Shown piece after piece: positions 1 through 45,598 of a stretch of DNA of 45,598 bases; within the stretch, counting starts at the first letter, position 1; each line of letters starts with the position of its first letter. The DNA comes from Candidatus Micrarchaeota archaeon (GTDB lineage Archaea > Micrarchaeota > Micrarchaeia > Micrarchaeales > CABMGC01), in assembly GCA_027328425.1 (NCBI GenBank), contig DAHVUT010000006.1, positions 1-45,598 of the forward strand, given 5' to 3'. Position numbers and translations under genes: made by a program. The notes under the pieces are model-generated. The model did not search any database and was not told where the DNA came from. It saw only the letters and a program-made list of their open reading frames with translations.

Positions 1-342
1 ATCGTGCCCGGCGACATAGTGATGTCGTACGACACGCAGACCGGCGCATTCGTGCCGAACATAGTGGCAAAGGTGCTAACGTACAACGTCAGCAAGGAAT
101 ACATAATAAACGGCGTCATTGTTACCGACGCCAACGAGTACTTCTACACGCAGGGCGGCTGGGTAATGGCCTCCGGCCTGCACGTCGGCGACTCCATATT
201 CAACCCTGTGAGCGGCGCGTATGTCGGGGTCGCATCAATAGTGACTGTCTCCTCGCAGTCAGTGGTCTATGACATAGTGGGCAATGACGGCAACAACGTC
301 GTCGTAGATTATGGTTATCTTGCTGATGCCATATCTGGTTAA
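1..342 (+). CDS. C-terminal Hint-like domain of a larger protein (5' truncated by window)
   Basis: Frame open from base 1. Hint-type motifs PGDIVMSYD, GWVMASGLHVGD and VYDI; catalytic TxxH and terminal HN are degenerate. Confidence 0.7.
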   Translation: MVPGDIVMSYDTQTGAFVPNIVAKVLTYNVSKEYIINGVIVTDANEYFYTQGGWVMASGLHVGDSIFNPVSGAYVGVASIVTVSSQSVVYDIVGNDGNNVVVDYGYLADAISG

Positions 343-350
343 GTGATGCT

Positions 351-1049
351 GTGGTTTTGAGAAATGTGGTTTTGGCTGCAATTGTAGTTGTAATAGTGAT
401 AGCGGCTGCATACTATATGCTAATGTCTGTGCGGCTTCCTTCAACGAGCAGTTCCAGCAGTACGTACGCCACAACCACCGTCAACGCCACAGCAATGGCA
501 ATAGACGCAGTCAATGCCTCCCTCCTTACGCCGGTGCAGGCCCCCTACGCCGTCAGTTACTCGAAGACGTTCAGCACGCATGCCTACTATGCGCCGTGCA
601 ATGCAATTGATGTATTCGTTGTGTATCAGAATCCACCCACGTTCTTCGCGGCCAACTATTCGCTGCTGAACGAGACTGTGCCCTTCGCCGTCTATGACCA
701 GGTGTACGTATTCAACCGGACTGTCTACTCTACCGTGATGCCAGGCTGCCCATTCATAAACTCCACCACAAGCAACGACTTCATCTCCTACGCAAGCAAT
801 TACACAGAAATTCCGCTCTCCGGCATAGGCACGAACGCTCTGCTCCAGGAGTTCAACAACCTGACGCAGTACGGCCTCAACAATACCGATTCACTGTACA
901 TAGGCCCGATGCCGCATCTGAGCGCCTACGTGCTGACCGTAGCATACAAGAACTATATCATCGATCTGAACACCTGGGGCTTCTACAAGCACATGAATGC
1001 CTCTATGCTCGTCGACTACGCCAATTACGCCATCTCAAAGCTGAAGTGA
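351..1049 (+). CDS. Membrane-anchored surface glycoprotein, unknown function
   Basis: N-terminal TM helix, S/T-rich linker, about 10 N-x-S/T sequons. Confidence 0.75.
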   Translation: MVLRNVVLAAIVVVIVIAAAYYMLMSVRLPSTSSSSSTYATTTVNATAMAIDAVNASLLTPVQAPYAVSYSKTFSTHAYYAPCNAIDVFVVYQNPPTFFAANYSLLNETVPFAVYDQVYVFNRTVYSTVMPGCPFINSTTSNDFISYASNYTEIPLSGIGTNALLQEFNNLTQYGLNNTDSLYIGPMPHLSAYVLTVAYKNYIIDLNTWGFYKHMNASMLVDYANYAISKLK

Positions 1050-1053
1050 TCGG

Positions 1054-1644
1054 TTGGGCTCGAAGCTCGTTCCTGTATACGTGGCACTGTCGCTCTTGCT
1101 TGCCGTCTCGCTCTTGTTCTACGTCTTTCCGCACGCGCCCCATTATGCCAACCAGCTGCTCAACGCTTCGCTTGTGAGCGGCTTGCTCGGAGCCAACTAC
1201 TCAATTTCCAGCTCCAACTGCACCGTTTCCAGCTACCTGAAGTCGTCAGGGGTGCAGAGCATATGCACCCAGGCATTCAATCTAACCTCAAATGTGCGGG
1301 GCAAGCCGAGCACGCTCCTCGTTTTCGTGTACCGCATGAACAGCAGTGCAAGCGCGCAGAGCTATGTGCAGCGCCTGACATCTGACCTTAACACTACCCC
1401 GTGGGCACCCGGTGCCACTTCCGAATTCAGCCTCCTGCAGCGCAATGGCACGAACGTGTACTTCACTACCATGAAGATATACTCGCACGTCACCTACCTC
1501 ACCACCACGGCCTACCTGCTGCTCAACGGCACCATAATAGGCGCTACAGCGGAGGCGGTAGCCAATGAAACAGCATACACCTCCATGCAGGACAATACTG
1601 TAAGGCTCCTCTATCTCCTTTACAACAACACAGCAGCAAGCTAA
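1054..1644 (+). CDS. Membrane-anchored surface glycoprotein, unknown function
   Basis: N-terminal TM helix, about 10 sequons, starts 4 nt after the previous gene. Confidence 0.72.
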   Translation: MGSKLVPVYVALSLLLAVSLLFYVFPHAPHYANQLLNASLVSGLLGANYSISSSNCTVSSYLKSSGVQSICTQAFNLTSNVRGKPSTLLVFVYRMNSSASAQSYVQRLTSDLNTTPWAPGATSEFSLLQRNGTNVYFTTMKIYSHVTYLTTTAYLLLNGTIIGATAEAVANETAYTSMQDNTVRLLYLLYNNTAAS

Positions 1645-2696
1645 TACAGGACGGAGATGCGCCTTCGGGATAGGCCTCTGGCCCTCTCCCCCTCTATCGG
1701 TATCTCCCGGCCGCAGCCCATGCATCTGTTCCTCGCGTCGATGTTCCATTCGGTTATGCCGAAGCCGAGCCTGCCTATCACCTTCCTGTGGCAGCCAGGA
1801 CAGTATGTGCTCTCGTGCCTGTTCCCGGGTGCGTTGCCTATGTAGACATAGTTGAGCCCGTTGCGCCTCGCTGTGTCATAATGGGTCTTCAGTGTTGAGT
1901 AGGGCGTTTCCTGGAAATCGAGCATCCTGTAATCCGGATGGAAGCGCGTGAACTGTGTGGGCGTGTCCCGGCCCAGGTCATTCGCTATCCACTTGGTGAG
2001 CGAATCGCACGCCTTCAGCGAGTCTCCCACCTGCGGGATTATCAGGTCCGTTATCTCTATATGGATCTTCGCTTTCTTCATCCAGAGCAGCGCCTCCTTT
2101 ATCGGCTCTTCGGACTGCACCGTTTCGTATTTGTTGGCGAACTTCTGCTCTCCGCTGCCCTTGAAGTCAACCACCACTGCGTCCACCAAGCCTTTCATCT
2201 CGCGCACCGAATCCTCAGTCATATAGCCGTTGCTGACCCATACGTTCTTCAGCCCCTTCCTGCGCGCCAGTCTGGCGGTGTCCAGCGCGTACTCTATGAA
2301 TATCGTAGGCTCATTGTACGTATACGCTATTCCCTGCACTCCCTGCTCCAGCGCCAGCTCAACAGCCCATTCGGGTTCGAGCTCCATGCCCCTTATGTCG
2401 CGCTTCTTGCTTATGCTGTGGTTCTGGCAGAAGAGGCAGCCGAAGTTGCATGAGCTTGTGCCTATGCCGAGCACGTACGCGCCAGGCATGAAGTGGTTGA
2501 AAGGCTTCTTCTCTATCGGGTCTACCTGCACCGCCTCGGCTAAACCGTAGTTGGTGAGGTAGAGCCTGCCGCCCCTGTTCCGCCTGACGAAGCAGAAACC
2601 GTGCGCGCCTTCAGGTATCTTGCAGAGCCGAGCGCAGGCTGTGCATTCCACCTTCCTGCCCTCAAGCTTCCTATACAGGGTTGCTTCCTTTTCCAC
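1641..2696 (-). CDS. amrS: AmmeMemoRadiSam system radical SAM enzyme
   Basis: N-terminal CxxCxxxC..C cluster, DPIEKKP, radical SAM CNFGCLFCQN, YTYNEP, RFHPDY, TYCPGC. Confidence 0.92.
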   Translation of the reverse strand: MEKEATLYRKLEGRKVECTACARLCKIPEGAHGFCFVRRNRGGRLYLTNYGLAEAVQVDPIEKKPFNHFMPGAYVLGIGTSSCNFGCLFCQNHSISKKRDIRGMELEPEWAVELALEQGVQGIAYTYNEPTIFIEYALDTARLARRKGLKNVWVSNGYMTEDSVREMKGLVDAVVVDFKGSGEQKFANKYETVQSEEPIKEALLWMKKAKIHIEITDLIIPQVGDSLKACDSLTKWIANDLGRDTPTQFTRFHPDYRMLDFQETPYSTLKTHYDTARRNGLNYVYIGNAPGNRHESTYCPGCHRKVIGRLGFGITEWNIDARNRCMGCGREIPIEGERARGLSRRRISVLY

Positions 2697-2722
2697 GCTA
2701 TTACAATTGGCGCCCGATGTAT

Positions 2723-3394
2723 TTATTGCTTGCCCACCAGCTCCGCGTCATCTATTACATATGTGCCTGAGTCTCCGCGTATCTCGCTGTGCGCCGCCTT
2801 AACAACGATCCTTTTCTTGAAGAGAGGCGCGTCGAGCACGAAACTCTCTGCTTCGCCCCCCTCAAAGAGCATGTTTATGCCATGCTTCCTTCTCGCCTCT
2901 CTCAGCGTACCGATGACTCTTTCGTCTATGCGCCTGCCCAGGAGCTCGGTACCCAGCCCCTCAGCAGACACGGATGTTATTATAGCGTCGAAATCTTTTG
3001 ACAGTTCCTGCAGCTCATCCTCAGGTTCGGTGTGCCATAGCGGCACCACGTGCTCTATGCCAAGCTTCTTCGCTATGGCGTTTATCCTGTCAGCCTGGTA
3101 CCTACTGTACGTGGCCCCAGTCACAAGTGCCTTGACTTTGTTTTCTTCTAGCGCTCTTTCGAGGTCCTGCAGTTCCTTCTCCTTCTCGCCCGCCGTTTCG
3201 ACGAATACCTGCCTTATCCCGAGCGCCTCTGCCTGCAGGCCGGTGGTGATTGTGTTGGGGTAATGGAACATGTAGCTCTCCCTGTTCGCGCTAATCACTG
3301 TTATCAGCAGGTCTACGCTTAGGCCCAGCCCTATCGCCTTGTGCAGTGCAAGCGTCGAGTCCTTCCCGCCGCTGAAGAGGCACGCATTTGTCAT
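2723..3394 (-). CDS. dph6: Diphthine--ammonia ligase (PP-loop ATPase)
   Basis: LFSGGKDS, SYMFH, EGGEAES..LDAPLF. Start placed at the Met downstream of the atpI stop. Confidence 0.88.
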   Translation of the reverse strand: MTNACLFSGGKDSTLALHKAIGLGLSVDLLITVISANRESYMFHYPNTITTGLQAEALGIRQVFVETAGEKEKELQDLERALEENKVKALVTGATYSRYQADRINAIAKKLGIEHVVPLWHTEPEDELQELSKDFDAIITSVSAEGLGTELLGRRIDERVIGTLREARRKHGINMLFEGGEAESFVLDAPLFKKRIVVKAAHSEIRGDSGTYVIDDAELVGKQ

Positions 3395-3398
3395 GCGT

Positions 3399-5336
3399 TC
3401 ACGCTCCATGCCTCTCTATGTCAAACTTGCTCAATGTCCGCACGCGTCTGCTTGCGAACGGCCTGAATTCCCTGCCGTTGCCATCGAAGAACTTGGAGAA
3501 GAACTCGACGTAGATCAGCCTGGCGCCTTGTATGCCCGGCTCAAAAATGGCTATGAGCATGTTGAACGCCTGGCCCACCAGCAGTATCACTACGCCAACC
3601 ACGCCGAGCAGCGCCGAGTGCTGTATGCCTTTGAGGAATATCAGGTCTATAACTTCAGCCAGTATGACTGACGCGAGCAGTATGCCAACGAGTCTCGTGT
3701 ACGAGAGTATGTGGCTTATCAGCGACGGCAGCTCCATCAGCGCCTCGAAACCCTCCCCATAAAGCACGGTCGCTATGCCCCCTATCAGCAGCGCGTATGC
3801 GAGTATTGCGAGCGGGTTGGAGAGGCCTATCGGCTGCGCGTGCAGTACGGCCAGACCGAGCATCACTATGGCCCACGCAGCCGCGAGCCAGCCCAGCTTC
3901 GCAGCCGCCTTCTTCATTTCGCCGGTGGCGAATCTGTTCAGAAAACCTAACACGAAACCGAATGAGACCATGAATACGCCTATCCAGCCGGATATGACAA
4001 GGAGCGTCGCTACGTTCGCGCTGACAGAGAACGGCGTGGCGTATGGAAGTTGGAAACCGAAATACTCGTTGAAAAAAACGCCCAGCACTATCGCTATTAT
4101 GGAGCCTGGTATTATGGACCTCATTACTGTAGCGAGGCCGTTGTTGCTTATTATTGTGTGAACGAAGTCAGAGAGCGCCTTTGGGATCCTGCTTTTCTTT
4201 GGAGGGTTGGCGATCCTTCTGTTCAGCCAGAGGGCCATTACGAGGAACGCGGCACCGTAACCCACGTCGCCTATCATGAAACCGAAGAATATGGGAAACA
4301 CTATTGCAAATATCAGCGTAGGGTCTATCTCATTGCTTCTGGGCAGCGAGTAGAACCTTATGAAGAACTCATAGAGCTTTGCTGTCATCGGGTTCTCGAG
4401 TTTCGTCGGTGGCAGAGCGTCTGTCTTGACTTTCTCTATTATGAAGGAGTTGTGGGTTATGTGCTCCATCTCGTAGTTGAGCGCATTGATGCTCGCCTCC
4501 GGCACCCACCCGTCTATGGCAACGATTGACTTGCCTATGCCCAGTTTGGCCGTTATCTCCTGTTTCTCCACCTCAAGATCCAACTGCTCCCTTATCGCGC
4601 TTACCTCAGGGTAGTACTCATTTGATATGCGTGTCAGCTCCTCTTCGAACCCTCGCTGTCGCCTGCGGTTGTCAGCGATCGCCTTTTCGAGCACAGGTAT
4701 CTCTGCTTCCACGGTTCCGGAGAGTTTTGGCACTGTTTCAACGTGTAGTTTGGTGCCCTCCACGAGACTGCTGAACTTCGCCTGCTCTGCTTTGTCTATG
4801 CACACGAGTACCGACGTACTCCCCGCGAGCACAATCGCGTCTCCCAGTTCATTCGCCGCTTTTGCAGCGAACTCATTAATCAGCTGCCCAGTCACTAGGA
4901 ACGATGCTATCCTACTTGTGGTCAGCACCGAAAGATCCTGTGTAAAAGCGGCCGGCATGTGCTTCAGCGCTGCAATGCTTTCCAGGACAAGATTCGTATC
5001 CGCAGATATCTCTTCGATGTGCTTCCTTGTGTGTGCCACTTCCGCATCTATCCTTATGCTGTCTGCTTTTTTGAGCAGTTCGTCGATGCTTTCAAAGTTG
5101 TATTTCCTGTCGGAATCGCTCCTGCGCAGCTGGCTCTCAAGGCCCCTGAAACGCTGTGCGTAGTCGCCTATCTGCCCGCGTGCGTAACTCTCTCCCCTGT
5201 TGAGCAGCTCCGCAGCCTCGGCCGGCACGTATTCGATCTGCATCACGCCTATGTCGTGCAGCGCCGTGAGTGCACGTTCGGAGTACTTCTTGGAGAACAC
5301 GAGCCTTATCCTTTGCATCTTTGCGGGCCTCAGCAT
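3399..5336 (-). CDS. atpI: A/V-type ATP synthase subunit I (a)
   Basis: Soluble N-half, EIDPT, FGFMIGDVGYG, SYTRL, RLIYVEFFSKF. Confidence 0.95.
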   Translation of the reverse strand: MLRPAKMQRIRLVFSKKYSERALTALHDIGVMQIEYVPAEAAELLNRGESYARGQIGDYAQRFRGLESQLRRSDSDRKYNFESIDELLKKADSIRIDAEVAHTRKHIEEISADTNLVLESIAALKHMPAAFTQDLSVLTTSRIASFLVTGQLINEFAAKAANELGDAIVLAGSTSVLVCIDKAEQAKFSSLVEGTKLHVETVPKLSGTVEAEIPVLEKAIADNRRRQRGFEEELTRISNEYYPEVSAIREQLDLEVEKQEITAKLGIGKSIVAIDGWVPEASINALNYEMEHITHNSFIIEKVKTDALPPTKLENPMTAKLYEFFIRFYSLPRSNEIDPTLIFAIVFPIFFGFMIGDVGYGAAFLVMALWLNRRIANPPKKSRIPKALSDFVHTIISNNGLATVMRSIIPGSIIAIVLGVFFNEYFGFQLPYATPFSVSANVATLLVISGWIGVFMVSFGFVLGFLNRFATGEMKKAAAKLGWLAAAWAIVMLGLAVLHAQPIGLSNPLAILAYALLIGGIATVLYGEGFEALMELPSLISHILSYTRLVGILLASVILAEVIDLIFLKGIQHSALLGVVGVVILLVGQAFNMLIAIFEPGIQGARLIYVEFFSKFFDGNGREFRPFASRRVRTLSKFDIERHGA

Positions 5337-5654
5337 TCACGCACCATACTCCTTTTCCAGCATATCAACGAATGTATCAAGGGCGTCCTCCGCACTGACG
5401 CGCTTCAGTGCCGATATCCTGCTTTTCCATCTCTTCGCTATCTCCGCAGCCTTCGCGTCAGCCTCCTCCTCCGTTTCGGTTATCTTCCTGCCGTATGCGG
5501 TTTCCGCGTCCTTTGCAGCTGCGTTCTCCTGCCTCTCTGCCTCCTTCTTCGCGCTCTGGACCATTTTCGAGGCTTCCTCTTTCGCCTTTGCCACTTCCTT
5601 CTCGGCCCTGCCTTCTTCCTCCTTTATCTTTTCAAGCGTCTCCATGTCGGTCAT
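5337..5654 (-). CDS. atpH: A/V-type ATP synthase subunit H (G)
   Basis: E/K/A-rich coiled coil starting ETLEKIKEEE, directly upstream of atpI. Confidence 0.8.
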   Translation of the reverse strand: MTDMETLEKIKEEEGRAEKEVAKAKEEASKMVQSAKKEAERQENAAAKDAETAYGRKITETEEEADAKAAEIAKRWKSRISALKRVSAEDALDTFVDMLEKEYGA

Positions 5655-5670
5655 TTGTATGCACCATACA

Positions 5671-5820
5671 TTACAAAACCACACTTATCGCAAAAGCGAT
5701 GAGCGCCAAAGAAGCTGCAACATTGAAGGCAAGCAGCAGTACCCTTATCCTGTTGAACCTTGCCGCAGCTCTGTTTGTGGCTGCGGGTGCTGCGCGCCCT
5801 GCCGCAGCCTGCGCATGCAT
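5671..5820 (-). CDS. Small single-TM protein (49 aa) within ATP synthase operon
   Basis: ATG immediately after the IS right end; Ala-rich N-part, basic patch, then a C-terminal TM helix. Confidence 0.55.
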   Translation of the reverse strand: MHAQAAAGRAAPAATNRAAARFNRIRVLLLAFNVAASLALIAFAISVVL

Positions 5821-6030
5821 TTGACGTCCTCTCCTATCTGAAGGATAGGAGATTCCTTTTGGATTTCTGAGGTTCGTTTTCTTCATGAGATCACCACAGT
5901 AATTGCGCTGGGCATCATTGCCTCATTGCGCCATTCGTGCTCATTCCATTGAAGTACCGCAGGCTGCGCCAATGCAGCCACTACTCCTATCCCACTGCCC
6001 TTTGACAGCGGAATTCGGAGATACTTTTTC
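5821..6030 (-). ncRNA. Putative omegaRNA scaffold of tnpB element 1 (5' limit approximate)
   Basis: Expected position at the tnpB 3' end plus right end; guide would be the flank ATGCATGCGCAGG. Confidence 0.55.
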
Positions 6031-7127
6031 ATTATGTTCAACGCACCACCTGAATCTGCATTGAATACGACGTTGTGCAGTTTACATCTGTACAAGCCCC
6101 TGTGGATTCTTCCATGCTCTTCATTGCCGCAAAGCGCACAGGTCTTTGAGGTGTCCTTCTCGCTTACTTTCCTGAACATTATGCCGTTTAGTTTTGATTT
6201 ATACTCCAACTGCAAGGTTATCTGTCCGAATATCCATTGGTGGTTTGCCTGATTCGTCTTTTTCCTGAAATGCATCGATTCCCTTATGCCGTTCAGATTG
6301 CCTATCACTATGCCCTTTCCCTCATTCTTTGCAGTATTGACAATCTTTGATGTCATTGCATGGATTTGCTGTTTTATCCTTCTTTTTGCCTGTCTTGCAA
6401 GCCTTCTTTTTTCCTTGCTGGTTTTCTTCTTCTGCATCGAGAGAACTCCTTGCACTTCCGCAACCTTTTTGTCTTTGTACTGGTTTTCTGCAAGCGCAAG
6501 CCCTCCTTTGTATAGAGTCGTATTTTTGCCATCATATATTGCAGCAAGGTTCTTCACCCCAATGTCTATATAGAGATTCTCTTTCGGTATTGAAGGTTCT
6601 GCATTTGGAACATCGAATACCAATGAAACCTTCCATGTTCCTTCTGATTTGAAGATTTCAATATATGCAAGCCTTCCCTCATACCTCAATTTTGGAATCC
6701 TGAAGTTGATATATGATATTCCTGTCTGTTTTCTGTATGCGATTGACATCGGAAGCGTTATTTTGTTCTTTTTCAGTTTGATCTGCTGCGATTTGTACGG
6801 CAATACCCATTCGGTATCTTTCTTATGATAGTGCGGGAATTCCGCAGCAGTGCCTTTCTTGTGGAGTGCAAGAAACGACTTTATGCTTCCTTCTACCTTC
6901 TGAAGCACCGCCTGCGCGGATTGCGACGCAAGAAGCCCATAAAGTTCATTGGTTTTTAGGTTCTTGCACATGTCTTCATAGAAAGAAAACTTCTTTTCTG
7001 CTCTGTACCTTTGATTATTCTCGTACAATGCTGAGTTATACAACCCGTTGGCGATCTTTGAGAGGTTTACTAACGCTTCTTCTGTCTGTTTATTCGGATT
7101 TATTGTTATAACCTGCGTTAGTTTCAT
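5883..7127 (-). CDS. tnpB: TnpB RNA-guided endonuclease with rearranged RuvC-II
   Basis: YIDIG (RuvC-I D), IVIGNL (E to G), VSEKDTSKTC, Zn finger CALC..CKLH, NADSGGALNI (RuvC-III D). Confidence 0.9.
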   Translation of the reverse strand: MKLTQVITINPNKQTEEALVNLSKIANGLYNSALYENNQRYRAEKKFSFYEDMCKNLKTNELYGLLASQSAQAVLQKVEGSIKSFLALHKKGTAAEFPHYHKKDTEWVLPYKSQQIKLKKNKITLPMSIAYRKQTGISYINFRIPKLRYEGRLAYIEIFKSEGTWKVSLVFDVPNAEPSIPKENLYIDIGVKNLAAIYDGKNTTLYKGGLALAENQYKDKKVAEVQGVLSMQKKKTSKEKRRLARQAKRRIKQQIHAMTSKIVNTAKNEGKGIVIGNLNGIRESMHFRKKTNQANHQWIFGQITLQLEYKSKLNGIMFRKVSEKDTSKTCALCGNEEHGRIHRGLYRCKLHNVVFNADSGGALNIMKKYLRIPLSKGSGIGVVAALAQPAVLQWNEHEWRNEAMMPSAITVVIS

Positions 7128-7256
7128 TTATTTCACTTCAATGCCTTATACATAAATACAATTTATACTCCTTTGTATTTCGCATTTATCCCCTATCTCA
7201 AGGATAGGGGCTTTCTGCTATGCATTTTGTAATTTCTGCCTATGAACTCTCTTCCG

Positions 7257-7877
7257 CTATCCACCGATCTTACCCTTTATGAACTTTATCGAGACTATCT
7301 GGTCCCTCTCCATGTCCTCGAGCCTCAGCTTTATGTAGGCTGCCTTGCCCAGCATGTCAGGTATGGCGACATTCTCTATAGCGTTCGTCCTCCTGTTTAT
7401 CTTCTCTATCTCGTATAGCAGCTTCCTGAGCGAGTTCTCTTTCTCCGCCACCTCAACCAGCATATTGAAGAGCGTAAGGTAGCTCCTCTTCGCGTCCTCT
7501 ACGGAAGTGGGCACCGATATGAGCTCATAGGCTGCCGAGAGTGTGGCCCTGTTTCCGAGCTCCACGTTTGGTATCTTGACGCCCATTACGTTTCTCGCCT
7601 CGACGCTCGCGCCGATGTGGCTCTGCTCGGCCGCTATCCGCTCCAGTATTATGCGCCCCGCGTGCAGTTCAGCGAGCCTTGCGCTCTCCATGGCGCTGCT
7701 GACCGCATTCCTCATGCTCTCCCGCATGAGCTTTATCTGCCTCGCGAGTTCAAAGAAGGCAAGCACCAGGCTGGTGCGTTTCATCTTCAGCAGTGTGAGC
7801 CCCTTGTTGGCCACCTTTATCCTCGCCTTCGTGCGTATCAGCTCCATCCTCGTCGTCTTCACGCTGCTACTGGGCAC
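7257..7877 (-). CDS. atpD: A/V-type ATP synthase subunit D
   Basis: [26 protein letters not shown]. Confidence 0.95.
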
Positions 7878-9252
7878 CCTTCCACCTCCCGTACTTGCTT
7901 ATCTGCTCCTCCTTGACCCTCTTCATCTCGCGCCTGTCCAGATCCGCGAAAAGCTCCCAGCCCAGGGAGAGCGTCTGCTCTATGTCCCTGTCCTCGTAGA
8001 AACCCTGGTTCACGAAATAGTTCTCAAATTTGTCGGCGAAAGCCAGGAACTTCCTGTCGCCGGCGCTGAGCGCTTCCTCACCCACTATCTCGGTAAGGCT
8101 CCTCAGTTCCTTGCCCCTGGCGTAAGCGGCATAGAGCTGGTCGGCAACTCCCCTGTGGTCATCCCTCGTCCTTCCCTTGCCTATGCCCTGGTTCATCAGC
8201 CTCGAGAGTGAGAGCAGGACGTCGACATTGGGGTACACGCCCTTCCTGTAAAGGTCCCTGCTCAGCACCACCTGGCCCTCGGTTATGTAACCAGTCAGAT
8301 CGGGTATCGGGTGCGTGATGTCATCGCCTGGCATCGTGAGTATCGGCAGCTGCGTTATCGAGCCCTTCCTGTTGTGTATCTTGCCTGCGCGCTCGTAGAT
8401 GCTGGAAAGGTCCGTGTACATGTAGCCGGGGTAGCCCCTCCTTCCGGGCACTTCGTTCCTAGCGGCGCTCACTTCGCGCAGCGCCTCGCAGTAGTTCGTC
8501 ATGTCCGTCAGGATGACAAGCACGTGCATCTGCTCCGTGTACGCCAGGTACTCGGCGGCGGTGAGGGCCAGCCTCGGCAGTATTATCCTTTCCATCGATG
8601 GCTCTGACGCAAGGTTCAGGAACATGACAGACTTGTCCAGCGCGCCAGTCTCCTCGAACTCCTTCTTGAAGAAGTTGGCTTCTTCGCTGTTTATGCCTAT
8701 GCCGCCGAATACGACGGCGAATCCTTCGCTACTGTCGAGCAGCTTCGCCTGCCTCGCTATCTGTGCGGCTATCCTGTTGTGCGGCAGCCCGGAACCCGAG
8801 AATATGGGCAGCTTCTGGCCCCTCACAAGCGAGTTCATGCCGTCTATGCTCGATATGCCTGTCTCTATGAACTCGGATGGCTCTTCCCTGGCGTCAGGAT
8901 TTATGGCGCTGCCCGCTATGTCCATCGATTCCTCGCTGTATATCTTTGGCCCGCTGTCCCTGGGCAGGCCCATGCCGTTGAACACCCTGCCCAGCATGTC
9001 AGTGCTCACGTTCAGCCGGGCAGTGGTGCCAAGAAACTTCACCCTGGTCCTGTTGACGTCGATGCCCCTGGTCTCGGCGAACGACTGCACTATCGCAAGG
9101 CCGTTCCTGCTGTCAAGCACCTGGCCCGTCACGCTGCTTCCATCCTCGAGCCTTATTTCGGCGAGTTCTCCGTATGCAGCATCCTTTATCCCTTCTACGA
9201 ACAGCAGCACATTTGTTACCTGATTCAGCGTCTTGTAGTATACGTCGCTCAT
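7867..9252 (-). CDS. atpB: A/V-type ATP synthase subunit B
   Basis: [44 protein letters not shown]. Confidence 0.97.
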
Positions 9253-9260
9253 ACCCTCAT

Positions 9261-12200
9261 CTACTTTGACTGCGCGGCCTCCATGCCGCCTATAGCAGCT
9301 ATCTCCTTGCCCACGTCCTTTGAGTACGCGTCTATCTCGCCCTCCTTCACGTACTTCATCCTGGCTATCTTGTCCTTGACGCCAAGACCTGAGAGCTGCT
9401 CCGCCGTTATCCCTCCCTTGAGCGCCTTGCTGCCCTCTTCGGCGAGCTCCATTATCGCCTTGAGCATCAAGTGCTGTTTATGCAGTGTCGTGTACGTGTC
9501 CACTTCATCGAAAGCGCTCTGCTGAAGGTAGTCTTCGCGTATCATCTTTGCGGTGTCGAGCGTGAGCTTGTCCGCTTCCGGCAAAGCGTCATAGCCCACC
9601 AGCTGCACCACCTCGTTTATCTCCGCTTCCTTCTGCAGCGTCTTCATCGCCTCCTGGTAGAGCGAGTGCCATTCCTTGCCCGCATTGTCGGCATACCACT
9701 TCGAAAGATCGTCTACGTAGAGCGAGTAGCTGTTGAGCCAATTGATCGACGGGAAGTGCCTGCTGTTGGCGAGCGCTGCGTCCAGGGCCCAGAACACCCT
9801 TGTGACTCTCAGCGTGTTCTGCGATACCGGCTCTGAGGTATCGCCTCCAGGCGGAGACACTGCTCCTATCGCCGTTATGCTGCCCGTGCCGCCATTGAGG
9901 GTGTGCACCTTGCCGGCACGCTCGTAGAACTCTGCGACTTTCCTGCCCAGATATGCAGGATAGCCTTCCTCGCCAGGCATCTCCTCCAACCTGCCCGATA
10001 TCTCCCTGAGCGCTTCGGCCCATCTGGATGTGCTGTCTGCCATGAGCGCCACGCTGTAGCCCATATCCCTGTAGTATTCTGCGAGCGTCATGCCAGTGTA
10101 TATGCTTGCTTCCCTCGCCGCTACCGGCATATTGGATGTGTTTGCTATCAGTATAGTCCTGTCCATGAGGGGCTTGCCCGTTTTCGGATCCTTAAGGTCA
10201 GGGAATGTAGCAAGTACTTCAGTCATCTCATTTCCGCGTTCGCCGCAGCCGATATACACTATCACATCCGCATCGCTCCATTTCGCAAGCTGGTGCTGGA
10301 TGACAGTGTTGTGCAGTATGACCCCACCGATTCCGCCCACGAAATTGCTGCCGTATTCGGGTACCACAACGTCATAGACTTCCGATTCCTCCCGTATCTC
10401 CTCTATGGAAACGATCCTGTCGCAATAGATATAATCCAATGTACTGGCGAGCTGCTGCAGGTACGTAATCTGTACTGTGCCATCATCGTTTTCCAGGATC
10501 GCGGCATCTACAAATTTTTTGAAGACGTTTACGCCCATGTGTTCCTCATTCCTTATGTAGTTAGAGATTTCAATACCGTTTTCAGCGAGCTTTTTGTAGG
10601 ACAATGTTTTCTTGTATATTTCATTAATGTGGGCCGGAGACAGCGGCACTATATCTATGGAATCATAGGTAGATTCCTTTGAATCTATATACTCCTGTAT
10701 CTCTTTCTCCTTTGCGTGTCCTGTGCCTAGTGCATCAAGCAGATTAGTGAGGTTGTGTGTTCCCCTGACAAATATCCTGTAGTACGGAACACCTTTAATG
10801 TACCTCTTTGCTAGCGTGTGTATGACCGAAAATCTCGCCAGGATATACGAAAGTTGCATGTTCAACCAACGGCTTGCCGTTGAAAATTCCACTTCTCCTT
10901 CTGATATAGATCCATCCCCCACGTAGTAAGAAGACAGAAATGCGCCAATCACTTTGTTGCTGGATTGCATTACGCAATCTGGCACGCGCTTGCATTCTGC
11001 GGTTCTGCCCGTGCCTAGGTATTCCAGAAATTCCACTACCACCCTGCTGAATAAAAGCACGTTTGGTGTTTTTCCTTCAACCCTTTCAATCTTGCCCTTT
11101 ATGCCGAAGAGCTTTTCAGCAAGTTTCATAAACCTTGCCAGCAAAGCGTCGTCCAAATTTGTGAATACGACAGTATTCTTTCCGCGTATGTAGCTTTCAG
11201 AGACAAAGTAACCAAGGAATTCAGCAAGCTCCTCTGTTACCGCGCTTGGAAGCCTTGCCACACTGCTCTTCCTATCTCCAGCAAAATGCATTGGCATAGG
11301 TATTGCCACTCCAAATGCGTTGCAGAGCTCCTTTATCCAAGATAACTTTGGTGCCACAGGATTGTGTGTGCGTGAGAGGCTCTCGAGTGTGGTATGGCTG
11401 ATTGATATTTTTGCCATTTTTTTTCTCGCTTCTCTTGAGAGCGAGGCGACCAGTTTGCGTATTTCGGGATCAGTTGTTCTTAGGTCTCCCATTCCATACA
11501 GGTCTATTTTAGCGTTTCCGAAATCTGCATCTATCTTTCTAACAGACGCGATGTAATCCCCTACCCTCAGATCCTTTGCCATGGCTTCTACCACCTCCCC
11601 CTTCTCGCTTATCCTGAAAAGCCTGTGCACTGGCGTTATCTTTGCGGTCTTGCCGGTTCTGGTGGTAATTTTGAAAAGGGAGTTGGATGCTCCCTTGTAG
11701 ATTAACATGGATCTGCTTCTGGTTATCTTCCTGTTGTGCATGGACAAAAGTCCTATGCCTTCATCCAATTCTATTATCTCCTCGCCGTTTCCAATTCTTC
11801 TTTTGCCATGCAGGATGGCGTGGTCATATATCTGCCGCATCTCCCTTATCGTTCCATCTGCAAGCATTACTGGCGTATCGCCGCTTACGCACTTTCCCGA
11901 TCCGAAGGGCCCAGGCACTGCTGCCGTGCCTCCTTTTGCAACAGGGAAGAATGTGTCTATCACGCGCTGGCCCGTGACGAGCGGGGCATTCAGCATCATC
12001 TTGTCTACCACAGGTCTCGCGATTCTAACGGGCCATTTCTGCGCCAGTCGTATGTCCTTGTCTCCCACTGTGGCTATCGTGTCGTTTATGGTGTAGTCCC
12101 CCGCAGCAAGACCGGAGATTTTCCCAAATGTTCCAGGAGGCACGAGCACCTTGTGCTTTATCAGGCTTGTTTCCTCCACCTCCCCTATTATGCTTCCGCC

Positions 12201-12587
12201 CTTCACCTCTGCGCCGTTCTCCAGAGTCGGCTTGAAGCTCCATTTCTTCTTTTTGTCAAGCGCATCTGCACTCACTCCTTTTGCGATGAAGTCTCCGCTT
12301 GTGGCCCTTATCTTGTCCAGCGGCCTCTGTATGCCGTCGTATATCGAGCCTATCAGTCCTGGGCCCAGCTCAACAGACAGGGGTGTGCTTGTGTTTTCGA
12401 CCCTTTCTCCTGGCCTCAGGCCGTTAGTGTCCTCGTACACCTGGACTATCGCCATGCCGTTGTCGAGCTTTATTATCTCGCCAATGAGCCCCTGGTCGCC
12501 TACCCTGATCACGTCGTACATTTTAGGATCCTGCAGTCCCTGGACTGTCACCACAGGCCCCGATACCCTGTATACTACTCCTGCCAT
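9261..12587 (-). CDS. atpA: A/V-type ATP synthase subunit A, intein-containing
   Basis: GPFGSGK|intein|TVIQH P-loop, [20 protein letters not shown]. Exteins total 580 aa. Confidence 0.97.
10308..11891 (-). mobile_element. Intein (528 aa) with LAGLIDADG homing endonuclease in the AtpA P-loop
   Basis: Starts CVSGDT, block B TPVH, motifs [12 protein letters not shown] and [10 protein letters not shown], ends VILHN with Thr at +1. AT-richer than exteins. Confidence 0.93.
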
Positions 12588-12910
12588 TATTCCACGCTTT
12601 GAATATTAACTCCGAGCACGCGCTTTGCCAGCGCCTCGACAGATTCCTCTCCTTCGTCCTGCCCCGGGGCAGGTATGAATACGACTAGCGGTCTCAGCGT
12701 GGTTTCTGCAGTCTTGAGCGCTGCCTTGCTGAGCGTCTTCTTTATGCTCTCGGATACTATCACGAGCCCGTATTCCTTGCCCGCGAGCAGCTCAGCGAAA
12801 CGCTTCGCAGCCGCTTCACCGGTCTCCATGAACACATCGCTTATTCCAACTAGCTTGAAGCCGAGCGCAATCTCCCTTTCGCCTATCACTGCAATCCTGT
12901 CGAACTCCAT
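12587..12910 (-). CDS. atpF: A/V-type ATP synthase subunit F
   Basis: IAVIGERE..GFKLVGI, PLVVFIP, KRVLGV. Confidence 0.92.
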   Translation of the reverse strand: MEFDRIAVIGEREIALGFKLVGISDVFMETGEAAAKRFAELLAGKEYGLVIVSESIKKTLSKAALKTAETTLRPLVVFIPAPGQDEGEESVEALAKRVLGVNIQSVE

Positions 12911-12922
12911 GTAATCGCCAAA

Positions 12923-13978
12923 CTATCTGAGGTGCTTCAGCACCTTTACATTCTCCACCCGTTCCTTGCTCACGTTGTAGTACCTGTTCATCCAGGCGAG
13001 CCTCAGCTCGTCGCGCTCTATCTCGGCCCTTATCATGTAGCCTACTATGTAAGCGAGCGAGATCGCGGACTCATTGAAGAGCTTCAGGTACTTCCTGTAC
13101 AGCTGCCCCTTGAGCGCCGCTTCGAAATAGGCAAGATAGGGGTCCTTCTTGTACAGCTCGAACGCCTCATCTATCTTGAAAGGCATCTCGTTCTTCGCGT
13201 CCTCGATGGGCTTGCCCGCTATCCCTGCGATCTTGGATTCGGGTATGTTGCCCCCCTTTATCATGTAGCTGCCCACGTCCTTGTAGCCGAACGCTGCCGA
13301 TTTCAGGGCGCTCATCACGTTCCTTACGTCTATCAGCTCCTTCACGTACCTCAGCATCAGCCCCTCGTCACCGTTGTAGAACTTCAGCGAAGACACGAGC
13401 CTGTCATAGTATGCGAGGTCCAGCGCTACCACCATCTCAGATATGTCTCCAGTCCTAAGCACGTCGTTAAGATACTTCAGCAGCACGGTGCCGTAGCCGT
13501 AGCGCGTAAGCGCATGCACCACGGCCTCTATGTCCTTCTGCTCTATTATCTCCTTGTATTCCTCCATTGTGATGGGCCCGCTTATCACGCCGACAGGCAC
13601 GTTCCTCTGCACCATCAGGAATACCTCGGTGCTCTCAATGCTGTAGCCCAGCTTCTTTGAAGACAGTATGAGCTTTATGTTCTCTATGTCCCACTTGCTC
13701 GCGTATGCAATGACGAAGTCCCGCGCGAGCGGAGGCACAGCCATGTAGGCGTTCCTCATCATGCGCATTGCGTGCGCGTTCAGCGCCACTTCGACAAGGT
13801 CGGGTACCTGGTAAAGGGTTGAGAAGGCGTCTATCTCCCTCCTGTAGCTGGTGGAGCTCAGGGACTTCAGGAACTCCTCGGGCTCCTTCTGTTCGAGCTG
13901 CTCTATGAAATCGCTGCTCAGCAGTTCGGTGCTCAGCACTGTCAGCTGCCCGTATTTTCCGGCGTACGTGGAGTCCAT
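12923..13978 (-). CDS. atpC: A/V-type ATP synthase subunit C (d)
   Basis: WDIENIK, LDLAYY, IDVRN; size and operon position. Confidence 0.88.
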   Translation of the reverse strand: MDSTYAGKYGQLTVLSTELLSSDFIEQLEQKEPEEFLKSLSSTSYRREIDAFSTLYQVPDLVEVALNAHAMRMMRNAYMAVPPLARDFVIAYASKWDIENIKLILSSKKLGYSIESTEVFLMVQRNVPVGVISGPITMEEYKEIIEQKDIEAVVHALTRYGYGTVLLKYLNDVLRTGDISEMVVALDLAYYDRLVSSLKFYNGDEGLMLRYVKELIDVRNVMSALKSAAFGYKDVGSYMIKGGNIPESKIAGIAGKPIEDAKNEMPFKIDEAFELYKKDPYLAYFEAALKGQLYRKYLKLFNESAISLAYIVGYMIRAEIERDELRLAWMNRYYNVSKERVENVKVLKHLR

Positions 13979-14554
13979 TCAGTCGCCCCCCTCGCGAACC
14001 CGTTCCAGGAGCTTTTGGGCCAGCCTGTCGTGCAGCGCTGCCAAAAGCGCGTCGAGAGTGTAGTCTATTTCCATCTTCCCGTCGTCGGATGCTGCGACGA
14101 GCCCGCCTGAAATGTGTTCCTTGACGTCGTCCAGCTTGAATCCCGCTTCCTGGTCCAGCAGCTGCATGTCTTCCTTGCGTACGAGTATAGCGCAGTCGCT
14201 GCCCAGTTCCGCCGCCGCTTTGGCGGCGAGCGCGTTCAACAGCTTCCCGTATTTTGCGCTCTTCATGTATTCCTGCAGCCTGTCCCGCATCTTGTCTATC
14301 GCAGCTTCGATCCTGTTGTTCGCTTCTTGGTCGTAGGCCATCTTGGCTGCGATGTTAGCCTTGGAAGTTTCCCTTATCATGATTTGTTCCGCGTCGCTTT
14401 TGGATTTCGCTTCCATGCGTCGTGTTTTGTCTGCAGACCTTGCCCCGGCCTCTTCGCTTATGCGCTTGGCCTCCTCTTCTGCCTTCTGCGTTATGCCCTC
14501 TATCTCTGCATCCGTGTTCGCGTCTATGTCCTCGAGTATTTCCTTCAGTCCCAT
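13979..14554 (-). CDS. atpE: A/V-type ATP synthase subunit E
   Basis: MGLKEILEDI coiled coil, C-terminal SGGLV..DG..IDYT. Confidence 0.88.
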   Translation of the reverse strand: MGLKEILEDIDANTDAEIEGITQKAEEEAKRISEEAGARSADKTRRMEAKSKSDAEQIMIRETSKANIAAKMAYDQEANNRIEAAIDKMRDRLQEYMKSAKYGKLLNALAAKAAAELGSDCAILVRKEDMQLLDQEAGFKLDDVKEHISGGLVAASDDGKMEIDYTLDALLAALHDRLAQKLLERVREGGD

Positions 14555-14573
14555 TGAAAGGCACTCCCGTGCA

Positions 14574-14795
14574 CTACAGTATCTGCAGCAGCAATATCAG
14601 GCCCAGCACGAAGCCAATTATCCAGAGCGTTTCAGGTATGACAAAGAAGAACAGCACCTGGCCGAACTTCTCCGGTCTTTCGGCTATTATTCCCATACCC
14701 GCAGCACCTATTCCCTGCTGCGCCATTCCAGTGCCTATCAATCCTCCAGCTATTGCGATCGAAGCAGCAATAGCAAACTCAGGGTCTACTGCCAT
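14574..14795 (-). CDS. atpK: A/V-type ATP synthase subunit K (c), single hairpin
   Basis: Two TM helices, AQQGIG, AERPE loop, ion-binding PET; GGTGA RBS upstream. Confidence 0.92.
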   Translation of the reverse strand: MAVDPEFAIAASIAIAGGLIGTGMAQQGIGAAGMGIIAERPEKFGQVLFFFVIPETLWIIGFVLGLILLLQIL

Positions 14796-14799
14796 TTGT

Positions 14800-14891
14800 T
14801 CACCAAATCAACATGAAGCACCCGTGGGTGCACGTCAAAATAGCGTTCCTAATTATTTCGACTGCTAGTTTTACAACCAACAGCTTAAAAA
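14800..14891 (-). promoter_or_regulatory. atp operon promoter/leader with palindrome
   Basis: TATA-like TTTTTAAG at 14884-14891 (minus), palindrome GCACCC-GT-GGGTGC at 14818-14831, RBS GGTGA at 14800-14804. Confidence 0.45.
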
Positions 14892-14894
14892 TAG

Positions 14895-15557
14895 CTACTC
14901 TGAGTGACGTTGCCGCGCCCGTTTGGCATTGCTAGAGGGGCAGATGTCATTGAGCACGCACCTATAGCACTCTTTGTTGCGCGCCTTGCACGCGTCCCTG
15001 CCAAGCTCTATGAAAGTGTTTGACACGCGCCCCCAATCTTTCTGCGGGTATGCGCGCAGTAGCGCCATCTCCACCTTGTATGGGTCCTTGCTTCTCGAGA
15101 AGCCGAGTCGCCTTGCGACCCTGCCCGCGTGCGTGTCTACGGCAATGCCCTCGTCTATGCCATAGCCCTCGTTCAGCACCACATTGGCGACCTTCCTCCC
15201 GACGCCAGGCAGCTCCATGAGCTCTCTCAGCGTGCCCGGCACTTCGCCGCCGAACCTTTCCAGTATCATCTTTGCCGCTTCGCGCAGGTGCTTTGCCTTT
15301 GTCTTGTAGTAGTTCATGCCCTTCAAGTACCGTATCAGGGTCCTGGGGTTGGAATCGGCGTAGTCCTCAAAGTTATCGAACCTCTTAAACAGCTTGCCGG
15401 TGGTCCTATTCGTCTGTATATCGGTGGACTGCGGCGATAGAAGCACAGCTACGAAGAGTTGCACCATATCTCTGTGGCTGAGTTGCGTGCGCGGATGCAC
15501 TCCGTACCTTTTCGAGAGCCGCCTCAGTACTTCGCGCGCGTATGGGCTCGAGCACAT
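14895..15557 (-). CDS. nth: Endonuclease III
   Basis: HhH LPGVGRKVANVVL, VDTH, Fe-S motif C-x6-C-x2-C-x5-C. Confidence 0.93.
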   Translation of the reverse strand: MCSSPYAREVLRRLSKRYGVHPRTQLSHRDMVQLFVAVLLSPQSTDIQTNRTTGKLFKRFDNFEDYADSNPRTLIRYLKGMNYYKTKAKHLREAAKMILERFGGEVPGTLRELMELPGVGRKVANVVLNEGYGIDEGIAVDTHAGRVARRLGFSRSKDPYKVEMALLRAYPQKDWGRVSNTFIELGRDACKARNKECYRCVLNDICPSSNAKRARQRHSE

Positions 15558-15595
15558 GAATAAGAATGCGGGCTTCTACTATTAAATGTGTTGGC

Positions 15596-16417
15596 GTGAT
15601 AAGGAAGCTTGTTGTGGCCGGCCAGTTCTATCCGGAGCAGGATGGCGAGCTCTCGCGCATGCTGGGCAAGCGACTTGCTGCCGCCGAAGTGGCGGATGCC
15701 GCTGAAGGCATTGCATTCGTGGCGCCGCATGCAGGCTATGTGTATTCTGGCGGAATCGCAGCATACACTTATGCGGCCCTGCTCAAGGCCCATTCGAACA
15801 GGAAGTTTGACTCGCTCATAGTCATAGGTCCGAACCATACAGGCTACGGGGCGCCGATCGCAGTGTCCATGGACGACTGGCAAACGCCGTTGGGCATTGT
15901 AGAGAACGATGCAGCGCTTTCTCGGACCATAGCGAATGCTCTAGGCGTAAGCGCCGATGAGATTGCGCATGGTTTTGAGCACTCGGTTGAGGTACAGCTA
16001 CCGTTCATACAAAGGGTGCTGCCAGACGTAAGCTGTTCGTTCATCTGCATGGGGGATCAATCATTCAGGGCAGGCATAGAGCTGACGAATGCGGTAATCG
16101 GCGCTGCCAAAAAACTTGGGAGGAGGGTTGCTGTGATAGCGAGTTCTGATTTCAACCACTATGAGTCCGCAGAGGTTGCAAGAAAGAAGGACATGCCTGC
16201 GATAGAAGCGGTCCTGAAGCTTGATGTCGAGAACTTCCATGAGCTCATACGCAGGAACAAGGACAGTGCATGCGGCTACGGACCCGTGGCAGTCGCCGCG
16301 CTGTTCGCCAGGCGGAATGGCGCAAAGGCAGGAGTGCTGCTCAAATACGGGAATTCGGGAGACTCTACGAACGATTACAGGTCTGTAGTTGCCTACGCGA
16401 GCATAGTGTTCCTGTGA
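15596..16417 (+). CDS. amrB: AmmeMemoRadiSam protein B (MEMO1 family)
   Basis: VAGQFYP, PHAGYVYSG, GPNHTG, EHSVEVQLPF, SSDFNHY, CGYGP. GTG start chosen. Confidence 0.92.
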   Translation: MIRKLVVAGQFYPEQDGELSRMLGKRLAAAEVADAAEGIAFVAPHAGYVYSGGIAAYTYAALLKAHSNRKFDSLIVIGPNHTGYGAPIAVSMDDWQTPLGIVENDAALSRTIANALGVSADEIAHGFEHSVEVQLPFIQRVLPDVSCSFICMGDQSFRAGIELTNAVIGAAKKLGRRVAVIASSDFNHYESAEVARKKDMPAIEAVLKLDVENFHELIRRNKDSACGYGPVAVAALFARRNGAKAGVLLKYGNSGDSTNDYRSVVAYASIVFL

Positions 16418-16701
16418 TTCACTCTGTGTTTTGCTGCGCCGCAGAAGCGGGCAGTTTGGCAGCATTATACGCTTGCCTTTCTCCGTTACGGAGTATGAGA
16501 CGCTCCCTTGACTATTACTCAAAATGCCCTTTGCTGCGAATCATCCTCCAATCAATTCATCAGGTGAGGCCACTGCCGTTGTAGCAGCTGTGCTTTACTT
16601 AAGGAGAAGGAAGGGAACCGGAGGCAGGAAGCAGGATAAGGAATAAGCTGAAGCAGGCGGGAAAGGCTCTGAGCGCAAGCAAATACCAGCCGTAGCGCGG
16701 G

Positions 16702-17484
16702 CTATGCCTTTTTCCCCTTGTGCTTTGCCTCCATCTCTTCCTTGATGTCTTTCTCTATCTTTTTCACTCCTTTCTCCACATCCGCTTCCACGTCCTTGCC
16801 CGCTTCCTCCAGATCATGCTCAACGTCCTCTTCCAGAACCTCCTCGAATCTGTCAATCCTGGGCCTCACCCACCTGTTCAGATAGATGTAGTAGCTTGCA
16901 CCGAAGACTATGCCTCCAAGGATGTGTATGTACCAGAACTGGTTGCCGTTCAGGTATATGAAAAGTATGGCTGATACCATCAACAGCAGCGCTACAAAAG
17001 AGAGCGACGCTATCTCCAGCCTCCTCCTGAAATGCTCCCCCCTCTCTGACATGCGCTTTATCAGCTCGGTGTCGTACGTCTCGAACGCAGCGAAGATGAG
17101 TACGTTGAAAGCTAGTATCGATGTGCCGCTGGAAGGGAAGCCGGTATGCCACCACACCAGCGCTGCCGCTATGTATGAGGCAAACACGCTCAGGAGGCCG
17201 GCGTTCCTGATCAGCGCTATCCTGCCCTTCAGGTGCGCCAGGTTTCTAGTGTAGAGCTCGACTATCAGGTAAATGACCACTAGGAATACGTAGTTGTAGA
17301 GGATTCCGTCCCCCTGCATCTCATAGGTTATGTTGAACGGTGATGTAAGCCATACGAGCAGATCGGTGTGCCACGCCGCCGGCGCCTGATTGTAGAGGAA
17401 GGTAATCAATGGCACCAGTACTGCTATGTAGGTGGTGGTCCATGGGAACTTGAATCGGAACCCTATCCCAGCCATACTGGTCAA
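16702..17484 (-). CDS. Rhomboid-like intramembrane protease with acidic helical tail
   Basis: About 6 TM helices, G-T-S (SSGTS) and HILGG..G motifs at rhomboid-like positions. Confidence 0.55.
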   Translation of the reverse strand: MTSMAGIGFRFKFPWTTTYIAVLVPLITFLYNQAPAAWHTDLLVWLTSPFNITYEMQGDGILYNYVFLVVIYLIVELYTRNLAHLKGRIALIRNAGLLSVFASYIAAALVWWHTGFPSSGTSILAFNVLIFAAFETYDTELIKRMSERGEHFRRRLEIASLSFVALLLMVSAILFIYLNGNQFWYIHILGGIVFGASYYIYLNRWVRPRIDRFEEVLEEDVEHDLEEAGKDVEADVEKGVKKIEKDIKEEMEAKHKGKKA

Positions 17485-17594
17485 CGTGAGTTATGCAGTA
17501 ATGCGCTTTATTAATTCTTTCAATGCTCCATGCCTTTGATTCTGCTCTGCCTGGCTGCAGTAAGCCTTTTTAGGTGTGCCTTCGATATGAAGCC

Positions 17595-18812
17595 ATGCAA
17601 GCAAGGATGCCGAACGTAAGCGTAATAGTCCTGGATACGCTCAGGCTCGACATGTTCAACAGGCTCGAGCGCAGGAGCAACGGCCTGGCTGGCCTTGGCA
17701 GGTTCACTCTCGTGGACAGGTGCATCGCGCCGTCGTCATGGACACTACCATCGCACGCATCGCTGTTTACCGGCATGTATCCGAGCGAGCACAGGGCGCA
17801 CGAGACGAAGACGGTCAAGGGGCTGGACATAGCGCGGATAAAACTCAAGCGCAGGACATTTGTCGCAGACCTTAACGATGCAGGTTACGCCACGTATGCG
17901 ATATCAGCCAACCCATATGTGCATCCGATATACGGCTTCGACGAATTTAAGCACTTCAGGGCTGAATCATATTTCACCGACCTCTGGGGCTATGCCATAG
18001 AAGTGCCGGAGAAGCTGAAGCCGCTCCTCTCGAAGTACAGGGCGCAGTATGGCGGCAACTTCTTCAAGATAGGCTTCGCGATGCTGCGCGACGACCCCGG
18101 ATTGATAAGAGAAGTTACAGGATTGCCTCTGACCGCAGCCCTTACGCTTAGGAACATGGCCAGGAAGGCCAGGGCGAAGGCGATAGAGGGCTGGCCTATA
18201 GAGAAGGGCGGCAGGAGGATAGTGAAGAGCGTGGCAGAGATGCGGCTGCGTAAGCCTTTCTTCCTATTCCTTAACCTCATGGAAGCCCACGACCCTTATA
18301 CTGCTTCAAAGGTGCTTAAGATGGACTGGTCCACGCCGTTCCTGAAGGAGCCCGCGGGTGCAAATGCGGTTAGCCTGTGGAAGCGCCTCTATGCTAAGGC
18401 GTCAGAGCGAGCCTACGACTACGCCCGCGACATAATAGGGAATCTGGTGGAGCGTTTCGGCGACGACCAGATAATTGTGCTGACGAGCGATCACGGCCAG
18501 GAGTTCAATGAGCATGGCTATATAGGCCATGGCACCGTGCTTCACGATGAGGTGATAAAGGTGCCGCTTGCAGTAATGCTGCCCAAGGGCTTTGCCGGGC
18601 CGCGCATCGGCGGATATTCATCGCTCGTGAACGTGAGGCGCTTCATCTCTGAGGCTCTCCAGAAGAATGCGCATGCAGCTGACTATCTGTACAGCGACGA
18701 GGTGCGCACAGAGAGCTTTGGCGTTCCTGCGGCAATACCGAGACGCAATGACATAAACTTTAGAAAGCTAAATATGTATGAAAAGAAGACTGTTAGGAAA
18801 TTCAGGTCATGA
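17595..18812 (+). CDS. Sulfatase-like hydrolase/transferase (alkaline phosphatase superfamily)
   Basis: LDTLR, WTLPSHASLFTG, EAHDPY, TSDHG, GHG. Confidence 0.85.
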   Translation: MQARMPNVSVIVLDTLRLDMFNRLERRSNGLAGLGRFTLVDRCIAPSSWTLPSHASLFTGMYPSEHRAHETKTVKGLDIARIKLKRRTFVADLNDAGYATYAISANPYVHPIYGFDEFKHFRAESYFTDLWGYAIEVPEKLKPLLSKYRAQYGGNFFKIGFAMLRDDPGLIREVTGLPLTAALTLRNMARKARAKAIEGWPIEKGGRRIVKSVAEMRLRKPFFLFLNLMEAHDPYTASKVLKMDWSTPFLKEPAGANAVSLWKRLYAKASERAYDYARDIIGNLVERFGDDQIIVLTSDHGQEFNEHGYIGHGTVLHDEVIKVPLAVMLPKGFAGPRIGGYSSLVNVRRFISEALQKNAHAADYLYSDEVRTESFGVPAAIPRRNDINFRKLNMYEKKTVRKFRS

Positions 18813-20025
18813 CAGTGCCTATGCCAACGAACTTGCCCTTCCTGTAGAGCACGAACCTTCCCAGTTCCTTAGTGACTTCGTAATTCTCAACGGGCACCTT
18901 CCTCGCCAGCCTCAGTTCCGCCTCTGCTGCCTCGAGCGCCTTGGCCGTTTTGGATTTGTCCGCATCCCCGGTTGTGGTGCTTACGCTGCGCAGCACGCGT
19001 ATTCCTTTACAAGGTATGTCTATCCCGTTGAATTTTGCGGTCATGCCGTCTCCGAACTTCCCAGTGACGAATATCCTAAGTTTTACTGCGTCCTTGACCG
19101 CTGGCTTGTCTCTGCTGCCCGATATCACCGCGCCTCTTGGATTCCCCGAGATGGGCGTATCAAGCTCCAATGCTACGTTCTCCCCAACATTTCCTGTGCC
19201 TACGCTCCTGTTCTTCACTATTATTGCGCGTGTCTTTGCATCGATTCCTAGCGGCAGTATGCTTATCTTTTCCCCGACTTTTATCTTGCCGCTTATCACT
19301 CTGCCCACTATTAGATTGCCTTTCTTGCCCGGTATGACGCCCTGTGCTATTATCCTAAGCGCGCCATCTTGCGTCTTGTTTGTCTTTGTTGCGCTTACAT
19401 ACAATGCATCGAGCAACGGTTTTCCGCTATACCACCGCATCTTCCGGCTCTTCCTCACTAGGTTCTCGCCCTTGTACGCAGATATAGGCACAAAAGCCAC
19501 ATTTGGCGTGTCGAATCCTATCTTTTCTATGAATTTCACAAGCCCCTCCTTCACTTCCATGAACCTGCCTTCATCGTAGCCAACCGTGTCCATCTTGTTC
19601 ACGGCAACCACTAGCCTGTCTATGCCGAGCATCCTGGATATGAAGAGATGCCTCTTTGTCTGGTCCCTTATCCCCTCGTCCCTCTTCGCGGAGACAAGCA
19701 GCAGCGCTATCTCTCCGTAGCTTGCGCCGCTTATCATGTTCTTTATCAGTTCCTCGTGCCCGGGCACATCGATCAGCGCGAAAGCTAGATTTCTGTGCTT
19801 TATCTCCGCCCTGGTGGTGTCTATTGTCATCTCCTGCAGTCTCTCTTCCGCGAAACTGTCGAGTATGAACGCAGGTTCGAATGCCTTGTGGAGGCGCTTG
19901 CTGTATTCCTCAGCTTCTTTTATCCTCACCTTGGTGGCTGCACCTGTCTGCATCAGCAGGCTCCCTATGAGCGTGGACTTGCCGTGATCCTTGTGCCCGA
20001 GCAATGCGATAAACTTTACCTGCAT
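18802..20025 (-). CDS. cysN: Sulfate adenylyltransferase subunit 1 (EF-1A-like GTPase)
   Basis: G-motifs GHKDHGKST, DVPGH, NKMD, SAYKG; 4 nt downstream of cysD. Confidence 0.8.
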   Translation of the reverse strand: MQVKFIALLGHKDHGKSTLIGSLLMQTGAATKVRIKEAEEYSKRLHKAFEPAFILDSFAEERLQEMTIDTTRAEIKHRNLAFALIDVPGHEELIKNMISGASYGEIALLLVSAKRDEGIRDQTKRHLFISRMLGIDRLVVAVNKMDTVGYDEGRFMEVKEGLVKFIEKIGFDTPNVAFVPISAYKGENLVRKSRKMRWYSGKPLLDALYVSATKTNKTQDGALRIIAQGVIPGKKGNLIVGRVISGKIKVGEKISILPLGIDAKTRAIIVKNRSVGTGNVGENVALELDTPISGNPRGAVISGSRDKPAVKDAVKLRIFVTGKFGDGMTAKFNGIDIPCKGIRVLRSVSTTTGDADKSKTAKALEAAEAELRLARKVPVENYEVTKELGRFVLYRKGKFVGIGTVMT

Positions 20026-20029
20026 CGGA

Positions 20030-20827
20030 TCACATATAGCCCAAGCTTCTGAGCCTGAGCATGGCGTACTCGCTTTCCTTGTCCATGCTCCTGCCTGAGC
20101 GTTCCTCCTGCTTCGTCGTCCTGAGCTCCTTTATTATGTCATCCACTGTCTTGGCGTTTGACCTAAGCGCTATCGTGCAATGCGTGCAGCCGAGGCTCCT
20201 GTACCTGAACCCGTTCTTTGAGAAGTAAAGGGGGTTTATAGGTATGCGCTCCTGCCTTATATAGCGCCACACATCGAGCTCGTTCCAGTCGAGCAGTGGA
20301 TGCACCCTTATGTGCCCCAAAGTGTCCATCTTGCTCGAGTAGTCGTCCCACAGCTCGGCAGGCTGGTTTCTATACTTCCACCTGAAGTTCCTGTCGCGGG
20401 GGCTCATGTACCTTTCCTTGGCCCTCACTCCGTGTTCGTCGCGCCTTATAGAGACAATGAGAGCGTCGAAGCCATGCTGCGCCATTATCTTTTTCAGCGT
20501 CTCGGGCTTGTTCTTGCCGCAGCACGCCGAGCCCACCAAATCCTGTTTTATCTCGCTATGACCAACTATCACCTTGAAGTTCCATTTCTTGGCCAGGTAT
20601 TCCCTGAAGGTGTATGTCTCTGGGAAATCTACAGAATTGTCGATGTGAATCACAGGGAATGGTATCTTGCCCATGAATGCCTTGCGGGTAAGCGCAAGCA
20701 TGGCGGTGCTGTCCTTCCCCATGCTCCACAGAGCCGCTATGTTCTTGAACTTGAGCTTCGCCTCGCGTATTATGTAGATGCTCTTCTCCTCCAGCGTCTT
20801 GAGATCCTGCTCTATCATTTGATCCAC
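20030..20827 (-). CDS. cysD: Sulfate adenylyltransferase subunit 2
   Basis: SMGKDS, RRDEH..RAKER.MSPR, NQPAELW, RVHPL, YRSLGC. Confidence 0.92.
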   Translation of the reverse strand: MDQMIEQDLKTLEEKSIYIIREAKLKFKNIAALWSMGKDSTAMLALTRKAFMGKIPFPVIHIDNSVDFPETYTFREYLAKKWNFKVIVGHSEIKQDLVGSACCGKNKPETLKKIMAQHGFDALIVSIRRDEHGVRAKERYMSPRDRNFRWKYRNQPAELWDDYSSKMDTLGHIRVHPLLDWNELDVWRYIRQERIPINPLYFSKNGFRYRSLGCTHCTIALRSNAKTVDDIIKELRTTKQEERSGRSMDKESEYAMLRLRSLGYM

Positions 20828-21132
20828 TCATCAGGCCTGTTTATGGTAAGCAGCCCCTTCATGTAGTATGTTGCGCCCGTTATCTTCCTGCCCGATTTTT
20901 CGAATATCGGTATCCTCAGCACCAGTTTTTGTTTCGGGTCGTAGAGCTCTGCGTACGACTTCGTTAAGTCCTGCGCCCTGTTTAGCTTGCCTCCATTCTG
21001 ATAGACGACCTTGTAGTATCTCAGATTGCTCTTCGGCAGCGCCTTCGCGAACCTTTTCCAGTTAGCCTCACTGGGCTCCTCCCAGAGCGTGTCTGTTATC
21101 TCTTTTATGTCAACTTTGGCCATAGCAACCAC
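20815..21132 (-). CDS. Hypothetical protein in cysDN operon
   Basis: 105-aa ORF overlapping both neighbours in the same direction. Confidence 0.6.
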   Translation of the reverse strand: MVAMAKVDIKEITDTLWEEPSEANWKRFAKALPKSNLRYYKVVYQNGGKLNRAQDLTKSYAELYDPKQKLVLRIPIFEKSGRKITGATYYMKGLLTINRPDEWIK

Positions 21133-21374
21133 TAAGTGTACCCCAGTGCTTTCAGCTTTTCCAGAACGCTCTCGGTTTCCCTTTTTCCTGTTTTTCTGAG
21201 CTCGATTTCAGACATCGTTTCGCGGAGTATGTATGTTGCGTAGTCCGAAACCGAGGAAAAGCCCGTTGCCTTTATCCTATCCTGTATCTTCTGGAACAGC
21301 GGTGCCGGAATCGTTATCGTAGTATATTTCCTCTTCACGTGTGTGTTTTTCGTCATATTGTCACTTAATGTCAT
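21132..21374 (-). CDS. CopG/ribbon-helix-helix regulator (true start may be 21356)
   Basis: YTTITIP beta-ribbon, GFSSVSDYATYILRE helix, C-terminal LKALGY; TTTATATA box near 21386-21393 on minus. Confidence 0.8.
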   Translation of the reverse strand: MTLSDNMTKNTHVKRKYTTITIPAPLFQKIQDRIKATGFSSVSDYATYILRETMSEIELRKTGKRETESVLEKLKALGYT

Positions 21375-21510
21375 TACATTGTATTGTATATAAATCTATG
21401 CTTTCCTCGAGTACGCATTTATCTTTGCTTAGCGGGAAAACCCACGATGTTCAATCGTGGGATGAGAGCGAGCTGCAGACAGGAATATAAATACAAATGT
21501 TGACGTAAGT

Positions 21511-22713
21511 ATGGTCATCGTGAAAACCACATACAAATTCAGGGCATATCCTTCTCAGGTTCATAAATCAATGTTGAACCACCAAATGCATCTTTCCAAA
21601 CAACTCTACAATCTCCTTCTTGAAAAGTCGCAGGAACACTTCAAGGACTATGGAAAGGCATTCACAAAATTTGACATGAATAAGTGGATTACCCAACTCA
21701 AGAGGAAGTCCCCGGAGTTCAAGGAACTTCACTCGCAGGTCTGCCAAAACGTCGCAGACAGGGTTTCAAATGGGTATAAGCAATTCTTCCGAAGGATAAA
21801 GGAAAGAGAGACGGGGAAGAAGGTCAGGGCAGGATTCCCACGCTTCAAGTCATTCGTATCATCGTTGACATTTCCGCAGGAAGGCGGGTTCGTCATAGGG
21901 AAAAAGAAGGTCCGTCTCTCGAAAATAGGAAACATCAATTTCGTTAATCATAGGGATATCGAAGGAATCCCGAAGACCTGTGCTATAAAGAAGACTAAAA
22001 CAGACGAATGGTATCTCACAATTTCAACTGAGAAAGATGACATAGTTCCATTCACGAATGGAAAGGGGGCAGTCGGAATGGACCTGGGCATAAAGAAGTA
22101 TGCAGTCTTGTCGGACGGTTCTGTGCTGCATAATACTCACATGTCCGTGAAAGAGAGGTCGAAACTGAAAAGGCTTCAAAGGGTGATCTCAAGGCGTAAG
22201 AAAGGTTCTCGCAAAAGGAGAAAGGCGGTAATCGCTTTCGCAAGGAAATACGAACATATATCAAAAATCAAAGACGACCGCCTGCACAAACTATCGCACC
22301 GTCTTGTCAATTCCTACTCATTCATCGCATATGAGGGACTGGAAATCGCAAACATGATGGGAAACCACCGTCTTGCGAGAAATATCGGTGAGGAGTCTTG
22401 GGGAAAGTTCACCGACTATCTGCGCTACAAGGCTGAGAGCGCTGGTTGCGCAGTGGTCAGCGTAGATCCAAGGAATACGTCAAAGACATGCAGTGATTGC
22501 GGAAACATTCAGTATATATCTCTGTCGGAAAGGACATTCGCCTGCAATAAATGCGGTATGTCAAAGGACAGGGACCTGAATGCATCGGTAAACATACTCA
22601 ACAGAGCTACCTCTGGACAAGGGGGAAGTAACGCCTCTGGAGACAATGCAAGACCTCTCGCAAGAGAGGCAGTTGTCAAGGAACGAGGAACTATAATTGG
22701 CGATTCGCGATGA
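21511..22713 (+). CDS. tnpB: TnpB RNA-guided endonuclease, canonical D-E-D
   Basis: YKFRAYP HTH, FPRFKS, GMDLG, IAYEGL, CSDC..CNKC, DRDLNASVNI. Confidence 0.93.
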   Translation: MVIVKTTYKFRAYPSQVHKSMLNHQMHLSKQLYNLLLEKSQEHFKDYGKAFTKFDMNKWITQLKRKSPEFKELHSQVCQNVADRVSNGYKQFFRRIKERETGKKVRAGFPRFKSFVSSLTFPQEGGFVIGKKKVRLSKIGNINFVNHRDIEGIPKTCAIKKTKTDEWYLTISTEKDDIVPFTNGKGAVGMDLGIKKYAVLSDGSVLHNTHMSVKERSKLKRLQRVISRRKKGSRKRRKAVIAFARKYEHISKIKDDRLHKLSHRLVNSYSFIAYEGLEIANMMGNHRLARNIGEESWGKFTDYLRYKAESAGCAVVSVDPRNTSKTCSDCGNIQYISLSERTFACNKCGMSKDRDLNASVNILNRATSGQGGSNASGDNARPLAREAVVKERGTIIGDSR

Positions 22714-22765
22714 CCATCAAAGACGCCATTGGAAGCCCACGAATTAATTCGTGGGAGGATGTCAC
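22608..22765 (+). ncRNA. Putative omegaRNA scaffold of tnpB element 2
   Basis: Hairpins (CCTCTC-GCAA-GAGAGG; right-end palindrome) and covarying similarity to the scaffold at 44122-44218. Confidence 0.65.
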
Positions 22766-23319
22766 AACCCTTGCACGCCGCTGAGTGCAGCCCTTATGGC
22801 GCGTATCAGCCCAGGGTAATAATCGCGCTGCACATACTTCTTCGTGAGCTCGGGGTCGCCTATCTCCTTCTCAAGCCTGGCCAATGGAATGAACTCCACA
22901 GACTCTACCTCTTCCTTCTGCAGTGTCTGCGGCAGCGTGTCACGCTTTAACAGGTAAACGGTGTAGACGTGCTTGTTGTAGTAGCCAGGCTTCGGTTCTC
23001 CGCTGAGTTTCGACGCAAGTATCTCCTTCAGCTCTCCTGCTTCTGCCCTTATGCCCAGCTCTTCCTCTAGTTCCCTGAGCGCAGCCTGGATCCGTGTTTC
23101 GCCAGCGGACACGTGCCCTGCAGCCGATATGTCCAAGAGCCCAGGATAGCTCTCTTTAGACATCGAACGTTTCTGCAAAAGGACCTCTCCTTCAGTGTTG
23201 TATATCCATACGTCCACTGTCTGGTGCCACACCCCTTCTGCATGGGCGTCCTTTTTTGAAATGGTGTACCCCTGCATACTGCCATTCTCATCAACTACAT
23301 CAAGCAGTTCGTCTGGCAT
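22762..23319 (-). CDS. NUDIX hydrolase (IDI type 1-like)
   Basis: LLDVVDENG, WHQTVDVW, LLQKRS, Nudix box GHVSAGE..AALRELEEELGI. Confidence 0.85.
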   Translation of the reverse strand: MPDELLDVVDENGSMQGYTISKKDAHAEGVWHQTVDVWIYNTEGEVLLQKRSMSKESYPGLLDISAAGHVSAGETRIQAALRELEEELGIRAEAGELKEILASKLSGEPKPGYYNKHVYTVYLLKRDTLPQTLQKEEVESVEFIPLARLEKEIGDPELTKKYVQRDYYPGLIRAIRAALSGVQGL

Positions 23320-23378
23320 GCGGGTCTGGTGTAATATTAATGTTAACTAATTATATGCTTTCAACGAACGTTGATTTT

Positions 23379-24629
23379 TTGGAGCTCCAGTTCCTGGGCG
23401 GTGCAGGTGAAGTAGGCAGGTCAGCGATACTGCTGGAGGGCAGCAAGCGCATAGTGCTGGACCATGGAGTGAAGCTGGACCACAAGACGCAGTACCCGAT
23501 GCACACAGGGCCTGTGGACGCATGCGTGCTCAGCCATGCGCACCTTGACCACAGCGGCGACGTGCCCTTTCTGTATAAGGGCGCGTTTCCCGTCACGTAC
23601 GGCACCGAGCCCACCAGGGAGCTCAGCACGCTGCTGCTTGAGGATTCGCTGAAGATAGCGAGGAAGGAGCACCAGTCCCCGAAGTTCTCAAAGCACGACC
23701 TCAGGAATATGCTGACCCATTATGCTCCCTATGAGTACGGCAGCGAGATAGACGTAGGCGAGTACACTATGACTCTGCACGACGCAGGCCACATAAGCGG
23801 CAGCTCGATAACGGAGCTGCGCAGCAGGAAGAGCGGCAAGACAATAGTCTACACCGGTGACTTCAAGCTCGAACCACAGCTGCTCCACGAAGGGGCAGAG
23901 ATAGTGAGGAGCGATGTGCTCATAACCGAGACCACGTACGCAGGCAGGGAGCATCCCGACAGGGGCGAGCTCATAAGCAAGTTTGTAGCCGACGTAAAGC
24001 AAACTCTGGACGCCGGCGGCATAGCGTTGGTGCCCAGTTTTGCGGTGGGCAGGGCCCAGGAGCTGCTCGCCATACTCCATAGAGCGGGCCTCTCCGATTT
24101 CGTGTTCATGGACGGGATGGCCAGGAAGGCCACGGAGATAGTGATGCGCTACGGCAGTTTCATAAGGAACGCAGGCCTGCTGGGCGACGCACTGGAGAGG
24201 ATAACGGTGGTGGGCAACGTCGAGCACAGGCACCACGCGGTGAGCGGGCCCAGCATAATACTGACGACTGCGGGCATGCTGAATGGTGGCCCGGTGCTGA
24301 ACTACCTGACGCAGCTCAATCCAATGTCTAAGATATTCCTTACAGGCTATCAGGTCGAGGGTACGAACGGCAGGAAGCTGATGGAGGGCAAGCCAATCTC
24401 CCTTGACGGCAGGAATGAGCGCATAAGGACGCCGTGGGTGTACTACGACTTCTCAGCGCATTCAGGCAACAGGGATCTCAACGAGTACATAAAGAAGAGC
24501 AATCCTGAGGTAGTGGTCTGCGTTCACGGAGAGGAGCTGAGCGCTGAGGCGTTCGCTGAGCAGCTGAAGGCCAACGGCTTCAAGACGCATGTGCCCAAGC
24601 TGGGAGAAAGCCTCCGGCTAGATGTATGA
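23379..24629 (+). CDS. MBL-fold beta-CASP ribonuclease (aCPSF2-like)
   Basis: LGGAGEVGRS, SHAHLDHSG, AGHISGS, YTGD, FAVGRAQE, FSAH, VHGE. TTG start about 28 nt after TTATAT. Confidence 0.9.
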   Translation: MELQFLGGAGEVGRSAILLEGSKRIVLDHGVKLDHKTQYPMHTGPVDACVLSHAHLDHSGDVPFLYKGAFPVTYGTEPTRELSTLLLEDSLKIARKEHQSPKFSKHDLRNMLTHYAPYEYGSEIDVGEYTMTLHDAGHISGSSITELRSRKSGKTIVYTGDFKLEPQLLHEGAEIVRSDVLITETTYAGREHPDRGELISKFVADVKQTLDAGGIALVPSFAVGRAQELLAILHRAGLSDFVFMDGMARKATEIVMRYGSFIRNAGLLGDALERITVVGNVEHRHHAVSGPSIILTTAGMLNGGPVLNYLTQLNPMSKIFLTGYQVEGTNGRKLMEGKPISLDGRNERIRTPWVYYDFSAHSGNRDLNEYIKKSNPEVVVCVHGEELSAEAFAEQLKANGFKTHVPKLGESLRLDV

Positions 24630-24652
24630 GAAACAGGAAAGAGCAAACAGGC

Positions 24653-24949
24653 TTATTCCTTGCCTACAACTTCTATCTTGCCGTACTTGCCGGTGCTAAG
24701 CTGCGGGTTGCCCTTGAACTCGCTGACGTAGCCGTTGGTTATCTTTACCTTGTCGCCAACGCTCACGAGCTCGATGTTGCCCTCCCAGAGCGAGATGGCA
24801 ATGCTGCCCGAGTCGTCGCTTATCACCGCATCAGCCACCTTCAGTGGCTTGCCGAACTTTGTAACAACCTCCCTGGGTTCGCCCTTCTCAGTGATTACGC
24901 CTTCAAGTTCTACGCTAGTAGCACCTGCTTTCAGTTCAGATATCTTCAT
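24653..24949 (-). CDS. ssb: Single-OB-fold single-stranded DNA-binding protein
   Basis: MKISEL, PREV.TK.G, DDSGSI.ISLW, NGYVSEFKG..QL..GKYG. Confidence 0.85.
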   Translation of the reverse strand: MKISELKAGATSVELEGVITEKGEPREVVTKFGKPLKVADAVISDDSGSIAISLWEGNIELVSVGDKVKITNGYVSEFKGNPQLSTGKYGKIEVVGKE

Positions 24950-25108
24950 TTCTTCACCGTGAGGTAGATTATACAAAGGAAAGTATAATAATGAATGCCT
25001 GTTTCCGAGCCGAAATTCCGCAAATGTCGCAAAACAGCATCGTATGCCTGTAAAGATCTACAGAAACACAATGCTTTTAACGGGTGTCGTGTCGCCCACT
25101 GGAATGCC

Positions 25109-25441
25109 CTAACTCAAACGCGTCAGTTTTGCGTAGGCATCCTTAAGGCTCTTTATCGTGCCCGATGTCCTTATCGTGCGCAATCCTATCTGTTTCTCCC
25201 CCAACTTCTTGACGAATGTCAGAGCCAGCGTCAGGCTCTGCTCGTATCCCCTGTTCAGGCTCAGTATGAAGAAGGTGTCGCTCGGCTGAGCCGCCAGCCT
25301 CACATTGGCCCTGAAGTACTCAAGCTCGCCCATTAACTTCGCAAGCTCATGCATCAGGGAGTCCTCTGCCCCCCTGTTCCTGAGGTCTATCGGCATGCTG
25401 CTCTCCACCAGCAGGTAGCGGAGCTTCCTCCTGTAGATCAT
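25109..25441 (-). CDS. RNase P protein Pop5/Rpp14
   Basis: RKLRYL N-terminus and TIRTSGTIKSL signature. Confidence 0.8.
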   Translation of the reverse strand: MIYRRKLRYLLVESSMPIDLRNRGAEDSLMHELAKLMGELEYFRANVRLAAQPSDTFFILSLNRGYEQSLTLALTFVKKLGEKQIGLRTIRTSGTIKSLKDAYAKLTRLS

Positions 25442-25953
25442 AGCACGTCACCTAGCACGCCCAGCGTCCTCTGCGCTGCAGCCCCTTCCAGCCCGAGCAG
25501 CCCACCTATGCCGAGCATCTGTTGCGCCGACATCAGGCACTCCTGGCGTTCAGCAAGGCTCGCCAGCGCTATGGGCACCCCGTGCAGCATCGCCTCCCTT
25601 ACCGTTCCCTTCGCCCTTCGCAGTTCGTTCTTCCTCTCGCTCTCCGATGCGCACGTAATCCTGGCGATTGGTATAAGCAGCGGTTTTCCTATCTCCTTGA
25701 GCGTCTCCAGCTCCTTGCCACTGAGGCTGCGTTCGCCGGTCATCACCGCCACCACGTCGTTTCGTTTGAGCCCCCCTGCAAGCATCTCAGGGCTGTCGTC
25801 CTTTATTATCTTCCTCCTGCCGTCCTGCTGCAGGTTTGTGTTGTCCATGAGTTCGGCATCGCTGCCCAGACAGAAGATGCGCTTGAAGCCTAGTCTCTTT
25901 TCCAAACTCTTTACTGCGCTTTCCTGCATGGCGGCCAGGTCGAAGTAAGCCAT
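25438..25953 (-). CDS. RNase P protein Rpp30-like (divergent, short)
   Basis: KRLGF start, VPIALASLA segment, overlaps Pop5 gene by 4 nt. Confidence 0.6.
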   Translation of the reverse strand: MAYFDLAAMQESAVKSLEKRLGFKRIFCLGSDAELMDNTNLQQDGRRKIIKDDSPEMLAGGLKRNDVVAVMTGERSLSGKELETLKEIGKPLLIPIARITCASESERKNELRRAKGTVREAMLHGVPIALASLAERQECLMSAQQMLGIGGLLGLEGAAAQRTLGVLGDVL

Positions 25954-25957
25954 GGGC

Positions 25958-27187
25958 TCAGGCCTTCTCTTCCGTGCCCGCCCCTTTCGCTTCGCTCTCT
26001 GCGAAGAGGCTCTTCTCTATGGTCTCCTTTATCTTGTCGGCAGCGTAGGCCAGCTTGATGAGTTTTGTGTGCCCTCTTATGCCCTTGCCCGATTCGTACG
26101 TGTCTATGAGGCCCTGCATCTCCAAATCGGAGATGTACTTCCTGTACCACCTGCTGCTTTTGGGTTCCTTGCTGAGCGAGTTTGCTATGCCCGAATACTT
26201 GTTGTATACCTCGCCGCTGAATATGTATGTGTCGTCGCCGTCCACGAGCTTCTTGTACCTGCTTCCCTGCAGCGATAGCAGCGAGATCGCATAGAGGACG
26301 AGCTTCTGGTGCTCTGGCAACGTGGCTATCACCTCGTAGGCCACCTCTTCCTCCGCGTCCTTCTCGGCCTTCATCACTTCCTGCTCCCCTATCTTGCTCT
26401 TCTCCTCCTCCTCCGTCAGCTCCCCGGCCCTTGACAGTATCTTGAGAGCAAGCCTCGCATCCCCGCTCTCCTTTGCGGCTATGGCGGCAATGAGGTTGAG
26501 CACGTCATCGCCGGCCACTCCCTGCTTGAAGCCGCTGGCGGCCCTGTCCTTGACTATCGCGGCCAGCTCCGTCGAGTTGTACGGCGGGAACACAAGTTCG
26601 TGCTCGTAGAGCGTGGACAGGCTCCTGGGATCGAGCAGCTCCTTGAAGTCAATCCTGTTGCTCACGCCCACTATGGTTATGCCGCCGGCGCGTATGTCGC
26701 TGTTGGCTCTGGTGAGTGTGTACACAAGATCGTCGAGGTCCTTGACCATGTCGATTTCGTCCAGGACGGCCACAAGCACCTTGCCGTCCTCTTCAACCCA
26801 GTTGATTATCTTCTCGTATATCTCCACAAGGCCGTAGCCCCTCCTCGCGAGGAACGGCAGGTGGTCGCTTATTATCTTGCTGAGCACCCTGTACCTGGAG
26901 TTGTATATCCTGCAGTTTATGTAGGATATTTTGGCCTTTGCGGCAGTCAGCGACCTTACTTCCTCGATGACGTGCCTTATGCAGGAAGTCTTGCCGGTGC
27001 CTGTCTTGCCGTATATGAAGACGTTCCTGCCGCGTTCACCTTTCAGCGATGGCGCAAGCGCCTTGACTATGCTCTCAATCTGCTTGTCCCTGTAGAGCAG
27101 GTTCTGCGGGAGATAGTGCGGAGAGAGCACCTCGCGGTTCGCAAAAACATTAGATTCCTTGAATAGAGATGCGAATTTCTCATCCAT
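25958..27187 (-). CDS. cdc6: Orc1/Cdc6 replication initiator
   Basis: VFANREVL.P.Y.P, GKTGTGKT, YINC, LDEID, FPPY, GDAR, C-terminal winged helix. Confidence 0.95.
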   Translation of the reverse strand: MDEKFASLFKESNVFANREVLSPHYLPQNLLYRDKQIESIVKALAPSLKGERGRNVFIYGKTGTGKTSCIRHVIEEVRSLTAAKAKISYINCRIYNSRYRVLSKIISDHLPFLARRGYGLVEIYEKIINWVEEDGKVLVAVLDEIDMVKDLDDLVYTLTRANSDIRAGGITIVGVSNRIDFKELLDPRSLSTLYEHELVFPPYNSTELAAIVKDRAASGFKQGVAGDDVLNLIAAIAAKESGDARLALKILSRAGELTEEEEKSKIGEQEVMKAEKDAEEEVAYEVIATLPEHQKLVLYAISLLSLQGSRYKKLVDGDDTYIFSGEVYNKYSGIANSLSKEPKSSRWYRKYISDLEMQGLIDTYESGKGIRGHTKLIKLAYAADKIKETIEKSLFAESEAKGAGTEEKA

Positions 27188-28008
27188 CAGCGTCCCCCGT
27201 TAACCAATCTCTTTGCTATGCTTATAAACTCTCCTTTTATCTCAGCATCTCCGTGCATGGCGACCCTTCCGGAGTCGCTGAATTCGTCAAACTTCCTGTC
27301 CTCTTTCACCGTTCCGAGCACCTCGCAATGCAGAGCTTCTGCGACCGTCTTCGCTCCTGTGGGTGCGCCGCTGGACATGTTCTCGACCACTCCTAATATC
27401 GGCGCGCCGAGCCTCTTCGCCATCAGCCCCGACCTTACCGCGTTTATGGCAGCTATCTGCTGCGGCGTGGTCACTATCACGAAGCCGTCCATCTCGAGCA
27501 GCTGCATTATGGACAGGTTGGAGTCGCTCGTCCCAGGGCTGCAGTCGAGTATCAGGTAGTCGAGCTCGCCCCAGTCCGTGGCCTCCAGGAACTCGCCCAG
27601 CATCTTGGCCACCATCGGCCCGCGCCATATCATGGGCCTCTTGGCCTCGTCCATGAACATCGCCGTGGAGATGACCTTCACGCCGTCCTTCTCCAGCGGC
27701 TTGAGCGGGTATTCCGGCTCCCCGGATTGCCTTATGCCTAGGAAGAGGTGCAGATTGGGGCAGTCTATGTCTGCATCGAGCAGGCCCACCCTGTAGCCCA
27801 TGTCCTTGAGCGCGAATGCGATGTTTACGGCTATCGTGGTCTTGCCCACTCCGCCCTTTGCGCTGTACACGCCTATCTTGTGCTTCACCCCTGCGAGCGC
27901 CTGCTTAACATGCTGCCGCTGCTTCACCACGTTCAGTATTGACGGGTGCACCACGTTCACTGTGGCGTTGCCTATTTTTGCAGTTGCTGCTTCTTTTTCA
28001 TCAGGCAT
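27187..28008 (-). CDS. mrp: Mrp/NBP35-family P-loop ATPase lacking CxxC
   Basis: SAKGGVGKTT, LDADIDCP, IWRGP, WGELDYL..D.SPGT, VTTPQ, VVENMS. Confidence 0.88.
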   Translation of the reverse strand: MPDEKEAATAKIGNATVNVVHPSILNVVKQRQHVKQALAGVKHKIGVYSAKGGVGKTTIAVNIAFALKDMGYRVGLLDADIDCPNLHLFLGIRQSGEPEYPLKPLEKDGVKVISTAMFMDEAKRPMIWRGPMVAKMLGEFLEATDWGELDYLILDCSPGTSDSNLSIMQLLEMDGFVIVTTPQQIAAINAVRSGLMAKRLGAPILGVVENMSSGAPTGAKTVAEALHCEVLGTVKEDRKFDEFSDSGRVAMHGDAEIKGEFISIAKRLVNGGR

Positions 28009-28185
28009 AGGATCTGCAAAAGCAGGTTTGCCAGTGCAAGTATAATAATGCCTGCGTGGAAACTGCCGAAGCACCGTGCCTTTTCCTTGACTCACGTCAA
28101 AAAGCAAACCTATTTAATAACGAACCGCCAATAGCTAGATTGCTTTTACGTTTCAGAGATTAGAATACTATTTGTCGGTGGAATT

Positions 28186-28881
28186 GTGTATCCAAACATA
28201 CAAGCTTATGACAGGGGTGTGATGTTCAACCCCGACGGCAGGCTTTTTCAGGTAGAGTACGCTAAGTCGGCAGTGACCAGGGGCGGAGCCGTTGTCGGCA
28301 TGGTGACAAAGGATGGCGTAGCCTTCGTGGCGCACAAGAACGTAGACGACCCGCTTGTCGTGCCATCGAGCATGCAGAAGGTATTCAGGATAGATTCTCA
28401 CATCGGAGCTGCGTACAGCGGAATGGTGGCCGATGGCCTCCACCTGGTTGAGGAGACAAGGTCGGCTGCGCAGAGCCATAGGCTGGTGTACAACGAGGTC
28501 AAGTCGGTAGAGGCTATAGCGAAGTCGCTCTCCTCTACGATGCTTCAGGCAACTTTTTACGGGGGTGTAAGGCCCTATGGCGTGTCGCTCCTGCTCGGCG
28601 GCATAGACAGCGAGAGGAAGCTCTTCGAGGTGGATCCCGCAGGCTCCCTGCTGGGCTACAAAGCAGATTCCATAGGCTCCGGCAAGAAGATAGCAACAGA
28701 CATGCTAAACAAGGAGTACAAGGACACGATAAGCACCGAAGACGCGATAAATCTCGGCATAAAGATACTGAACAAGATAAACGAGGGCAAGCTCACCAAG
28801 GACCGCGTCGACATAGGCTATATAGAGTCGGGCAGCGAGTTCTCGGTGCTTTCAGAGCAGGAGATATTGAAATATTTCTGA
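28186..28881 (+). CDS. psmA: Proteasome subunit alpha
   Basis: YDRGVMFNPDGRLFQVEYA, RPYGVSLL. Confidence 0.95.
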   Translation: MYPNIQAYDRGVMFNPDGRLFQVEYAKSAVTRGGAVVGMVTKDGVAFVAHKNVDDPLVVPSSMQKVFRIDSHIGAAYSGMVADGLHLVEETRSAAQSHRLVYNEVKSVEAIAKSLSSTMLQATFYGGVRPYGVSLLLGGIDSERKLFEVDPAGSLLGYKADSIGSGKKIATDMLNKEYKDTISTEDAINLGIKILNKINEGKLTKDRVDIGYIESGSEFSVLSEQEILKYF

Positions 28882-28898
28882 TTCATTTGTGAGAATTT

Positions 28899-29585
28899 AT
28901 GTCTAAGACAGTGATCGCTAAGTATACTGCGCAGGGAGAAACCTTCGAAATCCTTGTGGATTCTGACAAGGCATACGCCTACATCACAGGCAAGCTTTCC
29001 GACCCTCTCTCAGTACTGGAAGTGGAGGACGTATTCAAGGATGCCAACAAGGGCGACAGGCAGAGCCAGGACAAGCTGAATAAGGTGTTCGGCACCGAGG
29101 ATCTCGGCAAAATAGCTGGCATGATATTGAAGGGAGGCAACGTTCCGCTCACCACTGAGCAGCGCAACAGGATGCTTGAGGAAAAGAGGAAGCAGATATT
29201 GAACATAATAGCGACAAACGCGATAGACCCGAGGACCAACGCGCCGCATCCGGCGCTCAGGATAGAGAACGCGATGAAGGAGGCGAGGGTGAATGTAGAT
29301 CCATTCAAGCCCGCGACGGAGCAGGTGGACACAATAGTAAAGAAGCTGAGCACGCAGCTGCCCCTTAAGTTTGCGATCGTGAAGATGGATGTTACAATAC
29401 CGGTGCAGTACGCGAACAGGTGCTACAGCCTGCTCAAGCAGTACGGGCTCAAATCTGAGAAGTATCTGCAGGACGGCTCGCTCCAGGCGAGCCTCGAGTT
29501 TCCAGCCGGGCTCCAGAGCGAGTTCTTCGACAAGCTCAACGGTGCAACCAAAGGTTCCGCTGTCGCTAATATAACAAGTGTATAG
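28899..29585 (+). CDS. sdo1: Ribosome maturation protein SBDS/Sdo1
   Basis: [31 protein letters not shown]. Confidence 0.93.
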
Positions 29586-29599
29586 GAAAAGTGTATAGA

Positions 29600-30259
29600 A
29601 TGAGGACAATACTGCCAGGAGACAAGATATCTGACACGCCCCTGCGCGCAGAGAACGCGATAGTCGAGGGCGGCAAGACGTATGCCACTGTCATAGGCAT
29701 GCTCGACGAGACGAAGGGCACCTTCATACCCCTTGAGACTGTATGGTACCCGAGAGAGGGTGACTATGTAATAGGCATAGTGGAGAACTCGAAGAACAGG
29801 GTGTACACTGTATACCTGGAATCGCCTTTCAGGGGCCTCATACTTCCGCCCCCCAGGCCGAGATTCAGGGACATGAGGCACGAGCACACGGAGAGGCAGG
29901 AGGTGCTGCAGATAGGCGATGTGGTCAGCGTATTCGTAAGGGAAGTGAAGCGCGAGGCTGACCAGATAATACTGATACTGGACAGGCCGAGGCGGCTGAT
30001 GGGCGGCAAGCTCGTAGATGTAAGGCCATCCAAGGTGCCCAGGATACTCGGCAGGGCAAACACGATGCTTACCCAGCTGCAGGACATGACTAAGAGCACC
30101 ATACTCGTCGGGCTCAATGGCCTTGTTTGGATAAAGGGAGGCAACGTGCCGCTGGCACAGAAGGCAATCGCGAAGATACAGGACGAGGCGCACGTCAGCG
30201 GGCTGACCGAGCGCATAAAGGAGATGCTTGCAGCAAACAACGGGGCGAATGGTGTTTGA
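29600..30259 (+). CDS. rrp4: Exosome RNA-binding subunit Rrp4
   Basis: YPREGDYVIG S1 domain, KH PSKVPRILG, VGLNGLVWI. Confidence 0.88.
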   Translation: MRTILPGDKISDTPLRAENAIVEGGKTYATVIGMLDETKGTFIPLETVWYPREGDYVIGIVENSKNRVYTVYLESPFRGLILPPPRPRFRDMRHEHTERQEVLQIGDVVSVFVREVKREADQIILILDRPRRLMGGKLVDVRPSKVPRILGRANTMLTQLQDMTKSTILVGLNGLVWIKGGNVPLAQKAIAKIQDEAHVSGLTERIKEMLAANNGANGV

Positions 30260-30260
30260 T

Positions 30261-30980
30261 ATGGGAGGAAGTGGAGAAAAACCGGAATTGATAGTTGACG
30301 GAAGGAGGCTCGACAAGCGGGCCTTCGATGAGCTCAGGCCTATAAAGATAGAGGCGGGCGTGCTGAAGAACGCTGAGGGTTCGGCGTACCTGGAATGGGG
30401 CGACAACAAGATACTCGCAGCTGTGTACGGGCCAAAAGAGGCGCAGCCCAAGCACGTGGCGGACCCTAACAGGGCCATAATAAAATGCAGGTATCAGATG
30501 GCGCCCTTCTCCTCCCTGGAGGAGCACGGCAGGACGGGCCCCAACAGGCGTGCCATAGAGATATCCAAGGTGACTAAGGAAGTGTTCGGGAACGTGATAC
30601 TGCTCGAGCAGTTCCCTGGATCCGAGATAGACATATTCGTGGAGGTGCTGCAGAGCGACGGGGGCACGAGGGCGGCTGGCATAACGGCCGCGGCCGTGGC
30701 CCTGGCGAGCAGCGGCATACCGATGCGTGACATACCCTATGCGGTCTCGGCAGGCAGGGTGGGTGAGCACATGGTGCTCGACGTCAACAAGATAGAGGAC
30801 AACTACTCCGATGCTGACATGCCCGTGGCCATAGCGCCTAGGAACGACGAGATACTGCTGCTGCAGATGGACGGTTCGCTCACTAAGGAGCAGATCTCCG
30901 AAGGCCTGGCCATGGTGCGCAAGGCAGGGGAGACCATAGTCAGGGTCCAGCGCGAGGCGCTGGAGGCCAAATACAGGTGA
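30261..30980 (+). CDS. rrp41: Exosome exonuclease Rrp41
   Basis: RLD.R..DELRP, GSAYLEWG, YGP.E, LQSDGGTR. Confidence 0.95.
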   Translation: MGGSGEKPELIVDGRRLDKRAFDELRPIKIEAGVLKNAEGSAYLEWGDNKILAAVYGPKEAQPKHVADPNRAIIKCRYQMAPFSSLEEHGRTGPNRRAIEISKVTKEVFGNVILLEQFPGSEIDIFVEVLQSDGGTRAAGITAAAVALASSGIPMRDIPYAVSAGRVGEHMVLDVNKIEDNYSDADMPVAIAPRNDEILLLQMDGSLTKEQISEGLAMVRKAGETIVRVQREALEAKYR

Positions 30981-31765
30981 TTGTGATGCAAGATGAAAAC
31001 AGGGAATACATGCTCGAACTCCTGGGCAAGGGCTCAAGGGAGCAGGAGCGTGGGCAGTTCGACTACAGGGAGATAAGGATAAAGAAAGGCGTGGTACCAC
31101 ACGCTGAGGGTTCGGCGCAGGTCGACCTTGGCTCGACCAAGGTGCTCGCGGGCGTCAAGCTGGTCGTAGGCACGCCGATGCAGGATAAGCCGAACGAAGG
31201 CGCCCTCGCCACTTCGGCGGAGCTGCTTCCGCTTGCGTCCCCAGAGTACGAGATGGGGCCGCCGAGCCCCGAGGCGATAGAGCTCGCCAGGGTGGTCGAC
31301 AGAGGCATAAGGGCCGCGGAGGTGGTGGACATGGATGCGCTCTTCATAGAGAAGGACAAGGTGTGGAACATATACACGGACATCTACATACTCAACTACG
31401 ATGGCAACCTCTTCGATGCGTCTACGCTGGCGGCCACGACAGCGCTGCTAAGTGCGCGCATGCCGAGACTCGAGGGCGATGAAGTTATAAGGGAAGGCGC
31501 ACTGGAAAAGCTCAAGACCAAGAATATAGTGAGCTCATGCACGTTCGCAAAGCTGAAGGCCAAGCTGCTCCTAGATTCGAACGCGGCTGAGGAGAGCATA
31601 ATGGATGCGAGGGTCACGATAGCCAACGACGAGCGCGTGGTGCGCGCGATGCAGAAGGGCCTGAGCGGCTCAATCTCGTTCAAGGACCTCGAGCAGATGG
31701 AGGATGTGGCCTTCGAGAAGTCGAAAGAGCTAAGAAGCAGCATTGCCAAGGCACTGGGTGAATGA
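30977..31765 (+). CDS. rrp42: Exosome subunit Rrp42
   Basis: AEGSA.V.LG.T, ELARVVDRGIR, YDGNLFDA. Confidence 0.93.
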   Translation: MIVMQDENREYMLELLGKGSREQERGQFDYREIRIKKGVVPHAEGSAQVDLGSTKVLAGVKLVVGTPMQDKPNEGALATSAELLPLASPEYEMGPPSPEAIELARVVDRGIRAAEVVDMDALFIEKDKVWNIYTDIYILNYDGNLFDASTLAATTALLSARMPRLEGDEVIREGALEKLKTKNIVSSCTFAKLKAKLLLDSNAAEESIMDARVTIANDERVVRAMQKGLSGSISFKDLEQMEDVAFEKSKELRSSIAKALGE

Positions 31766-31766
31766 G

Positions 31767-32009
31767 ATGGCGAACTGGAGCATACGATATGGGGCAAGCC
31801 TCAGGAAGAGATACGGTGCGGTGCAGGTGCAGAAGAAGGCACTATACATGTGCGACGTCTGCGGCAAGGAGGCCGTAAAGAGGATAGGCACGGGTATGTG
31901 GAAATGCAGGCACTGCGGCGCTGTCTTCGCCGGCGGGGCTTACACGCTCAAGACGGAGCCCGGCAAGACGCTGGAGCGCATGATGCAATCGGGCAAGGCG
32001 GGCGCATGA
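31767..32009 (+). CDS. rpl37ae: 50S ribosomal protein L37Ae (eL43)
   Basis: RYGASLRK, CDVC..KRIGTGMWKCRHC, FAGGAY. Confidence 0.93.
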   Translation: MANWSIRYGASLRKRYGAVQVQKKALYMCDVCGKEAVKRIGTGMWKCRHCGAVFAGGAYTLKTEPGKTLERMMQSGKAGA

Positions 32010-32371
32010 CCAAGATAGTATTCTCTCCGGCCCAGGAACTCGTGGTGCACGAGGTGGTCGAGGTGAGCAGGGACGACCTGCTGCTAGAGCGCATAACGCC
32101 CAACGGCAACATGCCGCTCTACTGGTGCAGCGGCCTGCTCTTCAGCTTCTCGTCGGTGCCCATGACAGAGGAGGTGGTGAAAGAGTACCTTAAGGGCAGG
32201 ATACACTGGCTAGAGGTGCACTACACTAGGATGGAGAAGTACACGCCGCTCATAACATTCGAGTCTCCGGAATACAAGTCAACTATGAATGTCAAGGTCA
32301 TAGACACGAGCTTCTCAGAGATGCACACCGAGTTCGTGAAGTGGCTGAAGGACAAGGCGAAGATAAAATAG
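32006..32371 (+). CDS. Hypothetical protein (121 aa) in exosome operon
   Basis: ATGA overlap with the rpl37ae stop; contains LYWCSG. Confidence 0.7.
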   Translation: MTKIVFSPAQELVVHEVVEVSRDDLLLERITPNGNMPLYWCSGLLFSFSSVPMTEEVVKEYLKGRIHWLEVHYTRMEKYTPLITFESPEYKSTMNVKVIDTSFSEMHTEFVKWLKDKAKIK

Positions 32372-32380
32372 GGTTATGCT

Positions 32381-32515
32381 ATGCCATATGTTTGTTTGCA
32401 CTGCAGGAAGGAAGTGAAGGCTCTGGAGAAAAATTTCATAAGGTGCCCGTACTGCGGCTACAGGGTGCTCTCCAAAAAGAGGAGTACGCTTGCCAAGGAG
32501 GTATCGAGCAGCTAG
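32381..32515 (+). CDS. rpoP: RNA polymerase subunit P (Rpo12); absent from ORF track
   Basis: Hand translation MPYVCLHCRKEV..IRCPYCGYRVLSKKR; conserved position after rpl37ae. Confidence 0.9.
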   Translation: MPYVCLHCRKEVKALEKNFIRCPYCGYRVLSKKRSTLAKEVSSS

Positions 32516-32519
32516 CAAG

Positions 32520-32753
32520 CTAGTTCTTCAGCAGTACTGCCTTGCCTACTTCCCTGACGCGCTTGTACTCAATGCTGTTCTTGAACAGGCCCTTTATCAC
32601 TTCACCAGGCTCCGAGGCGTTTATCTTGCCCAGGAGCAGATGGGATACGCTCCTCTGCTCGAGGTCTATTACCACCTCGCCCACCTCGCCGAGCCACCTC
32701 CCGGTGCCTGACATTATCTTCTTGCCGTAAAGCGACGATACGGTAACGGTCAT
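32520..32753 (-). CDS. Stand-alone PRC-barrel protein (CdpB-like)
   Basis: SSLYGKKI..GRWLGEV..VVID, Y.RVREVG..VLL. Confidence 0.8.
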   Translation of the reverse strand: MTVTVSSLYGKKIMSGTGRWLGEVGEVVIDLEQRSVSHLLLGKINASEPGEVIKGLFKNSIEYKRVREVGKAVLLKN

Positions 32754-33310
32754 CGGCTCTCGCCTATTTTCAGTCTCTTCATCTTTTTGGAAGCGAATAT
32801 TCTTATTACGTTCTCCTGCAGCGCCTCGACGAAAGCGGCCTCGTTAGCCTTGAGCTCGGCAAGCTCCGTCCTGTCGAAGAGATCGCCTTTCCTCGCTACT
32901 ATGCGCCTCAGGTACGTGTCGCCGAGCTGGTAGTACTTGGCTCTGCACGAGTGGCAGACGAAGACGGGCACCACCGGCGCGGCGTCTATGCCTTCGGGAG
33001 AGCCAGCATCGAGCTCGCGCCCTATGCTGTGCGACCCGCACGCATCGCACATGGCGTCCACCCTGACCCCCTCGTACTTCTTCGTCTCGGTCACGCGGAT
33101 CTCCTCGCTCGCCAGGTGCTCGGAGAGCGCTGCCTCAGCGTCATTTGTTTCGGACAGTACCTGTTCCAGCACCTCGCCTTCGCCAGTGAGCTCTGTTATA
33201 AGCGTGCCTTTTCGTGTCGGTTCGGCGATGCAGTACGCGCTTCCGTGCCCACTATCGTAAAAATCGGTGCGTATGCGCCCGTCGCCGCTCCTGCGCGCCT
33301 CAAGTGTCAT
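32750..33310 (-). CDS. Hypothetical protein with Zn ribbon
   Basis: CDAC..CHSC; overlaps both neighbours in the same direction. Confidence 0.65.
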   Translation of the reverse strand: MTLEARRSGDGRIRTDFYDSGHGSAYCIAEPTRKGTLITELTGEGEVLEQVLSETNDAEAALSEHLASEEIRVTETKKYEGVRVDAMCDACGSHSIGRELDAGSPEGIDAAPVVPVFVCHSCRAKYYQLGDTYLRRIVARKGDLFDRTELAELKANEAAFVEALQENVIRIFASKKMKRLKIGESR

Positions 33311-33521
33311 CCAACCCGGCCTTCAGTACGTATTCCTGTATGTCCTCCTTGGTTATCTTGTCGCCCTTCCTCCTCCTTGAGTTCAGCACCGCGAACCTGG
33401 ATATGCGCTTTGCCCTGCCCTCCAGCATCTTGGCCAGCGCCCGGGCAGCATCGTCCGTGATGTGCAAGCCGAACTCCTTGTTCACAATCCTCTTTATGCT
33501 TTCGGCAGGTATGTTTGCCAT
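33300..33521 (-). CDS. Archaeal histone (HMf-like fold)
   Basis: IP..SIKRIV, ITDDA..AL, AV....KITKEDI. Confidence 0.82.
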   Translation of the reverse strand: MANIPAESIKRIVNKEFGLHITDDAARALAKMLEGRAKRISRFAVLNSRRRKGDKITKEDIQEYVLKAGLDDT

Positions 33522-33529
33522 TCACGCGC

Positions 33530-33590
33530 CCATTTCAGCACTCAAGATCCACATCATCTCGCAATCAGGACTTGGGTTCATCACTGCGTT
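33530..33590 (-). ncRNA. Box C/D guide sRNA; predicted target C34 of tRNA-Leu(CAA)
   Basis: Minus strand: GTGATGA (C) ACCCAAGTC CTGA (D') TTGCGAG ATGATG (C') TGGATCTTGAGTG CTGA (D). Confidence 0.82.
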
Positions 33591-33608
33591 GATTCTGTGC
33601 GGCAAGAC

Positions 33609-33616
33609 TTATATAT
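33609..33616. promoter_or_regulatory. Likely bidirectional TATA box for sRNA-histone (minus) and thioredoxin (plus)
   Basis: TTATATAT about 24 nt from the C box and 30 nt from the trxA ATG. Confidence 0.5.
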
Positions 33617-33645
33617 TCATAGAGCCATAATGCTTGTTCGTGGTT

Positions 33646-33966
33646 ATGATGACGTCAGACGTGACAAGCCAAAATTTCGAAGCAGAGGTGCTCAAGTCCA
33701 AGATGCCCGTTGTGGTTGATTTCTGGGCCGAATGGTGCGGTCCGTGCAAGATGTTCAGCCCTGTGCTCGACGAGGTGTCAAAGGAGTACGGCACGAAGGT
33801 GAAGTTCGTCAAGCTAAACACTGACGAGAACACCAGCATTGCCCAGGAGTACGGTATAATGAGCATACCAACGACGCTGCTCTTTGAGGGTGGCGAGGTC
33901 AAGGCCATGTCAGTGGGTGCCATACCCAAGGCAGAGTTCAAGAAGTGGCTCGACAGCAACGTGTGA
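33646..33966 (+). CDS. trxA: Thioredoxin
   Basis: VDFWAEWCGPCK, SIPT. Confidence 0.95.
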   Translation: MMTSDVTSQNFEAEVLKSKMPVVVDFWAEWCGPCKMFSPVLDEVSKEYGTKVKFVKLNTDENTSIAQEYGIMSIPTTLLFEGGEVKAMSVGAIPKAEFKKWLDSNV

Positions 33967-34026
33967 GCAGAACAGCCTTTCGGTAACCCTTTAATTTGCT
34001 AACTTGCAAGCTTATTCAGTGGTGTC

Positions 34027-35304
34027 TTGGCCATCGAAGTGCCGCGCGGAGTGAGGGACCTTTCCCCAGCCGAGGCGATATCGCTAAGGTACATAGTGGG
34101 TGTGGTTGAAGAAGTATACAAGAGGTTCGGGTTTGCCCCTCTGGAGACTCCGGCTGTGGAGAGCACAAGCGTGCTCACCGCGAAGGCATACGGCGACGAT
34201 TCGAGCAAGGAGATATATGTGCTCAACGACGAGCAGACCGGCCTTAGGTATGATTTCACTGTGCCGCTGGCAAGGTACGTGGCAAGCAACAAGGACATGG
34301 CGCTGCCCTTCAAGAGGTACCAGATAGGCACAATCTGGCGCAAGGAGGAGCCGCAGAGGATGAGGAACAGGGAGTTCTTCCAAGCTGATGTTGACATAGT
34401 CGGCAGCTCTGATCCGTCGAGCGACGCAGAGGCAATCGCGGCGAACGCGATAGCGCTGGAGGAGCTCGGTCTTGATGATTATGTGCTGCTGCTGAACAGC
34501 AGGAAGTTGCAGGAGCTTGTGCTCGCCTATTTCAAGGCGCCACAAGCAAAGGTCACGGCTGCACTGCGCGCCATAGACAAGCTCCAGAAGATAGGCAAGG
34601 AAGAGGTAGCAAGGCTTCTCATGTCGGACGCGGGAATGGACGCGAAAGCAGCTCAGGAGTTGCTTGGCTTCCTGGAGCAGGAAGGAACCAACGAGGAGAA
34701 GCTTGACAGGGTGGCCGCAAACATAACTGGCGCGAATGAGGAGGTAGAGAAGATGCGCAGCCTGCTTGCGCTGCTCGCCGAGTACAAGCTCAACGGCAGG
34801 GTGGTCACAGACTTCTCACTCGCAAGAGGCCTGGCATATTATACGGGCTTCGTATGGGAGTTCACCGTGTTCGAGAACGGCAAACGCCTGCCCGCGATCT
34901 GCGGGGGTGGCAGGTACGACAACCTAATAGGCATATACTCCGGCAAGCAGGTGCCGGCGACCGGTACTTCATTGGGAATAACAAGGGTGTTCGACCTTAT
35001 AGGCCGGAGGAATGCAGGAGCGAGCACCTACGCGAAGGTATTCATAGCATACATAGGCGAGCAGAACGGCGCTTACGCTGTCAATGCGGCCACTATGCTG
35101 CGCGGCAACGGCGTATACACCGACATAAACACCACGGGCAGGAACCTATCGAAGCAGCTCGAGTACGCATCGTCGCTCGGCATAGGCAGGGTGCTCATAA
35201 TCGGTGACAAAGAGCGCGAGGCGAACAAGGTAAGGCTGAGGGACATGTCGAGCGGCACCGAGGAGTTAATTAGCCTTCAGGAGGCAGTAGAGAAGCTGAG
35301 ATGA
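34027..35304 (+). CDS. hisS: Histidine--tRNA ligase
   Basis: PRGVRD, LRYDFTVPLAR, REFFQADVD, RGLAYYTG, GGGRYDNL. Confidence 0.96.
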   Translation: MAIEVPRGVRDLSPAEAISLRYIVGVVEEVYKRFGFAPLETPAVESTSVLTAKAYGDDSSKEIYVLNDEQTGLRYDFTVPLARYVASNKDMALPFKRYQIGTIWRKEEPQRMRNREFFQADVDIVGSSDPSSDAEAIAANAIALEELGLDDYVLLLNSRKLQELVLAYFKAPQAKVTAALRAIDKLQKIGKEEVARLLMSDAGMDAKAAQELLGFLEQEGTNEEKLDRVAANITGANEEVEKMRSLLALLAEYKLNGRVVTDFSLARGLAYYTGFVWEFTVFENGKRLPAICGGGRYDNLIGIYSGKQVPATGTSLGITRVFDLIGRRNAGASTYAKVFIAYIGEQNGAYAVNAATMLRGNGVYTDINTTGRNLSKQLEYASSLGIGRVLIIGDKEREANKVRLRDMSSGTEELISLQEAVEKLR

Positions 35305-35308
35305 TTGA

Positions 35309-35827
35309 TTGGCGAATGAAGGCAAGAAGGAGCTCGAGGAACTTACGCACATCACCGTCGAGAAGGGAGGCCTGCTCGTCAAGCTCTACTTTGACATGGA
35401 GAGCGAGAAGGAGGAAGAACTGCAGCCGCTGATGGTGGACCTGATAAACAACAGGCTGCTCAAGTCTCAAGGAGTGGTGTACTGCTCCGGGGCCATAGAC
35501 CAGCCGATGAAGGTCAAGGACACTTTCTCTACGAGCGCAGAGGTGACTGCGCTCTTCGACAGCCTCTGGCCCCTGGTCAACGTGATGTTCAACTTCTCCC
35601 CGGCCGCGGTCGAGGTGCTGAGGCCGTCCAAGGACTACCTGCTGAAGCAGACAGAGTTGCAGGCTCTGCTGCTCAATGTGGCCCAGGTATCAATGGAGTA
35701 CAACAACTATGTGCTCAGCAGGGTGCTCAAGCCTGAGGACATGGAGAAGATAAAGGAGCAGACCAGGCGCAGGGAAGAGCTTGGCAGGAAACTGATGGAG
35801 AAGAAGGAGGATAAGAGTCAGCAGTAG
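35309..35827 (+). CDS. Hypothetical protein coupled to hisS
   Basis: 172 aa, 4 nt after hisS, native-looking codon usage. Confidence 0.7.
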   Translation: MANEGKKELEELTHITVEKGGLLVKLYFDMESEKEEELQPLMVDLINNRLLKSQGVVYCSGAIDQPMKVKDTFSTSAEVTALFDSLWPLVNVMFNFSPAAVEVLRPSKDYLLKQTELQALLLNVAQVSMEYNNYVLSRVLKPEDMEKIKEQTRRREELGRKLMEKKEDKSQQ

Positions 35828-35833
35828 CGCCTT

Positions 35834-36955
35834 TCACTCCGCAGCCCTCCTCAGGAAGAATCGCTTAAGCATCAGGCCCGGCCTGTCCATGTCGCCGTAT
35901 GCGGACAGGAAGCCCTCGGCCCCTAGCGTCTTCAGTGTGTTCATGACGAACTCCAAGTGCCCCGCCCCGAGCCTCGAATAAATGCAGCTCACGAGCGCGT
36001 GAAGCTTGAGATCCGTGCCGTAGCCTTTATTGAAAAGCATCCTGTACTCCTCCAGGCTCGCACCTTCGCGTTCGTGCCTAACCACAGTCCGTGCCGCGAG
36101 CATCGCTGCACCTCCCCCGAAAACTATGCCGCCACCTGTCGTTGGCTTGACCTGCCCCGCAGCGTCGCCCACTAGCAATACCCGTTTCTTTGCGTCTACC
36201 ACGCGTCTTGCGGTCTGCATGGGTATCATGCTTGCATAGCCGTCGAGTCGTGCGGCTCCATTAAGTACGCCTGCAACGTACTTCATCTTCAGGAATCTCT
36301 CGAACGCAGCCCTGCTGTTCCCGTGTCCCGGCCCTATGCCTATGCCCGCCTCCACCACGTGTTCGGAGTTCGGGCAGAGCCATGCGAAGAACTCTGGCGC
36401 TACCGCATTGTCGAAGAAGAGATCCACCGACTTCGTGTCGTTCGGCGCTACCTCAAACTCAGCCTTGTACGTGAGCGTGTATTTGGTTATGCCGCCCATG
36501 CCGAAGTGCTTCGCGACCCCGGATACGGCTCCATCTGCGCCTATTATTATACCGCCCGCGTGCATGGCGTCGAGCCTGTCGGCATCTATGTTGGTGCCTG
36601 TGATAACCTCTGCGCCTTTCGATGCCGCCTGCTCGTAGCACAGTCTGTTCAGCCTTTCTCGGTCGAGCACGTGCGCCTGCGGCTTCTTGGCCATTATGCG
36701 CATGCTGGAATCGCCCACGTGTACGTTCGCTCCGTACAGCGTGTTCGTAATCGCCTGTTTGTAGGGTATGCCCAGCGTCTCCAGCCCCTTTATCGAGACT
36801 ATGCCGCTCGCCCTTGGCGGGTATCCCAGGCGCCTCTTCTGGTCATAAACGCGCGTCTCTATCCCTGCAGAAGCGATATCCCTGGCCGCTATCAGGCCGG
36901 ACGTGCCTGCGCCTACCACGTGTACTTTATACGCCATCAAATCCTGAAGATACAC
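35834..36955 (-). CDS. Geranylgeranyl reductase family FAD oxidoreductase
   Basis: VVGAGTSG, IGADG, FAWLCP, LVGDAAGQVKPTTGGGI. Confidence 0.88.
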   Translation of the reverse strand: MYLQDLMAYKVHVVGAGTSGLIAARDIASAGIETRVYDQKRRLGYPPRASGIVSIKGLETLGIPYKQAITNTLYGANVHVGDSSMRIMAKKPQAHVLDRERLNRLCYEQAASKGAEVITGTNIDADRLDAMHAGGIIIGADGAVSGVAKHFGMGGITKYTLTYKAEFEVAPNDTKSVDLFFDNAVAPEFFAWLCPNSEHVVEAGIGIGPGHGNSRAAFERFLKMKYVAGVLNGAARLDGYASMIPMQTARRVVDAKKRVLLVGDAAGQVKPTTGGGIVFGGGAAMLAARTVVRHEREGASLEEYRMLFNKGYGTDLKLHALVSCIYSRLGAGHLEFVMNTLKTLGAEGFLSAYGDMDRPGLMLKRFFLRRAAE

Positions 36956-36994
36956 TTTGCTTATTAATGCTTATTATTCATATACCATCCGACT

Positions 36995-39900
36995 TTGGGG
37001 TTTCTGCAGATGAGCGCAATCATATCCGCACTGGTAGCGTTCCTGTCCATAATATTGCCTGGCTTCTTCCTTGCGCTGGCGCTTCTTAGGAGAACAAAAC
37101 TGAACATGATTGAAATTTCTGTAATAGGCTTCATGTTTGGCCTCATATTCCCGCCAGTGCTAACGTGGCTCGAATCCTACCTCATAGCCTACATACACGC
37201 ATTCTCGTTCTCGGCGGGCCTGTACGGCGCCAACGTGATAGTGCTCACGATACTGGGCATAGCGCTGTGCGTGCAGCAGGGCGCATTCTCGGGCCCCGGC
37301 ATACCTGCGCCCGCGCAGAAGAGTCGGGCAGCACAGTACGCTTCCAGGCTCGCGGGGTTGAGGCGCAGGATATCGGAGCTCGGCGTGGACACCGAGCTGG
37401 TCAAGAGGCACGAACGCGAGGAGGAAGAGTTCGCGGCCAGGCATGCGCAGGAGGAGCGCGCGGCAGCATCGCTGCCTCGCGAGGAGCGTGAGCGGCTCAG
37501 TGTGATGCACGCCCAGGAGGAAAGCAAGCTCGCCGAGGAGCACGAGCGCGAAGAGCGGATGCTTCTCAACAATGCAGGCAATTCAAGCAGCGATGCAGCA
37601 TACGTTCTCCGCAAGAATTGGGTGTGGATACTGCTGATAGCGCTTATGCTCTTCACATTTTATACAAGGATGATGAGCATTGGCATAGCGGCGAACTTCT
37701 TCGAGTTCGACCCGTATTTCGACATGCAGAGCACAATGTCTATACTCACTTTCGGCTACCAGTACCTCTATGATACGTCTGCCTGGCCCACTGCGGTCAA
37801 CGGCACGCCGCACAGGGTTGAGCCTATAGTGCCTTACCTGGAGTCCTATTGGTACCAGATCTCCGCCACGCCGTCGCAAGCAAACGCCAGCTCAGTGAGC
37901 ACGACACTGCTCAGCGACGTCAGCAGCCTGTATCCCCCGATAACGGCTGCGCTGCTTGTCTTCATAATATTTTTCTTCCTCTACCATGGCTACGGCGAGT
38001 ATCCCGCAATAGTTGGGGCCGGCCTGGCAACAGCTATGCCCGCCCTGATCACCACTTTCATAGCCGGTGAGCAGCTGCTCGAGCCATGGGGCATATTCGC
38101 CATGTTCTTCTTCTACGCAGCCTATCTGCTCGCTGCACAGCATCCGAAGGAGATGAGGTTCGCAGTGCTCGCTGGCATAGCATATGCAGCGTCTTTCTTG
38201 GGTGCCCACTACTACACTGTCATAGCAGGCGTCTTCGCCATCTATATAGTGCTTCAGGGAGCCTTCGACGTGCTAAGGAACAAGGATATGGTTGACTTCT
38301 ACAAGATGAACGCCGTTGTGATAGCGATCATAGCTGTCTTCTTCGCAGTCTTCGATCCCTATGGCTCCGTGCTCACAGACCGCGTCCCCGGCCTGCTGGG
38401 CATACCCGTGACTGTAGCGTTCCCACTGATGGCGCTGGTGCTCGTTGCGCTTTTCGAGTATGCACCGCTGCTGGCCAAGAAGCGCGGAATAATAAAGGAT
38501 GTCAACCTCACGGAGCGTTTGGGCTGGCTTGTGGTGCTCGCACTGCTCGCACTGCTGCTCATACTCTTCACTCCGCTAGGCAACTCGGTCAAGGGCTATC
38601 TGAGCCTGAGCACCCACTTCACCACCCCGTCGATACCGCTCTTCATGACGGTGCAGGAGTATGCACCTACGGGCTTCAACTTTGACTTCGGTGCTGGCGG
38701 TTTCGGCATAATAGGCGCAAGCGTGGGCGGCGTTAACATGATTGTGTTGCTCGTGCTGATACTGTTCACGATACTGTCTGTGCGCGCCGCGCTTGTCAGG
38801 GATTCCAAGTTCAGCATTCTCGCGATAGCCGCCGTGTGGCCTCTCGCAATCGCTGGCATGATAGAGGTGAAGTACCTGCCGCACTTTGGAGTTGCGTACA
38901 TACTCGCGATAGGCATAATATTGGGCGAACTGCTGCTCATAGTCAACGCGAAGGGCCGCGAGCGCGCAAGATACTTGCTGCTGGGGATAGCGGCTGTTGT
39001 GCTGCTGATAGAGTTTGTCCCCACCTTCGTCACCATATTCGCCGCCCAGGGCCAGACGTGCGCGCAGATCAACAGCACAGGCAACGGCCTCGGCTTCGAC
39101 CTCTTCTGCAATACAGTGCCGCAGTACTGGCTCAACGCCACTGCGTGGATGCGCCAGAACGTGGGCCCATATGGCCCTAGGATACTGTCCTGGTGGGACT
39201 ACGGCGACTGGATAAACTGGTTCGGCAACAGCAACGCCGTGCTCAGGGGAGACAATGCAATAGCGCTGTTGGATTACCGGACGGCTGCAAGATACGTGCT
39301 TGGCGCAAGCGACGGCTACGGCCCGAGCAACCTGGCCAGCTTCATGAACAACGTAACAGATGCGAAGTATGTGCTCTTCGACAACCAGTTGACGGCCAAG
39401 TGGCAAGCACTGGATTTCCTTGGCTGCGTAGGCACAAATCAGACGAGCAAGGCGTTCGCAGTGGCAGCAGGCCAGTCTGTAGGCCAGCCGTACCTGCTCG
39501 GCACGTCTACGTGCGAGCTAAACCATGATCCTACATATCTGTTGGTTCCGCTCTCCACGAGCAGCGTCAGCGACTATTGCCAGCTCAGCGGCAACGCGAC
39601 AGCGCTCAGGACACTCGTGCTGGCCGGAAACAGGATACTCAATCAGACATACTGCGCGCCCACCAACTTCTCGGGCAATGCGGCAAGGCTGCTGACGACG
39701 AACGGCACCAAGACGAATATACTGCTGGTACCCAACAACCAGTTCTACGCCGGCGTGAACAACGTCAGCGGGCAGCAGTTCCTGACTTTCATAGCTCTCT
39801 ATGAGCCGAACGCGGCCAACAGCACTGTGACCGACGCCCCCACCGAGTTCTACCAGTCCAACTACTACAATGCTTTCTATCTGGGCCACCTGCCAGGATT

Positions 39901-40054
39901 CAAGATGGTCTATCCGAGCAACTTCACTGGCATGAATTACGTGAACGGCACGTGGCCTGTTGTGATATACGCGCTTGACAACTACACCGGCCCGCTGCCT
40001 AAGGTTCAGGCCAAGGATCCGTGGGTAACGAATAACTACACAATGCCTGGTTAG
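36995..40054 (+). CDS. aglB: Oligosaccharyltransferase AglB/STT3 with N-terminal extension
   Basis: EFDPYF, TVQEY, WWDYG, many TM helices, C-terminal extracellular domain. Confidence 0.9.
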   Translation: MGFLQMSAIISALVAFLSIILPGFFLALALLRRTKLNMIEISVIGFMFGLIFPPVLTWLESYLIAYIHAFSFSAGLYGANVIVLTILGIALCVQQGAFSGPGIPAPAQKSRAAQYASRLAGLRRRISELGVDTELVKRHEREEEEFAARHAQEERAAASLPREERERLSVMHAQEESKLAEEHEREERMLLNNAGNSSSDAAYVLRKNWVWILLIALMLFTFYTRMMSIGIAANFFEFDPYFDMQSTMSILTFGYQYLYDTSAWPTAVNGTPHRVEPIVPYLESYWYQISATPSQANASSVSTTLLSDVSSLYPPITAALLVFIIFFFLYHGYGEYPAIVGAGLATAMPALITTFIAGEQLLEPWGIFAMFFFYAAYLLAAQHPKEMRFAVLAGIAYAASFLGAHYYTVIAGVFAIYIVLQGAFDVLRNKDMVDFYKMNAVVIAIIAVFFAVFDPYGSVLTDRVPGLLGIPVTVAFPLMALVLVALFEYAPLLAKKRGIIKDVNLTERLGWLVVLALLALLLILFTPLGNSVKGYLSLSTHFTTPSIPLFMTVQEYAPTGFNFDFGAGGFGIIGASVGGVNMIVLLVLILFTILSVRAALVRDSKFSILAIAAVWPLAIAGMIEVKYLPHFGVAYILAIGIILGELLLIVNAKGRERARYLLLGIAAVVLLIEFVPTFVTIFAAQGQTCAQINSTGNGLGFDLFCNTVPQYWLNATAWMRQNVGPYGPRILSWWDYGDWINWFGNSNAVLRGDNAIALLDYRTAARYVLGASDGYGPSNLASFMNNVTDAKYVLFDNQLTAKWQALDFLGCVGTNQTSKAFAVAAGQSVGQPYLLGTSTCELNHDPTYLLVPLSTSSVSDYCQLSGNATALRTLVLAGNRILNQTYCAPTNFSGNAARLLTTNGTKTNILLVPNNQFYAGVNNVSGQQFLTFIALYEPNAANSTVTDAPTEFYQSNYYNAFYLGHLPGFKMVYPSNFTGMNYVNGTWPVVIYALDNYTGPLPKVQAKDPWVTNNYTMPG

Positions 40055-40072
40055 ATGCCAGGCTGCCCCTGT

Positions 40073-40444
40073 CTATTGGCGCTTTTCCTTTTCCGCGAGG
40101 AGCAAGCCAGCGACCTTTATTCCCAGAGGTTCCAGTTTCAGTACGTGCTTAGTGTAGCCCGGTATCGAGGGCTCCGTTATGTCCGAGATTATTCCGGCTC
40201 TCTTCAGTGATAAAAACTCGTCCTGAAGTTCCTCTCCCTTTTTTACAAGCGTGTCAAAGTAGTTGTATGTGTCCATGTACAGTATAGCCCATCTCTGCAG
40301 TTCATTGGATTTATCGTTGTTTTCATTGTTTTTAGAGAGCGTCCTGTAAATTTCTGCAGCGAGCTCCTCCGCATTATCCTGGCCGTTGTTGTCAGCACCT
40401 GAAGCAACTCTTCTTGCTGTATGACTTTGCACGCCATCACCCAT
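40073..40444 (-). CDS. Hypothetical protein (AT-rich)
   Basis: 123-aa ORF filling the gap; TATA-like ATTTATA upstream. Confidence 0.55.
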   Translation of the reverse strand: MGDGVQSHTARRVASGADNNGQDNAEELAAEIYRTLSKNNENNDKSNELQRWAILYMDTYNYFDTLVKKGEELQDEFLSLKRAGIISDITEPSIPGYTKHVLKLEPLGIKVAGLLLAEKEKRQ

Positions 40445-40554
40445 TCAACCACGAATGGTATGTGTTTTGCCCATATTTATAGGTTGTCTAGCGTGCGGGG
40501 CGTGCGATGTGCAGCAGCCAATTTCCAGCAAGCGTTAAATATTTTCTATGCCAA

Positions 40555-41106
40555 ATGGATGACATGCCCATTGACAGCGAGGAAGCGAATGCGGTGCGGG
40601 ATCTCATGTGGCCTGGCGAGCAGATAATGCTTACAGTAAAGCAGCGCCGTGTGGGTCCTGGAGGTTCGGTGACCGCGCCTACGTCCGTCATAGCTACAAA
40701 CAAGCGGCTCATAATACTTAACAGAGCCACGCTCGGCATAAGGAGAGACTACGAAGTCATACTGTACAGACAGATAACAAGCGTCAGGCTTGAGCGCGGG
40801 ATGGTTTCGTCCTCTGTGTTTGTGAGGGTGCAGGGCTACGACACGGACAAGGGCCTGTTGAAGCGCGGTAGACAGGAGGGCGAGATAGACGGGTTGAACA
40901 ACAACGACGCCAAGGCATTGGCCGACTTCATAAACCAGCAACTTGCTGAGTTCAACGGTCTGGAGACCACGGGCGAACCGGTCGGCGAGCAAGGGCAGAA
41001 AGCCGTCAATGGCGCGTATTTGTATTGCGGTGCCTGCGGAGCCAGAAACGACGCCGATGCACGTTTCTGCACCAGCTGCGGATCGAAGCTCGAGGGCTCT
41101 CAATAA
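40555..41106 (+). CDS. PH-like domain protein with C-terminal Zn ribbon
   Basis: PGEQI..Q.R, ATNKRLII, I.Y.QITSV.L; CGACG..FCTSCG. Confidence 0.75.
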   Translation: MDDMPIDSEEANAVRDLMWPGEQIMLTVKQRRVGPGGSVTAPTSVIATNKRLIILNRATLGIRRDYEVILYRQITSVRLERGMVSSSVFVRVQGYDTDKGLLKRGRQEGEIDGLNNNDAKALADFINQQLAEFNGLETTGEPVGEQGQKAVNGAYLYCGACGARNDADARFCTSCGSKLEGSQ

Positions 41107-41198
41107 GGTAAGGTATTTAAGGATGTAATGGGCATATTCTCGTATACCCATAAAAAATACATCAGCGTGTTGGGTGTTTTTACTAAAAAGGTAACTAT

Positions 41199-42863
41199 AT
41201 GGCTGAGAATCAACAATTGGGAGGACAGCAGTATGTGGTTTTGCCAGAAGGGGCGACCAGGCTTCTCGGAAGGGAGGCACAGCGCACCAACATAGCGATA
41301 GGCTATGCGGTGGCGAGCATAGTCAAGAGCACGCTTGGGCCCAAGGGAATGGACAAGATGCTAGTCAGCGAGCTTGGCGACATAATGATAACGAACGACG
41401 GCGCCTCAATATTAGAGGAGATGAACGTCGAGCACCCCGTGGCGAAGCTTATGGTGGAGATCGCCAAGAGCCAGGACAAGGAGGTGGGCGACGGCACCAC
41501 TACCGCAGTGATAATCGCTGGCGAGCTCCTGAAGAATGCGGGTGACCTGATAGAGAAAGGCATCAACCCGAACACGATAATCAAAGGTTATGAGATGGCG
41601 GCCGGCAGGGCGAGCGATGCGCTCAACGAGTATGCCGAGCCCATAACGCTGGGCGACGACGATAGACTGAGCAAGGTCGCGCTCGTTTCGGTCGGTTCCA
41701 AGAACATAGGCACCGATGAGACGAGGAAGTACTTGTCGAAACTGGCGATACAGGCGATAAAGCAGGTGGCCGAGAAGAAGGACGGGAAGACAATCATAGA
41801 CAAGGACTTCATAAAGCTGGAGAAGAAGGAAGGCGGCTCGATAGCTGACACGCAGTACATAAACGGTGTGCTCGTGGACAAGGAGATAGCGCATCCCGGC
41901 ATGCCGAAGAGCATAACTGCGGCAAAGATAGCGCTGCTAGACCAGGCGCTCGAGATAGAGAAGACAGAGACCGATGCCAGGATAGAGATAACGAGTCCGG
42001 AGCAGATGCAGGCATTCCTGCAGCAGGAGGAGAAGATGCTGAAGGACATGGTCGACAAGGTGCAGAGGAGCGGCGCCAACGTCCTATTCGCGCAGAAGGG
42101 CGTCGACGATGTCGCGCAGCACTACCTCGCGAAGGCAGGCATACTCACAGTAAGGCGCGTCAAGAAGAGCGACATGGAGAAACTCGCGAAGGCTACGGGC
42201 GCAAAGTTTGTCACGAGCCTGGACGACCTCACGAAGGGTGACCTCGGCTTCGCCGGCATAGTGGAGGAAAGGAAGATATCCGGGGAGCAGATGGTCTTCG
42301 TAGAGAAGTGCAAGGACCCGAAGAGCGTGACCATATTCCTACGCGGGGGCACGAAGCAGGTGGTCGACGAGGCGGAACGCGCGCTGAACGACGAATTGGG
42401 CGCGTTGACCGGTGCACTGGAGATATCGAAGTGCGTCTACGGCGGCGGGAGCGCGGAGGAGTACACAGCCAAGCAGCTCAGGGACTACGCGAGCGACATA
42501 GGCGGAAGGGAGCAACTCGCAATACAGGCGTTCGCCGACGCGCTAGAGGCCATACCGAAGACGCTCGCCGAGAGCGCAGGCATGGATTCCATAGACACGC
42601 TCGTGCAGCTCAGGAGCAGAATGAAGGGCAAGGAGGGCAGGACATACGGAGTCGACGTGCTCAGGGGCTCGCTGGGAGACATGAAGAAGCTTGGAGTGAT
42701 AGAGCCGCTCAAGGTAAAGCTGCAGGCCATATCCAGCGCCATGGAGGCGAGCGTGCAGATACTGCGCATCGATGACATGATAAGCTCCAAGGGAAACAGG
42801 TCCGCCGGCGGGGCCCCGGGAGGCATGCCAGGAGGCATGCAGGGCGGCATGGGCGAAGACTGA
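41199..42863 (+). CDS. ths: Thermosome subunit (group II chaperonin)
   Basis: TLGPKGMDKML, ITNDGA, GDGTTT, GGM tail. Confidence 0.97.
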   Translation: MAENQQLGGQQYVVLPEGATRLLGREAQRTNIAIGYAVASIVKSTLGPKGMDKMLVSELGDIMITNDGASILEEMNVEHPVAKLMVEIAKSQDKEVGDGTTTAVIIAGELLKNAGDLIEKGINPNTIIKGYEMAAGRASDALNEYAEPITLGDDDRLSKVALVSVGSKNIGTDETRKYLSKLAIQAIKQVAEKKDGKTIIDKDFIKLEKKEGGSIADTQYINGVLVDKEIAHPGMPKSITAAKIALLDQALEIEKTETDARIEITSPEQMQAFLQQEEKMLKDMVDKVQRSGANVLFAQKGVDDVAQHYLAKAGILTVRRVKKSDMEKLAKATGAKFVTSLDDLTKGDLGFAGIVEERKISGEQMVFVEKCKDPKSVTIFLRGGTKQVVDEAERALNDELGALTGALEISKCVYGGGSAEEYTAKQLRDYASDIGGREQLAIQAFADALEAIPKTLAESAGMDSIDTLVQLRSRMKGKEGRTYGVDVLRGSLGDMKKLGVIEPLKVKLQAISSAMEASVQILRIDDMISSKGNRSAGGAPGGMPGGMQGGMGED

Positions 42864-42931
42864 GCGCCCCGAAGCCTAATAAAGCAGCCTTGCCAAACTA
42901 TGATTAGCCGCATCGCTGCCGGTGTTCCAGC

Positions 42932-43492
42932 ATGGCGAAGGTGTTCCTAGTGTTCGGCATTTCCGGTTCGGGAAAGACCACAGTATTGACAAAAGTGAGG
43001 AATGCAAGAACAGTGAGCGTCGGCACCGAGCTACTCAATGCCTATTCCAGGAAGTTCAAGGGCATGGACAGGGACACGATCAAGTTCAAGGAGCTCGAGA
43101 CGTACGGTCTGCTTTCCCGCGTAAGGAGCGGCGTTTTTGGCAAGCTGGTAAAACGGACAGGCACACTGATGCTCGACACGCACGCGTGCCTGAAGGCCGG
43201 TGACGGCTACGTGCAGGGCCTGTCGCTGCGCGATTGCGAGATACTCAGGGGCAGGTGCAGGGCTATAGTATATATAGACGCCAAGACAAAGGACATACTT
43301 ACCAGGAGGAAGCGCGACAGCAGCAGGAGGCGGGCAAGCCTAAGCGCCGATGAGCTGGATAGGCTCAGAGACATAAGCGTGTCGCTTTCCATGGCATACG
43401 CGCTGCAACTCCAGGTTCCAGTGTACATAGTGCAGAATGACTACATCAAGGACGCGGCGAGGAAAATTGAGGAAATAATCGAGAGGTCGTAG
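42932..43492 (+). CDS. adkA: Archaeal adenylate kinase
   Basis: GISGSGKTT, LDTH, RRKRD..R.R; upstream of DUF106 as in the usual archaeal order. Confidence 0.8.
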   Translation: MAKVFLVFGISGSGKTTVLTKVRNARTVSVGTELLNAYSRKFKGMDRDTIKFKELETYGLLSRVRSGVFGKLVKRTGTLMLDTHACLKAGDGYVQGLSLRDCEILRGRCRAIVYIDAKTKDILTRRKRDSSRRRASLSADELDRLRDISVSLSMAYALQLQVPVYIVQNDYIKDAARKIEEIIERS

Positions 43493-43496
43493 CGGC

Positions 43497-43994
43497 ATGA
43501 TAGGAACTGCAATCGAGCTGGCTGCAATAGCTGTGGCGTATGTAGCGCTGTCCATGTTCCTGCAACGAAAGCTCGGCGACGCCAAGCGCATGCGCAAGAT
43601 GCAGGAGCTGATAAAGGCGAAGAGCAAGGAACTCAATGACATGGCGAAGGCGCAGGCGAGCAAGGAGGCGCTGGAGGCCAAGCAGAAGGAGGTAACGGAG
43701 CTGCTGGGCCAGAGCATGAAGTCGTCCTTCAAGCCGCTCATAGCAGTGCTCCCGGTGTTCTTCATCCTGTACTACCTCATACTGCCGGCCATATTCCCAC
43801 ACACGCTCACGTTCACCATACCTGTCCTCTCCACTGTCAGCTACCAGACTTATTTCATAGTGATAGCATTCATAGCAGGCATAATTTCATCTATCGTGGT
43901 GATGGTCTGGGACAAGAGGGAACTGGCCAGGGAGAAGCAGCAGATAGCGGCCGCGGAGGCGCAGGCCGAGGCCCAGGACAGTGCGCTGCACTAA
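43497..43994 (+). CDS. DUF106/EMC3-TMCO1 family (Oxa1 superfamily) membrane protein
   Basis: TM, coiled coil, SFKPL, two further TMs. Confidence 0.82.
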   Translation: MIGTAIELAAIAVAYVALSMFLQRKLGDAKRMRKMQELIKAKSKELNDMAKAQASKEALEAKQKEVTELLGQSMKSSFKPLIAVLPVFFILYYLILPAIFPHTLTFTIPVLSTVSYQTYFIVIAFIAGIISSIVVMVWDKRELAREKQQIAAAEAQAEAQDSALH

Positions 43995-44071
43995 CAAGAA
44001 GCTATTTATCAAATGCGAGCGGGAAAATACACATGCTTTCGCGGTGGGATGAGAGCGAGCCGATGAAATGG

Positions 44072-44099
44072 AAGCCTCCTTTGCCATCGGAGGCTTTTT
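44072..44099 (+). terminator. Hairpin plus T-run inside mini-element
   Basis: AAGCCTCC-TTTGCCATC-GGAGGCTT ending in a T5 run. Confidence 0.35.
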
Positions 44100-44104
44100 G
44101 ACAT

Positions 44105-44220
44105 CATATCGTTTCAATCGGTATGTGCTCGCTTCACCAGATTTGCCCAGTTGGATTCTGGGTCTTACGTGCCCTCTACGAGCCTTGTCCTCTCGGACTC
44201 CGCCGTGTCCCGACGTATAA
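44105..44220 (-). ncRNA. Inverted TnpB omegaRNA scaffold (5' and central part)
   Basis: Minus TACGTCGGGACACGGCGGAGT..GTAAGACCCAG..CTGGGCA..GAAGCGAGCACATA aligns to 22608-22695 with compensatory stems. Confidence 0.72.
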
Positions 44221-44348
44221 GCAGCTTTCTCCGCAAAGGCATAAGAATCTTTTCGTCCCATGTCAATCATCGTTTCAATCGGAAGCCCACGAATTAATTC
44301 GTGGGAGGATGTCACTAATGCTGTTTGCAATACTAGCGAGGCCTTTGC

Positions 44349-45598
44349 ATGAGAGTGTTACAGCTTGATGTGGAGAAGATAGGCTTTGAGATGCTGAAAC
44401 CTGAGGCCAGCATCTACGAGGAGAGCGAGGAGAAGAAAATCGAGGTTTCAGACGCACTCGTGCTGATGGTCTGTGTGGAGATGGGCGACACAGAGGAGAC
44501 AGGGGAAGCGGCGCTGAAGGACGCTCTGAAATTCATGGAGGATACCGGAAGGAAGAAGCTCGTCATATACCCATATGCCCATCTCAGCAGCAATCTGGCG
44601 GAGCCAAAGGAAGCTATAAAGGTGCTCGACCACATGCGCAAGCGGGTGCCCGATGGGATAGAGGTGAAGGGTGCGCCGTTCGGCTGGAACAAGAAATTCA
44701 GCATAGAGATGAAGGGCCATCCGCTTGCCGAGCAATCCAGGGGTTATGATGCTCAGGGCAAGGGCACGAAGATGAAGAAAGAGAAAGCGAAGCCGCAGGG
44801 CATTAATACAGCCATAGTGAAGAAGAGCGACTGGGCAGGCCTATCAGATACGGATCACAGGACCATAGGCGAAAGGATGGATCTGTACAGCTTCCAGGAA
44901 GTGTCGCCAGCGATGGTCTATTGGCACCCGAACGGTTACACGATATACAAGCAGCTCGTCGCCTTCATGCGGGAGAAGGAGGAGGAGTACGGCTACGAGG
45001 AGATAAGCACCCCTGCGATAGCCAATGTGGCGCTCTGGCACGTCAGCGGCCATATCGACCACTACAAGGACAACATGTTCGCCTTCGACTCGGGCTTCGG
45101 CACTTTAGGCCTCAAGCCGATGAACTGCCCCTCGAGCATGCTCATCTACAAGTCCAGGAAGTGGAGCTACAGGGAGCTGCCCTTCCGCACAGCCATATTC
45201 GACAGGCTCTACAGGAGCGAGCTGAGCGGCGTTGTCACGGGCCTGCTCAGGGTCAAGGAGCTGACGCAGGACGACGGCCATATCTTCGCCAGGGAAGACC
45301 AGATAGGCAGCGAGATAACGCAGGTGCTCAGGATGGTCAAGGAAGTGTACGACACTTTCGGCATGAAATACAGCGCCAAGCTCTCCACGATGCCTGACGA
45401 TCACATGGGAGACGAGGCGCTCTGGGAGCGCGCGACAGGCGAGCTGAAGCAGGCTTTGGATGCAAACAACATGAAGTACGAGGTGAAGGAGAAGGAAGGC
45501 GCGTTCTACGGACCCAAGATTGACTTCGATGTGCTCGACTCGCAGAACAGATCGTGGCAGCTAGCCACGATACAGCTCGACTACCAGCTGCCTACGCG
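44349..45598 (+). CDS. thrS: Threonine--tRNA ligase (3' truncated by window); absent from ORF track
   Basis: Hand translation MRVLQLDVE..YPYAHLSS..APFGWNK..GHPLAE editing domain, then DHRTIG, LKPMNCP, TQDDGHIF, AFYGPKIDF. Confidence 0.95.
   Translation, partial: MRVLQLDVEKIGFEMLKPEASIYEESEEKKIEVSDALVLMVCVEMGDTEETGEAALKDALKFMEDTGRKKLVIYPYAHLSSNLAEPKEAIKVLDHMRKRVPDGIEVKGAPFGWNKKFSIEMKGHPLAEQSRGYDAQGKGTKMKKEKAKPQGINTAIVKKSDWAGLSDTDHRTIGERMDLYSFQEVSPAMVYWHPNGYTIYKQLVAFMREKEEEYGYEEISTPAIANVALWHVSGHIDHYKDNMFAFDSGFGTLGLKPMNCPSSMLIYKSRKWSYRELPFRTAIFDRLYRSELSGVVTGLLRVKELTQDDGHIFAREDQIGSEITQVLRMVKEVYDTFGMKYSAKLSTMPDDHMGDEALWERATGELKQALDANNMKYEVKEKEGAFYGPKIDFDVLDSQNRSWQLATIQLDYQLPT

Follow-up and report, generated by a model that had tools for sequence, protein, structure and literature searches.

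Several type V CRISPR systems are thought to have originated through a step in which a one-piece transposon guide became a two-piece tracrRNA/crRNA guide. To our knowledge, this splitting step has so far been inferred mainly from CRISPR-associated intermediates. The omegaRNA of TnpB has been called a natural sgRNA, which could be split into tracrRNA and crRNA, and a split ancestor of these two RNAs is put forward as a hypothesis in the same work (Nakagawa et al. 2023, PMC10097598). The DNA adjoining the right end (RE) serves as the guide in IS200/IS605 elements, and PATEs frequently encode an omegaRNA whose use by TnpB has to occur in trans (Meers et al., bioRxiv 10.1101/2023.03.14.532601). 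In the PATEs described there, the omegaRNA forms one cis unit.

The window, i.e. the whole stretch of 45,598 nt that was analysed, contains a 306-bp protein-free IS200/IS605 mini-element at 44010-44315, with TTTAT (44005-44009) as its 5' neighbour and GGATGTCAC as its terminal letters. The parts of the mini-element and the candidate gene for its nuclease are the following:

44005-44009, plus strand: TTTAT flank, abutting the left end; candidate transposon-adjacent motif
44010-44062, plus strand: left end (LE) with an imperfect subterminal hairpin, matching 21431-21479, where the tnpB element has its LE (E 6.6e-9)
44072-44096, no strand assigned: hairpin X, AAGCCTCC / GGAGGCTT with loop TTTGCCATC (inverted repeat I2), specific to mini-elements
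44098-44107, minus strand: loop of the penultimate omegaRNA hairpin, former 5' half, with the minus-strand sequence AUAUGAUGUCAA, including the left 7-nt inverted repeat
44108-44121, minus strand: left direct repeat (D1), the anti-repeat, former 5' arm of the penultimate omegaRNA hairpin
44122-44218, minus strand: omegaRNA scaffold, from a covariance-model match (R1, 44098-44218) and stem covariation
44233-44255, no strand assigned: BRE-TATA-BRE-like box GCAAAGG, CATAAGAAT, CTTTTCG; candidate bidirectional archaeal promoter
44260-44268, plus strand: loop of the penultimate hairpin, former 3' half (ATGTCAATC), including the right 7-nt inverted repeat
44269-44282, plus strand: right direct repeat (D1), former 3' arm of the penultimate hairpin, joined to RE
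44281-44315, plus strand: RE, with hairpin CCCACGAATT/AATTCGTGGG at 44286-44305 (inverted repeat I1) and terminus AGGATGTCAC
44316-44335, plus strand: flank (TAATGCTGTTTGC...), candidate guide by its position, ending short of thrS
21511-22713, plus strand: intact tnpB, 400 aa, with Pfam domains Cas12f1-like_TNB (1.7e-25), OrfB_IS605 and HTH_OrfB_IS605; candidate trans-acting nuclease

Both ends relate the mini-element to the tnpB element of the window, and the original prediction of a protein-free IS200/IS605 derivative was correct in this respect. The RE is homologous to 22714-22765 of the tnpB element, with 37/38 identities over 22728-22765 in blastn, and its last 35 nt (44281-44315) are identical to 22731-22765. 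The LE is conserved in all mini-element copies; TTAT lies immediately 5' of it in 5/5 copies of the genome, and TTTAT is also found at 21426, immediately 5' of the left end of the tnpB element. Reading by eye, the minus-strand frame that extends the homology to the 3' end of tnpB meets a stop after 13 codons. ORFs listed by the program overlap the mini-element. The gene thrS, assigned from Pfam, starts at 44349, 33 nt 3' of the element. No Rfam family was detected at the gathering score in the whole window or at E values up to 5 between 43950 and 44400, and a tRNA scan of the window found no tRNA. Judged by its homologous LE and RE with subterminal hairpins, the lack of a protein gene and its multicopy nature, the mini-element belongs to the non-autonomous, PATE/MITE-like members of IS200/IS605. 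It resembles omegaRNA-carrying PATEs (10.1101/2023.03.14.532601) in being protein-free, in its LE and RE with subterminal hairpins and in its guide-RNA sequence. Since PATEs and the mini-element carry guide-RNA sequence, TnpB (and TnpA) from other elements must act in trans.

Candidates for both partners are present. The tnpB gene at 21511-22713 is located 21 kb from the mini-element and has its own cis omegaRNA at 22607-22765, and additional tnpB genes are found elsewhere in the source genome; the earlier statement that TnpB would have to act in trans on the mini-element holds. In a search for the cognate TnpB, the scaffold was compared to six full-length scaffolds, but local alignments covered only 7-22 nt and none of the TnpB proteins could be assigned to it. 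A Y1 tnpA gene (PF01797, 129 bits) was detected at G000:C20:7914-8264, and PF01797 is present in 5/5 genomes tested. The arrangement is consistent with insertion 3' of a conserved short motif, with the Y1 transposase as a candidate acting in trans.

The interior of the mini-element had been predicted to be a TnpB omegaRNA scaffold on the opposite strand, and this was confirmed by two types of models. An HMM of the five genome copies matched full-length tnpB elements at their 3' ends, on the opposite strand (E values: C8, 2e-5; C17, 4e-5; C25, 3e-5). The covariance model R1, built from 15 full-length omegaRNAs, gave 17.8 bits (E 4.6e-4) for the minus strand of 44098-44218 and 23.2 bits (E 1e-5) for the plus strand of 44198-44315, and this pair of matches on two strands was found in 14 of 17 sources searched. 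As a control, el2 (22607-22765) was matched end to end with 82.5 bits. In full-length omegaRNAs, the order is GAAGCGAGAACATAC, 5' arm, loop, 3' arm, GAAGCCCAC. The halves of the mini-element correspond to this order, the minus strand consisting of GAAGCGAGCACATAC and then the anti-repeat, the plus strand of the repeat and then GAAGCCCAC. On the minus strand, the left repeat is directly 3' of ACATAC, the same as the 5' arm in full-length elements, and the right repeat is directly 5' of GAAGCCCAC, the same as the 3' arm. By eye, 44098-44107, from which TGRCATCA is conserved among the copies, has its homologue in the loop start GAAGTATCCA of full-length omegaRNAs, and 44260-44268 in the loop end ATATCAA. 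The inversion breakpoint lies in the loop of the penultimate omegaRNA hairpin, whose two arms became the 14-nt direct repeat ATCGTTTCAATCGG (44108-44121 and 44269-44282), and re-inversion would turn this repeat into the penultimate hairpin, as had been proposed.

The mini-element shares its helices with the full-length omegaRNAs of these genomes. By its sequence, however, it would not qualify as a canonical cis omegaRNA: scaffold, RE and guide are not contiguous on one strand, and the covariance model matches two pieces on two strands. It is also unlike the PATEs considered above in that the scaffold is opposite to RE and guide in every copy, and in having its own promoter box and a covarying repeat/anti-repeat. 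The scaffold is composed of stem 1, whose loop is GGACA, the long-range stem GCTCG/CGAGC, the hairpin CCCAG/CTGGG (44146-44162) and an extra hairpin (44187-44198). In the window copy, the scaffold fits the full-length model only weakly (17.8 bits); besides the extra hairpin, it shows GTAGA in place of the invariant GGAGA of full-length RNAs. Inspection by eye also suggested a candidate pseudoknot between UGUC of the guide-adjacent terminus and GACA of loop 1. For UGAUGUCA, located 3' of the anti-repeat, a role as a second RE terminus with a fixed guide was considered and rejected, because the motif can be aligned by eye to the loop of the ancestral hairpin, in its 5' half, and because the sequence downstream is a hairpin with a covarying stem, which blastn in the source genome showed to be confined to mini-element copies.

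According to the original prediction, the segment was an invertible switch, now in the OFF state. In the window copy, the arrangement is indeed like that of invertons, with a promoter-bearing segment between short inverted repeats, in this case TTGACAT (44098-44104) and ATGTCAA (44260-44266); in contrast to invertons, a single orientation was found and the inverted repeats are not conserved. Five mini-elements with different flanks are present in the source genome, and 50 unique collinear copies were obtained from 31 searched genomes. A pattern scan of all species genomes gave 33 matches, of which nine were set aside (eight in bacterial MAGs, taken as chance, and one degenerate copy), and added six further unique copies for a total of 56. 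The comparison with other copies in the genome and in relatives, proposed earlier as a check, showed the same orientation in 56/56 unique copies. An HMM of the flipped form detected no flipped mini-element in the genome and in the fetched loci. No strand-changing joint was seen in the contigs of four public runs, which is weak evidence because contigs drop rare variants. Only C24 and C16 retain the perfect 7-nt inverted repeat, unlike C14, C4 and C5; it has two to three mismatches in C14 and C4, and it is absent from the second subfamily. It is one of five inverted pairs of 7-8 nt within 451 nt and therefore no more than chance expectation. Reversible inversion of 44105-44259, with the assembled state being OFF, could be advocated from the perfect inverted repeat bounding the segment in the window copy and in C16, and from the restoration of a cis omegaRNA upon flipping. 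Given a single state in 56 copies, the missing flipped form in genome and fetched loci, the decay of the repeat among copies, the four other inverted pairs in the same 451 nt and the contigs of the four runs, it is very improbable. The data thus support neither a reversible switch nor the OFF state.

A mis-assembly of a repeated element could mimic an inversion as well. The mini-element is repeated, and in public contigs the sequence to the right of the window copy is also found next to another left neighbour. The internal order is the same in independent assemblies of 31 genomes, however, and public contigs (three records) are collinear over 44104-44294, which makes an assembly artefact hardly conceivable.

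The two repeats were compared within and between copies. A direct repeat of at least 10 nt is present in 46/50 copies, and the complementarity of repeat and anti-repeat comprises 12-23 nt in 46/50. Among 56 copies with 35 distinct 14-mers, 14/14 positions match in 36 and 13/14 in ten, while the remaining ten show two or more mismatches and look decayed. The identity of the 14-mers is 0.955 within a copy versus 0.581 between copies (48 copies), the mean duplex energy is -25.7 kcal/mol for cognate versus -12.4 for non-cognate pairs, and the cognate partner is the best partner in 33/48 copies. For the window copy, a heterodimer with a repeat/anti-repeat helix was predicted (ddG -21.4 kcal/mol). 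The penultimate helix, 8 bp in cis omegaRNAs, compares to a median of 16 nt in the mini-elements. By sequence, the anti-repeat of the scaffold is complementary to the guide-joined repeat, as would be expected for a dual RNA. Recurrent origin from different full-length parents, by which the repeats would be identical for free, was rejected because the mini-elements share the repeat pattern, hairpin X and the promoter, and because their repeats are unlike the full-length hairpin arms.

The scaffold behaves similarly. In 42 distinct copies, 87.5% of the cells in the scaffold stems are paired, a value reached in 0/500 shuffles, and in 12/15 pairs both sides have changed within the mini-elements alone, with the reservation that cell counts overstate independent events because the copies are related and recombine. 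For hairpin 4, 200/210 cells are paired with 22 distinct stems. The corresponding values for the full-length omegaRNA set are 96.1% paired cells and 20/40 pairs with changes on both sides. Wobble pairs favour the minus strand (48 G-U versus 10 A-C). The conserved omegaRNA helices are thus backed by covariation in the mini-elements, and on the minus strand the scaffold continues to be constrained as a structured RNA.

These data also bear on the possibility that the mini-element is a functionless relic, in which an inversion inactivated the omegaRNA of a PATE and repeat identity and pairing were inherited or arose at the DNA level by recombination among copies. Such an element would have kept spreading, because TnpA needs only the ends. 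Derivatives without the scaffold, or without one of the repeats, occupy loci of their own (L046, L047, L044), from which it follows that the scaffold is not needed for persistence. The ten copies with repeat mismatches fit this explanation too, and so do mosaic copies, which indicate recombination; in C14 and C24 the scaffolds are identical by eye while repeats and promoters differ. A relic would not be expected, however, to retain at least 13/14 repeat positions in 46/56 copies with 35 different 14-mers, despite an overall divergence of up to about 31%, or to show changes on both sides of 12/15 scaffold pairs among mini-elements. The strand-asymmetric G-U excess would be expected of an RNA but not of DNA, conservation extends to the promoter box, and a 14-nt repeat 161 bp apart would probably be a poor substrate for gene conversion. 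Since repeats and scaffold stems kept covarying in the present arrangement, a one-off inactivation, the second possibility named in the original prediction, is unlikely, and the relic as a whole is regarded as a doubtful explanation that nevertheless deserves more weight than the other alternatives.

The BRE/TATA-like box noted earlier inside the inverted part is present and conserved across copies. Its consensus is CAAAC-ATATATAT-ACCTTTTTG, and both flanks of the TATA are conserved. The distance from the TATA centre to the scaffold boundary is 23 nt (median), and from the scaffold start to the start of the right repeat 53 nt (median, IQR 51-55). In Pyrococcus furiosus, a single TATA within a BRE-TATA-BRE motif gives rise to divergent starts separated by about 50 bp (49 bp in vitro; Grunberger et al. 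2019, PMC6640164). The box resembles these bidirectional promoters in its symmetric TATA, the A-rich flanks and the spacing of the presumed starts (median 53 nt versus ~50; PMC6640164). Antisense products in P. furiosus are taken as mostly non-functional in that study (PMC6640164), whereas here both products are candidate halves of one RNA. The minus-strand promoter is the better conserved of the two; the rightward promoter is suggested by symmetry and spacing only. A conserved ATATCAATCA just 5' of the right repeat would be situated upstream of a start 25 nt from the TATA centre.

A structured minus-strand RNA may also work without a plus-strand partner, as a decoy or regulator titrating TnpB or as another sRNA. 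The better conservation of the minus-strand promoter is in line with this idea, as are covariation and G-U bias, which point to a constrained minus-strand RNA. In addition, hairpin X, whose loop is conserved among copies while its stem is variable and covarying, may be the 3' hairpin of this RNA. It is followed by a T-richer tract on the minus strand (4.94 T in the 12 nt past the hairpin versus 2.74 on the plus strand, 50 copies), and both together could act in termination. In the repeat duplex, transitions compatible with G-U under the proposed strand pairing do not significantly outnumber incompatible ones (13 versus 9), as a scaffold acting alone would allow. This explanation leaves the 95.5% identity of the repeats within copies and their difference between copies unaccounted for, gives no reason for the growth of the helix arm from 8 to a median of 16 nt, and none for the right repeat occupying precisely the place at which the 3' arm meets the RE hairpin. 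It appears improbable, more so than a relic.

The best explanation for the locus is that it represents one copy of an old and widespread PATE-like family of Micrarchaeota with a permanently split omegaRNA gene. The mini-element would be a naturally split omegaRNA, producing a tracrRNA-like and a crRNA-like RNA that pair in trans for a TnpB encoded elsewhere, a proposal for which belief and doubt are evenly balanced. A single ancestral inversion, with its breakpoint in the loop of the penultimate omegaRNA hairpin, would have put promoter, scaffold and 5' arm on the minus strand and left the 3' arm, RE hairpin, terminus and guide on the plus strand. Judging from the arrangement of the parts, one symmetric BRE-TATA-BRE box would fire in both directions. 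To the left, a tracrRNA-like scaffold RNA would start at ~44218 and end in the anti-repeat (44121-44108), perhaps with hairpin X; to the right, a crRNA-like RNA would start at ~44266-44269 and be composed of the repeat, the RE hairpin, GGAUGUCAC and the flank as guide. Within the cell, the repeat/anti-repeat duplex of 12-23 nt would rebuild the penultimate helix in trans. TnpB encoded elsewhere would then load the complete guide and cut the empty site, consisting of TTTAT and the flank, and this cutting would keep the mini-element in place, as in full-length elements.

Such an organization would be similar to tracrRNA:crRNA of type V systems and to TranC, for which functional RNA splitting has been described (Jin et al., Cell 2025), in that a scaffold anti-repeat and a repeat-guide RNA would pair in trans and that the split is in a hairpin loop near the guide. 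There are also differences to type V CRISPR and TranC. Each mini-element has one repeat, no array is found in the window, and the nuclease gene is not adjacent. The guide would be a fixed flank and not an acquired spacer, and the split would stem from an inversion within a mobile element. Being split in the penultimate helix, the mini-element would keep the RE hairpin in its crRNA-like part, unlike type V CRISPR and TranC. With respect to the split ancestor hypothesized by Nakagawa et al. (2023, PMC10097598), the mini-element family would, by analogy, be such a split still inside a transposon. That the family constitutes a CRISPR-independent case of RNA splitting, without an array, generated by an inversion in a protein-free transposon, served by one bidirectional promoter and maintained by compensatory evolution in dozens of Micrarchaeota genomes, is suggested tentatively, doubt slightly prevailing here.

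If true, the RNA splitting step that has been postulated for the emergence of dual-RNA type V guides would be represented in the family by a living case. An already split guide in a transposon family would show that a simple DNA inversion can create the split, that the split is tolerated and then locked in by selection, and that neither an array nor an adjacent nuclease is required. The many natural variants of repeat and anti-repeat would provide a ready-made set for testing how TnpB accepts a bimolecular guide, and orthogonal two-part guides for compact editors may be derived from them. Even if the split RNAs were inactive, there would be an unexplained constraint holding two direct repeats identical. 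The mini-element family occurs in many tiny acid-loving archaea, and many of its copies carry a repeat/anti-repeat sequence of their own.

The mini-element is directly preceded by TTTAT and ends with GGATGTCAC. At its left end (LE) it matches the corresponding end of the tnpB element at 21426-22765, and its right 35 nt are, as originally predicted, letter for letter those at 22731-22765. A repeat search recovered the hairpin of the right end (RE) and also detected both the 14-nt direct repeat and the 7-nt inverted repeat on which the original prediction had been built. With these properties, it is a non-autonomous IS200/IS605 element. Genes nearby encode a thermosome subunit, a YidC/EMC3-like protein, and a threonyl-tRNA synthetase with an archaeal editing domain, and the host is an archaeon. 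Its genome, G000, is a 542-kb MAG in 27 contigs; genomes of relatives measure 0.5-1.1 Mb.

Features of the mini-element and its candidate partners
44010-44315: mini-element, 306 bp
44098-44104 and 44260-44266: 7-nt inverted repeat
44108-44121 and 44269-44282: 14-nt direct repeat
44233-44255: BRE-TATA-BRE-like box, GCAAAGG-CATAAGAAT-CTTTTCG
In the window: intact 400-aa TnpB, candidate partner
Elsewhere in G000: several more tnpB genes, candidate partners
G000:C20:7914-8264: Y1 transposase, candidate partner, found in all five genomes tested

An HMM of the five G000 copies of the mini-element matched the 3' ends of full-length tnpB elements on the opposite strand (contigs C8, C17, and C25; E 2e-5 to 4e-5). 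Full-length omegaRNA regions were then gathered from G000 and its relatives, and a covariance model, R1, was built from 15 of them. When folded into a six-helix structure, the full-length omegaRNAs had 96.1% of cells paired and both-sided changes in 20 of 40 pairs, a result not equalled by any of 500 shuffles. R1 matched the omegaRNA of the tnpB element end to end (22607-22765, 82.5 bits), and its match to the mini-element was split between the strands: the minus strand gave 44098-44218 at 17.8 bits (E 4.6e-4), the plus strand 44198-44315 at 23.2 bits (E 1e-5). Such a two-strand pair was obtained in 14 of the 17 sources searched, the scaffold half reaching 46.8 bits in other copies. The order in full-length omegaRNAs is GAAGCGAGAACATAC, an 8-nt 5' arm, a 19-nt loop, an 8-nt 3' arm, GAAGCCCAC (the RE hairpin), and GGATGTCAC. 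In the mini-element, the minus strand carries GAAGCGAGCACATAC and the 5' arm, the plus strand the 3' arm and GAAGCCCAC, and halves of the old hairpin loop were recognized by eye at the two borders (AUGAUGUCA or AUGAAGUCA versus AUAUCAA). Alignment of the halves with the full-length RNA therefore places the inversion breakpoint within the penultimate hairpin's loop; the direct repeat of the original prediction represents this hairpin's two arms. HMM, R1, and side-by-side comparison all confirm an interior omegaRNA scaffold on the opposite strand.

The five copies in G000 are located at different loci, are 69-93% identical, and are all collinear. At the DNA level, 61 related genomes were searched, revealing full-length copies in other genera and in a second family, and further copies were found when 248 genomes of the order were searched with at most two matches scored per genome. 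Applied to the fetched loci, an HMM gave 57 collinear full-length matches, representing 50 different sequences in 31 genomes. One genome of each prokaryote species was also scanned for an exact pattern, which produced 33 matches. Of these, 24 are collinear mini-elements, 21 in MAGs titled Micrarchaeota, Micrarchaeia, or Micrarchaeales and three in MAGs titled Marsarchaeota; the remaining nine comprise eight bacterial matches, near chance expectation for the pattern, and one degenerate copy. All searches combined resulted in 56 unique copies. The probability of an assembly artefact is considered practically negligible.

The orientation of the scaffold is fixed in this family. Not one of the 56 unique copies has it in cis orientation. 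An HMM of flipped versions spanned no flipped mini-element in the whole G000 genome and all fetched loci, a search that is not exhaustive because similarity to the present form was the basis for fetching the loci; its long matches were exclusively omegaRNAs of full-length tnpB elements. Only the window copy (C24) and C16 have the 7-nt inverted repeat in perfect form, and it is one of five inverted pairs of 7-8 nt within 451 nt. A strand-changing joint was absent from the contigs of four public DNA runs, which are collinear over 44104-44294, but this is weak evidence against flipping since contigs drop rare variants. Fixed orientation, a non-conserved inverted repeat, and contig collinearity thus do not support the reversible switch, presently off, of the original prediction; its anatomy stands, its invertible switch does not. 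The mini-element does not behave as an inverton, and a reversible inversion switch is considered very improbable.

Some loci contain deletion derivatives (L046:230-480, minus; L047:120-330, plus; L044:180-400, plus). L046 (genome G035) and L047 (G033) consist of LE, a hairpin designated X, one repeat copy, and RE, without scaffold or promoter, as expected for the product of recombination between two repeat copies. The repeat of L046 is that of a full mini-element in the same genome. In L044 (G001), promoter, right repeat, and RE are kept and the scaffold is missing. The C14 copy (G000:C14:7711-8018) has, by eye, the same scaffold as C24 (44122-44219) and differs in promoter, LE, and the two repeat copies, each of which has three adjacent changes, a mosaic pointing to recombination among mini-elements.

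Direct repeats of at least 10 nt are present in 46 of 50 copies. Among 48 copies, leaving out one with an insertion beside the right repeat and one degenerate copy, identity of the two 14-mers averages 95.5% within a copy versus 58.1% between copies, and at several positions three or four bases occur across copies while within-copy agreement is still 43-47 of 48. In the set of 56, which contains 35 distinct 14-mers, all 14 positions match in 36 copies and 13 in ten. RNA duplexes of the left copy (minus strand) with the right copy (plus strand) have a mean energy of -25.7 kcal/mol for cognate and -12.4 kcal/mol for non-cognate pairs. The helix comprises 8 pairs in cis omegaRNAs, and the median repeat length in mini-elements is 16 nt. 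A wobble test on the repeat duplex was not significant (13 versus 9). The present arrangement is under constraint, and it appears unlikely that the mini-element is a functionless relic.

For the scaffold, 43 of 50 copies were aligned, leaving out five with an unalignable long stem-3/4 type and two duplicating the scaffold segment of another row. Within the mini-elements alone, it showed 87.5% of cells paired and both-sided changes in 12 of 15 pairs, in line with the predicted covariation of its stems; none of 500 shuffles was as high for four of five measures, and 22 were for the fifth. Hairpin 4 has 200 paired cells out of 210, with 22 different stems; the register was chosen row by row, which favours pairing. 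As the copies are related and recombine, cell counts for repeat and scaffold are not independent events. These comparisons establish the anatomy of the mini-element and its covariation. Read on the minus strand, non-Watson-Crick cells comprise 48 G-U and 10 A-C, an excess pointing to a scaffold RNA made from this strand. Such an RNA might act alone, which we regard as quite improbable.

Between scaffold and right repeat, a conserved box with the consensus CAAAC-ATATATAT-ACCTTTTTG is located, in agreement with the BRE/TATA-like sequence predicted ahead of the scaffold on the minus strand. On that strand it reads as an A-rich BRE followed by TATA, with its centre a median of 23 nt from the scaffold boundary; the other flank of the TATA box is likewise conserved. 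The distance from scaffold start to the first base of the right repeat has a median of 53 nt (IQR 51-55). In Pyrococcus furiosus, divergent start pairs of one TATA box are reported to have a BRE-TATA-BRE motif and a spacing of about 50 bp, or 49 bp in vitro (PMC6640164). The motifs suggest a candidate promoter of this geometry. Hairpin X (44072-44096) has a variable, covarying stem and a conserved loop (GAUGGMAAA on the minus strand), and no counterpart was found in full-length elements. The 12 nt past it contain 4.94 T on the minus strand versus 2.74 on the plus strand (50 copies), and the minus-strand RNA may end here.

We see about an even chance that these are PATE-like elements with a split omegaRNA. 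Divergent transcription of one box would yield a tracrRNA-like scaffold RNA and a crRNA-like RNA containing repeat, RE hairpin, terminus, and flank, which would pair via repeat and anti-repeat; for the window copy, the predicted heterodimer forms this helix (ddG -21.4 kcal/mol). A TnpB encoded elsewhere, loaded with the paired RNA, would cut the empty site. The two transcripts, the pairing between them in the cell, and any cleavage by a nuclease are what we infer from the comparisons. Protein-free PATEs with omegaRNAs for use in trans have been described, and a role in retention was shown for cis omegaRNAs (10.1101/2023.03.14.532601). The term 'natural sgRNA' has been applied to the omegaRNA, with the suggestion that its splitting could have yielded tracrRNA and crRNA (PMC10097598), and 'functional RNA splitting' is reported for CRISPR-associated TranC intermediates. 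In full-text searches covering few subscription journals, titles and abstract openings of the papers listed contained no description of a transposon-borne omegaRNA split by inversion. The mini-element is no canonical cis omegaRNA, since it is not contiguous, and no CRISPR locus, since there is no array; it resembles a dual-RNA guide in its proposed working and belongs to no CRISPR type. The comparative signal of the family is strong, and the question raised is directly testable.

In G000:C20:7795-9366, which is likely an autonomous element, a tnpB-like frame (8849-9205) comes after a Y1 tnpA (7914-8264). Its RE hairpin is that of the C4 and C5 mini-elements, making it a candidate source of the transposase moving the family.

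Several further observations concern the window copy and its surroundings. In the public runs X1 and X2, the thrS flank (44316-44900) lies on a 1189-nt contig, preceded by 328 nt unlike the window and absent from G000, which end in TTTAT right before 44316. Those samples therefore contain a TTTAT/TAATGCTG junction whose left neighbour differs, possibly owing to variation in the population, a site that is empty or rearranged, or a chimeric MAG join at the repeated element; no further X1 contig adds depth across 44318-44368. Most public contigs covering the right repeat, five of five in X1, have one additional G after 44280, where the other four G000 copies have GGG and the window copy GG; the window copy thus has either a 1-nt variant or an error of assembly here. 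The LE motif AGCGAGC (44054-44060) is complementary to GCTCGCT (44127-44133) of the inverted scaffold (inverted repeat I4), so that the LE minus strand offers a second GCTCG, a possible competitor for the long-range scaffold stem; this complementarity may be due to chance. The region 5821-7127 contains a second, distant tnpB (5883-7127, minus; 22% identity to the first by tblastn) and a weak omegaRNA-model match (5821-5902, minus, 19.6 bits). At G000:C27:24380-24600, a tRNA-gene-like sequence (GCGCCCTGGTAACTCAGTGG...GGTTCGA...) was noticed by eye within about 35 nt past the right end of another tnpB element.
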